Assembly: GCA_951813565.1 (NCBI GenBank)
Contig: OX638351.1
Location: 4,960,001-5,024,000 of the forward strand
Direction of reading: 5' to 3'
Length of the DNA: 64,000 nucleotides
Source of the DNA: an uncultured Poribacteria bacterium
Lineage (GTDB): Bacteria > Poribacteria > WGA-4E > WGA-3G
The notes beneath the pieces were generated by a model. It was not told the origin of the DNA. It did no database searches and was given only the letters and a program-made list of their open reading frames with translations. This document shows positions 1 through 64,000 of the stretch, piece after piece. Position 1 is the stretch's first letter, and each line of letters starts with the position of its first letter. The translations under genes were made by a program, and so were the position numbers.

Positions 1-408
1 GTGTGGTAACCACGTCTCAATGAACTTGGCAATTTTTTCGCGCTCCGCTTGTAGGACAACTTCTGTAGTTTTCGATTTTTTCCACGCAGCTTTAGCACGT
101 TTGAGGTGAAATTGGCGTTGTTCCTGAATTTCGAGTGCCTCCTTTTCTGTGCGTGCAGCCCATTTTTCATATCCATTGCGTTTGTAGTAATTGAGGGCAA
201 TCTCGTTCATCGGTACCGAAATCAGTGTAAGACATTCAGCTGCAGCTCCGTGCCAGAGAGCAAGTCTACCAAAATCGCCGTGCTGTTCGGACATTTTGAT
301 AAAAATGTTAGCATTTGCAGTGCCTTCAAAGACAGCACTACACGGTTTGGTAAGTATTAGCAAAATGGGAAATAAAAGAAGTGCGGCGTTTTTCATTTTT
401 TGTACCAT
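1..408 (-). CDS. Hypothetical secreted protein, runs off the window edge (partial)
   Basis: Manual translation of the minus strand from ATG 408 (alternative ATG 396) gives MVQKMKNAALLLFPILLILTKPCSAVFEG...IETWLPH, open to base 1. The N-terminus looks like a signal peptide. It is not in the ORF track because it has no stop in the window. Confidence 0.6.
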   Translation of the reverse strand, partial: MVQKMKNAALLLFPILLILTKPCSAVFEGTANANIFIKMSEQHGDFGRLALWHGAAAECLTLISVPMNEIALNYYKRNGYEKWAARTEKEALEIQEQRQFHLKRAKAAWKKSKTTEVVLQAEREKIAKFIETWLPH

Positions 409-498
409 CTTAGTAAATTTGTAGGGACTTATGATTGTCTTGTAATACCACAGGTAGTAACACGCGCCATGTAAATTTCATTTGTAATCACGTCGTTT

Positions 499-560
499 GT
501 AGTCGCGCAATTCATTGCACCTCTTTGAGTTTGGTACGGCACGCGGAGCGTGCCTACTAC
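499..560. repeat. Two GTAG-type REP-like palindromes
   Basis: GTAGTCGCGCAATTCATTGCAC at 499, with related copies at ~8990 and ~14040 and inverted copies at ~17118 and ~32023. CGGCACGCGGAGCGTGCCTACTAC at 537, with related copies at ~4655, ~4696 and ~46483. Confidence 0.7.
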
Positions 561-580
561 TTTTAAATGCCACTTTTGAT

Positions 581-1711
581 TTATTTGGAATTATAAGTCA
601 GCATTATGCGAACTGTTGCTGAAAATGTCTCTCCTGGAGACAACACAATTACTCCTGCCGGAATACCTTTCGCCTCCAAATTGATTGCATCTGTTGGACA
701 GGTGTAAGGTTCAAAACAGATTGCATCTCGCCTCGGTGGTGTATAGACAACTAATTCTCTAAATTGGGCATCCGATTCCATCACCATGCCGTGTCCCGTA
801 TCCCGATTTTCAATGCGACATCGACTTACACCGTCTACCAATTCCACATCTGTGAAAACATGATCAAGTTTCAGTTTTTCAAAGGGTTGTCCATTGCGCA
901 AATCAAGTGTTCCTGTAACATCCTTCTGTATGCCTGTTGGCACGAGAACATCGTCCAATTCCCAATATTTGTTAACAGGAACGGTAATCACTGCTTTTGA
1001 TGCATCCGCTGTTCCGGTTAGGTTTGTGCTAAAATAGGGGTGAATACCGAATCCCATCGGCATATTTCCATCGCCTGTGTTTGTGATAGCAACCTCCATC
1101 TTCAGCACAGTGTCTTTGAGGGTGTAGATAATCTCAATTTTAAAAGGAAACGGATATTGTCGGCTGACATCCGGAAAATCTTGCGAATTTAGCGAGCATC
1201 TCAATGTTGCACCGGTTTCATTAGCCTCATGTTTGTCAACTTTGTATGGACGGTTCAACAGCAGACCGTGGATAGTGGTTGGGGATTCGGGTTCTTTGTC
1301 AAACTGATAGGTTTTTCCCTCAAACTCCCATTTTCCATTCCGAATGCGGTTTGGGAAAGGAAAAAGAATTGGATTGCCGAAAGCGGTTGGACGTTGTTTC
1401 AACGTTTCCAAATCAGGTGGTTCGTCTATCAAGTTGAGCCAGTTTTTTCCATCGGAGACCCTGAACGCGTAGCAGTTATTTCCGAGTGCTGGTACAATCT
1501 CAGCAATCGCTTTGCCATCTTGTTCTATGGAGTAGACATCAAAACCATGAGAATCCCATGCTTTGCCGACTGAATATGAAGTTTGCGCCATTGTTTTTCC
1601 TTTATCAGTGTTTAGGAGTATCGTTGAAAGTAAGAGAAAAACACAGATTATCCCAATAAAAAGGGCATAAAGAAAAGAGAAAGTGGTATATTTCATTGTT
1701 CTTTCTCTCAA
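581..1711 (-). CDS. Aldose 1-epimerase (galactose mutarotase) family protein
   Basis: Motifs LFPFPNRI, TIHGL, GIHPYF and ICFEP. The true start may be downstream (1696 or 1591). Confidence 0.85.
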   Translation of the reverse strand: MRERTMKYTTFSFLYALFIGIICVFLLLSTILLNTDKGKTMAQTSYSVGKAWDSHGFDVYSIEQDGKAIAEIVPALGNNCYAFRVSDGKNWLNLIDEPPDLETLKQRPTAFGNPILFPFPNRIRNGKWEFEGKTYQFDKEPESPTTIHGLLLNRPYKVDKHEANETGATLRCSLNSQDFPDVSRQYPFPFKIEIIYTLKDTVLKMEVAITNTGDGNMPMGFGIHPYFSTNLTGTADASKAVITVPVNKYWELDDVLVPTGIQKDVTGTLDLRNGQPFEKLKLDHVFTDVELVDGVSRCRIENRDTGHGMVMESDAQFRELVVYTPPRRDAICFEPYTCPTDAINLEAKGIPAGVIVLSPGETFSATVRIMLTYNSK

Positions 1712-1799
1712 CCATTGACATTTTAAAACTTGACGTAATTGAAAACATCATTACTTTACCAATTCCCGACTATATTTGACACCCGAAAATTCGGTAGTT

Positions 1800-3941
1800 T
1801 TAATTAAATATTCTACGAAGGAAGGATACACCCGAATTTCCTCTTTTGTCAACGATCATATATACTCTATTACCAAGTTCATCAATAACATGTATTTTGA
1901 TCAAATTGTCTGCAAATTTCGGATAATCCAATCCAACTGTTGCCTTCTTCTCACCATTCAGTGTCAGGACATCATGCAAAACGTTAAAATTTCCTCTAAA
2001 TTTCTTTTCCCATTCTGTTTTGTTTTCGGTAGGATCTTTTTTCCACAGAAAACTTGGAGGAGGATTTTCGTTGGTTGGTTTAACTAATAACCGAACCTGA
2101 CAAATTCCATCAGCATCCTCAACTATGAATCTTGCTTTTTTTATTGATGGTGAGAGTTTCTCAATTATCGTTTTTTCATCAAAATAGGTCTCTACAGAAT
2201 TAAAAATCCGACACTTATTTAACCATGCTGCACTACTTTTGGACAAATGTTTAGCTTGTTTCTCGTATGACATTAGATAAGATGGACTTCTGTAATCACG
2301 GTTTAAACCAAAGGATTGTGCAAATTTAGAAGTAACGGCATCTGTTGAATATCTGTCGAGGGAGTTATGTAAAATAATCTCACCACCTCGTTGCCTAAAA
2401 ACCATATCTTGTAAATAAATAGAAAGGTGTTTCATTTTAGCAGAAAGATGCTTTATTTCAGCAGAAGTAGGTATATTAGGTTTCTTTTCATTGCTTTTAT
2501 CCACGACGACAAAATAGAATTCGTTGTATGTCTCAAAATGCTGTTTAATTTCTTTCATCACTCTTGTATTAGTATATTCATGATAGTATTCATCCGCTGT
2601 TTTACCTTCAAATAGATATACCTTTGCTGAACCATTACTATTTTTTTCAAACTCGAAAGTCTTCCTTCCATACCCGTGTCGTTCCATTTCATCAGCAAAA
2701 AAAGTTTGAACGTCTCTCAATATCTTATCTATTTTCTCCGGTATATCTGTCTGAGGTAGACGGTTAGTGGGCAAGAAGTAAATCGGCACAACAACATTTG
2801 GGATATTACTTTGTCTTGAAGGCAAAAAGTGTACTATATCCCAAACACGGATGGTCCCATCTTTACCACCACCAGCCACATATTTTGAATCTGTAGAGAC
2901 ATCAACACATTTTACATAATCAGAATATCCTTCTATTGATGTATAACGGTTTCCACTTTCCGCAGACCAGAATTCCAGTTCATTGGTACCGCCACTGATA
3001 ACGGTGCTTCCATCCGATGTAAATACCAGATCATAGACATTTCCAGCAGGAATCACAGTATAGTTTTGCCAATCTGGCGGATGAAATAATTTGATATCTT
3101 CATCATTATCTGCGATTGCAAGTATAGGATTCTGGAGATTGGGTAAGAACTTCATAGCCTCAATCCTTCCAACTTTTTTGTCTATCACATCAATACTTTC
3201 TCGCCTGATGACCTTGTTTCCATCAATCTCCCAGATGTTAACGATATCCTTTCTTGAATCTATCGTTGCAATTAGTTTTCCATCAACAGAAAATGTATGT
3301 TCTTTTTCAATGTTCTTACCTTTCAACTTGATCGCCTCTATAGGCTTTGTTGGATTACTAACATCCCAAAATTCCAAACCGAGAGTCTCAACCGCTAAGT
3401 GTTTTCCATTTGGTGAAAAAGCTGCGTCAAAACCTAGACCGCGGATAGAACTAATAAACTTCCCCGCAGCAATATCCCATAATTTCACGCCATAATCAAT
3501 ATCCCTAAAATCAGAGATAGCAAGTATTTTCCCATCCGGAGAAAACGAAACTGAATATCCACTGAACTCTGCTAATGGAGTCGTAGGATTGTGGATATTC
3601 CACAATTTGATATTTTTCTTATTATCCTGACTATGGGTCATACTTACTACTAAATTGTGGTTGGTAGGTGAAAATTTGACAGACTGCAAGTAACCACCTT
3701 GTACGAATTCTGCAATAAGTGTTGGTTTTTCAGGCACAGTAGCGAATTTCTGTCGAATGTCATCTGGTATCTCCACAGTTCGAGGGATCCGTGGAGGGGG
3801 ATGATCTTCTCTTGACAAATACTTGTCGATCGCTTGCTGTCTGCTGTCAACTTGTTGATTAAAGTATCTAATTAGAAAAATTACACCGAATAGGATCCCA
3901 AATCCAATCAATAATAGTGATAAGAAAACTTTGAATTTCAA
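1800..3941 (-). CDS. Membrane-anchored WD40-repeat protein with a C-terminal degenerate zinc-peptidase-like domain
   Basis: N-terminal hydrophobic helix and WD40 repeats (SVSFSPDGKILA, VAGGGKDGTIRVWD). The C-terminal region VPIYFLP...FFADEMERHGYGRKTF...SKFAQSFGLNRD...YLMSY has metzincin-like spacing but no His ligands. Confidence 0.75.
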   Translation of the reverse strand: MKFKVFLSLLLIGFGILFGVIFLIRYFNQQVDSRQQAIDKYLSREDHPPPRIPRTVEIPDDIRQKFATVPEKPTLIAEFVQGGYLQSVKFSPTNHNLVVSMTHSQDNKKNIKLWNIHNPTTPLAEFSGYSVSFSPDGKILAISDFRDIDYGVKLWDIAAGKFISSIRGLGFDAAFSPNGKHLAVETLGLEFWDVSNPTKPIEAIKLKGKNIEKEHTFSVDGKLIATIDSRKDIVNIWEIDGNKVIRRESIDVIDKKVGRIEAMKFLPNLQNPILAIADNDEDIKLFHPPDWQNYTVIPAGNVYDLVFTSDGSTVISGGTNELEFWSAESGNRYTSIEGYSDYVKCVDVSTDSKYVAGGGKDGTIRVWDIVHFLPSRQSNIPNVVVPIYFLPTNRLPQTDIPEKIDKILRDVQTFFADEMERHGYGRKTFEFEKNSNGSAKVYLFEGKTADEYYHEYTNTRVMKEIKQHFETYNEFYFVVVDKSNEKKPNIPTSAEIKHLSAKMKHLSIYLQDMVFRQRGGEIILHNSLDRYSTDAVTSKFAQSFGLNRDYRSPSYLMSYEKQAKHLSKSSAAWLNKCRIFNSVETYFDEKTIIEKLSPSIKKARFIVEDADGICQVRLLVKPTNENPPPSFLWKKDPTENKTEWEKKFRGNFNVLHDVLTLNGEKKATVGLDYPKFADNLIKIHVIDELGNRVYMIVDKRGNSGVSFLRRIFN

Positions 3942-4008
3942 TTTGTTTTCCTTTGCAATACTGTGCCATATTTGCTTACACTACGAAACCACTCCTACCG
4001 TGACTCTT

Positions 4009-4623
4009 TTATTGTTTAGCACACCACTCAATGCCGCGCCGCAACACCTCACGAAAGTTTGGATTAGAATAGGTAACGTTGTCATGCCCGCTCTGGAGGC
4101 AAAAAACACGGGAATTTCCATATTCACGCGCCCACCCTAACACGTCCATACTATTTGGATGATCAACAGTTAGCAGGATAGTACTATCTTCACCTGCAGA
4201 TTTCATCGTATAGGTTTCGTCTCCCATTTCCCAATCCGTAAGCCCTTCAGTAATCGGATGGGTGGGATCAGCGACTTGCACCTGCAATGTTTGCTTCGGA
4301 AAGTAACCGAAATCAGCACGACTGTTAATCCCGCACATATCAGAAAAGGCATCCCATTCTGGAAATGCAAGGATAGCGTGATGCAGGATGACCAATCCCT
4401 GCCCATGTTCAGTGAGACCCAGAATGGCTTTTGCCTGTGTTTCTGTCGGATACGGACGGTGAAAGTTGTAAAAGACGACGGTTTCGTATGCTTTCTGTTC
4501 TGGGTCGTCAACAAAGACATCAAGGTCTTCCCGAACAAACGCAATGCCTTCCATACTTTGAAAAACTGCGTCAAAATCTTTTTCACGAAATCCATGTTCT
4601 CCAGTTACGACAGCGATTTTCAT
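4009..4623 (-). CDS. ThuA (trehalose utilisation)-like domain protein
   Basis: GLVILHHA, HPITEGL, DETY and GWAREYGNSRVFCLQSGHD...LRRGIEW are typical of the ThuA family. Confidence 0.8.
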   Translation of the reverse strand: MKIAVVTGEHGFREKDFDAVFQSMEGIAFVREDLDVFVDDPEQKAYETVVFYNFHRPYPTETQAKAILGLTEHGQGLVILHHAILAFPEWDAFSDMCGINSRADFGYFPKQTLQVQVADPTHPITEGLTDWEMGDETYTMKSAGEDSTILLTVDHPNSMDVLGWAREYGNSRVFCLQSGHDNVTYSNPNFREVLRRGIEWCAKQ

Positions 4624-4648
4624 GGATGTATTTTTCTCCTATCACATC

Positions 4649-4729
4649 TGTTTACGGCACACGGAGTGTGCCTACTACTATGCAGATTTTGTTTACGGCA
4701 CGCGGAGTGTGCTTACTACTTTGCAGATT
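4649..4729. repeat. Tandem direct repeat (2 units, ~41-bp period) of a REP-like palindrome
   Basis: TGTTTACGGCACACGGAGTGTGCCTACTACTATGCAGATT followed by TGTTTACGGCACGCGGAGTGTGCTTACTACTTTGCAGATT. Confidence 0.8.
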
Positions 4730-5900
4730 AATCAATAATAGCCTGATATGTTAGCACTCGGAATTGGGGGTGGAACGGTGCTTCGCCAATTAATTGTGTC
4801 ATCAAGATGCCGATTAATTCTTCAACAGGGTCAATCCAAAATGTAGTGCTTGCAAGACCACCCCAACTGTAAGTGCCTAAAGAACCGAGACTGTGTGTAT
4901 CAGCAACATTAGTAACAACAGCAAATCCTAAACCGAAACCGCTTCCGCTTCTCCACAGCGGTTGCCAATCATCAGGGATATGATTCATTGTGATAAGTTC
5001 AACTGTTTTTCTACCAATTATGTGAACACCGTCTAATTCACCTTCGTTAAGCATCATTTGGCAAAAGCGGAGATAATCTGCAGCGGTTGACTGCAACCCC
5101 GCGCCGCCAGCATGGAAAAAACTAAGCGGTCCACTTGAAACAGGCGCATTCTCTAACACCTGAATACCACCCTCTTCCGTGGGTTCATATAACGTTGCAT
5201 ACCTGTCAGCTTTTTCTTCTGGAACAGAGAAGTCTGTATCTATCATGCCTAAAGGTTCAAAAATACGCTTTTTCAAAAACTCTGCAAATGGTATACCTGA
5301 GACTACTTCCACAAGGTAACCGAGAACATCGGTAGACATGCCGTAATTCCATGCGTCGCCCGGATGATGTAGAAGCGGGATATTACCGAGTTCACTTGCC
5401 ATGTGTGCAAGATCACCACTGAAAAAATCCGCCTCTCTATACCGGTCATTAATCGGGTGCATCCAGTCGCCACCATAGATGAGACCTGCGGTATGCGTGA
5501 GTAAATGCTTTACTGTCATCTCTCGTTCCACGTCAACAATAGCATCGCCATGATTGGCGTAAACCTTCATGTCTTTGAAAGCGGGAATAAATTCGGATAC
5601 GGGTGTATTGAGTTGAAAATTCCCCTCTTCATAGAGCATCATCACAGCAACGCTGGTAATCGGTTTTGTCATTGAGTAGATGCGGAAGATGGTATCAAAT
5701 TCTATCGGTTTGACGGATGCAACATCCTGCATGCCGAATTTTTCAAAATGAACGAGCCTGCCTTCACGCGCAATCATCGTCAAAGCACCAGGGATTTTTC
5801 CGTCGTCTACCCAGCGTTGCATCGCAGGTGCAATCCGTTCTAACCGCGCTGCGGACATGCCGACTTCTTCAGGCACCGCGCGCGGAATTCCATAATCCAT
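4728..5900 (-). CDS. Serine hydrolase, beta-lactamase class C/esterase VIII family
   Basis: SxxK (YSMTKP), LLTHTAG, WNYG and WGG...FWIDP motifs. Confidence 0.9.
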   Translation of the reverse strand: MDYGIPRAVPEEVGMSAARLERIAPAMQRWVDDGKIPGALTMIAREGRLVHFEKFGMQDVASVKPIEFDTIFRIYSMTKPITSVAVMMLYEEGNFQLNTPVSEFIPAFKDMKVYANHGDAIVDVEREMTVKHLLTHTAGLIYGGDWMHPINDRYREADFFSGDLAHMASELGNIPLLHHPGDAWNYGMSTDVLGYLVEVVSGIPFAEFLKKRIFEPLGMIDTDFSVPEEKADRYATLYEPTEEGGIQVLENAPVSSGPLSFFHAGGAGLQSTAADYLRFCQMMLNEGELDGVHIIGRKTVELITMNHIPDDWQPLWRSGSGFGLGFAVVTNVADTHSLGSLGTYSWGGLASTTFWIDPVEELIGILMTQLIGEAPFHPQFRVLTYQAIID

Positions 5901-5982
5901 AAGTCTGTTTCTCCTCAGTTAATAACCTAAGTTGTTGGTGTCAGATTAAGTGGCAACATAGATCTGTTGTTGCTGATTACAC

Positions 5983-6150
5983 TATTGCTGTGTCCATTCA
6001 ATTTTATGGTAATGTCGCTATTCGGAGATCGCTCCCGCTGGATGCCATACGCGCATTCAGCGTTGATTCACAGAACAACCCTCTTTGTAGGAGGGAACTC
6101 CGATTCCCGATTACTTTGGAGACTCACAATTTAGAGTGGACATAGCACTA
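5983..6150. mobile_element. MITE-like element with imperfect terminal inverted repeats and internal REP palindromes
   Basis: Left end TATTGCTGTGTCCATTC versus reverse complement of the right end TAGTGCTATGTCCACTC. Interior contains GTAGGAGGGAACTCCGATTCCCGA. Confidence 0.5.
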
Positions 6151-7392
6151 TTTCTCTGCATCAAGCAAAGCCTGATATGTGAACTTCCTGAATTCCCCTT
6201 GAAAAGGATAACGGTTATTCATAAGCTGCGTCATCAGAATCCCTATGAGTTCTTTTTCTGGGTCAATCCAAAAGGTTGTGGCAGCTGCACCGCCCCAACT
6301 GTATGCCCCTGTAGACCGTTTATTTTTATCGTCATCCTTACGGGTCACAACATGGAATCCGAGTCCGAATGCCCCATCTTTGCCATACTGATGATGTGGG
6401 TAACGCATCAGTTCAACGGTATCGGATTTTAAAATGCGCACGCCATCCAATTCACCACCATTGAGTAACATCTGACAAAAACGGAGATAATCCGCAGCAG
6501 TTGAAACGAGTCCACCGCCTCCCGAAGGGAAGAAGGATACATCATCGTTTGCAAGCGGCGCGTTTCTCGCAAGTCTAAGTCCACCTTCTTCTGTAGGTCT
6601 ATACAACGCAGCAAATCGCTCTACTTTTACCTGCGGAACTGAAAACGCTGTATCTACCATGCCGAGTGGTTTGAAAATCTTCGTCTGTAAAAATTCTTCA
6701 AACGGCATATCGGAAACAACCTCAACAAGATAACCGAGTACATCCGTAGAAACACCGTAGTTCCACCTTTCGCCGGGTTCGAAAACAAGCGGGATATCTC
6801 CCAGTTTCTCTGCCATCTCTGCTAAACCTGAACCGCGTTTAAAAATTTTCAGTTCACCATAGAGTTTATCAATAGGTTTGTCGCCCCACCCGTAAGTTAA
6901 TCCGGAAGTGTGGGTCAGGAGATGTTTCACTGTCATCTTATTTTTTGCGGCATGGGTTTCTGTCTGTTCTTTGTTGTATACCTTCATGTCTTTAAAGGCA
7001 GGTATATACATTTCAACGGGATCATCAAGTTGCAAACGCCCTTCATCATAAAGTACCATCACAGCAACGCTTGTAATCGGTTTTGACATTGAATAGATAC
7101 GGAATATCGTATCGGGTTCAACCGGTTTTTTATTTTCAACATCTCGCATGCCGATGGTTTCAAAATGTGCAATTTTCCCTTTCCTCGCTATGACAGTCAA
7201 GAATCCGGGTAGTTGTCCTTTGTCGACGTAACCTTGCAGCGTAGGTGCGATTTCTTGCAGTCGTTCAGCGGAAACACCAACATCCTCTGGTGCTGCCATC
7301 GGCAGGCCGTGCTCTTGCAGGACTGTAGCGGTTCCACAGGCGAGTATACCGATGCAGAAAACGAATAATAATATGGACTTTAGATTTCTCAA
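6148..7392 (-). CDS. Serine hydrolase, beta-lactamase class C family, probable lipoprotein; paralog of 4728-5900
   Basis: Lipobox ILAC, plus YSMSKP, LLTHTSG, WNYG and WGG...FWIDP. Confidence 0.9.
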   Translation of the reverse strand: MRNLKSILLFVFCIGILACGTATVLQEHGLPMAAPEDVGVSAERLQEIAPTLQGYVDKGQLPGFLTVIARKGKIAHFETIGMRDVENKKPVEPDTIFRIYSMSKPITSVAVMVLYDEGRLQLDDPVEMYIPAFKDMKVYNKEQTETHAAKNKMTVKHLLTHTSGLTYGWGDKPIDKLYGELKIFKRGSGLAEMAEKLGDIPLVFEPGERWNYGVSTDVLGYLVEVVSDMPFEEFLQTKIFKPLGMVDTAFSVPQVKVERFAALYRPTEEGGLRLARNAPLANDDVSFFPSGGGGLVSTAADYLRFCQMLLNGGELDGVRILKSDTVELMRYPHHQYGKDGAFGLGFHVVTRKDDDKNKRSTGAYSWGGAAATTFWIDPEKELIGILMTQLMNNRYPFQGEFRKFTYQALLDAEK

Positions 7393-7410
7393 ATTAGTCT
7401 CCTTTTTTAT

Positions 7411-8205
7411 TTACGGAACTTGTTTAATATAGCCCCAACGTGTTGTCAATTTTGATTGTGGGTCAACAATAAGAATTTGGGCTAAGCCAACATCCTTAGC
7501 CTCTTTAATCTCATCTTCACTCCGTGCAACGTTGGAGATGCGTATCTCTTCAATGATACCTATCAATCCGTTTGCATTGTCAATATTTGGCACACCGATA
7601 GTAATCGGATCGTTGCTCTGAAACGAAGCCTCATTGGCTTTCTCTGCCTCTAATTGACCATCAACATAAAGCCGTCCCGTATCCCCGTCAAACGTAAAGG
7701 CGAGATGATGCCATTTGTTATCTGTAATTTGGGAGGTACCATTCATGTTAAACGCACATGCCCCATTTGCACCGATCTGTGCATGCAAGACTCTCTGATT
7801 AACCTCAACCCAAATGCCGTAATTTCGATTGGTACAACCTGCCTGCTGTTTGCAGACGATCCCCTGCCATTTGCCATCATGCCCTGTTACCTTGACCAAT
7901 ACCTCAATAGTGAGTGTTTCCAACTCCAATTTTTTCGTAGAATCTACGACAACATAACCGCTGCCATCACCAGGAAATTCTAAACCTGTTCCAAATTTCG
8001 CTTTGACCCACTTGAGACTACCGGTAATTTCACCACTGTGCCCATTCCCAGAAGCGTCTCGGACAGTCTTTCCATTTCCTTCCTCAAAGAGCCAAACGGC
8101 AACGGTGTTTCTATCAACAGCTGCATGTGTGGACATAACACTGAGCAAAACTAAGACCGCTGTAGCGATTGAAATATAGAATAACTTTGAACTGGTGCGT
8201 TTCAT
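7411..8205 (-). CDS. Secreted LamG/concanavalin A-like domain protein
   Basis: Signal peptide, WLFEEGNGKTVRDASGNG, WHHLAFTFD, LYVDG, IEEIRISNVARS, and C-terminal VDPQSKLTTRWGYIK. Confidence 0.85.
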   Translation of the reverse strand: MKRTSSKLFYISIATAVLVLLSVMSTHAAVDRNTVAVWLFEEGNGKTVRDASGNGHSGEITGSLKWVKAKFGTGLEFPGDGSGYVVVDSTKKLELETLTIEVLVKVTGHDGKWQGIVCKQQAGCTNRNYGIWVEVNQRVLHAQIGANGACAFNMNGTSQITDNKWHHLAFTFDGDTGRLYVDGQLEAEKANEASFQSNDPITIGVPNIDNANGLIGIIEEIRISNVARSEDEIKEAKDVGLAQILIVDPQSKLTTRWGYIKQVP

Positions 8206-8308
8206 GTTTACTTCCTCCTTTACTCCGATTGATCATGGCAAATACTATACGCGTATTTGCACTTCAGGAACATTATTACTAACAATACTGTAGACTTTGG
8301 TTATTTTA

Positions 8309-8684
8309 ACCTAAGTTGCCACCTATAAAATACTTCTAAATCCATGGGATTTGCTCTATAATGTTTCTATCAATAAAACAGAAGGAGAAACCCTATGGAA
8401 TTAACATTGTAGCAGTTTACACGATTTGTGACGATCTTTTAATTTCACTCGGTCATCAAACACATCCACAAGCACAAATGACGGATGCTGAAGTGATGAC
8501 AACTGCGATTATCGCAGCACAATATTTTGGAGGCAATCATCAAAGAGCTTGCTGTGTTCTGAAAATCCACGGATACATCCCGAATATGTTAGGACACTCC
8601 CGATATAATCGTCCATTTCATCGGATACCTCATTTGTTTCAAATACTTTTATGAAGATTGTGCTACATAGGTGGCAACTTAGGT
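8309..8684 (+). mobile_element. Internally deleted IS982-family-like element with a truncated, frameshifted transposase
   Basis: Perfect terminal inverted repeats ACCTAAGTTGCCACCTAT / ATAGGTGGCAACTTAGGT. The internal peptide IVAVYTICDDLL...MTDAEVMTTAIIAA...SRYNR resembles an IS982 transposase N-terminus. The DDE domain is absent and the ATG at 8395 is out of frame. Confidence 0.75.
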
Positions 8685-8755
8685 TACCATAGTGAACTTT
8701 GTGTTTTTCTTAACATTTTGAACATGGTCGCGAGCTGGAGTTCGCTCCTACAGTA

Positions 8756-8905
8756 ACCCAAGTTGCTACCTATATCGCGAATGCTCTTGTAGGAGGGGTT
8801 TCTAACCCCGATTTAAAAAGAAGCATAAGAATTAGCTGGAAATCCTTGTTTTTCAGTAAAAAGCAAGGTCTACAAGCTTGAAATCTTGTCCGTAGCAACT
8901 TAGGT
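8756..8905. mobile_element. 150-bp MITE with IS982-like ends and a 7-bp target duplication
   Basis: Ends ACCCAAGTTGCTAC / GTAGCAACTTAGGT. The flanking direct repeat TACAGTA is at 8749-8755 and 8906-8912. Confidence 0.8.
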
Positions 8906-8937
8906 TACAGTAAGAGTTTTAGGGAGAAGGAAGAAAC

Positions 8938-9144
8938 TATAGTAAAATCTAAAATTACTTGGACAGTTCTTTATAGGTTTGATGTGTTTGTAGTCGCGCA
9001 ATTCATTGCGCCTCTTCCTGTGAATCAACGCCAAATAAGCGTTTAGTATTTGTCGGGAGCGAGCTCTAGCTCACGACTTTAAAACTGTAGGACACTTTGT
9101 CCGTGCCGAGTGACAATGTCCAGTTAATTGTAAAATCCACTATA
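8938..9144. mobile_element. MITE-like element with TATAG-starting inverted ends carrying REP palindromes
   Basis: Left end TATAGTAAAATCTAAAATTACTTGGACA versus right-end reverse complement TATAGTGGATTTTACAATTAACTGGACA. A related element lies at 58940-59074 and a solo end at ~14148-14168. Confidence 0.65.
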
Positions 9145-9197
9145 TTAGAGAATTGAATGGCTCTGTGGGTTTCTATTTTCCGTTTGAAAGAGAACTT

Positions 9198-10211
9198 CTA
9201 ACTTGCTTTTGGGCTTCCTTTAAACACGGCATAAAGATACCAAAATGCAGGCACTAACATTATACCACCTATCACAACCACAATTAACACAGGTCGTAGC
9301 ACAGAATCGGGTGCTGCGGTGTTTGAAAAAGTCAGGTTTGGTGTAATGAGATAAGGAAACTGTGCTAATCCCCAACCGAAAATAATTAATGTGACTTGTA
9401 TCGGAACAAGTACACGCGCAAGTCGAAAGTAACGCTTCCAAATAGCCCAAATTGCACAGATCGCAACAGCACCCGTTAAGACATGAAACGGGATTGACCA
9501 AACACTATTGCCCAAGCCACGTCTTATTGAAGGTGCACCTTCCGCAGACAAAAGAAAACTGATCCCTGCCATTATACCGACACTGGCCGCAGCGATAAGT
9601 GCACGAACCCTAAAATCCTCCTGCAATGACGAATCGCCAGTTTCAAGGGTAAGATAAACCGAAGCAAGCAGCGCACACAGAGTCAAAGTGAAAAAGCCTA
9701 TCGCAAAAGGAAACGGTGCGAACCACGATGAGATAAAGTTGGTCTCTACTATGCCAGTATCTACATTGATCTGAATTGTACCTGATGCTACTGAACCTAA
9801 TGTGATACCTAACATAATTGGGGTGATAATACTCGCAACAGCGAACACACGGCTCCATCTGAGGTGTGTTGTGTCCGATTGATCATCGTAGGTCCGGAAA
9901 ACAAAGGCAGTACCGCGAAGCACAATGCCGATGAGCATTAGGGTGAGAGGAATATGTAAAGCGGTACCGATTGTCGCGAATGCTACTGGAAACGCTACAA
10001 AAAGCAAGACGACAATGACAATTAGCCAGACGTGGTTCGCCTCCCAGATAGGCGCGAGGGCATTAGTGATAATGTCTCGCTGTGCTTTCGCTCTGGGACC
10101 CGTCGCAAATAGGTCCCAGACGCCACCGCCGAAATCTGCACCGCCAGTCAACATATAGATAATTAGCGAGATTAACATCACACCTGCGATGCAGATTTCA
10201 AGACCGAACAT
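9198..10211 (-). CDS. cydB: Cytochrome bd ubiquinol oxidase subunit II
   Basis: GADFGGG and PIWEANHVWL motifs, multi-TM, and downstream of cydA. Confidence 0.93.
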   Translation of the reverse strand: MFGLEICIAGVMLISLIIYMLTGGADFGGGVWDLFATGPRAKAQRDIITNALAPIWEANHVWLIVIVVLLFVAFPVAFATIGTALHIPLTLMLIGIVLRGTAFVFRTYDDQSDTTHLRWSRVFAVASIITPIMLGITLGSVASGTIQINVDTGIVETNFISSWFAPFPFAIGFFTLTLCALLASVYLTLETGDSSLQEDFRVRALIAAASVGIMAGISFLLSAEGAPSIRRGLGNSVWSIPFHVLTGAVAICAIWAIWKRYFRLARVLVPIQVTLIIFGWGLAQFPYLITPNLTFSNTAAPDSVLRPVLIVVVIGGIMLVPAFWYLYAVFKGSPKAS

Positions 10212-10344
10212 TGTTTTCTCCGTTCACCCTTAGAGAAAGAAATAATTGTAGATTTAAAATTGAAGAATATACTATCCATAGGCGCTTTGTAGCGCGCCTA
10301 CCGTTGATCTCAAGAGTAAGAAGATAAGATAGCGTATTGATGCA

Positions 10345-11634
10345 TCAATTCTGGAAAATTTGACGGCGCAACAAGATTACAACGATTATTGACAGAAATA
10401 TGTAAAGCACAGTAAAACCGATAAACGGCACGATGAGATGCGGCATAGGTGTTACTGCTTCTGCTGTGCGCATATAGTTATAGATAATCCAGGGCTGCCT
10501 TCCAACTTCTGTAACTGTCCATCCTGCTTCAATAGCAATAAACCCAAGCGGTGTGCACCATGAAACAAACCTGAGGTACCAACTGTTGACAGGTAATCCT
10601 CTTTGTCTCCATGCCAACCATCCACCGAGGATACCCGCGACAATCATCACTATTCCACACGCGACCATTATCTGAAAAGCGAAATGCACAATTGCAACGG
10701 GTGGACGATCTTCAGGTGGAACGTCTTTGAGTCCCATGATTTCTGCATTGAAGTCAGAGTGTGCGAGAAAGCTAAGTGCTTTCGGAATTTCTATAGCGAA
10801 TCGGGTAACTTCAGCTTCTTCGTCTGGAATTCCACCAATGCGTAAAGGCGCGCCGCGTTCGGTTTCCCACTGCCCTTCCATTGCCGCGAGTTTGATAGGT
10901 TGATGCTTAGCAAGCCGTTTTGCGCTGATGTCACCAGAAATCGGTTGGAGAAGGGCAACTACACCACCGACACACAATGCAATCGCAAATGCTTTTCTAT
11001 GAAATGCGTTATCTGGGTCGCGTCTCAGAAAGTAGGCATGTATGCCAGCAACCGCAAATCCTACGGCGAGGAATGCAGCTAATGTCATGTGGAGTGCTTG
11101 GCTGAATGAGGAGGGATTTAGCATCGCTGCAATAGGGTCAATGTTGGTAACCTTTCCTTCAACGATTGAAAAACCTGTAGGTGTGTTCATCCAAGCGTTA
11201 GCAGTGACAACAAAAATGCCTGACAGCATTCCACCTACTAACACCATTACACCAGCGAACCAGTGGACATTCTTCGGCACACGTTCCCATCCGTATAAAT
11301 AGATGCCGAGAAAGATTGCCTCAACAAAGAACGCTAAGCCTTCCAAAGAAAATGGCATTCCGATAATTGGTCCAGCGTATGCCATGAAAGTCGGCCACAA
11401 CAAGCCGAGTTCAAAAGACAGAACAGTTCCTGAAACTGCCCCTACAGCAAACATGATAGCAGTACCTTTTGACCATCGTTTTGCGAGGGTGAGATAGGTT
11501 TTGTCCTTTGTTTTGAGCCACATCCCTTCGGCAATCACCATGAGTAGCGGCATCGCTATGCCGATGGAAGCGAAGATTATATGAAAAGCGAGAGACATCG
11601 CCATCTGAGCGCGCGCTGCTAATAGGTCTTCCAT
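10345..11634 (-). CDS. cydA: Cytochrome bd ubiquinol oxidase subunit I
   Basis: AFHIIF, ANAWMNTP, QPIKLAAMEG and EAGWTVTEVGRQPW motifs. Confidence 0.95.
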   Translation of the reverse strand: MEDLLAARAQMAMSLAFHIIFASIGIAMPLLMVIAEGMWLKTKDKTYLTLAKRWSKGTAIMFAVGAVSGTVLSFELGLLWPTFMAYAGPIIGMPFSLEGLAFFVEAIFLGIYLYGWERVPKNVHWFAGVMVLVGGMLSGIFVVTANAWMNTPTGFSIVEGKVTNIDPIAAMLNPSSFSQALHMTLAAFLAVGFAVAGIHAYFLRRDPDNAFHRKAFAIALCVGGVVALLQPISGDISAKRLAKHQPIKLAAMEGQWETERGAPLRIGGIPDEEAEVTRFAIEIPKALSFLAHSDFNAEIMGLKDVPPEDRPPVAIVHFAFQIMVACGIVMIVAGILGGWLAWRQRGLPVNSWYLRFVSWCTPLGFIAIEAGWTVTEVGRQPWIIYNYMRTAEAVTPMPHLIVPFIGFTVLYIFLSIIVVILLRRQIFQN

Positions 11635-11651
11635 GTGACTTTACCCATAAC

Positions 11652-11680
11652 AAAAATAGGCGGGTGCAGTGACCCGCCTA
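11652..11680 (-). terminator. Probable intrinsic terminator after the dioxygenase gene
   Basis: On the minus strand, hairpin TAGGCGGGT-CACTGC-ACCCGCCTA followed by TTTTT. Confidence 0.6.
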
Positions 11681-11696
11681 TAGGATACTGTAGTGA

Positions 11697-12536
11697 TTAT
11701 GATACCCACGGTTCAAGACCGAGAAGTTTTTTCCCTAACGGGGTCAACTCAGCAGTTTTGCCTTGGTTATGTTCTTTCTCTTTCTGATTTTTTCCGAGTC
11801 CTGTTAGTCGTTCGCGCCATCCTGTAACCCTATTTTCGTTTGTATCTTTGCCACCATTTGGCGCTGGTGACATTGTGATATATTGTGCCATCCGTGGACG
11901 TACAGCAGAGTTAGGACTACTACCATGCGGCAACGCACTGTGCCAGATAACAAGGTCTCCAGCCTTTCCTGCTATAGGAACTCCCTCATCCTGATATTCG
12001 CGTATCAAGCGGCGTGGGTCGGCATCGGTTGGGACGTTTTTCAACCACGACTCTAATTTTCGATGGAAGCCGGGGATGCAGGTAAATGCTCCCTGGTTGC
12101 CGGGGGTATCTGCGAGATATAAAACCCCTTGCACTTTTAACGTTACCGGCATATTATCTAACGACATGTCCCAATGCAAGTAGGGACCGGGAAACTTCCA
12201 ATCATCGCGTTCGGGGGGATTCATGCTGGCACGGTCAAAACTAACCCATAGTTTTTCATTATCCCAGATTTCTGAGAACGCTTGATGTACACGTGGATAT
12301 TGGCGGTTATCCCACAAAGCCTGATGTTGATAAATTTCCACCATAATGCCACGACGTGGCGGATCAGTAGGATACCAACTATCCGGATTGTCACCTTCCA
12401 TTTCAAGAAAATCCCATACGGCTTGTTCTGCAGCACGGCAATTTTTAAGCGGCACTGCTTCACGCACTACGACATAACCGTGTTCTTCCCAAAATTCTAA
12501 GTCTTCTTTACTAAAAACAGGCATGAGTTTCTCCAA
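11697..12536 (-). CDS. Phytanoyl-CoA dioxygenase family Fe(II)/2-oxoglutarate dioxygenase
   Basis: FWEEHGYVVV, HWD (HxD) and AGDLVIWHSALPHGS...R motifs. Confidence 0.85.
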   Translation of the reverse strand: MEKLMPVFSKEDLEFWEEHGYVVVREAVPLKNCRAAEQAVWDFLEMEGDNPDSWYPTDPPRRGIMVEIYQHQALWDNRQYPRVHQAFSEIWDNEKLWVSFDRASMNPPERDDWKFPGPYLHWDMSLDNMPVTLKVQGVLYLADTPGNQGAFTCIPGFHRKLESWLKNVPTDADPRRLIREYQDEGVPIAGKAGDLVIWHSALPHGSSPNSAVRPRMAQYITMSPAPNGGKDTNENRVTGWRERLTGLGKNQKEKEHNQGKTAELTPLGKKLLGLEPWVS

Positions 12537-12630
12537 TATTTGATAAAGCTATACTTAAACATTATTAACGAAGCACTTACAAAGCGCGTCTACCGTGAAT
12601 TTTTCAATCAATCTGAATAACAACAAACAC

Positions 12631-13314
12631 TTATGATGTAAAATGCTGTCGGGCATATTCAAGTCGTTCCGGTACTCCGATATCAATCCATTCTGTTTCG
12701 ACTTTGTGAACGTAGAGTTGGGATAGGTAAGGGAAGACATCCCGTTCAATAGAAAAGACTTCTTTTTCTGGAAAAGCATTGACAATGGAGCGATTAAAAA
12801 GAAAAACTGCACCGTTAGCGCAGCCGGGGCGATCGGTTTGCTGCTTTTCCTTGAACTCACTTATACGTCCTTGTGCGTCAGCAACAATTTCACCGTAAGA
12901 TGTTAAATCAGACACCGAAATCCCAAGTAGTAATCCATCCATTTCAGGACGTAAAAAGGACAACATATCAGTTAAGGAGATATTTTTCATCAAGATGTCA
13001 CCGTGCAAAACAAAAACTGGAAAATCATCAACGAAACGAAATGCATTTTGAATTGCACCACCAGTGCCAAGTGGTTTATCCTCTTTGGCATATCGGATTT
13101 TCACGCCAGCACATTTTTCACCGACCTGTTTATATAGCACATCGTGTAGATGTCCAGAAGCAAGGATTACTTCATTTACACCAGCTTCAGCCAAAAGTGT
13201 TAACTGCCATTCTAAAACGGTGTTTTCACCAATTTTCAGAAGTATCTTCGGAAGTTTTGCCGTTGTCTTACCCAATCTGGTAGAAAGTCCGCCACAGAGA
13301 ATAATCGCTTGCAT
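12631..13314 (-). CDS. Sugar-phosphate nucleotidyltransferase family protein
   Basis: AIILCGGLSTRLG...PKILL, EDKPLGTGGA, FKEK and WIDIG motifs. Confidence 0.85.
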   Translation of the reverse strand: MQAIILCGGLSTRLGKTTAKLPKILLKIGENTVLEWQLTLLAEAGVNEVILASGHLHDVLYKQVGEKCAGVKIRYAKEDKPLGTGGAIQNAFRFVDDFPVFVLHGDILMKNISLTDMLSFLRPEMDGLLLGISVSDLTSYGEIVADAQGRISEFKEKQQTDRPGCANGAVFLFNRSIVNAFPEKEVFSIERDVFPYLSQLYVHKVETEWIDIGVPERLEYARQHFTS

Positions 13315-13347
13315 GCAGAAATTTCCTTAGTGAACTATGAACACTCT

Positions 13348-13755
13348 GTCATAGGTACCCACTACCTAAAGGTAGGGGCTTGTGCTTCCTCGCGACTGCG
13401 GTTTTCGCTTAGCGTCCACCGTCTTAGTGTCGCTCCACTTTAGGCAGCCAAGCCCGCCTGTTTGATTTGTTTTTCGCAATGTCGTGGGTTGGCTCTGTTT
13501 CCACCCATTTTATAGCTGCCCTTTCTACCAGGCACGCCACGCGACAAGTCCTTAGACTTCGGGAGGGGGTGCCTCCGCTCACGCATTCCAGTCTGCATTA
13601 CTGCAGTAGCTTGATATGGACGCTATCCACCAACTTTATAGATTTCGTTATAGCGATGGGTTTTATTCCGCTTTCGCTGGACATTTTGTGATGTCCATCA
13701 CATTGTTAGCCGTGGAAATCCCACAAGCTAAAGCATGGGGATTTGACGGGGAGTG
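13348..13755 (-). mobile_element. ORF-less IS200/IS605-like element, copy 1 (~408 bp)
   Basis: Near-identical to 25928-26334 in inverted orientation. It has subterminal hairpins with TTTA loops at both ends, no terminal inverted repeat and no target duplication, is preceded by TTTAA, and ends ...GGGTACCTATGAC. Confidence 0.75.
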
Positions 13756-14163
13756 TTAAACTATAGAACCTTATGAGAATAAGGAAACATTTCTATGAGT
13801 TAATCCCACATTCCGCAGTTGTTTAATCAGAATTTAATATTTATAGGACAAACCCGTGTCACGAAAGGATCCGTACCGGATAATAGAGATTTGGTGCCGT
13901 GAATTAAGATTCCACTTGTCACTTTTCTTTTTCTCTAATTCACCTGAAATTGCTTGCTCGATGTAGGTGCCACGCAGGTTTGAGAAATAAATATCGAAAA
14001 TCGGAAATTCGAAGTGCGGAATGTAGGGTTAATGCGTTAGTAGTCGCACAATTCATTGTGCCTCTTTTTGTAGGAGCGAGCTCCAGCTAGCGACCTTATG
14101 ATAAAACTGTAGACCACTTTGTAAACACAGCGAACGACACTGTATTATGAATTGTAGAATCTA

Positions 14164-14550
14164 CTATAAATCACTTTCAGGCAGAAAATCAAATGCACTC
14201 TCAATTTGCTCAAGTCTTAGCACTTCTAACTTTGGCGACAAATGGATTGCAATTACATCAAAACGGCAGGGAACGTCCAATAAGTTTTGTGATTGTAGAT
14301 AAGCCAATGCGATTTTAGAAATTTGCCGCTGCTTCTGTTCGGTTACCGCGTATTGTGGCAAGCCAAACTTTAGACTACGCCGAGTCTTCACCTCAACAAA
14401 AACGATTCTTTTTTCTTGCTGGGCGATAAGGTCAATTTCACCACGTTGGAAACGGTAGTTTTGCGCAAGAATCTGATATCCTCGCGCTTTGAGATGTTCT
14501 GCTGCGAATGTTTCACCTATTTTTGCAATGTTCGGCAGTGAACGACGCAT
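14164..14550 (-). CDS. yraN: YraN (UPF0102) family protein
   Basis: GYQILAQNYRFQRGEIDLIA...FVEVKTR...CRFDVIAI, following rnhB. Start set at the ATG at 14550. Confidence 0.9.
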   Translation of the reverse strand: MRRSLPNIAKIGETFAAEHLKARGYQILAQNYRFQRGEIDLIAQQEKRIVFVEVKTRRSLKFGLPQYAVTEQKQRQISKIALAYLQSQNLLDVPCRFDVIAIHLSPKLEVLRLEQIESAFDFLPESDL

Positions 14551-14605
14551 TTGAGTTTCCTTGACTCCACCGCAAGTTGATAAATTTCCAAATGAATAGG
14601 TTTGA

Positions 14606-15196
14606 CTAATCTGGTAGCAATTTGAATGTATTTCTATGAATTGCTGAAGCACCAAACTGTGCTATTGCGAGACGATGTTGTGCTGTTGGATATCCTTTGT
14701 GTTGCTGAAACCCGTAATTCGGGTAAGTTTGATGGAATTCAATCATCAATCTATCGCGCGTTGTTTTTGCAATAACTGAAGCCGCAGCGATTGACAAACT
14801 TAAGCTATCACCCTTAGGAATTGCTTGCCCCGGAATGTTAGTTTTTGGCATCTTTGAACCATCCACAAGCAGATAATCAGGTTTCGGCGTGAGTTGTTCT
14901 ACTGCTTCCGCCATTGCTAATAGTGTAGCTTGTAGGATATTGAAACGCTCAATTTGACGGTTATCTAACGAACCGACTCCGACTGATATAGCAACACGGT
15001 GGATTTCGTCAACCAACAAGGAACGTTGTTTTGAAGTCAATTGTTTAGAATCTTTTAAACCGTGAATTTGACAACCGACAGGCAAGATGACAGCAGCAGC
15101 AACAACGGGACCTGCCAACGCCCCTCTACCCGCTTCGTCTATGCCAGCAATTAGGTTGTAACCATTTTGTCTGCGGGCGCGCTCAAAGGAGTCCAT
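14606..15196 (-). CDS. rnhB: Ribonuclease HII
   Basis: GIDEAGRGALAGPVVAAAV, DSKQL, LVDG, SIAAASVIAK and HKGYPT motifs. Confidence 0.95.
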   Translation of the reverse strand: MDSFERARRQNGYNLIAGIDEAGRGALAGPVVAAAVILPVGCQIHGLKDSKQLTSKQRSLLVDEIHRVAISVGVGSLDNRQIERFNILQATLLAMAEAVEQLTPKPDYLLVDGSKMPKTNIPGQAIPKGDSLSLSIAAASVIAKTTRDRLMIEFHQTYPNYGFQQHKGYPTAQHRLAIAQFGASAIHRNTFKLLPD

Positions 15197-15200
15197 CTTG

Positions 15201-15545
15201 TTATCTTCTTTGTTCTTTGACACGTGCAGATTTACCAGTGCGATCCCTCAAGTAGTATAACTTTGCACGCCGAACAGCCCCATATCGAACCACTTTAATA
15301 CTTTCAATATTGGGTGAATGAAGTGGGAATGTCCTTTCACTCCCTGTACCAAAGGCAACACGTCGGACCGTAAAAGTAGCACTGGTTCCGCCATGTGCAC
15401 GGCGAATCACGGTGCCTTCATAAGCTTGAATGCGCTCCTTCTGCCCTTCTCGGATACGGGTATTCACTCTAACAATGTCTCCAGGACTGAACTCTGGAAT
15501 ATCAGTTTTCTTATATTGATTTTCTACAGATTCTATTAAATTCAT
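15201..15545 (-). CDS. rplS: 50S ribosomal protein L19
   Basis: PGDIVRV...ERIQAYEG...ERTFPLHSP...[10 protein letters not shown]. Confidence 0.97.
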
Positions 15546-15570
15546 TGTTTATTCCTCCTTTCTTCGTATT

Positions 15571-16305
15571 TTAACAAGATGATTTATTTTCTGATGTTTG
15601 CAAAAGAGCAAGTTCTTCATCAGTGAGTTCAAGGTTTTGAAGTAAATCTGGACGGCGTTGGGCAGTCCGTTTAATTGCTTCTGCATGCCGCCACTTTTTT
15701 ATGTTCTCATGATGCCCACTTAACAGCACTTCTGGCACTTTCATCTCCTCATATTCAGCAGGACGTGTATAATGTGGATGATCGAGCAAATCTTGACTAA
15801 AAGAGTCTTCATGTGCCGATTCAAAGTCTCCTAAAGCCCCCGGCAAAACGCGCCCGATGGCGTCAATTAGCACAAGTGCTGCGACTTCACCACCACTCAA
15901 AACGTAATCACCAATTGAGATTTCAGTTGTGACAATTTTTTGGCGAACCCGTTCATCAATCCCTTTGTAGCGACCACATATAAGGATAAGATGAGATTCC
16001 AGAGACAACGCTTCAACGAGCGATTGTGTCAACGGTGTGCCTTGTGGTGTTAAATACACAATTTGTGCATTGGATTCTGTGTTCAACGCTGCAACAGACG
16101 CAAAGAGTGGCTCTGGCTTGAGAATCATCCCCGCACCGCCACCATAAGGGTAGTCATCAACAGTTCTATGTTTATCTGTTGCCCAATCCCGCAGATTATA
16201 GACGTTAATACTGAGTCGGTCTGCGTCCTGAATGCGTTTTAAAATGCTTGTCTGCAGGGCGGGTAGGATTATCTCTGGAAACAGCGCGAGCACATCCATT
16301 TTCAT
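15571..16305 (-). CDS. trmD: tRNA (guanine37-N1)-methyltransferase
   Basis: DDYPYGGGAGM, CGRYKGIDER, SIGDYVLSGGE and PHYTRP motifs. Confidence 0.97.
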   Translation of the reverse strand: MKMDVLALFPEIILPALQTSILKRIQDADRLSINVYNLRDWATDKHRTVDDYPYGGGAGMILKPEPLFASVAALNTESNAQIVYLTPQGTPLTQSLVEALSLESHLILICGRYKGIDERVRQKIVTTEISIGDYVLSGGEVAALVLIDAIGRVLPGALGDFESAHEDSFSQDLLDHPHYTRPAEYEEMKVPEVLLSGHHENIKKWRHAEAIKRTAQRRPDLLQNLELTDEELALLQTSENKSSC

Positions 16306-16326
16306 CTTGACGCTTGCCTGTCATCG

Positions 16327-16578
16327 CTATTCTTTAGTCCTCGGTTCCTCAAGTAGTTCAAGAATAACCTTTTTGTTTGTTTTCAATCCAGCAGTATATA
16401 GCAACGTTCTAATTGCTTTAAGAGTTCGTCCGTACCTACCGATAATTTTACCTAAATCCGCTTCTGCGACACTTAATTCAATAATAACCACCTTTTCGCC
16501 AGTTACTTCGCGGACTACTACATCATCAGGATAGTCAACAAGGGCTTTTACGATGTATTCAATAAGTTCTTTGAACAT
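16327..16578 (-). CDS. khpA: KH-domain RNA-binding protein KhpA
   Basis: LIEYIVKALVD...DLGKIIGRYGRTLKAIRTLL, directly downstream of rpsP. Confidence 0.9.
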   Translation of the reverse strand: MFKELIEYIVKALVDYPDDVVVREVTGEKVVIIELSVAEADLGKIIGRYGRTLKAIRTLLYTAGLKTNKKVILELLEEPRTKE

Positions 16579-16636
16579 AACTAACTTTCAGTGGTTATAA
16601 AGCATAAAATAGAAAAAACCAGTAGCACCTGAAAAA

Positions 16637-17023
16637 CTATTCTTCTTCAGAGGATTCGGATGCTTCCTCAGTGAGAAGAACTTCCTGATCATCTGCAGAC
16701 AGAGGCATATCCTCATTTTCGTCTGATTCAACTGCTTCATCGTCAGGAAGTGGTTTTCCAAGTTTTTCAAAAGTAAATTTCTTCCAGATACCTTGTTGTG
16801 AAAGCAATCTTTTAGCTGTATCTGTTGGTTGAGCACCACGTCTTAACCACTTCAATGCTTTCTCTTCGTCAATCACGACATCTGCTGGATTCGTTATGGG
16901 ATTATAATGACCGAGACGTTCCAAAAAAACACCATCTCGCTGGGCTCGCGCATCGGCTGCAACGAGCCGATAAAAAGGACGTTTTTTTCTGCCGAGCCGT
17001 TGTAATCTAATTCTAACTGCCAA
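16637..17023 (-). CDS. rpsP: 30S ribosomal protein S16 with an acidic C-terminal tail
   Basis: [25 protein letters not shown]...[14 protein letters not shown] start preceded by GGAGG. Confidence 0.97.
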
Positions 17024-17237
17024 AAAATACCTCCTGGTATATAGTAAACCTATAATTATCCTTATATTTTTGTGCTCTGGCGGCTTTTAACTTACTACTG
17101 ATGGATGAATGTAAGAAGCGCAATGAATTGCGCGACTACAAACACTTCTGTTATTTTGCATTTGTTCAAATCAACACTAAATGCGCTTATAGTGTTTGTT
17201 GGGTTTCACTACGTTCTACCCAACCTACAATACTGTG

Positions 17238-18626
17238 TTATTTACGGCGTTTACGTTTCCGAGGCTTTCTTTTTTTTCGCTGTGTTTGAGGGAGCATACC
17301 CATTTTTCCAGCCATCTTTGGCATTGCCATTGATGCTTGTTGGTTCAACATGTTATTCATCATGCGGAGTTGCGAAACCAATTGATTAACCTGATTTACC
17401 GAAGTGCCGCTTCCTTTGGATATGCGGACTTTCCGACTCCGATCTAACAGCTGAGGATTTTGCCGTTCCTCAGGTGTCATAGACTGTATCATCGCTTTGG
17501 CATATTTCAGATGACTTTCATCTGGTTGTAAGTCTTTGACTGGTAATTGGTTCTTAAAAGGAACGAGATCCAACAATTGGTCAAGGGGTCCCATATTTTT
17601 TATTTGTTCAAGCTGCGTGAGGAAATCGTTAAAATTTAATCCTTTTCTCTCCGATAGTTTGCGTTCTAATTCACGTGCTTGGTCTTCGTTAAAAACAGCT
17701 TCAGCTTTTTCCATCAAGGTTTGGAAATCGCCTTGACCGATGATACGAGACGCCATCCGTTCAGGATGAAATTCCTCAAGTGCAGCTGCCTCAATCTTCT
17801 CTCCTACGCCAATGAATTTTATCGGTTTTTCAGTGACAGAACGGATAGAAAGCGCTGCACCACCACGTGCATCTCCATCCATTTTGGTCAAAATAACACC
17901 GCTAATATCTAAATCGTTATTGAAGTTTTCTGCGACGTTCACTGCATCCTGACCGGTCATTGCATCAACCACGAGCAAAATCTCAGAAGGATTTACCGCA
18001 TTCTTGATACTTTGCAGCTCTCCCATCAAGGTTTCATCAATGTGCAAACGCCCTGCAGTGTCAATAATAATACAATCGCAGCCTCGTTTTAAGGCATCTT
18101 GCACAGAATCCTTGGCAATTTTAACAGGTGACACGTCAGTACCCTGGGCAAAAACAGGGGTCTCAATTTGATCCCCAAGCACCTGTAGTTGTTTGATTGC
18201 GGCGGGGCGATAAACATCAGCCGCAACAAGCATCGGGTTGCGGCCTTCTTTACGGAATTTAAGTGCTAATTTTGCTGCGACTGTTGTTTTACCAGCACCT
18301 TGCAAGCCTGCTAACATCACAACCGTCGGACCGTTGGGTGCTATTTGAATCTTCGCAGATTCAGTCCCCATCAAAGTTGTCAATTCCTCTTTGATAATTT
18401 TTGCGATTTGGAGCTCAGGTGTGAGACTGCCCATCACCTCCTGGCCAAGTGCACGCACTTTGATATTTTCTATAAAATCGCGTGTGACCTTGTAGTTAAC
18501 GTCTGCTTCTAAAAAAGCGCGACGCACCTCACGCAGAGAATCAGAGATGTTGTTCTCTGTCAACTTTCCCTGCCCTTTTATCTTTTTGAAGGTGCTTTGT
18601 AATCGTTCGCTTAAACTCTCAAACAT
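17238..18626 (-). CDS. ffh: Signal recognition particle protein Ffh
   Basis: MFESLSERL, GLQGAGKTT, DTAGRL, TKMDGDARGG and a Met-rich C-terminal domain. Confidence 0.97.
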   Translation of the reverse strand: MFESLSERLQSTFKKIKGQGKLTENNISDSLREVRRAFLEADVNYKVTRDFIENIKVRALGQEVMGSLTPELQIAKIIKEELTTLMGTESAKIQIAPNGPTVVMLAGLQGAGKTTVAAKLALKFRKEGRNPMLVAADVYRPAAIKQLQVLGDQIETPVFAQGTDVSPVKIAKDSVQDALKRGCDCIIIDTAGRLHIDETLMGELQSIKNAVNPSEILLVVDAMTGQDAVNVAENFNNDLDISGVILTKMDGDARGGAALSIRSVTEKPIKFIGVGEKIEAAALEEFHPERMASRIIGQGDFQTLMEKAEAVFNEDQARELERKLSERKGLNFNDFLTQLEQIKNMGPLDQLLDLVPFKNQLPVKDLQPDESHLKYAKAMIQSMTPEERQNPQLLDRSRKVRISKGSGTSVNQVNQLVSQLRMMNNMLNQQASMAMPKMAGKMGMLPQTQRKKRKPRKRKRRK

Positions 18627-18739
18627 GACGATGTGTCCTTTATCAAAGGGAATCAATTATAGAATTATAGCAGATTTTATGGTCTCTGTCAAGTTTTTTT
18701 CGTCTTGACATAAATCTATATCTATGTTAAAACCATGTT

Positions 18740-19753
18740 ATGAAAAACACATCAATAAAATTTATTTTCACCGTCTGTTTAACAGTTTTCTATCTTGGAT
18801 GTCAAGGTGGCGCATTCAATTCTGGCTCTGGCGGATCTGGTTCAGGAATCATTGAAAAATCTGGCGAGTTAACACAAAATGAAATCTGGGATGGACCTAT
18901 CTATGTTACAGGGACTGTTATTGTCCCAGAAGGCATCACGCTGACGATCCGTGCGGGGACGATTATCGGGTTTGAACCAGCAGACGATCCAAGTGGAATC
19001 GTTGTGCATGGTGAACTCTACGCTGAAGGCGCTCCTGATAGAATGATAGTTTTCGGTTCTTTAGGCACTCCGAAAACACCACCGAAATCTAAAATGGAAC
19101 AGACAGCTACGACACCGATTGTACCTCCAACTCAAGGAATAGATGCAGCGCTGCCAAAAACAGGAGATTGGCAAGGTATTAGGATTGAAGCACAGAGCCC
19201 CAACAGTCGACTCACGTATTGTCGGATTCAGCACGCTACTAACGCTATTGTATGCGCAACGGATTCTGTTCAAATTGAGAGATGTCTTTTCAGCGAGAAC
19301 AAAATCGGTGTGCTTTGCGAGGATACCAACCCAACTATATCCGCCAATGAGTTCAACAGAAATGGGAGTGGGGCACAATTTCGCGGTGCCGCCGCACCTG
19401 AAGTGGAATACAATGAATTCAATGCTAACCGATTTGGGCTGGTATGTGAAGATGATTCACGCCCACGTATCCAACATAACAATATCCGATCAAACTATGA
19501 ATATGCTATCATCTGTTACTCTACCTCCTCTCCAGAGATTGTGTCCAACAATATTACTTTGAACAACGGCTGGGCAGTCTATGATGGTGGCAGACTACGG
19601 GACAATTACATCAGCGGGAATAAACAGGTAGGACCCAATGTAACTGAACTGAGTATCGGAACACAGAGCGATCAGTTTTATAGCGTTGATGAGGTTTTTG
19701 ACCCAAGAACTACGCCAGTTTCAGAGGCAGGGGTGCCGAAGGATAATTTTTAA
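18740..19753 (+). CDS. Right-handed parallel beta-helix repeat lipoprotein
   Basis: Lipobox YLGC, VIVPEGITLTIRAGT, WQGIRI, and repeated P.I..N.F..N..G units. Confidence 0.7.
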   Translation: MKNTSIKFIFTVCLTVFYLGCQGGAFNSGSGGSGSGIIEKSGELTQNEIWDGPIYVTGTVIVPEGITLTIRAGTIIGFEPADDPSGIVVHGELYAEGAPDRMIVFGSLGTPKTPPKSKMEQTATTPIVPPTQGIDAALPKTGDWQGIRIEAQSPNSRLTYCRIQHATNAIVCATDSVQIERCLFSENKIGVLCEDTNPTISANEFNRNGSGAQFRGAAAPEVEYNEFNANRFGLVCEDDSRPRIQHNNIRSNYEYAIICYSTSSPEIVSNNITLNNGWAVYDGGRLRDNYISGNKQVGPNVTELSIGTQSDQFYSVDEVFDPRTTPVSEAGVPKDNF

Positions 19754-19758
19754 TCATC

Positions 19759-20685
19759 ATGAGTCGTATCAAAGCGTATCTTGAACTTATTCGTTATCCA
19801 CTATTTGCAATTCCGATTGTTGCGACACTTCCGGGCGCGCTTATTGCCAGCGAAGGACAATTGACATGGCGCGTTGCTGCAGCACTCATCATCGCGTTGT
19901 TCGGCTACTTTGCGGGTATGATAAAAAATGACTATTTTCACCGTGAAACAGATGCGCTTACAAATCCTGAACGTCCTCTTCCTTCAAATCGCCTAACGCC
20001 TAAACAAGCTTTGGTGCCCGCAAGTATTATCTATGCACTATGCGTTCTCTGCGGATTTTTGCTAAACGTAAAAGCGGGTTTACTGGTAATGGCGTTAGTC
20101 GCAATTTCGCATCTCTATAATGCGTTTTTCAAAGCAAAAGGAATCTTAGGGAGTTTAACACTGCCTTTGGGAATTGGAATGTTGAATGTCTTTGGCGCGT
20201 TAGTCGTGAGTGGAAGTGTGCCACGGTTAGTGTGGTATGCTTTTGGGGCAACAACACTTTACGATTTAGGCACACATATTACAACCACGTTTAAAGACAT
20301 TTCACGGGATAGAGAGCATGGTATCACAACAACACCTGTACAACTCGGTATTCGTCCAGCGCTGTTTTTGTCTGCCGCCGCAACGATATTAGCTTTTGTT
20401 GTCGCGCTTCTACCGTATTGGCTGGAAGATCCGCTTATCCAAAAATCTTATGCCGTTTGGGTAATTCTGGGTGTACTCGCTGCTATTATAACCCGTATCC
20501 CACTCTATCTGCAACCGAACGAGAAAAACGGTTATTTTGCGTTACAGGGATCAATGATCGGTTCAATTATGTTTTTTCCGTGCCTCATCGGTGCACAAGT
20601 ATCTGTTATCATCTCTGCAGCTGTGATTCTACCTTTGTTGTTAGTGACAATGTTCTTGTTAAGAATTACACGACAAGAGGTCTGA
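19759..20685 (+). CDS. UbiA family prenyltransferase
   Basis: NDYFHRETDALTNPERPLPS and FKDISRDREHGITTTP aspartate-rich motifs, multi-TM. Confidence 0.85.
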   Translation: MSRIKAYLELIRYPLFAIPIVATLPGALIASEGQLTWRVAAALIIALFGYFAGMIKNDYFHRETDALTNPERPLPSNRLTPKQALVPASIIYALCVLCGFLLNVKAGLLVMALVAISHLYNAFFKAKGILGSLTLPLGIGMLNVFGALVVSGSVPRLVWYAFGATTLYDLGTHITTTFKDISRDREHGITTTPVQLGIRPALFLSAAATILAFVVALLPYWLEDPLIQKSYAVWVILGVLAAIITRIPLYLQPNEKNGYFALQGSMIGSIMFFPCLIGAQVSVIISAAVILPLLLVTMFLLRITRQEV

Positions 20686-20837
20686 AGATAAATATTGTAG
20701 ATTTTTAACGATATAGTAGATCGGGTACTGTAAGGGTGGGTCCCCGTGCCTGCCCGTTGTTTCTTATCAATAATGGCGAGGCACAGAGACCTCGCCCTAC
20801 AGTGATTTAAGATAGACTTTACAATAAAGGATAAAAT

Positions 20838-22283
20838 ATGAAAAATATCGTTTTTCTTATTACTGACACGTTCCGTTATGACAACCTCGGTGAACGCGCT
20901 GAAAAACCTATCCGTACACCACTGCTGGATAAATTTGAAGCGGAACGTGCAACTGCTATTGACAAATTCTATATGAGTAGTTTTCCTACAATCCCGCACC
21001 GCACTGATGTAGCGACTGGCACATTGGGATGGCCCCACTACGGGTGGCAACCAATTGATCAGAGCGGTCCAAACCATATCGCACAGCTCTTAGGTGGGCA
21101 AGGATACGCAACGCAGCTAATCTGCGATTGCCCGCATCTGTTTAACGCCCGGTTCCAGCAAGGATTTCAAGCTGCCTTCCAACATCGCGGACAAGAGGGT
21201 GATAAACCGCTGCTCCATCTGAATGACGAAATACAGACGATCATGCCGGACGACAAAACGCGTCCGAATCCTGCTTTCCGTGGAAATACTTTGCCTAATA
21301 CCCACCGTTGGACAAACAGATACTACCAATACGAGGCAGAAACGTTTTCCGGGAGGACATCGCAATCCACTGTCCGATTCTTAGAGGAGAACTATCACTC
21401 GGGACCTTTCTTCCTCTGGGTTGATTTCTTTGATCCGCACGAACCTTGGGATCCACCCGAATATATTGTCAAACGCTACGATCCAACCTACTCTGGACCA
21501 CCAATGCTACATCCAAACTATGGGCGATCATCTATCTATACTGATGCGGAGTTGCATAATCTGTGGGCACACTACGCTGGCGAATCGGAGATGGTTGATC
21601 GGCATATCGGACGAATTCTTGAAAAAGTTGACGACCTTGAACTTTGGGATGATACGCTTGTTGTCGTAATGTCTGACCACGGGATGTCTATCGGGGAACA
21701 TGGTAGGACAGGAAAATCTAACATTGATTCTGAAGACCCACGGTATTGGCCTACCTATCCTGAAATTAACCATGAAATGTTTTTGATTGCTGGCGGTGAT
21801 GTTCCACAAGGACAACGTCTGGATATGATTGCGCAACCGATGGACATTCTGCCAACGTTATGTGATTTAGCAGGTGTTACGCTTGATCCTCGGAAACCTT
21901 TTGACGGACGTTCCTTTGCAGATGCGCTTCTCAGCGGTGACTCACAACACAGAGAATATGCGGTTACTGGCACGCATATAGGTTCACGCAACGGCACTGT
22001 GCCACGCCGCGCGACAACACCCTTCCTTGTAACCGAACGGTGGGGATACGCGCCGGTAGGTGAACACGGCACACCTGAATTGTTCGACTTATCAGTAGAC
22101 CCGATTGCGACTAATAATCTTGCTGAGGACAATGCTGCACTTGTCGCCGAATTGCATCAGCTCTTTATGGCACACCTTTTGGAGCATAATGCACCAGAAA
22201 CTTTCTTAGCACTATGGCAAGACCCACCGACAGGAGAAGGTAAAGGCAAATGGTCAATTGATTATCCTGAAAAAAAAGAATAA
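20838..22283 (+). CDS. Sulfatase-like hydrolase (alkaline phosphatase superfamily)
   Basis: ITDTFRYD, TIPHRT, DPHEPW, SDHG and ELFDL..DP...NNLA motifs. Confidence 0.85.
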   Translation: MKNIVFLITDTFRYDNLGERAEKPIRTPLLDKFEAERATAIDKFYMSSFPTIPHRTDVATGTLGWPHYGWQPIDQSGPNHIAQLLGGQGYATQLICDCPHLFNARFQQGFQAAFQHRGQEGDKPLLHLNDEIQTIMPDDKTRPNPAFRGNTLPNTHRWTNRYYQYEAETFSGRTSQSTVRFLEENYHSGPFFLWVDFFDPHEPWDPPEYIVKRYDPTYSGPPMLHPNYGRSSIYTDAELHNLWAHYAGESEMVDRHIGRILEKVDDLELWDDTLVVVMSDHGMSIGEHGRTGKSNIDSEDPRYWPTYPEINHEMFLIAGGDVPQGQRLDMIAQPMDILPTLCDLAGVTLDPRKPFDGRSFADALLSGDSQHREYAVTGTHIGSRNGTVPRRATTPFLVTERWGYAPVGEHGTPELFDLSVDPIATNNLAEDNAALVAELHQLFMAHLLEHNAPETFLALWQDPPTGEGKGKWSIDYPEKKE

Positions 22284-22524
22284 AACACGTAGAAAATAAA
22301 TTTAGGGCAAGCCTCTGTGCGTATATTCGTCCAGGGGCTTTTGCCATTTGATGAATCATAAAAATAAAAATAACTTGATTTTCATTCAAAATTAAGGTAA
22401 ACTGTAAGGAAATTAACGAAATGCGTTAAATAGTTATTAGGCATTTGAAATTCCTCTGCTGCACCTCAAATTCTATCTGTTGCATATTCCATTCCTAAAC
22501 ATATCCAAATCATAGTAGGATTAA

Positions 22525-24498
22525 ATGAATACAAGAATTTTTAGCATCATAAGCGTGTTTATTCTGACATTGACCTTCTCTTCGTGTACTATGACGTTAA
22601 TAGGTAGTTCTGTATATGTTGAGCAACTCTACCAATCCGCTGAACAGTTATACACACAACAGAACTATGAAGGGGCGATCACCAAGTATACAGAAGCACT
22701 TATAGAATCAGAAAAGTCCGGTGTAAAAACTGAAAATATTGACAAAGACTTTACAACGCTGGCCAATTTCAAGATTGCAGTTACTTACTCCCGACTTGCC
22801 GAACAAACAGGGAACGTTAGCCATTACTCTACTGCGATTCGGTTAGTGGAAAATGTCGCACCAACGGCTACTGTGCCGAAACATCAAGAGGGATTAACAT
22901 ATCTCTGGGGGCATATTCTCTATCGTACAGAGCAATATGAACTCGCTGAAGAAAAGTTCTTACAGTTAATTGAAAACTTTCCAAACAGTCCACAGATAGA
23001 GAATGCGTGGTACGCCATTGGACAGTTAAATTTTAAATCGCAAAACTATGAAAACTCTCGAATTGCCTTCAGGCATATTCTTGCTGCCTATCCTACCTCC
23101 GAATTTAAAGACGATGCGCTTTACCTCATCGCCCAATCGTTTCTTGATGAAGAAAACTATGAGCTCGCCTACCCGGAATTTGATAGATTTTCCACAGAAG
23201 AATTTAAGAACTATCCCGAGATGCATGCCGATGCGATGTACAAATCCGCATACTGTTTGAATCAATTGGATAGACACGACGAAGCAATTAGTCGTTATAT
23301 AAAATTCATCATAAAGTTTCCGAAAAGTCCACTCGTAACTGCAGTATACTTCGACCAGGGCGGAATTTTTGCTAAACAGAAAAACTATGAAAACGCACGT
23401 GTCAACTACGAGTTAGCACTTCAAAATACAACAGACCAGCAACTCCAATCAGAAATACAGGCTGCAATTGGACAAATGTATTTTGACCGCGCTGACTATG
23501 AAAATGCAATCGCTGTTTATACTGCCCTTATTAATGCTTATCCGTTAAGCGACTTTGTAGCAGATGCGAAACTCGGAATCGCAGACAGTCAGTTTCAATT
23601 GGAACGTTGGAACGATGCAGTTAGTTCTTATCGAGCCGTTATACAACATGAACTGCAAAATGGTGACGGCACCGAATACGTTTTTACACCTTATTGTTTT
23701 TTCCAAGTTGGGGAAGCGTTTTACAAATTCGTCACCTCTCAGAACGAAACAGTTCTGAGCGAAGAGTTAATCGGAACCCTGGAAGTCGCGTTAAAATCTT
23801 ACCAAACAATAGCTAAGCTCTTTCCAGATAACCCGATTCTACCGCATGCATCGTATGGTGCAATCTGGACATTGGACAAGTTGGGACACACAGCAGATTT
23901 TCAGAAAGCCGCTTACGATTTTATTCAAAAGTATCAAAATGATCCTGAATTTGACATTTTTGCAGCGGAAGTGCAACTTCGTAGTGCCGACATAAAGCGC
24001 ACAAAATTTAAACAATATGTCGACGCAGCAGAAGAATATGCGCAAACTTGGGATTATCCGCCATTACCAAAGTTCCTCCTCCTAAAATTGAAGGCAAAGT
24101 TTTTTGAGGGACTCTCTTATTATCAAGCTGCCAATTCGGTAAGTGACGATAAAGTAAATACGTCTGCAGATTTGAGAACGGAATACCTTAAAAAATCTGT
24201 CGAAGCATATCACGCTGCTATAACATTTTTTTCTGATGATGTATACCTTAAAGGCGTTGAAGAGGGAAGGTATGACGACTTTGCTGAACGAAGATCGCAT
24301 GTTGAAGCGTGCATCATGAATGCAGCACTTTCGCACTTGGCACTTGAAAACCCTGATCAAACGATTAGCCTTTATATGTCAATTCCTGATTCAAGTCAGC
24401 ACTACCAAAAAGCGCAATATTATTTGAGAAAACTTGTAAATAATGAAGATCTTGTTGATGAAATTGAAGTAGTTGAACTGGAATCTATACAAAAATGA
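22525..24498 (+). CDS. Tetratricopeptide-repeat lipoprotein (BamD/CpoB-like repeats)
   Basis: Lipobox FSSC and repeated A...F..LI..FP.S...A TPR units. Confidence 0.8.
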   Translation: MNTRIFSIISVFILTLTFSSCTMTLIGSSVYVEQLYQSAEQLYTQQNYEGAITKYTEALIESEKSGVKTENIDKDFTTLANFKIAVTYSRLAEQTGNVSHYSTAIRLVENVAPTATVPKHQEGLTYLWGHILYRTEQYELAEEKFLQLIENFPNSPQIENAWYAIGQLNFKSQNYENSRIAFRHILAAYPTSEFKDDALYLIAQSFLDEENYELAYPEFDRFSTEEFKNYPEMHADAMYKSAYCLNQLDRHDEAISRYIKFIIKFPKSPLVTAVYFDQGGIFAKQKNYENARVNYELALQNTTDQQLQSEIQAAIGQMYFDRADYENAIAVYTALINAYPLSDFVADAKLGIADSQFQLERWNDAVSSYRAVIQHELQNGDGTEYVFTPYCFFQVGEAFYKFVTSQNETVLSEELIGTLEVALKSYQTIAKLFPDNPILPHASYGAIWTLDKLGHTADFQKAAYDFIQKYQNDPEFDIFAAEVQLRSADIKRTKFKQYVDAAEEYAQTWDYPPLPKFLLLKLKAKFFEGLSYYQAANSVSDDKVNTSADLRTEYLKKSVEAYHAAITFFSDDVYLKGVEEGRYDDFAERRSHVEACIMNAALSHLALENPDQTISLYMSIPDSSQHYQKAQYYLRKLVNNEDLVDEIEVVELESIQK

Positions 24499-24616
24499 CT
24501 TTGCGTTGATTAGAAGGTAATATAAAACTTTGTTTTTTTCAAACTAAACATAAGGTAATTTTGTCTTATTAAGTACGGTGTCAAAATGTATATATAGGAA
24601 GAAAGAACAAAAGCAC

Positions 24617-25927
24617 ATGGAATCTTCAACCGAATTAGTCAACAAACTTAGACATCTTGTTGAGGAGTCTTGTATCCTGCAGGGGGATCAGGTATCGGCT
24701 TATACTTACGACAGCATAGTTCCTGAAGTAGTTGTCCTGCCTGCCTCTGTCCAAGAGATGCAAAATGTTCTTCAGTTTGCATCAGCACATGATTATACCG
24801 TTATGCCCGCAGGTGCGGGGACAAAACTCGGAGTCGGCAACTTACCACCGAAAACGGATATAGTGTTGGCAACGACTCATCTAAACAGTGTGGTGGAATA
24901 TGAACCTGCTGATTTGACCGTAACTGTAGAAGCAGGTATTCGGTTAGCCGATCTACAAACTGATTTAGCGAAACATCGGCAATTTTTTCCGTTAAATCCA
25001 CCTTATGGGAACAGATGTACTATCGGAGGGATTGTTGCTACAAATGCCAGTGGCCCACTTCGTCTTCAATATGGAACTGCAAGAAATTTGGTCTTAGGTA
25101 TGCACGTCGTGCACGCCAATGGTACAGTCGTAAAGAGTGGTGGTAAAGTCGTTAAAAATGTCGCAGGATACGATCTTAACAAACTTTATATCGGTGCTTT
25201 TGGAACGCTCGGTATTATCACTGAAGTAACGCTCAAATTAGCACCGCTACCTGCACGTCAGGCGATTGTTGCTGCGCAGTTTCAAAACGTTCAAGATGCA
25301 GTTAATACTGGATTGTGTATAGTCAGTTCACAGACGCTACCAACATTTGTAAATCTATGCACAAATTTGTGTATTGACCAATTTTCGGATAGAAAACCGA
25401 CATTAATAGTCGGATTTGGTGGAGATTCTGATACTGTAACATGGCAACTCAACTCAGCGCAATCACTTGTGGAACAAAACGGTGCTTTAGGTGTGCAAAT
25501 TATTGAAGGGGAATCGCAAGAAAGTATCAGTCATTTTATTCAGGAATTTTCTACGGTTGATAAGGCAACCGATACCGCGACCGTAAAGGTTAATCTCAAG
25601 CGGACAGATATCGCAGAATTTGCTGAGATAGCATTGGAAGTTACAGATAAGATGATGGCACTGTTAGGAAATGGTGTCCTTTATCTAAAAATAACATCAG
25701 ATTCTGATACCGATTTACAAGAACTTGCAAACACACTAACGGAGCTACGTCAAAATGCTGTAGATGCAGGAGGCAACCTAATCATAGAGGCTGCACCACC
25801 TGAACTCAAACGGCAGATAGATGTGTGGGGTTCCATTGGTAGCACTCTCAACTTGATGAAACAGGTTAAGGCAAAGTTTGATGGTGGTAGTGTATTGAAC
25901 CCCGGACGTTTTGTTTCAGGTATTTAG
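24617..25927 (+). CDS. FAD-binding oxidoreductase, glycolate oxidase GlcE-like
   Basis: EPADLTVTVEAG, TIGGIVATNASGP, GGKVVKNVAGYDL and KAKFD...LNPGRF motifs. Confidence 0.85.
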   Translation: MESSTELVNKLRHLVEESCILQGDQVSAYTYDSIVPEVVVLPASVQEMQNVLQFASAHDYTVMPAGAGTKLGVGNLPPKTDIVLATTHLNSVVEYEPADLTVTVEAGIRLADLQTDLAKHRQFFPLNPPYGNRCTIGGIVATNASGPLRLQYGTARNLVLGMHVVHANGTVVKSGGKVVKNVAGYDLNKLYIGAFGTLGIITEVTLKLAPLPARQAIVAAQFQNVQDAVNTGLCIVSSQTLPTFVNLCTNLCIDQFSDRKPTLIVGFGGDSDTVTWQLNSAQSLVEQNGALGVQIIEGESQESISHFIQEFSTVDKATDTATVKVNLKRTDIAEFAEIALEVTDKMMALLGNGVLYLKITSDSDTDLQELANTLTELRQNAVDAGGNLIIEAAPPELKRQIDVWGSIGSTLNLMKQVKAKFDGGSVLNPGRFVSGI

Positions 25928-26334
25928 CACTCCCCGTCAAACCCCCTGCCTTTAGGTAGGGGATGTCCACGGCTAATGATGTGATGGACAGCACGAAATG
26001 TCCAGCGAAAGCGGAATAAAACCCATCGCTATAACGAAACCTATAAAGTTGGTGGATAGCGTCCATATCAAGCCACTGCAGCACTGCAGACTGGAATGCG
26101 TGAGCGGAGGCACCCCCTCCCGAAGTCTAAGGACTTGTCGCGTGGCGTGCCTGGTAGGAAGGGCAGCTGTGAAATGGGTGGAAAGATAGCCAACCCACGA
26201 CATTGCGAAAAACAAATCAAACAGGCGGGCTTAGCCGCCTAAAGTGGAGACACTATAAGACGGTGGACGCTAAGCGAAAACCGCAGTCGCGAGGAAGCAC
26301 AAGCCCCTACCTTTAGGTAGTGGGTACCTATGAC
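25928..26334 (+). mobile_element. ORF-less IS200/IS605-like element, copy 2 (~407 bp)
   Basis: Starts right after TTTAG, whose TAG is the upstream stop codon. Left hairpin CCCCTGCC-TTTA-GGTAGGGG, right hairpin CCCCTACC-TTTA-GGTAGTGGG, ending TATGAC. Confidence 0.75.
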
Positions 26335-26374
26335 ACCCTAACATCAAGCACGCATTGAAAAGGGAGATCATAAC

Positions 26375-27994
26375 ATGGAAAACACAAAAGGGAGGATTCT
26401 GTGGATTGATAGCGCATTAAGAGTACCATTGGCAAGCCCATATTTGAAGTCTGAGTTGAAGCTTTATGTTCGGTTTTTAGAGTATCACGGATATGATGTT
26501 GTGGTAACAGATAACGGTGTAGAAGGGATCGCTTTGCTCAGAGAAAAAACATTTCACGCTGTACTATTAAATTATGAATTGCCAACACGCAACGGGGACA
26601 TGCTCTCACGCACACGAAAAGAGGACGCACACATTCCTGTCATTCTGCTGACTAAAGTCGGTGGACAAGAGATAATGGAGAAAGCGAGCCTTCATGGTGT
26701 TAACGATGTTTTGATAATGCCTACAAACCCCAGACAGTTGGTTTCATCACTCGCATTTTTACTTGAAAAACAGAACATGCGAGAAACATATACACCGCAA
26801 GCGTACGTCAAGAACTTTAATAAACAATACGCTTTGGAACACAGTCAGACACATACTTTGTTGGATGAACTTCATGATAAGGACTGGCAGGCGTGGATAG
26901 ATGCTTATGTCCATTTTGTTGAATGGGATATCAGATTGGATTCTCTTTCTAACGTTGATGAGCTTAAAACTATCCATGCCAGTGAAAAACGTGAAGCCAA
27001 CTCCGCTTTTGCTGACTATATCCAAAACACCTACAGTTTATGGCTTGACGATGAAAACTCGCCTGCATTATCCGTAGATGTTTTTTACAAATATGTTATT
27101 CCAGAGATACAGATGGGAAAATCCGTGCTGTTTGTCGTAATGGATTGTATGCGGTTGGACCACTGGTTGAAAATTGAGCCGCTGCTCTACCGTGATTTTC
27201 GCATCACAAAACACTATCACTATTCTATTTTACCGACAACGACCCGTTATGCTCGGAATGCTATTTTTAGTGGTCTTTTTCCGAGAGATTTAGCCGAAAG
27301 ATACCCTGAGTTGTATGCTGAACCCGATGAGGGACATACAAGTATTAACCGTTATGAGAAAGAACTCCTATATTTACAACTTGAGCGACATGGGATAGTC
27401 TTAAAACCATCGCCACATTATTTCAAGATTTTTGATGCGCGCGGGGAAATTCAATATTTACAGTGGTTAACTGACGCAAACCGGATTAGTTTGGCAGCAG
27501 TTGTCGTAGATTTTCTTGACATGCTGACGCACCTACGGAGTGAGGAGTCTCTCTTTCAACAACTCATTCCGAATGAAGAAGCGTTTCGGACACTTGTACA
27601 AACGTGGTTTCAGAGTTCACGTCTCTATAAAATAATTAATCTTGCAGCTGAACGTGGAACAACCATAATAATTACATCGGATCACGGATCAGTGTTGTGT
27701 CAAAACGCTGCGAAAATTTCGAGCCATCACGAGCTTACCAGTGGACTTCGAGCAAAAGAGGGCAAAAACATATCATGTGCCCCTGAAGCTGGATTGCTCA
27801 TAGATGATCCGGAAGCATATCGGTTACCAGGCGATGCAGCAGCAAAAAACTACATCATTGCGAAAGAAGATTATTTTTTTGTTTATGAAAGGCAGTTTAA
27901 CGTATATAAAGAAATGTTTGAGGGCAGCTTCCAACATGGAGGCATTTCATTTGAAGAGATGATTCTTCCCTGTGTTGTGCTTGAACCGAGGTGA
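26375..27994 (+). CDS. PorX-like protein: receiver domain plus PglZ/alkaline-phosphatase-fold domain
   Basis: N-terminal REC (ILWID, VLLNYELP, PVILLTK). PglZ-like motifs VMDCMRLDHW, SILPTTTRYARNAIFSG, DFLDMLTH, TSDHG and FQHGGISFEEM. Confidence 0.85.
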   Translation: MENTKGRILWIDSALRVPLASPYLKSELKLYVRFLEYHGYDVVVTDNGVEGIALLREKTFHAVLLNYELPTRNGDMLSRTRKEDAHIPVILLTKVGGQEIMEKASLHGVNDVLIMPTNPRQLVSSLAFLLEKQNMRETYTPQAYVKNFNKQYALEHSQTHTLLDELHDKDWQAWIDAYVHFVEWDIRLDSLSNVDELKTIHASEKREANSAFADYIQNTYSLWLDDENSPALSVDVFYKYVIPEIQMGKSVLFVVMDCMRLDHWLKIEPLLYRDFRITKHYHYSILPTTTRYARNAIFSGLFPRDLAERYPELYAEPDEGHTSINRYEKELLYLQLERHGIVLKPSPHYFKIFDARGEIQYLQWLTDANRISLAAVVVDFLDMLTHLRSEESLFQQLIPNEEAFRTLVQTWFQSSRLYKIINLAAERGTTIIITSDHGSVLCQNAAKISSHHELTSGLRAKEGKNISCAPEAGLLIDDPEAYRLPGDAAAKNYIIAKEDYFFVYERQFNVYKEMFEGSFQHGGISFEEMILPCVVLEPR

Positions 27995-28057
27995 ATTGCA
28001 GTTGTCAGGTAAACTGTAAAATATACTTTTACGTTATCAGTAATCAAAATTTATTGA

Positions 28058-29962
28058 ATGTTCTCTTCCAAGGAGAAGAAACGTATGCAAAAGAACACTA
28101 AACCTAATATCACTTCACTTTGGGTGCTGTTAATATTTATCACACTAATATTTCCGATTAGCACACAAGCACAGTTTCCTGATTTTGAGTTTTCCGACAA
28201 TCAACCTGTTGAAAAATTAAGCGCTGAAGGGTATATCTCTTTGGATAAGGTACAACCCGGAAGGGATTTCCAAATCGCAGTTGTTGTACAGATTACAGAA
28301 GGATGGCATGTTAATGCTAATCCCGCTCGCGAAGGACTTATACCAACTGAGGTAACACTTCCCGATACGCCGAACTTAACTTTTGGGAAAGTGGTATATC
28401 CGATAGGGGACACACTCAATCTCGCTTCAATAGGAGAAGCACCAGTCTACCACGACACCATCACTATCGGCATTCCAGCAACTTTGCTTCAAAACACGCC
28501 AATTGGACCTACAACTTTGGATATGCAGCTTCGTTATCAAGCGTGTAATGATGAACAGTGTCTGTTACCAGAAACGTTAAGTGTTACTATACCGATAAAT
28601 GTTGTCAGTTTAGCTGAAACCGCACAACAAGTTAATGAAACTATTTTTGCTAATGTTGCATTCGAGACACCGACAAATATCAGCGATGAAGGTGAAGGGG
28701 GGATTGCAGGAGCGTTATCTGGAGGAAAATTGTGGCTTGCATTCCTGCTTGTGTTCGCTGGTGGAATTGTGACGAGTTTAACACCTTGTGTATACCCGTT
28801 AATTCCAATCACAGTCTCAATCTTCGGCGCGAATGAGTCTACTGGTATTTTCAAATCATTTCTACTTTCTGTTGTGTATGTCCTTGGCATCGTCGTGACC
28901 TATTCAATTTTAGGTGTTGCAGTGGCATCAACAGGCGCAGTATTCGGTCAGATAATGGCGAATCCATGGGTAATCGGATTTATCAGTTTGATTCTCGTTA
29001 CGCTTGGGTTGTCAATGTTTGGTGTTTTTGAGATTCGTCTTCCATCTTCTATGCAAAACAAGCTGAATACTGTTGGTGGCGCTGGATTTGTCGGTGCATT
29101 CGGGATGGGAACTGTTGCGGGAGTCATCGCAGCACCATGCACAGGACCGGCATTAGCTGCGGTCTTGGCATATATTGCGACTACAAGCAGCTTAGTGCTC
29201 GGGTTCTGGCTGATGTTTACGTATGCCCTCGGCATGGGATTACTGTTCATCTGCATAGGTACGTTCTCTGGTTTGCTTTCTGCCCTACCACGTTCAGGTG
29301 GATGGATGTATGTCTTGGAAAATATCTTTGGCATCGCGATAATTACGATGGCACTCTACTTCCTCAAAGATGTTGAAGTTTTTGCCCCGTTGAAGAGTTT
29401 TCTGCAGAACTCACTTCCGTTTTTTGCTTTTGCAGGAGGCTTAGTTATAGTTGGATTATGGCTTAGTAAATTGACAGAACGTTTCAGTGGTATTCCCTCT
29501 GAAAAGAGGGTTCAGAAGGCGTTCGGTCTGCTGTTGGCAGTACTCGGTGCATATATGATAGTAGGCGGACTTCAACAGCCTGCTGCTGGACCACACCTGA
29601 ACTGGGTTTACGATGAACCGGCGGCATTGGAGGCTGCTAAACAGGAAGATAAATTAGTAATGCTTGATTTTTACGCGACTTGGTGCGGCGCCTGTAATGA
29701 ACTGGATCATAAAACTTTTTCTGAGCCGGTTATTGTTGACAAGTTAGAGAATTATGTTACTGTCAAGCTTGATTTTAGTGCTGAATCTGACAAGATATTG
29801 ACAGAAAAGTATCAGATTCGCGGATTGCCTGTTGTTATTTTTATGGATGCGCAACGGAATATTCTTGAGCGGATTGAAAAGTTTGTTGACGCGGAGGATA
29901 TGCTCAAAATAATTGAAGATGTTGAGACTAAAGCAAAATCTACTAAGCGGAACACTTTGTAG
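28058..29962 (+). CDS. dsbD: Thiol:disulfide interchange protein DsbD
   Basis: N-domain YQACNDEQCL, TM domain LTPCVYP and AAPCTGP, and C-terminal thioredoxin WCGAC. Confidence 0.9.
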   Translation: MFSSKEKKRMQKNTKPNITSLWVLLIFITLIFPISTQAQFPDFEFSDNQPVEKLSAEGYISLDKVQPGRDFQIAVVVQITEGWHVNANPAREGLIPTEVTLPDTPNLTFGKVVYPIGDTLNLASIGEAPVYHDTITIGIPATLLQNTPIGPTTLDMQLRYQACNDEQCLLPETLSVTIPINVVSLAETAQQVNETIFANVAFETPTNISDEGEGGIAGALSGGKLWLAFLLVFAGGIVTSLTPCVYPLIPITVSIFGANESTGIFKSFLLSVVYVLGIVVTYSILGVAVASTGAVFGQIMANPWVIGFISLILVTLGLSMFGVFEIRLPSSMQNKLNTVGGAGFVGAFGMGTVAGVIAAPCTGPALAAVLAYIATTSSLVLGFWLMFTYALGMGLLFICIGTFSGLLSALPRSGGWMYVLENIFGIAIITMALYFLKDVEVFAPLKSFLQNSLPFFAFAGGLVIVGLWLSKLTERFSGIPSEKRVQKAFGLLLAVLGAYMIVGGLQQPAAGPHLNWVYDEPAALEAAKQEDKLVMLDFYATWCGACNELDHKTFSEPVIVDKLENYVTVKLDFSAESDKILTEKYQIRGLPVVIFMDAQRNILERIEKFVDAEDMLKIIEDVETKAKSTKRNTL

Positions 29963-29971
29963 GAGACTTAC

Positions 29972-31060
29972 ATGAAATCTGTTGAACAGGCTAAAAAAGG
30001 ATCATTTTTTTCATTTAATCGCTGGCTAATATGTACTGAGATCGTTGCCATCATCGGATTTGTACTGCTTGCGGCACTTTACACGCAACGCGGCGGTGCT
30101 GAACCTGAATCTCCACCGTTCTCTCAAGCTGAAACCTTCCTTGCTGAGGCAGATGCGTCCTTTAACAAACAGGACCTGGGTAGAGCTGTGTTCCTCTATT
30201 GGCAAGCTTTACAAGCATTAGAAACCGAAAAAACAGAAGGAAACAAAGCAGACCGTTTGCATGCTAACCTCCGTATTGCAGAGATCTATTCCCAAAGTAG
30301 TTGGTTGAAAGATGCGAAATCACGTCTGGAATATGCTTCACATATCCAACCTGACCATGAAGATGTTCTTCTCTTAAGTGGTAAACTTTTTCGCGATGAC
30401 GGTGCGAAAGAAGAGGCAGCTGAGCAATTTTTGGCGGTGTTGGATAGAAACGCTGACAATGCCGAAGCACACTATCTTCTCGGCGTTTTGTATCAAGGGA
30501 ATAAGCAGTATAAAGAAGCGTCAACACACTACAGAGCAGCAATTGAAAATGATCCTGAATTCATACATGTCCCATCTGAAAAAGCGCCTATCGGTGTGCT
30601 TGCGCGCCTTCAATTATCGCGGACCTACAACAAGATGCTTCAAAGCTACCGATTTCTTGATCGAGAACTTACCAGTGAGGATATGGCAGAAATCACTCGG
30701 CTTGAAGCACAGTCAATTAACCTTTTAGAACAAGCGCTTCAGGGACAACCGGGAATGCAGGAGATTGTCAATGACTTGATCGGTTTACTCTATGTGCGTG
30801 CCAATGCTCTTAAACGTGAAGCAGCAACAAGACCTTATGCAGACGCGTTGGAAATCTATGAACGCATTGTGGAACTTGACCCGACAGAAGTACAAGCGTG
30901 GCAGGAGATGGCTGAAATTTATGAAAGTTATCTCAGGGATAAACCCAAAGCACTTGAAATGTACCAAAAGATCTATGAACTTGCACCGCATGCAACTTAC
31001 TTAGCGATAATCAAATCACTTGAAGAAGATGTTGCTGCAGAAAATGAAGAATTGGAATGA
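29972..31060 (+). CDS. Membrane-anchored TPR protein
   Basis: N-terminal TM helix and TPR units (NAEAHYLLGVLY, ALEIYERIVELDP). Confidence 0.75.
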   Translation: MKSVEQAKKGSFFSFNRWLICTEIVAIIGFVLLAALYTQRGGAEPESPPFSQAETFLAEADASFNKQDLGRAVFLYWQALQALETEKTEGNKADRLHANLRIAEIYSQSSWLKDAKSRLEYASHIQPDHEDVLLLSGKLFRDDGAKEEAAEQFLAVLDRNADNAEAHYLLGVLYQGNKQYKEASTHYRAAIENDPEFIHVPSEKAPIGVLARLQLSRTYNKMLQSYRFLDRELTSEDMAEITRLEAQSINLLEQALQGQPGMQEIVNDLIGLLYVRANALKREAATRPYADALEIYERIVELDPTEVQAWQEMAEIYESYLRDKPKALEMYQKIYELAPHATYLAIIKSLEEDVAAENEELE

Positions 31061-31073
31061 TGGAATTTAGGAA

Positions 31074-31523
31074 CTACAACTTTTGGAATTTACTAAGAAG
31101 ATTTGAGCAACATGAGCAGCGATGTCTTTTTAACATATTGTTAATTTTTTGTTTAACTTCATTCGGAAACTTCTTTGTTAGTTTGTGAAATCTTTTACCT
31201 TTTTTGCTATATGATACCTTAACAATTTCAAGTGCTAAGGGTAAATATTCCAGGTAAGCTCGTAGTTTTCTCCCCGCTTTTTTAGGCAAATATGGAACAG
31301 TTTTTACTACTCCGTCTGTTCCTTTTTTAATTCCGTTTGAAGTATGTGCGGCAAGTTTGCTCGCCACCGTCCCTATTTTTTCTCGATGCTTATATAATAT
31401 CTTAGCAAGTTCCATTGCTAAAGGCAAAAACGGTGATATTCGGGTTAATGTTATACCAGCTGCCTTTGGCAAATGTGGAATCATTGCATTTATGGCAGGT
31501 CTTAAGGAAGTTATACTAATCAT
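31074..31523 (-). CDS. Hypothetical basic protein with an internal repeat
   Basis: 149-aa ORF with an upstream GAGGAG and an internal repeat FLPLAMELAK / YLPLALEIVK. Confidence 0.5.
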   Translation of the reverse strand: MISITSLRPAINAMIPHLPKAAGITLTRISPFLPLAMELAKILYKHREKIGTVASKLAAHTSNGIKKGTDGVVKTVPYLPKKAGRKLRAYLEYLPLALEIVKVSYSKKGKRFHKLTKKFPNEVKQKINNMLKRHRCSCCSNLLSKFQKL

Positions 31524-31777
31524 TGAATTTTCTCCTCAAAAATGGGTCAGAGATCTCCATAGTGTCCTGAATTTACATGGATTTTGGTATTATAACCTAA
31601 GTTGCTACCTATGTAGTACAAACTTTATGAAGATAAAAAAATAAATTCGGTATTTTCCTTAGTCCCGCCAAATGCGCGTGTGGCATTCAGCGGGACTGAA
31701 GAGCGTTTGACATATTCAGAATATATCTAATACCACATTAACTTGATTCATATTTATGGAGCAGTTAGGAAAACGTA

Positions 31778-32074
31778 CCTTATGCGTCAATTTAAGGATA
31801 TACCCTCTTGTGGGAGTGAATCAACGCAGCATGCCCGTCCGGCATGCTGCCAAATCAACGCCAAATGCGCTTTTTGGCATTTGTCGGGTTTTCAACCCCG
31901 ATTTTCTTCTGTAGGAGCGACCTCCCGGTCGCGAGCTGGAGCTCGTTCCTACAGAATGTCCGAGGCGACAAGTCATGGCGAATACCACGCGTATTCGCCC
32001 AAGTGCGCTTGGCGTTGATTTGGCAATGAATTGCGCGACTACAAACGCTTTTTTTCTTAAATTGACAGTTATGG
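31778..32074. mobile_element. MITE of the CCATA..GTCAATTTAAG terminal-repeat family
   Basis: Left end CCTTATGCGTCAATTTAAG, right-end reverse complement CCATAACTGTCAATTTAAG. The left interior is shared with 40618-41015 and 45221-45398. Confidence 0.65.
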
Positions 32075-32229
32075 AGCGGTTAGGAAACCGCTCCTACCGT
32101 CCGGAAAATCCGATAAATCCCGTTAATTTGGTATTATAGGTTATAGAAAAACTATAATTAAAAGTATGGAACCATATATCAAATTTAAGGTGTCTGAAGT
32201 GTTGAAACAAGACGTGTAGGAAAGAGAGA

Positions 32230-32301
32230 AGCCGATGAGAGGATTTGAACCTCCGACCTACTGATTACGAATCAGTTGCTCTTCCACTGAGCTACACCGG
32301 C
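32230..32301 (-). tRNA. tRNA-Thr (CGT)
   Basis: Reverse complement GCCGGTGTAGCTCAGTGGAAGAGCAACTGATTCGTAATCAGTAGGTCGGAGGTTCAAATCCTCTCATCGGC forms a cloverleaf with anticodon loop TTCGTAA. No encoded CCA. Confidence 0.93.
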
Positions 32302-32323
32302 TTGACATATTATAAAAAAGAAA

Positions 32324-32396
32324 TGCCGAGAGGCAGAATCGAACTGCCGACACATAGATTTTCAGTCTACTGCTCTACCGACTGAGCTATCTCGGC
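32324..32396 (-). tRNA. tRNA-Phe (GAA)
   Basis: Reverse complement GCCGAGATAGCTCAGTCGGTAGAGCAGTAGACTGAAAATCTATGTGTCGGCAGTTCGATTCTGCCTCTCGGCA, anticodon loop CTGAAAA. Confidence 0.95.
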
Positions 32397-32451
32397 TCAA
32401 CGATATATTTTATCATTAAATGATATGATTGTCAAGTTTTTTGACAATTTT

Positions 32452-33498
32452 TTATTCGGACCAAATACCAATTTCTTTATAGAAACGGATCGCACCGGGG
32501 TGAAAGGGCGTGCCTACATCTTTGACGGCATTTTTCTCATTGATGGCTTTGCCAGCTTTATGTGCCTTGACAACTTCAGCACGATGTGTATACAAGGTCT
32601 TCGTAAAATGGTAAACCGTGTCTTCATCTGCATTCTCAGAAGTAATCAGATGCATCGAACCGACATTCATAGTATCAAAAGGTTCCGTCAGTACATTTTT
32701 ATAGGCAGACGCAGGGATAGTCATAGAATTAAAGAAGGGGTACTTGTCAACAAGAGCCTGTTTCGCAGTTTCATCAAACGGAATAAAGAGAATATCTTGA
32801 GTAGCGGAGGCTTGCTCAACCGCTGGCGTTGGAACTGCACCGCCGATAAACGCTGCGGCTGCAGAACGGTCTGCTAACAGATTTACGGCAGCACTGTATA
32901 TATCGTTGAGGGGCGTAAAATCGTCATAAGTAACACCGTGCTCAGCTAATATTGGTCCGAGGAAATACTCAAAACCTGCTCCTGCAGGCCCAACAACGAC
33001 GCGTTTTCCTTTCAAATCAGCCATTGTGCGGATACCAGAGGATTTTGGTGTTACAAATAAGGCAACATTTGGAGCGAGTGTCATGACAGCACGGATAGGT
33101 TGTTCGGTTTGCCAAGCACCTTCCCCGCGAACTGCAAAGTAAGAAATTGCAGCATTGGCAAGCGCGAATTCTAAAGTAGCATCTTTCCTAACAAGAAGTC
33201 GTATGTTTTCTTGCGTGCCTTTAGTTCCCTCAGCGGTTACTTCCCAATTTTTATCAGTAATGTTCCGACTGACAACATCAGCAATTGCGCCACCGATAGT
33301 GTAAAAAGCGCCACCTAATGTGCCAGTACCGATACTGATAAAGCGGCGTTTCGATGTATTATTATCATCTGTTTTGGCAGCTGTATCACCTTGCTCATTT
33401 TTGGTATCGCTTTGCTTTGATGCGTTATCGCATCCGATTCCGAAACTCAAAGCAATAATAAAAAACAAAATAGATAAATACGATGTGATGAATTTCAT
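32452..33498 (-). CDS. TAXI family TRAP transporter solute-binding lipoprotein
   Basis: Lipobox GIGC, IGTGTLGGAFY, TKGTQEN, DLKGKRV and PFHPGAIRFYKE motifs. Confidence 0.9.
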   Translation of the reverse strand: MKFITSYLSILFFIIALSFGIGCDNASKQSDTKNEQGDTAAKTDDNNTSKRRFISIGTGTLGGAFYTIGGAIADVVSRNITDKNWEVTAEGTKGTQENIRLLVRKDATLEFALANAAISYFAVRGEGAWQTEQPIRAVMTLAPNVALFVTPKSSGIRTMADLKGKRVVVGPAGAGFEYFLGPILAEHGVTYDDFTPLNDIYSAAVNLLADRSAAAAFIGGAVPTPAVEQASATQDILFIPFDETAKQALVDKYPFFNSMTIPASAYKNVLTEPFDTMNVGSMHLITSENADEDTVYHFTKTLYTHRAEVVKAHKAGKAINEKNAVKDVGTPFHPGAIRFYKEIGIWSE

Positions 33499-33600
33499 AA
33501 ATGTTCTCCTATAAGGCTAATGCCAATAAAATTTTAATCAAAATGATGGGATATTACATGTTCTAACTGATATAACTCTAAATGTATGTGTTGTGCAATT

Positions 33601-34890
33601 TCACTGTGTAGCAGAACCAAGCGGCACCTCAGGTGGAAAATAACACATCTTTGACATCGCTGGAAAGATGTGTGTTACGTCTCGTCTATAAACATCTCCA
33701 CTTAAGATGTCTACGATGCCACCAAGATGTTGGGGATATTCTGACAGGAACCGTGCAAAACTAAATTCCTTTGTATAGAAAGCATAAACCAGCTTACGAA
33801 ATGCCTCCATTCCGTTAACAAACGTTTGTCCGAAACTTCCCAACCGTGTTTCAGAAAAATCATTTTCTCGGAACGCTTCAATGATTGCATCTGCAGCCAT
33901 TTCACCAGATTTGAGTGCTAAAAACAGACCTGTTGAATACACCGGGTCTAAGAACCCGAACGCGTCCCCTATTAACACCCAATTCTCGCCTGCAATTCGG
34001 CTTGCACGATACGAAAAATCCTTTGTTGTTTGAATAGGATACAGTTGTTTTGCACCTTCAAGCCGTTGCTTCAAAGGTTGGCATTTCTGCAATTCTTCGT
34101 CAAATATTTTCTGTGCGTTGAGTTTACCGTCAGGTTCTCTACGATTTTGGAGTAGGTAGTCCAACTCACCGACTACCCCGATGCTGGTACGATTGTACGG
34201 TAACGGAATTGACCAGAACCAGGAATCTTTATCTTCAGTATGCAGAATAAGTGTCGCACCTTCGTCAATTCCTTCGTCCCGATGCCCTCCTTCGTAATGC
34301 GTAAATAGAGATGCCTTCTTCAGATTCGGTTCTATGGTGTTGAGGTCTAACTGTCTTCCTATGAGAGAACGTTGTCCAGTTGAATCCACAATAACGGTTC
34401 CGTGTATTGTTTCAAGGTTATTATTTCCATCTCTGGGAGGTCTTCCTTGTGCGACAACACCGATCGCCTTTTCACCTTCAAAAAGCACTTTACGGACACT
34501 GATACCTCTGCGTACTTCTACCCCCTTCTCCGCCGCATTGTCCAAAAGCATCTGGTCAAACTCGCTACGCAGGACCTGCCATGTAACAGCACTTTCATGC
34601 GGATTGGTATCAAAGAAGTAGAATGGATTAGTAGCCTTACCCGTGCGCGTAAAAAACTGCACACTGAACTTCTGTGGAAAATGACTCGCTCGTAGTTTGT
34701 CAAGCATACCGAGTCGTTTGAACGTCCAGTACGTGGCAGGAATCAACGATTCACCGATTTTGAAAGTTGGTTCTGCGTAGCGTTCAAGGAGTAGAACCCG
34801 GTAACCTTTCTCCGCAATGAGCGTAGCAGCAGTGCTTCCTGCAGGCCCGCCGCCGATAATAATAGTGTCGTAGTTTTGGTACGTGTTCAT
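33601..34890 (-). CDS. FAD-dependent halogenase-like oxidoreductase
   Basis: GGGPAG, FKIGESL, WFWSIP (WxWxIP) and GDAFGFLDPVYSTG motifs. Confidence 0.8.
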   Translation of the reverse strand: MNTYQNYDTIIIGGGPAGSTAATLIAEKGYRVLLLERYAEPTFKIGESLIPATYWTFKRLGMLDKLRASHFPQKFSVQFFTRTGKATNPFYFFDTNPHESAVTWQVLRSEFDQMLLDNAAEKGVEVRRGISVRKVLFEGEKAIGVVAQGRPPRDGNNNLETIHGTVIVDSTGQRSLIGRQLDLNTIEPNLKKASLFTHYEGGHRDEGIDEGATLILHTEDKDSWFWSIPLPYNRTSIGVVGELDYLLQNRREPDGKLNAQKIFDEELQKCQPLKQRLEGAKQLYPIQTTKDFSYRASRIAGENWVLIGDAFGFLDPVYSTGLFLALKSGEMAADAIIEAFRENDFSETRLGSFGQTFVNGMEAFRKLVYAFYTKEFSFARFLSEYPQHLGGIVDILSGDVYRRDVTHIFPAMSKMCYFPPEVPLGSATQ

Positions 34891-34957
34891 AGGACGCTTT
34901 CAATAGGGAAAGTTTGTCTCAAGTTTTCTTGATGTTTTTTTAGTAGAAATTCAATAG

Positions 34958-35157
34958 TTAATCCGCTGCTTTTCCGTCGGTAGTTTTGACGGGTTTCGGA
35001 TTTTTAGGTGGTGGATCTGCAAATTTGTATTTACCAGATTTACGATACTCTTCTCTAATGCTTGATAGTGCGCAACCAATTTACCCATATCGTGGTTGAA
35101 TTTCGCGGATATCTCTCGGCGTATCCTGTGAATTTCATCAAGTTCATAGTCTGCCAT
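34958..35157 (-). pseudogene. Small hypothetical protein, probably frameshifted
   Basis: RBS AGGAG and ATG at 35157 give MADYELDEIHRIRREISAKFNHDMGKLVAHYQALE. A shifted frame continues EYRKSGKYKFADPPP...AAD to a stop at 34958. Confidence 0.4.
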
Positions 35158-35225
35158 TTTTGTTCTCCTTGTCAAACAATTATAGCCTCTCAAGGATTGA
35201 ATTGTCAAGGAAAATGCTTGTTCAT

Positions 35226-36476
35226 CTATAGGGAACGCTCATCGGTGAATCGCTTGGATTTAAGTTCATATCTCGGCAAAGTTCCAAGCGGTACAACTTT
35301 CACGATTGTGCGTAAACCTAACGCATTCCGAATAGCGTTTCCAACAGCAGTTGCAGTATCAGCAGGATTTGCGTTAGTAGATTCAATCTGAATTTCAAGT
35401 TCATCAAGTGTTTCCGTTCGGTAAGCACGAACTGCAAATTCACATACATCGGAAAACTTAAGGATGATATTTTCAATTGTGGCGGGATATAGGTTCAAAC
35501 CACGTATTATAATAGCGTTGTCTAACCGTCCGATAACACCACCATCAAGGACACGATGTTGGCTTCCACATTCGCAAGGTGTGGGTTTGAGTTTGACATA
35601 ATCACCTGTCCGATAACGAATTACTGGCATGCCAATTCGACCTAAATTGGTAATGACTAACTCCCCTTCGTTTGATGGATTACCCGTTTTTGTATCAAGT
35701 ACTTCACAGATAAACTCATCTTCGTTGAGGTGAACCCCTGCTTGCGGTTGGCACATTACACCCCATGCCCCAACTTCCGTAGCTCCTGCATGGTCGTAAG
35801 CACGTGCTCCCCAACCATCTTCAATACGTTTTTTTGTTGCAGATAGACTTGCACCGGGTTCACCCGCGTGGATTGTTACGCAAACTTTAGAATCTTTGCT
35901 GAGGTTAACTCCCTCTTGCGCTGCGACTTCGGCGAGGCGTAATGCATAGGTCGGTGTGCAAATTACTACCGTCACATCGTTACTGAGGATAGCACGTATC
36001 CGTTGCTCAGAAGTCAACCCGCCGTTTGCGATGGTGAGTGCACCGAGCTGCTGCGCGCCGTGATATGCACTCCAGAAACCGATAAATGGACCGAAAGAAA
36101 ACGCCATCATGAGTCGATCTGACGATGTCACCCCTGCAGCAGTATAAATGTCTCTCCAGCATTTTCCCCACCAGTCCCATGATTCTCTTGTATCCAACCA
36201 GCGCAATGGTGAACCTGTTGTCCCAGAGGTCTGATGTAGGCAGGTGTATTGTTCCAGCGGAAAGGTGAGATTTGTGCCGTAAGGTGGATGCGACACTTGA
36301 TCTGCACTGAGTTCGTCTTTTGTGGTAAAGGGGAGTTGCTGATAGTCTGATAGCGTTTGAATGTCGTTAGGATGGGCAATTCCAGCTTCGATAAGTTTTT
36401 TTTTGTAGAATGCGTTTGTTTCTAATGCCGGAGCGAGCATTTCGCGCAGGCGGTGTAATTGTGTTTTTTTATCCAT
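35226..36476 (-). CDS. Phenylacetate-CoA ligase (PaaK) family adenylate-forming enzyme
   Basis: LPFTTKDEL, TSGTTGSP, AGEPG, AGATE, RYRTGD and GRLD motifs. Confidence 0.85.
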   Translation of the reverse strand: MDKKTQLHRLREMLAPALETNAFYKKKLIEAGIAHPNDIQTLSDYQQLPFTTKDELSADQVSHPPYGTNLTFPLEQYTCLHQTSGTTGSPLRWLDTRESWDWWGKCWRDIYTAAGVTSSDRLMMAFSFGPFIGFWSAYHGAQQLGALTIANGGLTSEQRIRAILSNDVTVVICTPTYALRLAEVAAQEGVNLSKDSKVCVTIHAGEPGASLSATKKRIEDGWGARAYDHAGATEVGAWGVMCQPQAGVHLNEDEFICEVLDTKTGNPSNEGELVITNLGRIGMPVIRYRTGDYVKLKPTPCECGSQHRVLDGGVIGRLDNAIIIRGLNLYPATIENIILKFSDVCEFAVRAYRTETLDELEIQIESTNANPADTATAVGNAIRNALGLRTIVKVVPLGTLPRYELKSKRFTDERSL

Positions 36477-36487
36477 GCTTGTTGAGA

Positions 36488-36697
36488 TTAACTCGTAGAA
36501 TTGAGAGTATGAGCTGCAAAATGAAATGCTGCGAGCACACCCTCATGAGTAAGACGAGGATAAGATTCAAGCAATTGTTCAATTGTTTCACCTGCGGCAA
36601 ATTTTTCCAATATTAATTCAACAGGAATACGGGTGCCAGCAATAACAGGTTTACCCATCATAATTGATGGATTACATTCAATGAGTTTTGTATTCAT
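36488..36697 (-). CDS. DUF433 domain protein (antitoxin-like)
   Basis: NPSIMMGKPVIAGTRIPVELIL...GETIEQLLESYPRL. Confidence 0.9.
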   Translation of the reverse strand: MNTKLIECNPSIMMGKPVIAGTRIPVELILEKFAAGETIEQLLESYPRLTHEGVLAAFHFAAHTLNSTS

Positions 36698-36745
36698 GTT
36701 TTCATTCCTTCCATGAGAAAAAATATATCTGTTGAATCAGGTTGC

Positions 36746-38086
36746 TTAGGTATATCGCGTATTCTGATATTCAGGCGCATAAAACGCTGGAAGCAAACTA
36801 TCAACTTGCAGCAGTCCACGTTGGGTTAGTTGGATAGTATCGGCTGCAGCATCAACGTGCAACATACCATCGTTTTGCAGTTTTTCATAAGCATCAGCGT
36901 AAAGTGTTAGGATATCTACGTTGAATTTGGTTTGGAAATAGGAAGGCTTTATTTTTCCAAGTTTGAGCTGCAGGATCATCTCACGTGTCAACCTTTCCGC
37001 TTCTGTAGGTTTCAACGCGCGATAGATAGGTAGGTTATTTTCCTCAAGGTTACTGAGATAGTCTCCCCATGATGGTGCGTTTTGAAAGTGAATCCCACTG
37101 AGATGTGAAAAAGATGCAACGCCTGTACCTATCATATCGCTTCCTTGCCACACAGCATCACGATAGACGAACTGACACGGTTTGTCTTTTTTAAGTACTG
37201 TATAAGCACTGGATTGTGTGTAACCGACTTCCGCAAATTGTTCAAAAGCGTACTGATGCCATTCCCGCTTCAGTTTCCAATCTGCCACAGGCAACGCATC
37301 TCCACCAAGAATATCTTTGGAATAGACGGTGTTGAACGGCAATTCAAGTTGATAGACGGTGATGCTGTCAGGATCAAGTTCAATCGTCTTTTTAACAGTC
37401 TCGCGCCAACTTTCCCATGTTTCCCCAATCATACCAGAGATAAGGTCAATGTTAACTTGGTCAAATGCCAATTCCTTGATCCAAGGGTCAATGCGATATA
37501 CTTCTTTTGAGAGGTGTGCCCTACCGTTTTCAGCAAGAATTTCGTCATTCAAATTCTCAACACCAAGACTCAAACGGGTCACGCCGATCGCTTTGATGGC
37601 TTCTAATTTCTTTTGGGTTAACGTACCGGGTTCACACTCAAAAGCGACCTCTTCTGCAGCATCCCACGGCAGCACATTCTTCACTCTGTCAACCAATGTT
37701 GTCAGATGTTTGACACTAATGTATGAAGGAGTGCCACCACCGAAATACACAAACCGCAAAGGTCTACCTGCAATAGCCGGTTGTTTGCTGTATAGTTCAA
37801 CCTCTTTAGCGAGGGTGTTTAGGTAAGTGTCAATTTCTGAACTGTTTTTGTCTGTATATACCCGAAAGTAGCAGAATTTGCAACGTTTGCGGCAGAAGGG
37901 AATGTGCAAGTAAAGTCCAAGTGTAGCATCCGGGCGCGGTTCTTCACCGAGCGCGCGATGCACCTCCGTAACTGCTGGTTCGTTCCATGTAGAATACGGT
38001 GGATAGTTGGAAACAAAAACGCTACCAACTGTTGTCTGTTTTGATTCTATTCCTGCTGTCGCAGGTTCCGGTTTTGTTGTAGACAT
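36746..38086 (-). CDS. HemN/coproporphyrinogen III oxidase-like radical SAM protein
   Basis: LYLHIPFCRKRCKFCYF (CxxxCxxC), YFGGGTPS, RLSLGV and NIDLI motifs. Confidence 0.88.
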   Translation of the reverse strand: MSTTKPEPATAGIESKQTTVGSVFVSNYPPYSTWNEPAVTEVHRALGEEPRPDATLGLYLHIPFCRKRCKFCYFRVYTDKNSSEIDTYLNTLAKEVELYSKQPAIAGRPLRFVYFGGGTPSYISVKHLTTLVDRVKNVLPWDAAEEVAFECEPGTLTQKKLEAIKAIGVTRLSLGVENLNDEILAENGRAHLSKEVYRIDPWIKELAFDQVNIDLISGMIGETWESWRETVKKTIELDPDSITVYQLELPFNTVYSKDILGGDALPVADWKLKREWHQYAFEQFAEVGYTQSSAYTVLKKDKPCQFVYRDAVWQGSDMIGTGVASFSHLSGIHFQNAPSWGDYLSNLEENNLPIYRALKPTEAERLTREMILQLKLGKIKPSYFQTKFNVDILTLYADAYEKLQNDGMLHVDAAADTIQLTQRGLLQVDSLLPAFYAPEYQNTRYT

Positions 38087-39255
38087 TATTTCTTTTCTCC
38101 AAAGCAGTAGAGGACTCCATCCTCATTTCCGATATATATTTTTCCACCAGCAACGCTGGGTGATGCTACAATAGACGATGCCGTTTCAAATTCCCACACT
38201 TGTTCTCCGGTAGTTATATCCAAGGCAATGAACACGCCACGAGTTGTTCCAAAAAAGACGCGTTTCCCAACGATGACCGGAGAAGACTCAATTCTGGATT
38301 TAGCGGTAAAAGTCCATTGTGGTTCACCTTTTTCTGGTGAAAGCGCATGTACCATCTTATCACGTCCGCCAATAATAACAAGGTCTTCTGTTACAGCAGC
38401 TGAAGCAAAAAATGGTAACTTCCGCTCCGGATGTTCATACCGCCACGCAATTTCACCAGATGTAAGGTTAACTCCCAACACTTCGTTACCGTACGTTCCG
38501 CAATATACACGAACTTCAGATCCAATTGATGAGTCAGTGTTTGTGTTTAAAATTGCGGGACTCGCGCCGACGTACGCGCCAAGGTTTACCTGTTGTGTCT
38601 CAGTCCCATCGTCAATATTGATAACGCGTAAATAACTATCGCATCCTGTAACAATAACTAAATTTCCGAAAATTGCAGGTGTACCGTGTACATATCCTTC
38701 GGTTTCAAATTTCCATACCAATTCACCATTTTCTATGTTAAGACAGTATAGAAATCCATCATACGAACCGAATAGCACCCGGTTACCAGCAAAATTCGCT
38801 GATGAAATAATCTCACCCTCCGCGCTAAACTGCCATTTCTTTTTTTCGGTGGCAATATCCACAGCATGAAAAATGCCTTCACCATCCCCAAAGTAGATAA
38901 CATTATTATGTACAGAAGGTGAAGATTTTATCGGACCGGTTGCCTGATACTTCCACTTGCTTTTACCGGTTTGTGCGTCAATTGCATAGAGGAATCCATC
39001 TGAAGCTCCGAGATATACAGTGCTATCAACGATTGTAGCGGTAGACTCAATCATATCCCCTGCTTTGAATGCCCAGAGCAACTCAAGCTTATCGGGAAGT
39101 TGTGAATCAGCGACACCCGTGAGCTGCGGATTACCTCGAAAACTTGCCCAATTGCCAAATGCAGAACGCATTATAGGCACCAACACAAAAAATAAGATAG
39201 CAACAGACACACTCCAATATGGTAATGTCTTCGACTTTTCAATAAATTTGTTCAT
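38086..39255 (-). CDS. PQQ-like beta-propeller repeat protein
   Basis: WASFRGN, and repeated SSP.V....VYFG..DG..YA.D..TG...W.F units. Confidence 0.85.
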   Translation of the reverse strand: MNKFIEKSKTLPYWSVSVAILFFVLVPIMRSAFGNWASFRGNPQLTGVADSQLPDKLELLWAFKAGDMIESTATIVDSTVYLGASDGFLYAIDAQTGKSKWKYQATGPIKSSPSVHNNVIYFGDGEGIFHAVDIATEKKKWQFSAEGEIISSANFAGNRVLFGSYDGFLYCLNIENGELVWKFETEGYVHGTPAIFGNLVIVTGCDSYLRVINIDDGTETQQVNLGAYVGASPAILNTNTDSSIGSEVRVYCGTYGNEVLGVNLTSGEIAWRYEHPERKLPFFASAAVTEDLVIIGGRDKMVHALSPEKGEPQWTFTAKSRIESSPVIVGKRVFFGTTRGVFIALDITTGEQVWEFETASSIVASPSVAGGKIYIGNEDGVLYCFGEKK

Positions 39256-40360
39256 ATAGTCTCATAAAATCGTGTATACTCAAAGAGCGCGGGTTAAACT
39301 GCGCGGTCCACTGTCCAGCGGCTTCTTTTGCCAATGTAGCTATGTCAGTTGATTTTATATGATGTTGGACAGGGCAATCTTGTAATGTGTTCGGTAAATC
39401 ACCTGTTTGCATTAACGCTTCAATTCTGTCGGCCAAATTTCCGTCCGGATAAAGTTCGTGATAAGCTTCATCTGCGATTGTCTTGTTAAACCGAATGACA
39501 TGCGGTAACATCAAGGCAACAGCGATGCCGTGTGTGATGCCATATCTTGCTGTCAACGGATTGGCACACGCGTGCGCGGCTCCCAGCATTGAATTTTCTA
39601 TCGCAACCCCAGCGAGATAAGCACCAAGTAACATTTTTCCGCGCGCTTCACTATTTTTGGCATCAAGTGCCAATTCGAAATTAGTATCTAAAAGTTGCCA
39701 TGCGCGTAACGAAAACATTTGTGACATTGGGTTGCATCTCGTTGAGACAAAACTCTCAATTGCGTGTGCGATGGCGTCTATGCCTGTGATTGCAGCAACC
39801 AATCTCGGTAAAGTCTCGGTTAATAGTGGATCTAAAATTACAGTGCCAAATTGCGCTTTTTTATCACCACACGCCATTTTGATATGTGTATCTTCCTGTG
39901 CAATTAGGGCAAAAGATTGTGCGTCACTTCCTGTACCAATTGTTGTTGGAATACCGATAGATGGAAGCATCGGTTGTGTTGCTTTGTTTGTTCCCCAGTA
40001 GTCCTGCATTTTACCACCGTTGGTGAGTAGGAAATTTGCGCCTTTTGCACAATCCATCGCACTTCCCCCACCGAGTCCGATGATCAGGTCAATCGGTGCG
40101 TTTGCCTTGGCAAATTGAACCGCAGCGTCAACATGTTTCGTCGTCGGGTTTGGATCAACACCAGTGAAAACGTAACATGGAATCTTCTCACTATTCAGTG
40201 CTGAATATGCGCGTTTGAGGATGCCTGCCTCTTCAATACCAGGGTCCGTGACGAGTAAAACGCGATTACCTCCAAGAAAAATCGTAGATTCAGCAAGTTT
40301 TTCAATACTGTTTTCGCCAAAGATAACGCGTTGTGCCAAATTTGAGTCAAAAGAAACCAT
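39239..40360 (-). CDS. Iron-containing alcohol dehydrogenase
   Basis: GLGGGSAMDCAK, IPTTIGTGS, GIDAIAHAIES, AHACANPL and HGIA motifs. Confidence 0.9.
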   Translation of the reverse strand: MVSFDSNLAQRVIFGENSIEKLAESTIFLGGNRVLLVTDPGIEEAGILKRAYSALNSEKIPCYVFTGVDPNPTTKHVDAAVQFAKANAPIDLIIGLGGGSAMDCAKGANFLLTNGGKMQDYWGTNKATQPMLPSIGIPTTIGTGSDAQSFALIAQEDTHIKMACGDKKAQFGTVILDPLLTETLPRLVAAITGIDAIAHAIESFVSTRCNPMSQMFSLRAWQLLDTNFELALDAKNSEARGKMLLGAYLAGVAIENSMLGAAHACANPLTARYGITHGIAVALMLPHVIRFNKTIADEAYHELYPDGNLADRIEALMQTGDLPNTLQDCPVQHHIKSTDIATLAKEAAGQWTAQFNPRSLSIHDFMRLYEQIY

Positions 40361-40617
40361 ATTAATGTCGTTTCCGATTTGTTAGACATAAAACGGGTTT
40401 AGATACTGTCTGTATGTTAAATTATATCAGATATTGGTTAAGGTATCAAGGAAAGAAAGTAGGTAGGGTGTGTAAATATTTGGTTACATAGGTTCAATTT
40501 GCAATGATTACGCGGCGTTTTCCACTGTAGAGCGGGGTCCCGGGGAATGCCATAAGGCATTCATACCCGGTGAATAACTAAATGTTATTCATACCGTTGA
40601 TTTCTTGATTTGGTGCC

Positions 40618-41015
40618 CCATAGCCGTCAATTTAAGGATATACCCTCTTGTGGGAGCGAATCAACGCAGCATGCGCGTATGGCATGCTGCCAAATCAACG
40701 CCAAATGCGACGAGTGCCATACGCGCGCTCGGCGTTGATTCTGCTTTTGGCATTTGTCCAAATCAACGCAGCATGCGCGTGTGGCATGCTGCCAAATCAA
40801 CGCCAAATGCGCTTTTTGGCATTTGGCGGGTTTTCAACCCCGATAAATACATATAAATCGGGCTTATAAAGCCCTCCCACAAGAGGTAATACCAAATTAC
40901 CCAAAATCGTAGGGGCGGGTCTCTGTGCCCGCCCGTGTTCTCAGCAGTGAAAACAATACAAAACTCGTTAATTTGGTATAATCTGGTAATTGTGTGCTTA
41001 AATTGACGCCTATGG
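40618..41015. mobile_element. Composite MITE (CCATAG..GTCAATTTAAG ends) with tandem palindromes and a nested second MITE
   Basis: Ends CCATAGCCGTCAATTTAAG and reverse complement CCATAGGCGTCAATTTAAG. Interior has two copies of AATCAACGCAGCATGCGCGT(A/G)TGGCATGCTGCCAAATCAACGCCAAATGCG and a nested ATACCAAATTA...TAATTTGGTAT unit at 40889-40979. Confidence 0.7.
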
Positions 41016-41172
41016 GCGGGGTCCCGGGGAATGCCTTTTGGCATTCCCCGGAGACCCGCCCCTACAATAGGAGTTGTGCGGATTTCTACAAAAACTTTAC
41101 ACACCCAAGTAGGTATGCCACCACTTGTTTCATTACAAACGAACTTTGAGAAGGTTTAAAAAAAATAGACTT

Positions 41173-41214
41173 AAAAAATAAAAACGGCGAACGAGAATAT
41201 TACTCCATTCGCCG
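41173..41214 (-). terminator. Intrinsic terminator
   Basis: Minus-strand hairpin CGGCGAATGGAG...CTCGTTCGCCG followed by TTTTTATTTTTT, downstream of the 41267-42097 gene. Confidence 0.7.
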
Positions 41215-41266
41215 CTCAGGTGTTTCAAAGGCTGTGCATTACAGTTGTTGTATTAATTGCGAACAA

Positions 41267-42097
41267 CTATTTACGTTTTATATCTGCCCAGATAGTAGTT
41301 AACTTTGCTGCAGGCTCAACAGGTAGAACGCGGTCAACTTCTTTGAAGAATTCGGCTTTACTGTTGGCTTTATCTGGGTAGATTTTAACAGTATCGTGTG
41401 TAGCATCGTCAAAATGGAGGTTCATATACGCACTACCGCCACCTTCTGTCACTCTATAAAGAAGAACATTTGCTCCTTTTTTAAAGGACACCTCAACGTT
41501 AAAATGAACCTTTTGTGCACCACCTGTCCAGGTAGGATGGTTGTACCATTTCTCACCGTTAATCCATATCTGTGCATAGTTATCGTGCGCGGGAGACATG
41601 ACAGATTTCATTGCTTTAGGCGCGTCAATTACGATGATACCGTAGGTGTCAATACTGTCTGCGGGTCCCCCTCTGTTCATATTGTTTCCATCTGCAGGAT
41701 TCAATTCAAAAACAGTCCATTCTCGGGTGCCGCCGTGTGCATTATCCCAATTAATTTCTGTTATTTTGTTTTCTGTCTTCAGCAAACCATTAATTGTAGA
41801 GAGTTCCTCTTGCGTTAGTTTGCCGTCGGTTCCCATCTCAATTAGTTCATTGCTATGATTCGGTTCGTTACCGTTGTTTGTATAGTTGCCATCTGGCCCA
41901 TACCATTTGCGTATCCACGTGTTATATCCTGAATGGTCTTCGTCTACTGCATTAGGCTGAGTAGCAAAGAGTTCATTATCTTTCAAAGGACCATCCTTGA
42001 GGTTAGGTTCGCCTATTGCAAGAGCGAGATTTGCCATATTGCAGACAAAACCTAAACTTAGCGTGATTGTTAGGAAAAAAAGGTAAAATCTTTTCAT
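41267..42097 (-). CDS. Secreted hypothetical protein with a conserved C-terminal motif
   Basis: Signal peptide, beta-sandwich-like core (DNYAQIWING, VSFKKGANVLLYRV) and C-terminal VEPAAKLTTIWADIKRK. Confidence 0.75.
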   Translation of the reverse strand: MKRFYLFFLTITLSLGFVCNMANLALAIGEPNLKDGPLKDNELFATQPNAVDEDHSGYNTWIRKWYGPDGNYTNNGNEPNHSNELIEMGTDGKLTQEELSTINGLLKTENKITEINWDNAHGGTREWTVFELNPADGNNMNRGGPADSIDTYGIIVIDAPKAMKSVMSPAHDNYAQIWINGEKWYNHPTWTGGAQKVHFNVEVSFKKGANVLLYRVTEGGGSAYMNLHFDDATHDTVKIYPDKANSKAEFFKEVDRVLPVEPAAKLTTIWADIKRK

Positions 42098-42212
42098 TTA
42101 TTGTCTCCTTTAAACATAGATTTTTATGATTATCTGTTGATAGAGTCAACAGGATGCCATTTTTAGAATATCAGTAAACGGTATTACTTATTTTGCATTT
42201 CAAGTATTCTGT

Positions 42213-44030
42213 TTAAGTTGGATACGTATCTAATGCATTATGCCACTTTGTAAGCTGCGCGACGCGCTGTGTAGAATCTGTTGGAATTTCAAGAGGTCTT
42301 CCACGCGTGTCAATAACGAGTCCTACCACCCCACCCATCGCTTCTGTTTCGACTGACGTTCCATGCCCCGCCCCAAGGTCAAATCGTCGAGATGGTTGAA
42401 GTTTCAACGATGCTTTCTCATCTAATCCGAGCGGATAGAGTCGTAATTCGCCAAACGGTATTTCATCTGCGACGGTCGGTTTGTCTGGATAATGGATTTC
42501 AATGGAGAGGCACGCATCACCTGCTTTTCCAACACCAACAGGCGCAATACAAGTCCCCAAGTGAATTAGACAATCCCGTTCAAAAACTTGGGTTGCTGCC
42601 TCGGCGTTAACTTGTGCCAAGACTCCGAGTTGGGGCATCATAAAGATACTATCTACTGCAAGATGTGTCAGTCCTTCGGGTTGAAATGCATCAATCATCA
42701 TCAGCATTGATTGCTGGCGGCGCGGTGCGTGCGATAGAACACCCCCGCTGCCGACTAACATATCTAAAGAGAGCATGTTGACAAGCGTTTGCCCGCTTTC
42801 TGCTTGGTCGAATGCCTCGGAGATTGTACGTTGTTGTTGCACCCCTCGCAATTCTACCGCTAATTGCTTGTGCTGTTCAAAAGCCAATCTGAGCGCTTCA
42901 CGCGCAATTGCTTGTTCCAGAACTAATTCTTGTAAGGTTTGCGGGATTGTCGTTGGACGAATCATCTTGTTTTTGACACGATTCCGAAGATCACCTACCT
43001 CAATATCAAAAGGCACCCATCGTAAGACGTTGTTTATACCGGCTTCGGCAAGCACGTTAGAAACGCTATAACTCATGCCGAGGTTAGCACTGACGGTTCG
43101 GTTGAAAACCGCTTCTGCATCGTGGTTTTTAAAGACAGAAAATACATCTGTCGTCGCGCCGCCAATGTCAACACCGATTACCTGAATATCCTGTTGCGAT
43201 GAAACCGTTTGGATAATTTCACCGACTGCACCTGGCGTTGGCATGATTGGGGCATCTGTCCAGTCTATGAGTTTTTTATATCCAGGGGCATGTGCCATCA
43301 CGTGTTCAAGAAATTGGTCCTGAATCTTGTGACGTGTTGGCATTAAGTTTTCACGTTCTAAGACGGGACGGAGATTGTCTACTATCTCCAGAGACATCAC
43401 ATCGTCCAAACATTCTCGAATCAGTTCACGAGCGTCTTTGTTACCAGCATAAATAAGTGGCAGTTCATAAGCAATACCGAGACGTGGTTGTGGACGCGCT
43501 GCTGCGATAATCTCTGCCAATTCAACTACGTGTGAGGTCGTACCACCATCAACACCGCCAGAGAGAAGGAACATATCGGGACGAAGATGTCTAATCCGCT
43601 CTATTTTTTCATGTGGTAGCCGTTTGTCATTAGATGCAATGACATCCATGACAATAGCCCCAGCACCAAGTGCTGCACGTTCAGCGCTTTCCCCAGTCAT
43701 ATTACGTACAACACCTGCTACCATCATTTGCAATCCACCACCTGCACTACTTGTTGAAATATAGATGTCAACACCCTCTTCTCCGTTTTGTGGTTTGATG
43801 ATTACACCGTTGTCAAGGAGTTTGCGTCCAGCAAGTTCCTCAACTTCTGTTACTGCATTGATTACGCCTGCTGTTACGTCTTCTACGGGTGCTTCAACAG
43901 TTGTCGGTGCTTCGCCGCGTACGATGAGCTGATACTCGTCACCGCGTTTTTCAATAAGGATTGCTTTGGTGGTTGTGCTGCCACAATCTGTAGCAAGAAT
44001 GGAGCGGAGTTCGCCCCCCGATTCATTCAT
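42213..44030 (-). CDS. Glutamate mutase L (GlmL/MutL) family ASKHA ATPase-like protein
   Basis: ATDCGSTTTK, SSAGGGL, SGGVDGG, MPTPGAV, VDIGGATTDVFS and RTVSANLGMSYS motifs. Confidence 0.8.
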   Translation of the reverse strand: MNESGGELRSILATDCGSTTTKAILIEKRGDEYQLIVRGEAPTTVEAPVEDVTAGVINAVTEVEELAGRKLLDNGVIIKPQNGEEGVDIYISTSSAGGGLQMMVAGVVRNMTGESAERAALGAGAIVMDVIASNDKRLPHEKIERIRHLRPDMFLLSGGVDGGTTSHVVELAEIIAAARPQPRLGIAYELPLIYAGNKDARELIRECLDDVMSLEIVDNLRPVLERENLMPTRHKIQDQFLEHVMAHAPGYKKLIDWTDAPIMPTPGAVGEIIQTVSSQQDIQVIGVDIGGATTDVFSVFKNHDAEAVFNRTVSANLGMSYSVSNVLAEAGINNVLRWVPFDIEVGDLRNRVKNKMIRPTTIPQTLQELVLEQAIAREALRLAFEQHKQLAVELRGVQQQRTISEAFDQAESGQTLVNMLSLDMLVGSGGVLSHAPRRQQSMLMMIDAFQPEGLTHLAVDSIFMMPQLGVLAQVNAEAATQVFERDCLIHLGTCIAPVGVGKAGDACLSIEIHYPDKPTVADEIPFGELRLYPLGLDEKASLKLQPSRRFDLGAGHGTSVETEAMGGVVGLVIDTRGRPLEIPTDSTQRVAQLTKWHNALDTYPT

Positions 44031-44229
44031 ATAGTTCGTCTCCTATTCCATTTTACTGACAAAATTAATTGCGTTCTTTTCTCAATCTTCTAAAGTTTGA
44101 ATGTCCCGGAAAGGCGTTTGTCTAAATCTTCAACTGTTAATGCCGCGAACGCAGATACGTTATAACATAAAAGCCTACGATCATAAAAACCAAACTTAAC
44201 CTTTTCATAACGTTCTCTTCATATTGACT

Positions 44230-45021
44230 TCAATATCCCAATTGTCGTAAATATTCACGGTTAACGGTCACCCGTTCTTCATCCGTGCGGTCTTCAACCA
44301 TACCTGGACAAGCGGTAATCCATCGGTCATAGTCGAGTTCTTCCAAAGTGGACATAATTCTGGGAAAGTCCATCGCGTCTCCACTGCCGACATCAACCCA
44401 ATCCACATTATAATTGCTACCATCTCCACCAGTGTAGCTTGAATAATCTTGAAGATGGACGTAGATAAGGACATCACGATAACGACGGATAGATTCAATC
44501 GGATCAAATCCCCAGAGTGCGGAATGTGATACATCAATGCACAGTTTACACTTGCGGAGTAGACTCATATATTTTGCCCAATCTTCTATGGAATCTACCG
44601 TTGTATTGGTATGGATATGATAACAGATATCTAATCCGTATCGTGCTGCGTATTCTGCCCATTCTTCGGAAACATCAGCAAGCTTGGTGAGATCAGCGTT
44701 GTTTACTGGTCGGTCATCTGGTTTTCCTGCGCCCATGAACATGAAACAATCCGCTCCAACCTCTGCTGCGAAGTCAATTCTTCGCTTATTAAGTTCCATC
44801 TGTTCAAAATTTTTGTCAATCGGCAACCCACGTGCTGTGACTGCAGCGATAGGCATGTCAACATTTTCACACATCCGCCGAATACGTCGCGGTGTGCCTG
44901 CCCAGTCTAAAGATTGCCGCATCTCCCAACCATCCCAACCGGCATCTTTAAGTTGCGTCAACAGTTTCTCAAAATCTGGTTGTTGCCATCGTAACGTACT
45001 ATATCCAAATTTGAAACCCAT
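44230..45021 (-). CDS. Sugar phosphate isomerase/epimerase (AP endonuclease 2 TIM barrel)
   Basis: GWDGWE, CYHIH, LCIDVSH, YVHLQD and VGSGDAMDF motifs. Confidence 0.8.
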   Translation of the reverse strand: MGFKFGYSTLRWQQPDFEKLLTQLKDAGWDGWEMRQSLDWAGTPRRIRRMCENVDMPIAAVTARGLPIDKNFEQMELNKRRIDFAAEVGADCFMFMGAGKPDDRPVNNADLTKLADVSEEWAEYAARYGLDICYHIHTNTTVDSIEDWAKYMSLLRKCKLCIDVSHSALWGFDPIESIRRYRDVLIYVHLQDYSSYTGGDGSNYNVDWVDVGSGDAMDFPRIMSTLEELDYDRWITACPGMVEDRTDEERVTVNREYLRQLGY

Positions 45022-45220
45022 ATTTTTCTCCTCTTCGGTGTTCTACTTTATCAGAAGCATTCAAGTATAATTATAGCAGATTTTCATATTGCTTGCAATA
45101 AATGTTCGTTTTTGCTAAACTATTAAAAACTTCACGGATTTTCCGTTACGACCTATTTAAACGTGAGTTCGAATAATAAAATTCAAATGTAGATGTAGGT
45201 TGGGTAGAGCGCAGCGAAAC

Positions 45221-45398
45221 CTATACGTGTCAATTTTAGGATATATCTTCTTGTGGGAGTGAATCAACGCAGCATGCGCGTGTGGCATGCTGCGGGTTTT
45301 TAACCCCGATTGGACAGTTTGAGATTCACAAATCGCGCGGACAAAGCGCTCCCACAAGAGAATATCCAGCAAATTTTTTCTTAAGTTGACACCTATGG
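45221..45398. mobile_element. MITE inserted in a REP palindrome with a 17-20 bp flanking direct repeat
   Basis: Ends CTATACGTGTCAATTTTAG and reverse complement CCATAGGTGTCAACTTAAG. GTAGAGCGCAGCGAAAC flanks both sides (45204-45220 and 45399-45415). Confidence 0.75.
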
Positions 45399-45511
45399 GT
45401 AGAGCGCAGCGAAACCCAACAATTCAACTGTTAGAGTATAAAAAGTTGGGTTTCACGTTGTTCTACCCAACCTACGGTATTTTTTGGCTCACGTTATTTG
45501 AAGGAGAAAGT

Positions 45512-46477
45512 ATGGACAAAGTTAAACTCGGTTTTATCGGTACAGGTGGCATGGCAGGCGCACACATGCGCAACCTAAAAGATAATTTTGAAGATGTTGA
45601 ATTCTGTGCCATGTGTGATATTTCTGAAGATCGTGCGAAAGGGCGCGCCGAAGAGTTTGGCGGCAATGCTTACACCGATTTTCGTGTGATGTACGATAAA
45701 GAGGATTTGGACGCCGTGTACATTTGTACGCCCCCGTTTGCGCACGGTGAACAAGAACGGATCGCTTGCGAAAAAGGCGTCGCGATGTTTATTGAGAAAC
45801 CGATCCATTCCGAACTTGAGCCAGCAATTATCATCAATGATTACATTAAAGAAACTGGCACTATCACAAGTGTCGGTTACCATTGGCGTTACGGTGGCAA
45901 TGCACAAAATGCAAAGAAGATGCTTGAAGAGCAACCGCAAATCCTCGGTGCGCTCGGCTATTGGATGGGTGGCATGCCCGGAACACCATGGTGGCGCGTG
46001 CGTGCGCAATCTGGTGGACAGCACGTTGAACAGACGACTCACATTTTCGATCTTTGCCGTTTTCTCGTTGGCAGTGACGGTAAAACCGTACACGGTGTCG
46101 CGAATAGTGGGAGTATGACGCATATTGAAAACTATGATGTTGACGACATCAGCATGGTAAACATTGAGTTTGAGAACGGCGCTGTTGCGAATATCGTTTC
46201 TGCTTGTGCGTTAGAAGGTTTTGGTCGTGTGCATCTTGAGGTGTTCACTCGTGGACTCGTTGTTACCGTCGGTGGACCGAACAATGTGAACCGTAAAGGT
46301 GAAACGCAGCCGCTTATTGGTGAAGGTGGACAAGACAGAGATCGCGTCTTTATTGATGCTGTTAAGAGTGGAGACGACTCAAAAATTCTATCTCCCTATA
46401 GCGACGCGTTGCAGACACTCCGTATAATGCTTGCCGCCAGCACATCGTTTGAAACTGGCAAAGCTATTGACCTTTAA
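45512..46477 (+). CDS. Gfo/Idh/MocA family oxidoreductase
   Basis: GFIGTGGMA, ICTPPFAH, FIEKP, VGYHWRY and EQTTHIFDL motifs. RBS AAGGAG precedes the ATG at 45512. Confidence 0.9.
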   Translation: MDKVKLGFIGTGGMAGAHMRNLKDNFEDVEFCAMCDISEDRAKGRAEEFGGNAYTDFRVMYDKEDLDAVYICTPPFAHGEQERIACEKGVAMFIEKPIHSELEPAIIINDYIKETGTITSVGYHWRYGGNAQNAKKMLEEQPQILGALGYWMGGMPGTPWWRVRAQSGGQHVEQTTHIFDLCRFLVGSDGKTVHGVANSGSMTHIENYDVDDISMVNIEFENGAVANIVSACALEGFGRVHLEVFTRGLVVTVGGPNNVNRKGETQPLIGEGGQDRDRVFIDAVKSGDDSKILSPYSDALQTLRIMLAASTSFETGKAIDL

Positions 46478-46543
46478 AACATAGTAGGCACGCATTGCGT
46501 GCCTAATCACATAAAAAATTTATACGAAAAGAGAGAAAGAATT

Positions 46544-47299
46544 ATGCCAATTAATCAATCCATCTGTTTTGGTGGTTTCCGGCGCGACAGGGAGCCGGAA
46601 GATGTAATTAAAAAAGCAGCTGAAATCGGCTACAAATCGGTTGAGATGCTGCCTGCCGATCTCTGGTCCGTTGTTCAAGATCACGGAATGCGGGTTGCAA
46701 TCATCGTTGGGCATTCGTCCCTTCCGTCTGGCTTGAACGATCCGAGCAATCATGACCGGATTGAGGATGAACTGCTCAAAAATATTGACATTGCAGCAGA
46801 TAACGACATTCCCGGTCTTATCTGTTTTTCTGGTAACCGAGAAGGCAGGTCTGACGAGGAAGGTCGTGATAACACAATAGCCGGTTTGTCGCGTGTAACG
46901 AAAGCTGCTGAGGAGAAGGGCGTTAACTTGTGCGTTGAACTGCTCAATAGCAAAGTGAACCATCCCGATTATCAATGTGATAAGACAGAGTGGGGTGTTG
47001 AAGTGTGTAAAGGTGTCGGTTCACCGCGGGCACAGCTACTCCACGACATCTATCACATGCAGATTATGGAAGGTGATCTTATCCGCAACATTACGGATTA
47101 TATTGAATATATCGGGCATTTCCACACAGCTGGCAATCCTGGGCGTCGCGACCTTGATGACGAACAGGAAATCTATTATCCTGCTGTGATGCGTGCTATT
47201 GCTAACACAGACTATGACCTATATGTAGGGCACGAGTTTAGTCCGAAAGGTGATGCGTTTGATGCGATGCAGCACGCTTATGATGTGTGTAATGTTTAG
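46544..47299 (+). CDS. Hydroxypyruvate isomerase family TIM-barrel protein
   Basis: ICFSGNR, VELLNSKVNHPDY, DIYHMQIMEGD and HFHTAGNPGR motifs. Confidence 0.88.
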   Translation: MPINQSICFGGFRRDREPEDVIKKAAEIGYKSVEMLPADLWSVVQDHGMRVAIIVGHSSLPSGLNDPSNHDRIEDELLKNIDIAADNDIPGLICFSGNREGRSDEEGRDNTIAGLSRVTKAAEEKGVNLCVELLNSKVNHPDYQCDKTEWGVEVCKGVGSPRAQLLHDIYHMQIMEGDLIRNITDYIEYIGHFHTAGNPGRRDLDDEQEIYYPAVMRAIANTDYDLYVGHEFSPKGDAFDAMQHAYDVCNV

Positions 47300-47355
47300 G
47301 CTATTTAGAGATTGTGGGCGGGTTTCAATGTCCGTCCACGCTAATTATATCTAAA

Positions 47356-49773
47356 ATGACAACCGAAGCCGAAGCACGTCAAATCATAGATAGCATGCTG
47401 GAAGAGTCTGGATGGCAGATTCAAAATTATGCTGAACGTGCAACAGATGCTTCTCTTGGTGTTGCTGTCCGTGAATATCCGTTAAGGTTTAATCAGAGAG
47501 CAGATTACCTTCTCTTTATCGGTGGCGTGGCAGTTGGCGTTATAGAAGCCAAATCAGAAGGAACAACACTTAGTGGAGCCCTCCAACAAGCAGAACGGTA
47601 TCGAGCAAATTTGCCAAATGATTTGCCCAACCGCACCAGATTTTTCTATTCTTATGCGTCAACAGGGATTGAGACATACTTTCGTGATTTTCGAGACCCG
47701 GATTCACGTTCTCGACAAGTCTTTATATTTCATACACCTCAAGCACTTTTTAATGCTTTCAATCAACCTCAAACGTTGCGAGAGAGACTCAAAACAGGGA
47801 TGCTGCCATTAAAAAAAGACAACTTGAGAGTTTGTCAATTTGAGGCGATAAGGCAGCTTGAGAGATCTTTGGCAGAAGCACGTCAGCGTGCTTTAATTCA
47901 GATGGCAACAGGCAGCGGAAAAACTTATGTCGCTGTCAGCAGTGTATACCGACTCATCAAATTTGCTAACGTCAAACGGGTTATTTTTCTGGTAGACCGT
48001 AACAATCTCGGTAGACAAGCTCTGCGTGAGTTTCAAAATTACACGACTCCCGATGATGGCAGGAAATTTACTGAACTCTACAACGTTCAACACCTTTCCA
48101 GCAATGTTATTGACGAAACAAGCTCGGTTTGTATTACCACTATCCAACGTCTTTACGCAATGTTGACAGGTGAACCCGACTATGAATCGGACGATGAGGA
48201 AAGTTCCGATTTTGAACAGGAAACTGAAGATTCACCTCCACAAGAAGTTGTCTATAATCCGAACATTCCTATTGATACGTTTGACCTTATCATCGTTGAT
48301 GAATGTCACCGCTCTATCTACGGTAAGTGGCGGCACGTATTAGAATACTTTGACGCTTTCATTCTCGGTCTCACTGCTACGCCATATAACCAAACGCTCA
48401 ATTTTTTCAATCAGAATCTTGTTTATGAATACCGTCACGAACAGGCTATTCAAGACGATGTAAATGTCGGTTATTATGTCTATCGGATTAAGACTGAAAT
48501 TACAGAAAGTGGTAGCACAGTTGCGGAGGGGAGTTATGTTGCAAGACGGGATAGGGTTAGTCGAAGACTTACCTGGGAGGAGTTGGATGAAGATGAAGAA
48601 TACACAGGAAATCAGTTAGACCGGGAGGTTGTGGCAGAAGACCAGATTCGGACAGTTATTCAGACTTTCAAGGATAAACTCAGGACAGAACTCTTTCCGA
48701 GTAGGACGATTGTTCCCAAAACACTTATCTTTGCAAAAGACGACTCGCATGCCGAGGATATTGTCAAAATTGTTCGGGAGGTATTTGCCAAAGGCGATGA
48801 TTTCTGCCAAAAGATTACCTACCAGAGCGATAGACCGGAAGACCTTATCAGAAGATTCCGCACAGACCCGATTTTCCGAATCGCTGTGAGCGTTGATATG
48901 ATTTCTACTGGCACCGATATTAAACCGCTTGAGTGTTTAGTCTTTATGCGTTCTGTCCGTTCAAGCGGGTATTTTGAGCAGATGAAGGGGCGCGGTATGC
49001 GTACTATTAAACCTGAAGATTTGCGATCTGTCACAGGTGATGCGACTGCAAAAACGCACTTCATTATTGTTGATGCTGTCGGTGTGTGTGAATCCATCAA
49101 AACTGATTCCCAGTCACGTCCAGGTGAGCCATCTTCTAATGGATCAAACGGACCACCAGAAAGAAACCCCGACCAACTCATGGATGATGTAAGCATAGAC
49201 CGTGTTATTGAAACCGGGTTTGAGCCTGAAAGTTTTGCACAAGCATCTACAGTGATCCACGACTTCAAGCGGTTTATTAATGAACACATAGCTGAATTGC
49301 CAGCGTTACAAATTTTGTGTGAACGTCCAGAAGCACAAGGCACACTGACTGAAAACAACTTAAAAGAGCTGGAAGAAGCATTGCAACAGCATTCCAGCAG
49401 TCTCAGTCGTGAGTCATTATGGATGGCTTATAAAAGACGGTCACCAGAGAACGTTCATGGAACCACAAAACGACGGACAGACCTTATATCACTGGTGCGT
49501 TTTGCCATGGGGTATACTCGTATTTTAGAACCGTTTAGTGCAATCGTCACCCGACATTTTGGAGAATGGTTAGAGGGTAAAGATTTCACACCAGAACAAG
49601 TCAACTGGCTTGAATGGATTCAGGAATACATTGCCACATCACTCGGTTTTCGAATAACTGATTTTGAGTACACACCTTTTGCACAGCGTGGCGGTGTAGC
49701 AAGAGCCATGCAACTCTTTGGTGATGAGTTGGAGGATATGCTAAAAGATCTTACAGAGAAATTGGTTTCTTAA
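47356..49773 (+). CDS. hsdR: Type I restriction-modification restriction subunit (EcoEI/EcoAI-like)
   Basis: Nuclease motif ADYLL...VIEAK, helicase motifs MATGSGKT, FLVDR, DECH, GLTATP and QMKGRG, and a C-terminal region FT.EQ..WL..I..YI. Confidence 0.92.
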   Translation: MTTEAEARQIIDSMLEESGWQIQNYAERATDASLGVAVREYPLRFNQRADYLLFIGGVAVGVIEAKSEGTTLSGALQQAERYRANLPNDLPNRTRFFYSYASTGIETYFRDFRDPDSRSRQVFIFHTPQALFNAFNQPQTLRERLKTGMLPLKKDNLRVCQFEAIRQLERSLAEARQRALIQMATGSGKTYVAVSSVYRLIKFANVKRVIFLVDRNNLGRQALREFQNYTTPDDGRKFTELYNVQHLSSNVIDETSSVCITTIQRLYAMLTGEPDYESDDEESSDFEQETEDSPPQEVVYNPNIPIDTFDLIIVDECHRSIYGKWRHVLEYFDAFILGLTATPYNQTLNFFNQNLVYEYRHEQAIQDDVNVGYYVYRIKTEITESGSTVAEGSYVARRDRVSRRLTWEELDEDEEYTGNQLDREVVAEDQIRTVIQTFKDKLRTELFPSRTIVPKTLIFAKDDSHAEDIVKIVREVFAKGDDFCQKITYQSDRPEDLIRRFRTDPIFRIAVSVDMISTGTDIKPLECLVFMRSVRSSGYFEQMKGRGMRTIKPEDLRSVTGDATAKTHFIIVDAVGVCESIKTDSQSRPGEPSSNGSNGPPERNPDQLMDDVSIDRVIETGFEPESFAQASTVIHDFKRFINEHIAELPALQILCERPEAQGTLTENNLKELEEALQQHSSSLSRESLWMAYKRRSPENVHGTTKRRTDLISLVRFAMGYTRILEPFSAIVTRHFGEWLEGKDFTPEQVNWLEWIQEYIATSLGFRITDFEYTPFAQRGGVARAMQLFGDELEDMLKDLTEKLVS

Positions 49774-49912
49774 TTCTGCTTTTTAATAGGCACCTCTGGG
49801 CGCGATTGCTTGTCTAAAACGCTTGAATTCGCATACAGTTTGTGCTAAAATAAAAACTGTGCGGTGTCTGTTTTATCACAATTTTGAAAACACGTCAGAG
49901 AGGTATCTGAAA

Positions 49913-52900
49913 ATGCCAACACCAACACCAAAAGAGGTTTTTGATAATCCTTTACAATATCTTAATTTCCTACAATCCGACAAATTTGAAGGGCAATATT
50001 TCGAGCGGAATGAGGTCCGGCTTGAGAAAAACCAGATTAATGTGTTGAAAGATAGCATTAAGCCTTGTCTATCTGCATTCGCAAATACAAACAAAGAGGG
50101 AGGATTAGTTGTCCTGGGTATTGCTAACGACGGTACTATCAAAGGGATTCAGCACGTTGATGAACAGAAACTTAACGAAATATTGCAAGTTAGAGAATCT
50201 TTAAAAAACCACGTGACGGATCCAAAACATGTCAGTCTGCAAGATCCTAATAAGAACCAATTATATCTTTTATATACACATGAGACACCAAATGCAATTT
50301 GTGAAACAACAGGAGTTTTTCCAAAAGCTTGGAAAAGAGTTGGACCTCAGAATCGTCCTATGACTGAACAAGAACGGGATCAGTTAAAACGGAACAAAAA
50401 AATAGTTGATTTTGAGAACACCTATTGCTGTCCGCACGATCCTAATGAACTTGACGAAGGAGTGGTTGAAGAATTTAAGAAGGCTTTTCTTGAAGAGAGA
50501 GGTGCCCAGTACGGTCATAGCACCGAAGAAGTTCTATACCAAGCAGGTGCACTCATTAAAACGGAAGAAAATGGAAAATATGTGATTAACAATGCTGGTT
50601 ATCTATTTTTTTCCTCAAACCCTCGCAAGCGTTTTGGAAGCGCATTCGTAAGGTTACTACGTTATGATGTCCGCGCTGAAGAGTTAAGAAACCGTGGCGG
50701 AATGACTTTAGATAAAGATTTTGACGGTCCTCTTCCAAACATTATTCGTGGCCTTCGGAGCTTTTTAAAAGATTCCGCACTTTTTCGGATTTTGTCAAAA
50801 CGGAATCCTGATGGTGGATTCACTGATGAACCCGAATTTCCTTTCATAGCAGTTGATGAAGCACTCGTTAACGCCATTGTACATAGAGAATATGCTGTTA
50901 CTACACCAATTTTCTGTATTGTTTATAGAGATAAATTGGAAGTTAGAAATCCAGGAGACATACCACAGTCTGTTCCTAAGAAATTTAGTCTTGATGAACA
51001 AAGCTTAGACCCTGTGCCTCGGAATCCGAAAATTGTTGAGTGGATGCGTATCATGAAAGATGAGAGAGGTTCCATTTTTGTTCATGGATTGAGTGAAGGT
51101 ACTAGACGAATGAAGGAAGAGATGGAAAATTTGGGATTACCGGCTCCACACTATCATACAGATCAATACACAACCGTCACACTCTACAGTAAATTTGATG
51201 AACGCTTGGAAAAGTATACTCTAAAAACGGTCACTGAAACACAAGAATATGCTAATCTTTTTCCAATTGAACAGTCAAGAGAAAGAATGTCACGAAGCGA
51301 ATTTATAGAAGTTCGTGGAAATATACTCACAGCGATTAAAGACGCGCTCTTAAACCACGGATGGTTTATAGACCGTTTTTCATTTGGTCGCATCGTTGCC
51401 CATCGACAAGGTACATCCTTGTCCCTATCTCCTCAAGTTAAAGCTGTTGTACAAATATATCCAGCGTATGAATTACAAATTAGACAGTACGCTGAAGATC
51501 TCTATCTATGTGTTGATTACAAAGCTGAGTTGAAAAATATTCTGAAAGTAGGCTCTTTGCTTGATTACTTTACTGTTGATGATTTAGTTGGTAAACATGC
51601 TGTGGCAAAATACTCTGGACAATGGGAACGCGGAGAAATCTTAGAAATCGACTCGGAAACTACTAAATTAGCATTGTCTGATTTAGACACGGAAGTGAAT
51701 ATTCCAAATAATGATGTTATTCCATCCATTGGGAAAACTGCAATTAAAAAGATTTTGACAAAGAAAAACATAGCTCACGATCTTGATCAAAAAATTAAGG
51801 AACACGCTTTAGTGTCGCAGAGGAATGCTGCTAAAACCCGCGCTGAAAAAACTATCAGGATCGTTCAACATCTTGCCGATGAAGTGTTCCCTATTACAGT
51901 CAACAACTTAACACTTAAGTTGTCTAAAATCCCAGCTTCTCTAAAAACACCTCTATCTGGAGGTTCCTCGCAAGATGTTAAGCCTCTCACTGTGTTTCAT
52001 GAATCCGAGGAACCTTCAGTTCAATTCTATAATGACAAGGTTGATGCCAACATATTAGAAGGATTAACAAAATATAGTTCTTACGATGCAGGTATAAAAG
52101 ATATTGAGTTAATCCCTATTTGTACTCCGGATCTACGTGGGGGGATGCGGCAGCTAATTGAGAGACTTAAACATGGAAAATACAAATATCGCGGTACTGA
52201 ATGGACTTTTAAGACAAAGCTAACTTATCCTAATGTCAACCCAGCACCTATAGAAGAATTTCAAAGTGAATGTGTTCGATTATTAGAAGAGAATCCTAAT
52301 TGGATAGGAAACAAAGATTTGAATCGGCTTTTCCTTGTGTATGTTCCAGAAGACAGGTTCCCAATCACCGATCTCAATTCTCCATACTACACAATTAAGG
52401 AATTTCTGTTATCTAAAGGAATTCCTGTCCAAATGGTGGACACGCCTATTCTTAAGAATCCTGATTGGAAGGATTTCAATCTTGCTTTGAACATCACTGC
52501 GAAATGCGGTGTCGTCCCTTGGGTTTTACCAGGCGCATTACCAGATGCTGATTTCTTTGTTGGTTTGTCATATACCCAACATCCTGATAGGAAAATAGAC
52601 AGACACATGGCGTTTGCTAATGTGTTCAGTAATTTTGGACGCTGGAAATTCTACCAAGGAAATGCTAAACCGTTTAATTATGATGAGAGACACGAATACT
52701 ACAAAGTACTCGTCCGATCAACGTTGGAAAGGCTTGACCTTCGCGAATCTCCATCAATACATTTTCACTACTCAGCGAAGTTTTCTGCGGAAGACATATC
52801 TGCAATTTTGGAAGCTGCAAAATTAGTTCGCCCGAATGGTAGATATACATTTGTATGGATAAATAGTTCACATATCGTTCGGTTTTACGATCCATCTCCA

Positions 52901-53254
52901 CAAACAGATGGAAGTTTACAACGTGGTAAATACGTGATTGGCTGGCCTAAACAATTCTATTTATCAACTACTGGCTATAATACTTACCATAAGTCACTTG
53001 GCACTCCCCATCCTCTTGAAGTTAATGTATGGACTGAACCTTACGATCCCTCAAATCCACCGGATCTGAGAGTTGTTGCCAAGCAATTAATCTCTCTGAC
53101 AAAGTTGAATTGGGCATCAACCCGTTCATTTTGTGGCACGCCTATCACCATAAAATACGCACGTGACATTGCCCGTTTTGCATCGGCGTTTATTGAGCGT
53201 AGCGGAAAGTTTGAACTACATGAAGTCTTGGAGAAAACCCCATGGTTCATCTAA
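49913..53254 (+). CDS. Schlafen/AlbA_2 + HATPase_c_4-like + long prokaryotic Argonaute fusion (PIWI catalytically inactive), ~1113 aa
   Basis: AlbA_2 motifs EGQYFER and LSAFANT..GGLVVLGI.NDG. HATPase_c_4-like motifs EALVNAIVHREY, LEVRNPG, RNPKI and SEGTRRM. MID motifs YYTIK, GIPVQMV and LNITAKCG. PIWI motifs PWVL...FFVGLSY, HFHYSAK, RGKY, LTKLNW and PITIKYA, ending TPWFI. GAGAGG precedes the ATG at 49913. Confidence 0.85.
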   Translation: MPTPTPKEVFDNPLQYLNFLQSDKFEGQYFERNEVRLEKNQINVLKDSIKPCLSAFANTNKEGGLVVLGIANDGTIKGIQHVDEQKLNEILQVRESLKNHVTDPKHVSLQDPNKNQLYLLYTHETPNAICETTGVFPKAWKRVGPQNRPMTEQERDQLKRNKKIVDFENTYCCPHDPNELDEGVVEEFKKAFLEERGAQYGHSTEEVLYQAGALIKTEENGKYVINNAGYLFFSSNPRKRFGSAFVRLLRYDVRAEELRNRGGMTLDKDFDGPLPNIIRGLRSFLKDSALFRILSKRNPDGGFTDEPEFPFIAVDEALVNAIVHREYAVTTPIFCIVYRDKLEVRNPGDIPQSVPKKFSLDEQSLDPVPRNPKIVEWMRIMKDERGSIFVHGLSEGTRRMKEEMENLGLPAPHYHTDQYTTVTLYSKFDERLEKYTLKTVTETQEYANLFPIEQSRERMSRSEFIEVRGNILTAIKDALLNHGWFIDRFSFGRIVAHRQGTSLSLSPQVKAVVQIYPAYELQIRQYAEDLYLCVDYKAELKNILKVGSLLDYFTVDDLVGKHAVAKYSGQWERGEILEIDSETTKLALSDLDTEVNIPNNDVIPSIGKTAIKKILTKKNIAHDLDQKIKEHALVSQRNAAKTRAEKTIRIVQHLADEVFPITVNNLTLKLSKIPASLKTPLSGGSSQDVKPLTVFHESEEPSVQFYNDKVDANILEGLTKYSSYDAGIKDIELIPICTPDLRGGMRQLIERLKHGKYKYRGTEWTFKTKLTYPNVNPAPIEEFQSECVRLLEENPNWIGNKDLNRLFLVYVPEDRFPITDLNSPYYTIKEFLLSKGIPVQMVDTPILKNPDWKDFNLALNITAKCGVVPWVLPGALPDADFFVGLSYTQHPDRKIDRHMAFANVFSNFGRWKFYQGNAKPFNYDERHEYYKVLVRSTLERLDLRESPSIHFHYSAKFSAEDISAILEAAKLVRPNGRYTFVWINSSHIVRFYDPSPQTDGSLQRGKYVIGWPKQFYLSTTGYNTYHKSLGTPHPLEVNVWTEPYDPSNPPDLRVVAKQLISLTKLNWASTRSFCGTPITIKYARDIARFASAFIERSGKFELHEVLEKTPWFI

Positions 53255-54681
53255 CTCCAATTTCTGGTGATTTGCCAAAAGGGTGGGTGTGGACAACATT
53301 AGAAGAAATTGGTGAAATCATATTAGGGCAATCCCCTCCGTCTTCTACCTACAATACAGATGGAGACGGACTCCCTTTTTATCAAGGTAAACTTGAATTC
53401 GGGAAACTCTATCCTGCACCTCGAAAATGGTGTACCGCTCCGAAGAAAATTGCTGAAAAAGGGGACGTTTTCATTTCTATTCGCGCGCCTGTAGGACCTA
53501 CAAATATTTGCCCCGAAAAATCTGCTGTGGGAAGAGGACTCGCAGCAATTCGCGGGTTAGGCGGAATTGAGTCGTTTTTCATTCTTTATTTAATGCATGC
53601 CTATGCAAATAAGATTGCAAGCAGAGGAACGGGGACAACTTTTGATGCAATTACGGGAAACCAACTTAAGACATTTGAAATCCCACTTCCACCACTGACA
53701 GAACAACGCCGCATCGTAGCCAAGTTAGAGATACTATTTACACATTTAGACGCAGCAGTTGAAAACCTCAAAAAAGCACAAGTGCAGTTGCAGCGGTATC
53801 GTCAATCAGTTCTCAAAGCTGCTTTTGAAGGGGAGTTGACGAGGGAGTGGCGAGAAGGGTATTCGGGTGAATTAGAACCGATGTCGGTTTCAGAAGTTTC
53901 TGAGATGGACAATTTACCTGAGCTGCCTGATGGTTGGGTGTGGACGAAGGTTAAGGACATTTCAGAATTTATTCGCGGTGTGTCCTATAAAAAGAATCAA
54001 TCATCTAAAACCCCAATAGATGATTATGTTCCTATATTGCGGGCGAACAATATCAATACACAATTGAACTATGAAGACCTTGTTTATGTTCAGCGAGAAA
54101 AGGTTAAAGATGAACAATTTGTAAAGATTTATGATATTATCATCGCGATGTCGAGTGGTAGTAAACACCTCGTAGGTAAAGCAGCGCAAGCTTATCAGGA
54201 TTTTGAAGGGGGTTTTGGCACTTTTTGTGGGTTGGTCAGAGTTTCGGAAGAAGTAAATAAAAAATTCATTGGTTTATTTTTCCAAAGTCCTGTTTATAGA
54301 AATGAAATATCTCGTCTCTCTATTGGAATAAACATCAATAACCTTCGGAGAGAAAACATAGAGACAATGCTTATACCGCTTCCACCGCTTGCCGAACAGG
54401 AACAGATTGTCTCTGAACTTGAGCGGCACCTTTCAGTCGCTGATGCGGCAGAGGCAACCCTTGATGCCGCACTGAAGCGCGCGGAACGTTTGCGGCAGTC
54501 TATCCTCAAACATGCGTTTTCTGGTAAACTTGTTCCGCAAGACCCGAACGATGAACCGGCAAGCGTGTTGCTTGAGAAAATCAGAGATGAGAAAGATCAG
54601 CAACAACCAAAGCGAAAAAAGACTACAACAAAATCGAAAAACACATCTTCGGCACAGCAATTGTCCCTTCCACTTGACTAA
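53242..54681 (+). CDS. hsdS: Type I restriction-modification specificity subunit
   Basis: LPKGWVW and LPDGWVW start two target-recognition domains. Conserved helices PLPPLTEQRRIV and PLPPLAEQEQIV, and AFSGKLVPQDPNDEPASVLLEKI. Confidence 0.93.
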   Translation: MVHLTPISGDLPKGWVWTTLEEIGEIILGQSPPSSTYNTDGDGLPFYQGKLEFGKLYPAPRKWCTAPKKIAEKGDVFISIRAPVGPTNICPEKSAVGRGLAAIRGLGGIESFFILYLMHAYANKIASRGTGTTFDAITGNQLKTFEIPLPPLTEQRRIVAKLEILFTHLDAAVENLKKAQVQLQRYRQSVLKAAFEGELTREWREGYSGELEPMSVSEVSEMDNLPELPDGWVWTKVKDISEFIRGVSYKKNQSSKTPIDDYVPILRANNINTQLNYEDLVYVQREKVKDEQFVKIYDIIIAMSSGSKHLVGKAAQAYQDFEGGFGTFCGLVRVSEEVNKKFIGLFFQSPVYRNEISRLSIGININNLRRENIETMLIPLPPLAEQEQIVSELERHLSVADAAEATLDAALKRAERLRQSILKHAFSGKLVPQDPNDEPASVLLEKIRDEKDQQQPKRKKTTTKSKNTSSAQQLSLPLD

Positions 54682-54800
54682 ACTAAAGTTGAAACTTCGT
54701 TTTGTTTTTAATGCAGATTTATGGTAAAATATCAATGTAAAGCAACTGTACAATCTGTTCATTAAAAGTTTTAATTTAAGTTTTTAAGGAAATATTAGAG

Positions 54801-55085
54801 ATGACACTTAAGATTACAGACTGCACGGATAGAGATGAAAAAACGCGGGAGACCGATCCGCTTCTCGCATTAGCAGGTACGCTTAAATGGAATAATATAA
54901 GTGGCCCCAACGCCGTATTGATACCGGAAATACTCGTGATTAAAGGCGCACACGAAGATCACCCGGATCCGCTCATCGCCTTGCTGGGAACGTTGGAATG
55001 TGATGTCACAGACATCGGCGAACGTCACGATGATTATATCAGAGACGCACTTTTAGCAGAATTATGGGGAAATGAAGATGAATGA
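54801..55085 (+). CDS. Small acidic antitoxin-like hypothetical protein with an internal repeat
   Basis: Repeat DPLLALAGTL / DPLIALLGTL and C-terminal DIGERHDDYI. Confidence 0.55.
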   Translation: MTLKITDCTDRDEKTRETDPLLALAGTLKWNNISGPNAVLIPEILVIKGAHEDHPDPLIALLGTLECDVTDIGERHDDYIRDALLAELWGNEDE

Positions 55086-55119
55086 GGAACTTACCTTAAA
55101 CTTGCGTAGGTGAAATAAT

Positions 55120-55533
55120 ATGAAAACTGAAGAAAAAGAACATAATCTCCCTCTACCGCCAGCAGATAAAACACTATTTCGCAAACAAGTGCAGCGCGAA
55201 TTAGACGAAATTCGACAAGAAGCTGAGGAGGCTTATACCTTGGATAACGAGATTGATCCTGTGCCGGATTCGGCTTACAATGACACGCTTGTTTTGTTAA
55301 AGTTCCTTTGTAATTACAATCTGCCCATGCCAGATTTTAGTTGGGCAGAAGATGGTAGCCTTAGTGTTGGGTGGTACCCAGATAATGGCATGGTAACAAT
55401 GGGAATATATGGGGACAATCTTGTCATCTATAATGCATTTTTTGAAGAAAAACGTCAATTTGAAGGAATCTGTGAACTGTCAGATACCGCGGTGTTGTCA
55501 GGTTTTCTCACAACGTTGGCAAATATCCTCTAA
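55120..55533 (+). CDS. Hypothetical protein, module gene A copy 1
   Basis: Paralogous to 58521-58919 and 59120-59539 (P..AYN..L.L...PMP..W.EDG....W.P...LYGD..V.Y..FF). Confidence 0.75.
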   Translation: MKTEEKEHNLPLPPADKTLFRKQVQRELDEIRQEAEEAYTLDNEIDPVPDSAYNDTLVLLKFLCNYNLPMPDFSWAEDGSLSVGWYPDNGMVTMGIYGDNLVIYNAFFEEKRQFEGICELSDTAVLSGFLTTLANIL

Positions 55534-55547
55534 TAAGGATTGTTGTT

Positions 55548-55967
55548 ATGAATGTTTCACCGGGTGAGACACTCACTCGTTTTATTCGTTATAACAGTCA
55601 TTTTTCCGTTGTAACTAACAGAGTTAAACCTGACGCTTTTCTTCCACACAGAAAGCGTATTGATGTATCCGTGTTTCGCATTTCCGAACTCAATGACAGT
55701 GAAAAACTCTCAGAAAACGAGATATGGCAAATTGGGCGGGAATATGTTCAAACAGAAGAAAGACTGATAAAGGCAAGGGCTGATCTTTTGGCTGCCGTTG
55801 TTTATCAGAATAATCTTGAAGTTGTTCCAGATGAGCCGCCTCAAAGGCACGCGAACATAACGCCTTTTCCGATAGAGAAAAGTCCTACAGACAGGAAAGC
55901 ACGTAGATCCATCGCAACGAAACTTGCTAACGCAAGTAAATTAGCTGTTCAACCAGAAAAGATATGA
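55548..55967 (+). CDS. Hypothetical protein, module gene B copy 1 (possible ART/RES-like fold)
   Basis: Paralogous to 59550-59954 (L.RFI...HFS...VK..AF.P...SVF...EIW.IGR.YVQT.ER..KARADL...L.VVPD..P..HANIT.FP). Confidence 0.75.
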   Translation: MNVSPGETLTRFIRYNSHFSVVTNRVKPDAFLPHRKRIDVSVFRISELNDSEKLSENEIWQIGREYVQTEERLIKARADLLAAVVYQNNLEVVPDEPPQRHANITPFPIEKSPTDRKARRSIATKLANASKLAVQPEKI

Positions 55968-55996
55968 TTTCAGTACGATCAAATTGAGATACACAC

Positions 55997-57463
55997 ATGT
56001 CCAACGAATCCACAACAATCGTTCAAAAACTATGGAATTTCTGCAATGTGCTCCGAGATGATGGGGTCAGTTACGGAGATTACGTGGAGCAACTCACGTA
56101 TCTGCTTTTTCTCAAACTCGCTGATGAACAGCGCAACCTACCTACTAACACATCAACTCAAATCCCTGCTGGTTTGGATTGGGAAAGTTTACTCAAAGAG
56201 AGTGGTGCTGCGTTAGAAGAGCAGTATGTTAAAACCCTTCGTGAATTGAGTAATGAGAAAGGGTTGCTTGGTGTTATTTTTAGAAAATCGCAAAACCGCA
56301 TTCAGACACCCGCGCACCTCCAACGACTTATCAAGCTTATTGATGCCGAAAACTGGAGCGGAATGGCAGCCGATGTCAAAGGCACAATTTACGAGGGACT
56401 TTTACAGAAAAACGCTGAAGACACCAAAAGCGGTGCAGGGCAGTACTTCACACCTCGTCCACTCATCAAAGCGATAGTAGCTGTAATGCAACCTAAACCG
56501 ATGAAAACGATCTGCGATCCTGCATGCGGCACAGGCGGTTTTTTCCTCGCTGCTTATGAGTATATATCCGAAACATATCGCACAACATTAACTCGTGAAC
56601 AGAAGAAGTTCCTCAGATTTGATACTTTCGCCGGAACAGACATCGTTGATAACGTAGTCCGTCTCTGTGTTATGAATCTATATCTGCACGGTATTGATGG
56701 GGAGGAAAGTCCAATTACAACCAACGATAGTCTCGGCAAAGATCCGGGAGAACGTTACGATATGGTGCTGACCAATCCACCGTTTGGTAACAAGAGTAGT
56801 GTTACAATCACTACTGATGGCGAAAAACGTAGCAACGCATCCGTCACGTATGAACGCGATGATTTTTGGGCGACAACTTCAAATAAACAGTTTAACTTCC
56901 TACAGCACATTAAGACAATTTTGAAGGAAAATGGTCGCGCCGCTGTGGTACTACCTGATAACGTTCTCTTTGAACGTGGCGCGGGTGAAACAATTCGCAG
57001 GCAACTGCTAAAACTGTTTGATGTCCATACCTTGTTACGATTGCCTACTGGTATTTTCTACGCGCAAGGTGTAAAGGCAAACGTTCTCTTTTTCGACAAA
57101 CGTCCGGCACGTGAGGAACCGTGGACACAAAAACTTTGGATATACGATCTCCGTACAAATAAACGTTTTACGCTTAAGACGAATCCCTTACGCGATGCCG
57201 ACCTACAGGATTTTATTACTGCCTATAATCCAAAGAACCGTCACGAACGGGTTGAAACTGAACGTTTTCACGCCTTCACTTACGAGGAACTTACCAAGCG
57301 GGAACATGTTAACCTTGATATTTTCTGGTTGAAAGAGGATTCACTTGAAGATATAGCAGACCTTCCCACGCCTGATGTATTAGCGGGGGAAATCACACAG
57401 AATTTAGAGACTGCTTTGGGATTGTTTCAGAATATTCAGACAGAATTAGGTGACAGTGACTAA
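55997..57463 (+). CDS. hsdM: Type I restriction-modification N6-adenine methyltransferase
   Basis: KLWNFCNVLRDDG, GQYFTPR, DPACGTGGF, LTNPPFG and LRLPTGIFYAQGVKAN motifs. Confidence 0.95.
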   Translation: MSNESTTIVQKLWNFCNVLRDDGVSYGDYVEQLTYLLFLKLADEQRNLPTNTSTQIPAGLDWESLLKESGAALEEQYVKTLRELSNEKGLLGVIFRKSQNRIQTPAHLQRLIKLIDAENWSGMAADVKGTIYEGLLQKNAEDTKSGAGQYFTPRPLIKAIVAVMQPKPMKTICDPACGTGGFFLAAYEYISETYRTTLTREQKKFLRFDTFAGTDIVDNVVRLCVMNLYLHGIDGEESPITTNDSLGKDPGERYDMVLTNPPFGNKSSVTITTDGEKRSNASVTYERDDFWATTSNKQFNFLQHIKTILKENGRAAVVLPDNVLFERGAGETIRRQLLKLFDVHTLLRLPTGIFYAQGVKANVLFFDKRPAREEPWTQKLWIYDLRTNKRFTLKTNPLRDADLQDFITAYNPKNRHERVETERFHAFTYEELTKREHVNLDIFWLKEDSLEDIADLPTPDVLAGEITQNLETALGLFQNIQTELGDSD

Positions 57464-57613
57464 ACTACGTTACTGTCTGTTTTTAAGTGAAAACATAGGG
57501 AGAGGATATTGACAAAAGACTAAATTTCGGAGACGTTTTGTGCAGAATTATATTCTTGTAACCAATAACGTCTCCACGACCTTTACTTTTGAAAACCTAA
57601 GGAGGAATTCAAA

Positions 57614-58432
57614 ATGCGCAATCAACTTACACTGACACTCTTCACCCTTATCATTGCTGTCCTTTTCTGTTCTATTGCAGTAGCAAGTTTGCAAAATGGG
57701 TTAATTGTCTATTATCCATTTGATGAAGCAGATGGAAAAACAGCGTCTGATAAAAGCAAAAACAACAATGATGCGGAACTTATGGGTAACGCCGCTTGGG
57801 CACCTAAGGAAGGTAAAATTGGCGGTGCCATCAGATTTGATGGTGGTGATAGTTCTGCTGTAGACGAAAACGGTGCAGATTATATCAATGAACTTGAGGC
57901 TTTTACCATCTCTGTTTGGGTAAAATCTGATTCAGTTGGACACGACAGAGGTATTGTCTTTGCTATAGACCCCGATGGAGGCGATAATGTTTTCGGTTTA
58001 CGCTACGATGCCGCAAGTTGGTCCACAAAGGGTGGGACAAATCTTCTCAAAGGCGCGATTACGACAACGGGCGGCGGTCAAGCGTATGAGGGTAAAAGCG
58101 ATGTGCAAACAACTGAGTGGCAATACCTCGCGTTTACTTGGAAAAGTGGTGAACAACTTGCCCTTTATATTGATGGTGAACTTGATGATAATCCTACACA
58201 CAATGATGGTGGAAAAGAGGGTAAAATTTCTGGTGCCACCAAATTAATCGTAGGTAAAGGTGCTAAAGATAATAATGGCACCTCATGGCCCGGTCTCATT
58301 GACGACTTTCGACTCTACGATAGAGTTTTAGAGGCGAGAGAGATTTCAGATTTAGCTTCAGGTGTCCTACCAGTTGAACCGGCTGGAAAGCTAGCAACGA
58401 CTTGGGCGAACTTTAAGCAAAAACGAAATTAA
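57614..58432 (+). CDS. Secreted LamG domain protein
   Basis: Signal peptide, YYPFDE..GKTASD, FTISVWVK, WQYLAFTW, LYIDG, IDDFRLYDRVL and C-terminal VEPAGKLATTWANFK. Confidence 0.88.
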   Translation: MRNQLTLTLFTLIIAVLFCSIAVASLQNGLIVYYPFDEADGKTASDKSKNNNDAELMGNAAWAPKEGKIGGAIRFDGGDSSAVDENGADYINELEAFTISVWVKSDSVGHDRGIVFAIDPDGGDNVFGLRYDAASWSTKGGTNLLKGAITTTGGGQAYEGKSDVQTTEWQYLAFTWKSGEQLALYIDGELDDNPTHNDGGKEGKISGATKLIVGKGAKDNNGTSWPGLIDDFRLYDRVLEAREISDLASGVLPVEPAGKLATTWANFKQKRN

Positions 58433-58520
58433 TCGGTCTATGTGTTCTAAATAAGCAGTCGCGTCTTCATCTGGTAGAGACATTGAGGCGCGCCTGCATA
58501 GTAATAGGTTGGTAAAAATT

Positions 58521-58919
58521 ATGCAATTACATCTTGAGATGCCGCAGGCAGATGAGGGGACGTTCCGATATAGTATCAAACGCGAATTAGCGGAACTATA
58601 TAAAAAAGAAGATGGAGTGTATGCAAAGGATAGCATAATTGATGCTATGCCTGAGTCAGCATATAATGATGCCCTCTTTTTGCTTGAGTTTCTTTTTAAT
58701 TCGGGTGTTCCTATGCCAAACATCAATCGGACAAAACACGGTAGCCTCAGCTTAAGTTGGTATCCTGAAGAAGGTACAGCGAAGATGGAACTCTGTGGTG
58801 ATGGACTTGTTGTCTATAATGCATTTTTCGATGAAGATCGTCAGGATGAAGGTGCTTGTGTTTTGACAGATATTGCTGCGCTGGATGAACTTCTTGGCGC
58901 GTTGCGCTGCGTTTTTTGA
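58521..58919 (+). CDS. Hypothetical protein, module gene A copy 2 (no partner B)
   Basis: PESAYNDALFLL...VPMPNI...HGSLSLSWYP...GDGLVVYNAFF. Confidence 0.65.
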   Translation: MQLHLEMPQADEGTFRYSIKRELAELYKKEDGVYAKDSIIDAMPESAYNDALFLLEFLFNSGVPMPNINRTKHGSLSLSWYPEEGTAKMELCGDGLVVYNAFFDEDRQDEGACVLTDIAALDELLGALRCVF

Positions 58920-58939
58920 TAATAGCGTTTTATTAGCTT

Positions 58940-59074
58940 TATAGCGGATTCTACAATTAACTGGACATCTGAGCTGTCCGAGGGAACTCCGATTCCCGAC
59001 TAACAGTGGTTTCGTCGCGATTCGGAGATCGCTCCTACAGAATATATGTGAACTTATTTACATAATTTACTATA
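58940..59074. mobile_element. MITE-like element with TATAG-starting ends, carrying two REP palindromes
   Basis: The left end TATAGCGGATTCTACAATTAACTGGACA matches the right-end reverse complement of the 8938-9144 element. The right end is ...ATAATTTACTATA. Interior contains GAGGGAACTCCGATTCCCGA and TCGGAGATCGCTCCTAC. Confidence 0.55.
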
Positions 59075-59119
59075 ATGTTGTTGCGGATGTTACAATGATG
59101 ATCATATAGGTGACACACT

Positions 59120-59539
59120 ATGGATACCTCACACTCACAAAAAGAACCTGATTTTGCTCGGTCCCCTGCTGACAAGATACTGTTTCTAAAACATGTCCAA
59201 AGCGAATTAGGCGAAATTCGTGAGGAAGTTGAAGAAACTTGTGCAGTGACTACCGACGTTATACCTGTACCGGAACAGGCTTATAATAATACATTATCTT
59301 TGATGGAACAGATGCCCGATGACATACCGATGCCAGACATGATGTGGTTGGAAGATGGTGGTATTGGATTAGAATGGAGGCCAGGAGAAGGTATCGCAAC
59401 AATAAGTCTATACGGTGACGGAAACGTTATTTACGGTATTTTTTTTAGTGATAAGTGTGAGACTAGTGGAATCTGTGCCTTGTCAAACTATGCACTTCTC
59501 CATGGATTTCTTACGACGTTAAGCCTACTCTTTCAATAA
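59120..59539 (+). CDS. Hypothetical protein, module gene A copy 3
   Basis: PADKILFLKHVQSELGEIREE...PEQAYNNTL...PMPDMMWLEDGGIGLEWRP...GFLTTL. Confidence 0.75.
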   Translation: MDTSHSQKEPDFARSPADKILFLKHVQSELGEIREEVEETCAVTTDVIPVPEQAYNNTLSLMEQMPDDIPMPDMMWLEDGGIGLEWRPGEGIATISLYGDGNVIYGIFFSDKCETSGICALSNYALLHGFLTTLSLLFQ

Positions 59540-59549
59540 AGGATACGGT

Positions 59550-59954
59550 ATGGATTTATCGAGAGGCGATATTCTTAGTCGCTTCATTTTTTCTAAAAGA
59601 CACTTTTCAATAGAAAATTCGACTGTCAAATATGGAGCATTTATTCCGCCTCCAAATAGTGCTGATTTATCTGTGTTTTCTGTTTCATCCCTTACTAACA
59701 GCGAAATATGGGAAATCGGACGTAAATATGTCCAAACGAATGAAAGAAAACTAAAGGCAAGAGCCGATCTTCCTGTTGAAAAAGTTTATGCTGTTAATCT
59801 AAAAGTTGTCCCAGATACTCAACCTCACGAACTACATGCCAATATCACATCTTTTCCATTAGACAAGAGGGAGCGTACTGATCTTGCAAGAAAACTTGCA
59901 GTCGTTAGTAGGTTGGAAATTATACCACCTGAAGATACTGATTCTGATCGTTAA
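59550..59954 (+). CDS. Hypothetical protein, module gene B copy 2
   Basis: LSRFIFSKRHFS...AFIPP...LSVFSV...EIWEIGRKYVQTNERKLKARADL...HANITSFP. Confidence 0.75.
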   Translation: MDLSRGDILSRFIFSKRHFSIENSTVKYGAFIPPPNSADLSVFSVSSLTNSEIWEIGRKYVQTNERKLKARADLPVEKVYAVNLKVVPDTQPHELHANITSFPLDKRERTDLARKLAVVSRLEIIPPEDTDSDR

Positions 59955-60041
59955 ATACAATTTTGGATAGTGTTTAAACCAATGCGACTCATCAACCTAC
60001 TGCTATTGTGATGCCCTCAGGATACCTAAAGGAATAACTAA

Positions 60042-62498
60042 ATGAAAAGCGACGCGCACGCTTCCAAAGCGCGCCTACCGGAAGATATAGTATCTATTAT
60101 TGAAAACATCCTCGGTTGCAAACTTGAAGATGTAACTGTAGGAATGGATTTTACCCCTGATGCCCTACAAACCCTCCTCACCACGCCCCCTACAGACTCT
60201 CTTGAAAACTATCTTACACCACAATGGGTAGTGCTTGCTGCTGGCAAAGGCACTCGCATTGATCCTACAGGACGATTGAGCAAGACGTTGGACATTATGT
60301 TCGGCGGGCAGAACATGCTGCAATGGTCATGTCGTTTTCTGCCGGGCAACCGTCCACATATTGTTGTTATCAACCCACAAATGGCAACCCGAATAGCCGA
60401 AAGTGGATCACCTGAACAGTTGTTAGGTGAAAATGCGATTCCTTGTATCCAACAAGAAATGAACGGTACTGGTGGTGCGTTGCAAGCGGCACTGCCTGCA
60501 CTTCGCGATTCTGATGCCGAATGGATCGGCGTAGCATTTGGCGATGAACCTTTTTTACAAAGAGCCATCTTTGCACAAACGTTGCTATCTCATTTTCTTT
60601 CTGGTGCGGATGTGACACTATGTGGTAAGATACCTGAAACAGTGGTTGATAAAGGCGGTCTCTTTTTTGATGCAGATGGCAAATTTATTGGCACAAAAGA
60701 GTGGTATGATATGACAGAGCCTGAAAAAGCAGGGATGTGGCAACGTTTGGAGCGTGGTGAGGCATATACCAATACCGGTATCACGATTATCCGAAAAAGT
60801 GTATTGTTGGAACGGATAGATCAGTTGGAACCGCACACGAACCGAAACGGTGAACTCCATCACGTTGATCTGATTCGTCTCTGTTATGAAGATGGCTTGA
60901 AAACAAACGCTTATATCTATCGTGGTGGTGTGTTGTCAGGCGTTAATCGTTGGTCAAACGTTTTATCAGGTGAAGATGTAATGTTTAAACAGACCAGGGA
61001 ATTCCTTGCACAGAAAGGTGTCCGTGTTGATCCATCAGCGCAGATAACGTTGGATAGTGAAGATATTGAGATCGGCACTGCATGCTATCTTATCGGCAGA
61101 ATACATATCGGAAAAGGTGTGAAGATAGCGGATTATTGTAGACTTGAAAATGTCACACTGCGCAGTGCTACAAGCGTTGGAGCTTCCGTTGGGCTGCAGA
61201 ATGTGTCTGCAAAGGATACAACATTTGAATCAAATCAGTTACCTGCAACTTTGGCAAAACCTGTTAGTGGAATTGCAACTGTCAGCACAGTAAAAAATTG
61301 CACTTTTGATGCAGTTACAGTAGGAAGCAGCGTTCAACTTTCAGATATTCAAGCACATGCAACTGTGATATCATCAAACATTAAACTAAAAAATCAAACG
61401 TTAGGTGTACCACTTGCAGAATCACCACTGGGTGTGCCGAGACCGCTTTTCAACCAAATTATTCCTGCAGATTATAGACCAGGTGTTTTTACTTTTGGCG
61501 AAAAGAAGGATTTGCCAGATTGGGAGAACCTTCGGAAGCATGTTAGTTCGCATAGTGCTACGGAGTTGATTCCGCGTGCGACGCGCAATTCACAATTGCA
61601 ACAAGTTGTGTGCAACGCAGTAGATATGCTTTTGGACATGCGGCGTGCAAATGGAGATTATCTGATTGAAGCCCTCACACCTGAAGAACTGTGGGGAACT
61701 ATCTTTGAGATGGTGAAACTGTATACTGGTAACCCGAATCCTTATCATCACGATAAACTAAAAGCACGCCGGACTGCACTTGCACTTCTGCCAGAATTTT
61801 GGAACGATGATTGGTTAACACGGTTAAAGCTTGTTGTTGCAGGGAATGTGATTGATTACAGCAGTGCTCGGGTAGTCCAAAAAGTGAATGCTAATCCTGA
61901 CTATTTTTCTGAAGCACTAAGTGCAGCGGTTGATACACCTTTTGCCATTGATTGTTATGAACTGTTCCATGAGAAAGTTATTGATGCTTTTCCTCAGCAG
62001 ATTGTGTGGCTTGCAGACAACGATGGCGAAATCATTTTTGATGTTGCTTTCATTCAGGACCTCGTTCAATGTGGACATCGTCTATGTATAGTAGGAAAAA
62101 CCGATAACGCAAGCAACGACGTTACGTTGACAGATTTGCATGATATTACAAACTATCCACAATTTGAAGAACTTCAACGCGCAATGCAAGATGGGGTTGT
62201 TACGCTGATGTCGTCAGGCGCTAAGACGATCGGGACCAATCTTTATAATGCTACACCCGAATTTATTAATGCATTATTAGACGCTGACCTTGTTATATCT
62301 AAGGGACAAGGCAATTTCTTCACGACACCGGGATGGCATAAAGATACCTTTTATCTCCTTCTCTCCAAAGGTATGACAGCTGAGCGAAGCACAGGTGTTA
62401 TAGCGGATAAAAATCTGCCAGTTGATGGACTTATTTTGGGGTATCTGCCGAGTGGAACAAAACGGGTTGCAACGTTACGAGACCTATGTAATCCTTGA
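60042..62498 (+). CDS. Fusion of a GlmU-like nucleotidyltransferase, a left-handed beta-helix-like region and a DUF89/ARMT1-like metal-dependent phosphatase
   Basis: N-terminal VVLAAGKGTRI, QQEMNGTGGA and GDEPF. Hexapeptide-like IEIGTACYLIGRIHIGKGVKI. C-terminal GNVIDYS, LADNDGEIIFD, NDVT and ISKGQGNF. Confidence 0.78.
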   Translation: MKSDAHASKARLPEDIVSIIENILGCKLEDVTVGMDFTPDALQTLLTTPPTDSLENYLTPQWVVLAAGKGTRIDPTGRLSKTLDIMFGGQNMLQWSCRFLPGNRPHIVVINPQMATRIAESGSPEQLLGENAIPCIQQEMNGTGGALQAALPALRDSDAEWIGVAFGDEPFLQRAIFAQTLLSHFLSGADVTLCGKIPETVVDKGGLFFDADGKFIGTKEWYDMTEPEKAGMWQRLERGEAYTNTGITIIRKSVLLERIDQLEPHTNRNGELHHVDLIRLCYEDGLKTNAYIYRGGVLSGVNRWSNVLSGEDVMFKQTREFLAQKGVRVDPSAQITLDSEDIEIGTACYLIGRIHIGKGVKIADYCRLENVTLRSATSVGASVGLQNVSAKDTTFESNQLPATLAKPVSGIATVSTVKNCTFDAVTVGSSVQLSDIQAHATVISSNIKLKNQTLGVPLAESPLGVPRPLFNQIIPADYRPGVFTFGEKKDLPDWENLRKHVSSHSATELIPRATRNSQLQQVVCNAVDMLLDMRRANGDYLIEALTPEELWGTIFEMVKLYTGNPNPYHHDKLKARRTALALLPEFWNDDWLTRLKLVVAGNVIDYSSARVVQKVNANPDYFSEALSAAVDTPFAIDCYELFHEKVIDAFPQQIVWLADNDGEIIFDVAFIQDLVQCGHRLCIVGKTDNASNDVTLTDLHDITNYPQFEELQRAMQDGVVTLMSSGAKTIGTNLYNATPEFINALLDADLVISKGQGNFFTTPGWHKDTFYLLLSKGMTAERSTGVIADKNLPVDGLILGYLPSGTKRVATLRDLCNP

Positions 62499-62548
62499 AA
62501 TCAAGAATAATCGAGCTTAGAAAGCCTTCCCACAAGTCGTTGTGCGAT

Positions 62549-63916
62549 TTATGTAACCTTCGAAATCGTAAATTCTCTTTTCCCTGACTTTGAAAGTGGA
62601 ATCTCATCCGCAAATTCTATCTGGACAGATACTTCTGCACCGAGCGCATCCTGGATTTTCTGGACGATATAATTACTTGTTTCCGCTGTCCATTGCTCGT
62701 TAACAACGAGTTTTAAAACACACTCCTGCAGCGTCTCCTGAATTAATTGAAATTGAGTTACACCGACAATGTTATAGAACTGTTGCGTGAAATAGCCTCC
62801 GTGTATCAATGTCCTTGTTTTCGTACGGAAGGTTGCAGTACTGCGCCCGAGAAGTTCTCCTAAGATGGGTAATTGGTTACCGCACGGACACCTCTCATCT
62901 GATAGGCGACCAATATCGCCAATTCTATAGCGGATAAACGGCATTGTGTAGTTGTTCAGTTGTGTAACAAATAAATCACCCGGTTTGGTATAAGGATCAG
63001 CACTGTCCACCTCAAGAAAAATGTCTCGGCAGTTGATATGCATACGTCCTTCTGCACATTCCATAGCGATTAATCCGACCTCCCGCCCACCATATCGGTT
63101 ATAAACCTTTGTACCAAAGACTGTTTCGGCAAGTGAACGGTAGTGTGGGTGCAGCATCTCCGCGGATGAGATAATGCCTTTCAGTTCCCATTGTGGAGTC
63201 AGTTTGTTCTCTGAGATAAATTTGGCAAATTGATATAGCGATGAAGGATAGGCAAGAATTGCCGTAGGTTGCCACCGTTGCATCTTCGCGAATGTTGTGT
63301 GTATCGCTGAATCTGTGAGGTGGAATCCATTAAGCCAGTGCTGATTTCGCCAATAGCGGTTTAATTTCTGTTTCCAATTAACATCACCGTTGACATCAGC
63401 GGGTGCGCCCCAGATGATTAACTGCGGTTCACCGAAATCCCATCCTGCCCACCTATCAAAATAATAGACGCTAATATTCCGCTGATTCCAATAATGTCTA
63501 TCCTGATAAAACTGCAGCGGTGTCCCTGTAGAGCCGCCTGTAGCATTCTCAATTCGCTGATATGTAGGAAATAATTCCGAACAAAGATTTTTCAGTTGTT
63601 TCCGTATAACGCGTTTTTCGAGTGGTAGAATTTGCGATATGTCAATAAAATCAGGATTAATTTTTTGGAGCAGGTCGTTTTGCTTCAATCCAAAGCCTTT
63701 AAACAGATCACGGTAGTATGGTGTCGTGCGTACAGCATGCTGAATAAGTTGCTTTAGACGTTCCCGCTGAAACTTTAAAATCGTTTCGAGCGGCGCGTTG
63801 AACAATTCAGTTGTTTTTGATAGTTGGGTACTGTAGAAAAAACCTTTACGATGTGTATTGTATGCGTGCCAAGCAGCTTTTGAGAAAATCTTTTTGGTTG
63901 AGCGACGGATTGACAT
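62549..63916 (-). CDS. Phenylacetate-CoA ligase/CapK family adenylate-forming protein
   Basis: TGGSTGTP, AYPSSL, RYGGREVG, MPFIRYRIGD and IPLSKSGKR motifs. Confidence 0.85.
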   Translation of the reverse strand: MSIRRSTKKIFSKAAWHAYNTHRKGFFYSTQLSKTTELFNAPLETILKFQRERLKQLIQHAVRTTPYYRDLFKGFGLKQNDLLQKINPDFIDISQILPLEKRVIRKQLKNLCSELFPTYQRIENATGGSTGTPLQFYQDRHYWNQRNISVYYFDRWAGWDFGEPQLIIWGAPADVNGDVNWKQKLNRYWRNQHWLNGFHLTDSAIHTTFAKMQRWQPTAILAYPSSLYQFAKFISENKLTPQWELKGIISSAEMLHPHYRSLAETVFGTKVYNRYGGREVGLIAMECAEGRMHINCRDIFLEVDSADPYTKPGDLFVTQLNNYTMPFIRYRIGDIGRLSDERCPCGNQLPILGELLGRSTATFRTKTRTLIHGGYFTQQFYNIVGVTQFQLIQETLQECVLKLVVNEQWTAETSNYIVQKIQDALGAEVSVQIEFADEIPLSKSGKREFTISKVT

Positions 63917-64000
63917 GATTCAATTTATAAATCCGAGATGTCCAAATAATTCAAACATCTCAGATTTTCTTTTCGGTAGTAAGAGAGGTCTGGAGGAATG

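Follow-up and report, generated by a model that had tools for sequence, protein, structure and literature searches.

What is an Argonaute gene doing between the hsdR and hsdS genes of a type I restriction-modification (RM) operon, and does it depend on the RM proteins encoded around it? The question arises from a 64,000-nucleotide stretch of DNA from an uncultured Poribacteria bacterium (herein the window, to which all positions refer), in which hsdR, an 1113-aa Schlafen (SLFN)-GHKL-Argonaute (pAgo) fusion, hsdS, three small genes, and hsdM follow one another on the (+) strand (Table 1). The co-orientation of all genes and the 139-nt gap that separates the fusion ATG (49913) from the end of hsdR (stop at 49773), both reported in the initial annotation, were reproduced, as was the overlap of the pAgo stop with the hsdS start; ATGGTTCATCTAA is found at 53242-53254, and the GGAG taken as the hsdS ribosome-binding site (RBS) lies at 53230-53233, i.e., inside the Argonaute coding sequence, as had been described.

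Table 1. Coordinates of features at the RM-Argonaute locus.
Feature	Position	Strand	Description
hsdR	47356..49773	+	Type I restriction subunit; 805 aa counted from ATG; motifs intact
Putative sigma-70 promoter	49823..49851	+	TTGAAT-17-TAAAAT, extended -10 TG; gap between hsdR and the slot
SLFN-pAgo	49913..53254	+	1113 aa; Schlafen AlbA_2 (aa ~1-155), GHKL ATPase (~170-430), long-B Argonaute core (~445-1113)
Codon 33	50009..50011	+	AAT (Asn) at the Lys position of E-x4-(D/E)-x-K
hsdS RBS and ATG	53230..53254	+	Within the last pAgo codons; junction substitutes for native hsdS ATG
hsdS	53242..54681	+	479 aa; two target-recognition domains; Pfam Methylase_S x2
94-aa ORF	54801..55085	+	No family; homologs of 86-258 aa in many orthologous loci
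sA	55120..55533	+	137-aa ORF; no family; putative antitoxin/immunity partner of sB
sB	55548..55967	+	139-aa ORF; putative toxin of two-gene cassette
hsdM	55997..57463	+	N6-adenine methyltransferase; 488 aa; motifs intact; Pfam HsdM_N/N6_Mtase
Further sA paralogs	58509-58919, 59120-59539	+	Just past hsdM
Further sB paralog	59550-59954	+	Just past hsdM

The RM components have the features of a type I system: HsdR retains nuclease and DEAD-box motor motifs (D-x-E-x-K, with ADYLLFIGGVAVGVIEAK at 49; Walker A; DECH; QxxGRxxR; Pfam HSDR_N/ResIII/EcoEI_R_C), HsdM retains motifs I and IV (DPACGTGG and NPPF), and HsdS has two target-recognition domains, as seen by motif inspection, Pfam, and PADLOC; the motif retention noted earlier is confirmed. 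The RM subfamily models NCBIfam PRK11448 and EcoAI both scored below their cut-offs. Assembled contigs from runs X1 and X3 show 0 differing letters relative to the window over 46500-57940 and 47574-57955, respectively; these two runs represent one study and possibly the sample from which the window sequence came. Given this identity, neither the GHKL domain nor the Lys-to-Asn change discussed below is an assembly error. Runs X4 and X5, from another study, cover the hsdR and hsdM genes of a closely related strain, with little or no depth over pAgo and no gap-spanning contig, and no conclusion was drawn from them.

By its domain content and modelled fold, the 1113-aa protein is an SLFN-pAgo. When PADLOC was run on the locus, its pAgo model PDLC02394 covered the fusion (aa 4-1113, 1473.6 bits), while Pfam placed PF04326 at aa 44-151 (40.3 bits) and the GHKL family PF13749 at aa 334-423 (39.9 bits), each above its gathering score. 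The GHKL ATPase domain between Schlafen and Argonaute had previously been missed. In Foldseek searches with the predicted structure (pLDDT 85.7), the best match was RsAgo, the long-B Argonaute of Rhodobacter sphaeroides (E 5.8e-32; top rows RsAgo, ~790 columns), supporting a long-B core in which PAZ, MID, and PIWI were assessed as one unit. RsAgo, the closest match of the core in both sequence and fold, likewise lacks a catalytic tetrad; however, it carries no fused SLFN-GHKL module, and identity is 16-17%. The PIWI tetrad is absent from the window protein, with G884, H952, and R1084, which would correspond to tetrad positions of the PIWI fold, aligning with the inactive RsAgo site. The initial reading of a Schlafen effector fused to an inactive long-B pAgo within a type I RM operon is thus upheld by Pfam, PADLOC, and the loss of the tetrad. 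Among 124 full-length homologs, the GHKL residues E316 and N320 (equated with E314 and N318 of the model protein RzAgo by spacing, not alignment) are invariant, as are Y825, K829, Q840, and K864, which we take to be the MID 5'-guide pocket. Full-length identity is 46-48% to named cyanobacterial and other members, in a comparison set without RzAgo. Searches of viral contigs returned one full-length homolog and one fragment, and those of plasmids one record.

The SLFN-pAgo family was defined by Kuzmenko et al. (bioRxiv 10.64898/2026.05.29.728809) with RzAgo of Runella zeae (WP_028663822.1) as its model; as reported there, RzAgo acts alone, using an RNA guide against a DNA target and responding with tRNA cleavage, and its guide complexes bind single-stranded DNA. 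It is protective in a heterologous host that lacks five of that host's native systems and has no cognate RM, and the authors recognize no conserved SLFN-pAgo partner. Judged by the family description rather than by RzAgo alignment, the window protein shares its length (1113 aa, against 1071-1187 aa), its SLFN, GHKL, and tetrad-less long-B core, its SAFAN box (S54-A-F-A-N58), and its ATPase Glu and Asn, and differs in having Asn in place of the motif Lys. The same source mentions three operons, one pairing a Poribacteria SLFN-pAgo with RM and two homologous to it with SLFN-GHKL ('Schlatpase') stand-alone or HsdS-fused. The arrangement, which the initial annotation did not know to have been characterised, has therefore been described before, and the window copy is another family member in a context that the preprint already mentions. 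Our survey goes beyond these three operons in the regularity of hsdS adjacency, in tandem stand-alone and pAgo genes, in a second lineage with a second RM family, and in the likely direction of change, i.e., from pAgo to stand-alone and fused forms.

At the level of expression, the pAgo and RM genes are likely transcribed from one operon. The overlap probably supplies the hsdS start codon. The invariant P-W-F end does not by itself explain the overlapping ATG, an idea that proved only partly right, as 11/66 outside pAgos have ATG there. Upstream, the putative internal promoter would drive pAgo and hsdS, and probably also the small genes and hsdM. A promoter/terminator scan gave 32 sites against 29.3 expected, i.e., chance level, the one at 49823..49851 among them; a similar site occurs in 32/47 orthologous gaps versus 0.24 in shuffles, for a pattern fixed after the gaps had been seen.

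Co-expression could also permit synergy without contact, whereby cutting or translocation by HsdR would yield single-stranded targets for an RNA-guided pAgo. The binding of single-stranded DNA by RzAgo-guide complexes is in keeping with such feeding; however, RzAgo protects without a cognate RM, and its RNA guides mean that RM fragments cannot serve as guides, making this very improbable. On the same grounds, the earlier suggestion of RM-generated fragments as Argonaute input is not supported, as RzAgo guides are RNA and not RM-cut DNA.

Comparison of orthologous loci reveals the hsdR-hsdS gap to be an exchangeable cargo slot. The type I RM operon bearing it is common in this Poribacteria family. 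Across 45 loci, the slot holds pAgo alone (3), a stand-alone SLFN-GHKL gene in tandem with pAgo (3), an SLFN-GHKL-HsdS fusion (6), stand-alone SLFN-GHKL (15, with G080 counted here and not as other cargo), a fragment (2), or other cargo (2), and is empty in 14; Fic and AAA-ATPase genes occupy the gap in some loci. One genome (G022) has an intact pAgo at the same chromosomal site with no hsd genes, and six have stand-alone genes there, again without hsd genes. The proposal of a dedicated, coupled RM-Argonaute system is not supported by these observations: pAgo occupies 6/45 slots, persists intact without RM, and in the case of RzAgo protects alone. We instead favour, with a probability of about two in three, a reading from sequence and comparison in which the SLFN-pAgo would be a co-transcribed, autonomous passenger of the RM cargo slot, contributing to layered defence. 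The locus thus offers a set of naturally occurring alleles (empty, pAgo, stand-alone, tandem, HsdS fusion, and RM-less) with which to test whether the RM system of the operon takes part in the action of SLFN-pAgos and of the derivatives that lack a sensor, or whether these work by themselves.

Under this passenger reading, and by homology, the Argonaute core would load small RNA guides, with the loaded protein held inactive as a filament; recognition of complementary invader DNA would then allow ATP-driven GHKL tetramers to license the Schlafen domain, leading to tRNA cleavage and abortive infection. The position of the slot between the internal promoter and hsdS suggests that cargo would be expressed with the modification genes, and insertion would have captured the hsdS translation start, a link that would be genetic, not biochemical. 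Slot contents would turn over, with Schlafen domains exchanged by recombination. RM would thus form the first layer and abortive infection the second, neither requiring the other.

A closer relationship has precedent in PrrC. PrrC combines a tRNA nuclease (HEPN) with an NTPase, and in EcoprrI-type systems, as in the window, a gene of this composition lies among hsd genes. PrrC has an ABC ATPase, is found nearly always inside type I RM operons, and is triggered by Stp (bioRxiv 10.1101/2024.01.29.577857). By analogy, SLFN-GHKL could be bound via HsdS and unleashed upon RM inhibition, with stand-alone and fused forms sensing through RM and the pAgo form either using both inputs or representing the ancestral donor. 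SLFN-type cargo in 29/45 slots, six HsdS fusions spread over at least three positions in the GHKL tree, two separate arrivals in front of hsdS, and the retention of nuclease and ATPase residues in stand-alone proteins (K33 in 42/42, E316 in 45/45, N320 in 45/45) though these have no sensor domain would all accord with such guarding. Nonetheless, we regard it as unlikely: in seven genomes intact stand-alone or pAgo genes sit at the same site without hsd genes, indicating that they can stay silent in the absence of RM; stand-alone genes also occur at other sites (L049, L076, L078, L039, and L040) and after hsdM (L073 and L077); and 14/45 operons have no such cargo. The SLFN and GHKL domains are unrelated to those of PrrC, and SLFN-pAgos mostly lie outside RM, near-exclusive RM embedding being seen only within Poribacteria (type I genes near 3/81 outside loci). 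No PrrC model was among the 24 PADLOC families matched. The fusions in six genomes suggest that SLFN-GHKL can at the least be accommodated near the RM complex; complex prediction for HsdS (1-450) with SLFN-GHKL (1-440) scored 0.00, from which no verdict was drawn.

The survey of homolog neighbourhoods bears on chance insertion. Within Poribacteria, hsdS or what remains of it directly follows 13/14 SLFN-pAgos, versus 0/70 elsewhere; type I hsd genes are near 3/81 loci outside the Poribacteria clades, none with hsdS directly behind, although RM neighbours are undercounted there since flanks reach at least 8 kb in 30/81 only. Homologs mostly lacking hsd neighbours, which the initial annotation had named as grounds for refutation, are thus the picture outside Poribacteria; inside Poribacteria, adjacency to hsdS is conserved. 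The Poribacteria proteins form two lineages, for which a common origin is rejected (p-AU 2.9e-6), using two RM families that differ in gene order; hsdM of the second family is present in 95/176 genomes, with pAgo adjoining in 4. Adjacency to hsdS exceeds the expectation for random defence-island placement, though only two independent events are involved. This 13/14 adjacency, recurring in two lineages and two RM families, sits less easily with a mere passenger.

Within the Schlafen motif, E26 and E31 are present and position 33 is Asn, a change in the catalytic motif that had gone unmentioned. Among the 124 full-length homologs, position 33 is Lys in 117, Asn in 6, and a gap in 1; every one of the 42 stand-alone or fused forms covering this position has Lys. 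Members with N33 are nested among Lys-bearing ones in the tree, i.e., the loss is secondary, and the missing Lys concerns activity, not descent. Human SLFN11 K216A is reported to be inactive, and nuclease deficiency is reported for Schlafens in which any of the three residues is missing; the nuclease of the window copy may be attenuated; K33N may also mean that this copy departs from the family model. K33N could even have silenced the Schlafen domain, leaving a decaying gene kept mainly for the hsdS start or for RsAgo-like interference by the core. Decay does occur at such loci, as G132 retains only the last 52 pAgo codons, hsdS start included, and the G033 copy is interrupted by two transposase genes. 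However, N33 is common to four other full-length proteins (79-90% identity) and one near-identical record, the GHKL and MID residues are intact, Lys-to-Asn differs from Lys-to-Ala, and dN/dS against K33 orthologs is 0.05-0.24 in all domains, consistent with purifying selection, albeit averaged over branches predating the change. We therefore hold silencing to be quite improbable; as a natural allele, K33N allows the contribution of the motif Lys to be tested in bacterial Schlafens.

The pAgo form appears to be the source of both the stand-alone and the HsdS-fused forms, and sequence comparison indicates that SLFN domains are swapped among all three. The SLFN part of the window protein and the G065 stand-alone protein are 69-94% alike in aa 1-150, with likeness falling to 46-61% past aa 250. 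A simple origin by deletion between a tandem stand-alone gene and pAgo was considered and set aside; the G065 pattern fits recombination, yet other pAgos have the same SLFN type. A speculative extension, doubtful on present evidence, is that a sensor swap is underway, in which pAgo landed before hsdS and repeatedly shed its Argonaute core, freeing an SLFN-GHKL tRNase to become a PrrC-like guard via HsdS (fused in six genomes), with SLFN domains shuffled like HsdS target domains to change tRNA targets. If true, an RM-guarded tRNase unrelated to PrrC would have evolved independently, and the loci would form a natural series in which an effector can be watched changing sensors.

According to Payne et al. 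(bioRxiv 10.1101/2024.01.29.577857), type I RM operons commonly carry embedded defence genes, 96.7% of which are co-oriented; the window resembles their embedded systems in type I RM, BREX, DISARM, and Hma in its nested, co-oriented cargo, and sA/sB weakly resemble its candidate PDC-M32A/B models in PADLOC. The main body of that preprint mentions neither Schlafen nor PDC-M32. With PADLOC, the window sB has no PDC-M32B match, whereas 6/32 sB homologs do (best E 1.1e-6), and the sA paralog at 59120 matches PDC-M32A weakly (E 0.0013). Atlas searches with the two small proteins named no family; sA is often alone, with sB next in 34/95 copies. Structure searches with the sB model (pLDDT 91.9) gave no match at Z 8 or more; the best (Z 7.0, rmsd 2.8, 92 aligned) and other top rows are ART-fold proteins, making an ADP-ribosyltransferase-like fold probable, and R11, S41, and H101 are conserved.

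The genes, spacing, overlap and motifs that the initial annotation gave for the hsdR, pAgo, hsdS, small genes and hsdM operon were all as stated on sequence check and by Pfam, and these checks establish its anatomy and motifs. The operon is letter-identical to contigs of two sequencing runs, possibly the source sample itself. The middle part of the 1113-aa protein, previously unnamed, is a GHKL ATPase domain, and a single PADLOC pAgo model spans the whole ORF (1473.6 bits). Its length, domain order and SAFAN box are those of the SLFN-pAgos (Schlafen, GHKL and Argonaute core), of which 78 (1071-1187 aa) are defined in a preprint by Kuzmenko et al. (bioRxiv 10.64898/2026.05.29.728809); in the family alignment, GHKL E316/N320 and MID Y825/K829/Q840/K864 are present, while the PIWI tetrad is absent, as expected for the family. 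The locus is thus real; though its arrangement had been taken as uncharacterised, it adds a member to a family, in a context, that the available portion of that preprint already describes. Schlafen-fused long pAgos, and HsdS as one of the pAgo neighbours, were catalogued earlier still (Ryazansky et al. 2018, 10.1101/366930). Its value lies in a natural allelic series and the K33N allele.

Coordinates of the features discussed, in the window unless a locus or genome is named
Feature	Position	Strand	Remarks
hsdR of a close strain (run X4, main contig)	48095		one base absent at this window position
Putative sigma-70-like site, extended -10	49823-49851	+	promoter scan
SLFN-pAgo ORF	49913-53254	+	1113 aa; Schlafen AlbA_2, GHKL ATPase, long-B Argonaute core (Pfam, Foldseek)
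sA/sB pairs	55120-55967, 58509-59954		tandem arrays around hsdM; also L050, L077, L053
Intergenic element	58939-59078		~140 nt
Second type I RM locus, own genome	G000:C1 ~2097600-2108300		hsdM, hsdS-type stretch, hsdR
Second-lineage SLFN-pAgo, L045	G033:C4:2446132-2451763		split by two transposase genes; groES-groEL adjoins
~905-aa protein between hsdS and hsdM, neighbouring family's operon	L102:13269-15986, L105:5542-8256, L036:13505-16210
Locus L106	G130:C14:7798-10811		unrelated 632-aa PIWI protein, then SIR2-like gene, ankyrin-repeat gene

Among the 112 genomes of the family, hsdM matches (E 1e-150 or better) were found in 60 and hsdR matches in 57. Loci were fetched via SLFN-GHKL matches, with 20 more via hsd matches; tallies refer to fetched loci, and operons split over contigs fall mostly outside those for the slot (the hsdR-hsdS gap). 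Slot variability is established by the 45 of 67 classified loci with both hsdR and hsdS, in which the gap held a pAgo (3), a stand-alone SLFN-GHKL protein ("solo") then a pAgo (3), an SLFN-GHKL-HsdS fusion (6), a solo (15, including G080), a solo fragment (2), other cargo (2) or nothing (14). The operon occupies a fixed chromosomal site, with a TIM-barrel gene on one side and an NTP-transferase gene on the other, where one genome (G022) carries an intact pAgo, and six others a solo, with no hsd gene. Fic and AAA-ATPase genes also occupy this gap in a neighbouring family. These varied contents, together with the RM-less pAgo and solos, therefore make the slot a general, fast-changing cargo position and indicate that neither pAgo or solo nor RM needs the other. 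A PrrC-like guard acting via HsdS, a reading that best suits the sensor-less solos and fusions, is unlikely, and a supply of single-stranded targets to the pAgo by RM is very improbable.

Three loci (L033, L034, L037) carry a solo and a full SLFN-pAgo in tandem in one slot; hetero-oligomers are conceivable there because tetramers form through SLFN-GHKL domains. The ~905-aa protein of the neighbouring family had no Pfam match in the two of three copies scanned.

A promoter-like site resembling that of the window occurs in 32/47 orthologous hsdR-downstream regions, empty slots included (shuffles, 0.24; other strand, 0), by a pattern set post hoc; slot cargo thus probably heads the hsdS-hsdM transcript as its first gene. 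In empty-slot operons, the hsdS ATG stands immediately 5' of CTA-ACT-type codons; in the window it has been replaced by the last bases of pAgo, and the sole ATG ahead of the conserved LPxGW lies within pAgo. G132 has lost its pAgo except for the final 52 codons, which bear the hsdS start. The proposed translational coupling of pAgo and hsdS thus holds as genetic entanglement, with the start codon inside pAgo, and has no bearing on the proteins.

According to the preprint, the characterised SLFN-pAgo of Runella zeae (RzAgo) uses 5'-A RNA guides, binds ssDNA targets and forms inhibited filaments and, with ATP, tetramers; it cleaves tRNA and confers protection on a heterologous host (bioRxiv 10.64898/2026.05.29.728809). 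By analogy, the window's Argonaute core would load an RNA guide and recognise a DNA target, and ATP-dependent tetramer formation would then lead to tRNA cleavage and abortive infection. At roughly two chances in three, we favor a layered but independent defence, in which the pAgo shares a transcript with hsdS and hsdM. Our literature search, with most subscription journals outside its reach, found no tests of RM-Argonaute coupling.

Tabulation of homolog neighbours supports hsdS association within Poribacteria and not in the outside loci examined. A full SLFN-pAgo core is present in 14 of 176 phylum genomes; an hsdS or its remnant starts -54 to +160 nt from the pAgo stop in 13/14, and ten of the fetched loci hold all three hsd genes. 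In contrast, the outside set (n=81, 68 distinct: the best 80 of 197 metagenome loci and one viral locus, a second, fragmentary one being dropped), often with short flanks and screened with profiles from two Poribacteria RM families, had no hsdS directly downstream in the 70 loci with at least 500 nt there, and type I genes flanked 3/81 (one hsdR-pAgo-hsdM), with one further weak helicase match. The 14 Poribacteria proteins form two lineages, about 47-49% identical to each other, for which a 36-row tree rejects a common origin (p-AU 2.9e-6; a full tree was also built). The second lies in another type I family (order hsdM...pAgo-hsdS...hsdR), or before an orphan hsdS after groEL; this family's hsdM occurs in 95 of 176 genomes, 4 of which have the pAgo adjacent to it. 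That a pAgo landed before hsdS twice independently is suggestive of more than chance; however, type I operons are already known to attract embedded defence genes (10.1101/2024.01.29.577857). A short hsdS remnant directly follows the interrupted pAgo of L045. The window's own genome has a second RM locus, of the type I family hosting the other pAgo lineage.

A GHKL tree was built from 81 proteins, without non-pAgo SLFN-GHKL proteins of other phyla, and rooted on outside pAgos; its 35 solos and 6 HsdS fusions all fall inside pAgo-fused sequences, in three groups. Further SLFN-GHKL matches (best 120 of 167, nearly all in the 55-72% group) do not form part of this tree. Together with solo tails that stop just past the linker leading into the Argonaute N domain, the nesting suggests that the Argonaute core has been lost repeatedly. 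While 6/8 pAgos of the window lineage group apart from solos in this tree, the SLFN tree has five well-supported pairs that unite a pAgo and either a solo or a fusion. Synonymous distance from the window pAgo is 2.0 in SLFN and 0.5-0.9 elsewhere for G072, and 0.37 versus 0.6-1.0 for G106; these sequence comparisons show recombinational exchange of Schlafen domains. From three operons, the preprint had inferred "a recent exchange"; the pAgo-to-solo/fusion direction and domain-level swapping are additions to what its accessible text reports.

The window's Schlafen motif reads E26-x4-E31-x-N33. Lysine is expected at 33 and occupies that position in 117/124 full-length homologs and in 42/42 stand-alone or fused forms covering the site; N33 occurs in six full-length proteins (the window protein, one 99% record and four at 79-90% identity). 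Bacterial Schlafens keep the Ex4(E/D)xK motif (PMC13056530), and human SLFN11 K216A is inactive (PMC9482658); the window nuclease may thus be weak or altered. N33 proteins nest among K33 proteins, and comparison with four K33 orthologs gives a dN/dS of 0.05-0.24 for each domain; the gene thus shows no visible decay, and a nuclease-dead passenger is improbable.

The small genes near hsdM are additional cargo, and their number and order vary. The 139-aa sB (model pLDDT 91.9) best matches ADP-ribosyltransferase-fold proteins, i.e., tRNA 2'-phosphotransferases, Tse2 and DarT, at moderate strength only (best Z 7.0, rmsd 2.8 over 92 residues). It is preceded by the 137-aa sA in 34/41 cases, and sA, often alone, is followed by sB in only 34/95, a pattern we read as a toxin-immunity cassette with spare immunity genes; sB is possibly an ART-fold toxin and sA its immunity partner. 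Their arrays vary in size, with up to three pairs per locus and many orphan sA; all 3 sA and 2 intact sB copies of the window's own genome sit at this locus. The intergenic element has near-identical copies genome-wide (119 BLAST pieces, 41 of at least 110 nt, many 97-100%) and about 30 times the contig depth of its flanks, and resembles a small repeat of mobile or REP type.

Follow-up and report, generated by a model that had tools for sequence, protein, structure and literature searches.

An asparagine in place of the Schlafen-motif lysine in a Poribacteria Schlafen-ATPase-Argonaute fusion encoded between type I restriction genes

The locus described here raises the question of whether an SLFN-pAgo, a fusion of Schlafen, ATPase and Argonaute parts, retains its Schlafen output when the lysine of the Schlafen motif is replaced by asparagine. 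It lies in a 64,000-nucleotide stretch of DNA from an uncultured Poribacteria bacterium (GenBank assembly GCA_951813565.1, contig OX638351.1, positions 4,960,001 to 5,024,000), which is called the window below and from whose first letter coordinates are counted. The SLFN-pAgo family, its mechanism and a Poribacteria operon of SLFN-pAgo with type I restriction-modification (R-M) genes have already been published, and the gene as such is ordinary. The features concerned are the following.

47314..49773, + strand: hsdR, restriction subunit of a type I system, EcoEI-type at its C terminus (Pfam HSDR_N, ResIII, EcoEI_R_C; PADLOC REase_I)
49913..53254, + strand: SLFN-pAgo gene P0001, a single open frame with ATG at 49913, 1113 aa
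49925..50407, + strand: Schlafen/AlbA_2 domain, aa 5-165 (Pfam PF04326; fold matches to pig SLFN11 and SLFN12)
49988..50011, + strand: Schlafen catalytic strand E26-x4-E31-x-N33, with Asn codon AAT at 50009-50011 in place of the usual Lys
50072-50086, + strand: SAFAN box, aa 54-58, inside the Schlafen domain
50393..51226, + strand: GHKL ATPase region, aa about 161-438 (Pfam PF13749; histidine-kinase fold matches over aa 236-438)
51239..53251, + strand: Argonaute core, aa 443-1113 (L1, PAZ, L2, MID, PIWI), RsAgo being the top match in Foldseek and VIA-align
52385..52504, + strand: MID 5'-end pocket Y825, K829, Q840, K864 (RzAgo Y828 and K832 are equivalent to Y825 and K829)
52568..53164, + strand: degenerate PIWI tetrad S886, H952-Y-S954-A955, R1084 (profile alignment to long-A CpAgo)
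52921..53122, + strand: recombined patch in PIWI, a 200-base block (two-allele comparison)
53174..53176, + strand: R1088, aligned with RzAgo Y1086 (5'-adenine contact)
53242..54681, + strand: hsdS, type I specificity subunit (Pfam Methylase_S, twice)
55997..57463, + strand: hsdM, type I methyltransferase (Pfam N6_Mtase, HsdM_N; PADLOC MTase_I, E 5e-197)

The product of 49913-53254 is a Schlafen/AlbA_2 domain followed by a GHKL ATPase (HATPase_c_4) and a slicer-dead long-B Argonaute, the three-part fusion that a sequence-only reading of this DNA had proposed and that Pfam, PADLOC and model folds recover. Pfam places SLFN_AlbA_2 at aa 44-151 (E 5e-10) and HATPase_c_4 at aa 334-423 (E 4e-10), both over the gathering score; Piwi, the third family anticipated, had no match to the 1113-aa protein. 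The Argonaute part is identified by the PADLOC full-length pAgo model PDLC02394 (1474 bits) and by a PDB sequence search, in which RsAgo was best (aa 808-1090, E 8e-7). With an AlphaFold2 model of the protein (mean pLDDT 85), Foldseek likewise returned RsAgo at the top for the Argonaute core (E 3e-28), in line with the proposed structural check, and VIA-align superposed aa 443-1113 on RsAgo with Z 31.6 (616 aligned, rmsd 4.8). The same tool matched aa 5-165 to pig SLFN11 (Z 10.6, 137 aligned, rmsd 4.7) and SLFN12 (Z 10.1), and aa about 236-438 to histidine-kinase ATP domains at Z 8.3-8.8, middling on its scale. E26 (49988), E31 (50003), N33 (50009), E316 (50858), Y825 (52385), K829, Q840, K864, S886 (52568), H952 (52766) and, by counting, G884 (52562) lie where the reading had placed its motifs, with N320 at 50870; the SAFAN box is followed by GGLVVLGI (aa 63-70), so that the Gly/hydrophobic core of the Schlafen domain is present.

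An assembly chimera, a danger that the reading had itself raised, or a sequencing error would make the fusion or the Asn codon unreal, and the genome does appear to be metagenome-assembled (its relatives are MAGs) and the locus a mosaic. Against this, contig L118 of a second assembly matches 49913-52920 base for base, Asn codon included; one Logan contig of run X1 covers the whole stretch unchanged, although this run may itself be the source of the DNA; a contig from a separate study, run X4, covers 49811-53600; and most of the 120 best relatives extend across the full length of the protein. Artefact was accordingly rejected, its probability being negligible.

Membership in the SLFN-pAgo clade, taken as a claim about the clade alone, is virtually certain. 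In an IQ-TREE phylogeny of MID-PIWI regions (67 hand-picked rows, midpoint-rooted, with no long-A outgroup), 42 SLFN-pAgos form one branch (support 100/99), within which a 20-row branch holds the window protein and RzAgo (97/96). RzAgo of Runella zeae (WP_028663822.1), the SLFN-pAgo model in the available text of Kuzmenko et al. (bioRxiv 10.64898/2026.05.29.728809), was absent from the 80 loci kept as relatives and was recovered by a family search. It is identical to the window protein at 461 of 1126 aligned columns (41% end to end), with only 32 gap columns. To the description as a long pAgo it may be added that the protein is colinear with RzAgo, which according to the text available lacks a canonical N domain. 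As far as that text describes RzAgo, the two proteins have the same order of domains, a dead PIWI, the Tyr/Lys pair of MID, the Glu/Asn pair of the ATPase, a SAFAN box and a place in one clade, and 1113 aa falls within the family range of 1071-1187 aa. They differ at the Schlafen lysine (RzAgo K34 vs Asn33; D32 and K34 align with E31 and N33), at Y1086 (vs Arg1088), in the basic patch K46/K47 (vs L45/K46) and at the first Schlafen acid, which is His27 in RzAgo and the canonical E26 here.

Other known systems resemble the protein in part. The long-B RsAgo (PDB 5awh, 6d8a) and EcAgo (PDB 23wq) have a similar slicer-dead core and are its best sequence and fold matches, but they lack a fused Schlafen-ATPase, share only about 16-17% identity with it and, in the account of Kuzmenko et al., have effectors that are separate proteins. 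The bacterial Schlafen tRNases Cash (PMC13462974) and RorSlfn5 (PMC13056530) and human SLFN11 (PMC9482658), as described in these papers, resemble the window protein in their Schlafen fold and in metal ligands of the form E-x4-(D/E), but sense through Csx15/cA4, an Ig-like domain or a helicase. Nearer at hand are Poribacteria "Schlatpase" proteins (AlbA_2 + HATPase_c_4, stand-alone or HsdS-fused), whose N-terminal 430 aa are 56-69% identical to the window protein and some of whose Schlafen domains are 80-92% identical; they lie in the same slot after hsdR, contain no Argonaute, and nearly all keep the lysine.

The sensing half of the protein appears to be in order. As had been read from the sequence, the MID pocket is intact, each of Y825, K829, Q840 and K864 being found in all 119 relatives with a residue at the column, and the PIWI tetrad is lost: relative to CpAgo, S886 and R1084 occupy the Asp columns of GLD and YAD and no Asp occurs at 952-955, so that three of the four catalytic places lack the tetrad Asp. 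The H952-Y-S954-A955 stretch takes the place of the catalytic HRDG motif. In the ATPase, E316 and N320 (RzAgo E314 and N318) are present in 120 of 120 relatives with a residue there, and no departure from 202 conserved core columns was found in the window protein. The R1088 column varies in the family (121 proteins: Arg 46, Tyr 73, gap 2), Arg occurring only among the 48 closest. With Arg1088 for Tyr1086, the preference for a 5'-A guide may differ, and this natural change provides a direct test case for 5' guide preference.

In place of the Schlafen motif E(x)4(D/E)xK, the window protein reads E26-x4-E31-x-N33, and it is therefore classed as a variant rather than as a proven nuclease. In the available parts of published work, this lysine is catalytic in three tested Schlafens, the changes tested being Lys-to-Ala, which inactivates SLFN11 (PMC9482658) and Cash (PMC13462974); the doubt already voiced about ERN was therefore well placed, and RzAgo keeps the residue as K34. 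The portions of published Schlafen work examined describe no mutant in which Lys is changed to Asn. In the main text of Kuzmenko et al., the terms "K34", "lysine", "asparagine" and "PrrC" do not occur, while the Fig. 5b logo, the Fig. 1f map and the supplements may show an Asn variant or this locus. Among relatives with a residue at the column, 111 of 117 full-length proteins have Lys and 6 have Asn; among 94 short relatives, the counts are Lys 87, Asn 3, Met 1 and not readable 3. Other losses are a Thr in an HsdS fusion (P0379) and the Met, in a fragment (P0368). Within the phylum, only the window's genome, one of 176, carries the Asn pattern, and a metagenome scan for further DNA of this allele found two loci, one of them close. 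Since the catalytic lysine is replaced, the Schlafen output of this allele is probably blunted or off.

A tentative but serious alternative is that the SLFN-pAgo works fully, with E26, E31 and D73 (or N72) binding metal, Asn33 and Arg32/Arg36 sufficing in place of the lysine, and tRNA cut as by RzAgo. The gene is whole, and the remaining conserved Schlafen columns are all kept, save position 31, where Glu replaces Asp, and the start residue. Asn occurs in nine proteins (eight distinct Schlafen domains, 76-100% alike) on varied backgrounds, and these domains are not decaying: of 61 variable sites in Asn-bearing domains, 3 fall on the 31 conserved columns, vs 6 of 71 in Lys-bearing ones, and dN/dS of the Schlafen domain, measured against four Lys-bearing relatives, is 0.12-0.18, like that of the other domains (0.10-0.16). 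Such purifying selection fits an active enzyme; a structural role, or a patch that arrived recently, would fit as well. RzAgo, moreover, does not follow the motif at its first acid, where it has His27, with Glu24 three residues before that position, and is nevertheless active, so the Schlafen pocket tolerates change. On the other hand, this alternative must contend with the inactivity of the Lys-to-Ala mutants, the near-universal lysine in full-length and short relatives and the single Asn genome of the phylum. In a set of 8 Asn and 12 Lys domains, E31 alone is linked to Asn, and hence no compensating basic residue is visible. A catalytic partner in trans was also considered, because a stand-alone Schlafen-ATPase stands in tandem at three of six close named loci; the window's genome has only two distant paralogues, at 24-27% identity, which makes complementation here unlikely.

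The distribution of Asn points to how the allele arose. An 11-residue strand, FEGQYFERNEV, is common to all eight distinct Asn domains, whereas the subclade's 12 Lys domains carry it in 10 versions. With the strand omitted, a clade of Asn domains is rejected (AU p 2.4e-5; 5 changes on the tree); on the other side, Asn is grouped on this trimmed tree no more tightly than in about 1 of 10 shuffles (53 of 500). Because the Asn domains share this strand and form no clade elsewhere, the comparison suggests that the patch recombines, but constraint on a working E-x4-E-x-N site could be another cause of its uniformity. In PIWI, two otherwise identical alleles differ in the 200-base block 52921..53122 by 45 bases and 11 amino acids (dN/dS 0.06). 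We infer that Poribacteria strains exchange short patches (catalytic strand, PIWI block, HsdS parts), by which the lysine can be lost or regained.

The gene occupies a variable slot between hsdR, which has a probable start at Met15 (47356) and both nuclease and helicase motifs, and hsdS, whose first ATG overlaps the final 13 bases of the SLFN-pAgo gene. In relatives this slot can contain the Schlafen-ATPase by itself, paired in tandem with SLFN-pAgo, or as a fusion with HsdS, and hsdR or hsdS lies within 1.5 kb at 13 of 17 loci, two of them fusions. The tRNase PrrC is held in check by an R-M complex. It can be asked whether the protein is a nuclease-independent R-M partner, its Schlafen-ATPase docking on HsdS or HsdR while the Argonaute, through its guide, directs the restriction enzyme to invader DNA, or whether the R-M system restrains the Schlafen in a PrrC-like manner. 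The slot counts, the overlapping start and the presence of hsdS directly next in seven of eight close full-length relatives of the phylum favour such a partnership. However, at the eighth relative (L006), which occupies the same slot, no R-M gene was found; homologues of the window hsdR/hsdS occur at only 2 of 74 more distant loci, a count that could miss divergent type I families; and the overlapping ATG results of necessity from the codons for Pro-Trp-Phe-Ile and occurs as well at loci without a following hsdS. In the available text of Kuzmenko et al., no partner conserved with SLFN-pAgos was found, and RzAgo gives protection by itself; the same text describes, from Poribacteria, a comparable operon of SLFN-pAgo with R-M genes, and it also describes fusions of Schlafen-ATPase to HsdS. 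R-M partnership is improbable. A promoter scan placed a site at 49823-49851; its 34 sites in all, where 31.7 were expected, provide no promoter evidence, and no RNA datasets were found among the listed holders of the sequence. Literature searches found no publication joining PrrC, type I restriction and Schlafen, nor one joining ADP-ribosylglycohydrolase, Argonaute and long-B.

On balance, the locus is somewhat better read as a disarmed or low-toxicity SLFN-pAgo allele on the RzAgo plan, within a recombining Poribacteria defence cassette. In RzAgo, as the accessible text of Kuzmenko et al. reports, RNA guides sense DNA, ATP drives tetramer formation in a filament/tetramer switch, tRNA is cut and phage is blocked; a mechanism in which guide-target pairing triggers an ATP-gated Schlafen RNase and abortive infection in a long-B protein, as the sequence-only reading had supposed, was shown for RzAgo and would apply here by analogy. 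Judging from the kept residues, the Argonaute core would load short 5'-phosphorylated RNA guides and recognise complementary DNA without cutting, both shown for RzAgo; sensor and ATPase look intact, with a Schlafen output that is probably weakened or lost. In a bolder and distinctly doubtful extension, the nuclease-dead allele would have been spread and kept by strand recombination, leaving a non-suicidal, ATP-switched, RNA-guided DNA sensor that serves as a guide-programmable adaptor for type I restriction.

The hsdR-hsdS slot is a place where effector and sensor parts are swapped among close relatives. With matched controls such as P0281, whose Schlafen domain is 90% identical to that of the window protein and keeps E-R-K, the Lys-to-Asn allele constitutes a natural experiment on the need for the lysine in SLFN-pAgos and on the persistence of disarmed effectors.

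The motifs named by the sequence-only reading were found where it had placed them, in a single open frame whose position and domains are listed below.

Gene and Pfam domains of the window protein
49913–53254, forward strand: SLFN-pAgo gene, single open frame, 1113 aa, preceded by hsdR and followed by hsdS and, farther on, hsdM
aa 44–151: SLFN_AlbA_2
aa 334–423: HATPase_c_4

Although Pfam returned no Piwi match for this protein, the full-length pAgo model PDLC02394 of PADLOC matches it with 1474 bits, and in structure comparison (where RsAgo also leads in Foldseek) an AlphaFold2 model built from a 44-row alignment (pLDDT 85) was matched by RsAgo across aa 443–1113 (Z 31.6), by SLFN11 across aa 5–165 (Z 10.6) and by histidine-kinase ATP domains across aa 236–438 (Z 8.3–8.8). 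The proposed three-part protein, with an Argonaute in its C-terminal part, is thus borne out. An assembly chimera is ruled out by locus L118 from a different assembly, which is identical to the window over 49913–52920, and by single contigs spanning the gene in two runs of different studies, one of which (X1) may be the window's own source; the fusion of Schlafen, ATPase and Argonaute is real.

The family itself is already known, and had been read correctly. Long pAgos fused to Schlafen were counted as early as 2018 (10.1101/366930), and Kuzmenko et al. (bioRxiv 10.64898/2026.05.29.728809) describe SLFN-pAgos as 78 long-B proteins of 1071–1187 aa that form a monophyletic group, with PF04326 and PF13749 preceding a tetrad-less Argonaute. 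In their account, RzAgo of Runella zeae (WP_028663822.1) uses 5'-A RNA guides against DNA targets, forms guide-induced filaments and ATP-driven tetramers, cleaves tRNA when triggered by target, and protects against phage in dependence on D32 and E314. The same preprint records a Poribacteria operon pairing an SLFN-pAgo with R-M genes, and homologous operons with the Schlafen-ATPase alone or fused to HsdS. Guides, filaments, tetramers, tRNA cleavage and defence are established for RzAgo only. The window protein shares 461 of 1126 columns with RzAgo, end to end, and its closest named relatives are from Candidatus Poribacteria (70–85%). Its best solved relatives are long-B Argonautes, RsAgo by single sequence and EcAgo by profile (E 1e-20). 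In a MID-PIWI tree built from 67 hand-picked rows, a single branch (100/99) unites 42 SLFN-pAgos, and within it RzAgo and the window protein share a 20-row branch (97/96), in agreement with the long-B placement anticipated.

Four cyanobacterial SLFN-pAgos of about 1180 aa (loci L076, L078, L081 and L083, match start 8001), with a Schlafen domain that fails to align with that of the window protein, probably represent the second SLFN clade of Kuzmenko et al. In P0164 (1199 aa), an ADP-ribosylglycohydrolase domain (PF03747, aa 23–361) is joined to the core of a long-B Argonaute, which branches beside the SLFN-pAgo clade; a literature search found nothing on such a fusion, and this protein, from a single contig, may be either a genuine effector fusion or a misjoin. 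P0174 (981 aa) carries leucine-rich repeats on a Schlafen-ATPase, a different sensor on the same module.

By alignment, RzAgo D32, E314, N318, Y828 and K832 correspond to E31, E316, N320, Y825 and K829 of the window protein, and D72 to either N72 or D73, according to which alignment is used. The MID pocket is therefore kept, as the sequence-only reading had it, and, across the 121 proteins compared (the query plus the 120 best of 555 matches), the ATPase and MID residues persist in every row with a residue there. Loss of the PIWI tetrad likewise stands, with three of four catalytic places lacking an acid. Two sites that have been tested differ: where RzAgo contacts the 5' adenine through Y1086, the window protein has R1088 (Arg in 46 of its 48 closest proteins; the remaining two are cut short), and K34 is N33, the ERN noted earlier in place of ExK.

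The gene's surroundings form a mosaic. HsdR and HsdM retain their catalytic motifs. At a cut-off of E 1e-20, 62 of 176 genomes from the phylum give a match, and 13 hold an unbroken full-length gene, eight close (69–100%) and five of a second lineage (46–49%); hsdS follows directly in seven of the eight. Of about 40 loci with the Schlafen-ATPase alone, 17 were examined; hsdR or hsdS lies within 1.5 kb in 13 of these, two of them being HsdS fusions. A stand-alone Schlafen-ATPase precedes SLFN-pAgo in tandem in three of six close named loci, which overlap the phylum set, so that these counts are not independent; in L036, L037 and L038 it lies immediately upstream of the full gene, and mixed tetramers of the two proteins are possible there. 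More than half of the Schlafen homologues in one study are reported to adjoin R-M and other nuclease systems (PMC13462974); the R-M link seen here is local, since an hsdR or hsdS homologue was detected in 2 of 74 distant loci at the search sensitivity used.

Save for a few scattered bases, the differences between L118 and the window are confined to a 200-base PIWI block and to 54250–55000, and identity to relatives changes abruptly between domains. The slot is a defence cassette that recombines, and its fixed right border in close relatives is the gene at 60042–62498; the 818-aa product of that gene weakly resembles GlmU at the N terminus and a damage-control phosphatase at the C terminus, with both matches below cut-off. 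The strongly divergent 54250–55000 covers the part of hsdS that encodes its C terminus, together with the small gene after it. At L121:8112–8264, ahead of hsdS and about 4.6 kb from hsdR, an SLFN-pAgo is reduced to its final 51 codons (92% identical), a leftover of cassette replacement. Small repeated genes that fall into two families (pairs of 137 + 139 aa; 55120–55967, 58509–58919 and 59120–59954), with copies 33–48% alike, vary in number among relatives in the hsdS–hsdM gap. They have no Pfam match, nor any in NCBIfam for the two searched; the last pair weakly matches PDC-M32A and PDC-M32B of PADLOC (E about 1e-3), the gene at 55548 falls in unnamed Atlas clusters, and a toxin-immunity-like role is a guess.

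Beyond the known family traits, the catalytic lysine has been lost repeatedly. At the N33 place, full-length relatives have Lys in 111 of 117 and Asn in six, shorter relatives (n=94) have 87 Lys, three Asn, one Met and three not readable, and eight further HsdS fusions have seven Lys and one Thr. Searched by DNA pattern, the phylum's 176 genomes show the Asn allele in one. The conserved Schlafen motif is given as Ex4(E/D)xK (PMC13056530), and Lys-to-Ala inactivates human SLFN11 (PMC9482658), pig SLFN11 (PMC10359600) and bacterial Cash (PMC13462974); no compensating residue linked to Asn was found. The window protein's nuclease is thus somewhat more probably blunted or dead. That it still works is a tentative alternative: the mutants tested carry Ala rather than Asn, RzAgo is active despite a displaced first acid, and the Asn domains retain their remaining conserved columns, with dN/dS of 0.12–0.18 against four Lys-bearing relatives, although this conservation may predate Asn. 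Mean identity among the eight distinct Asn domains is 84%, yet all have one identical 11-residue strand; with it left out, a clade of these domains is rejected (AU p 2.4e-5), and the strand therefore moves by recombination, whether one way or both ways. The window protein would, by analogy, sense DNA as RzAgo does, its RNase would be weak or off, and recombination could re-arm it.
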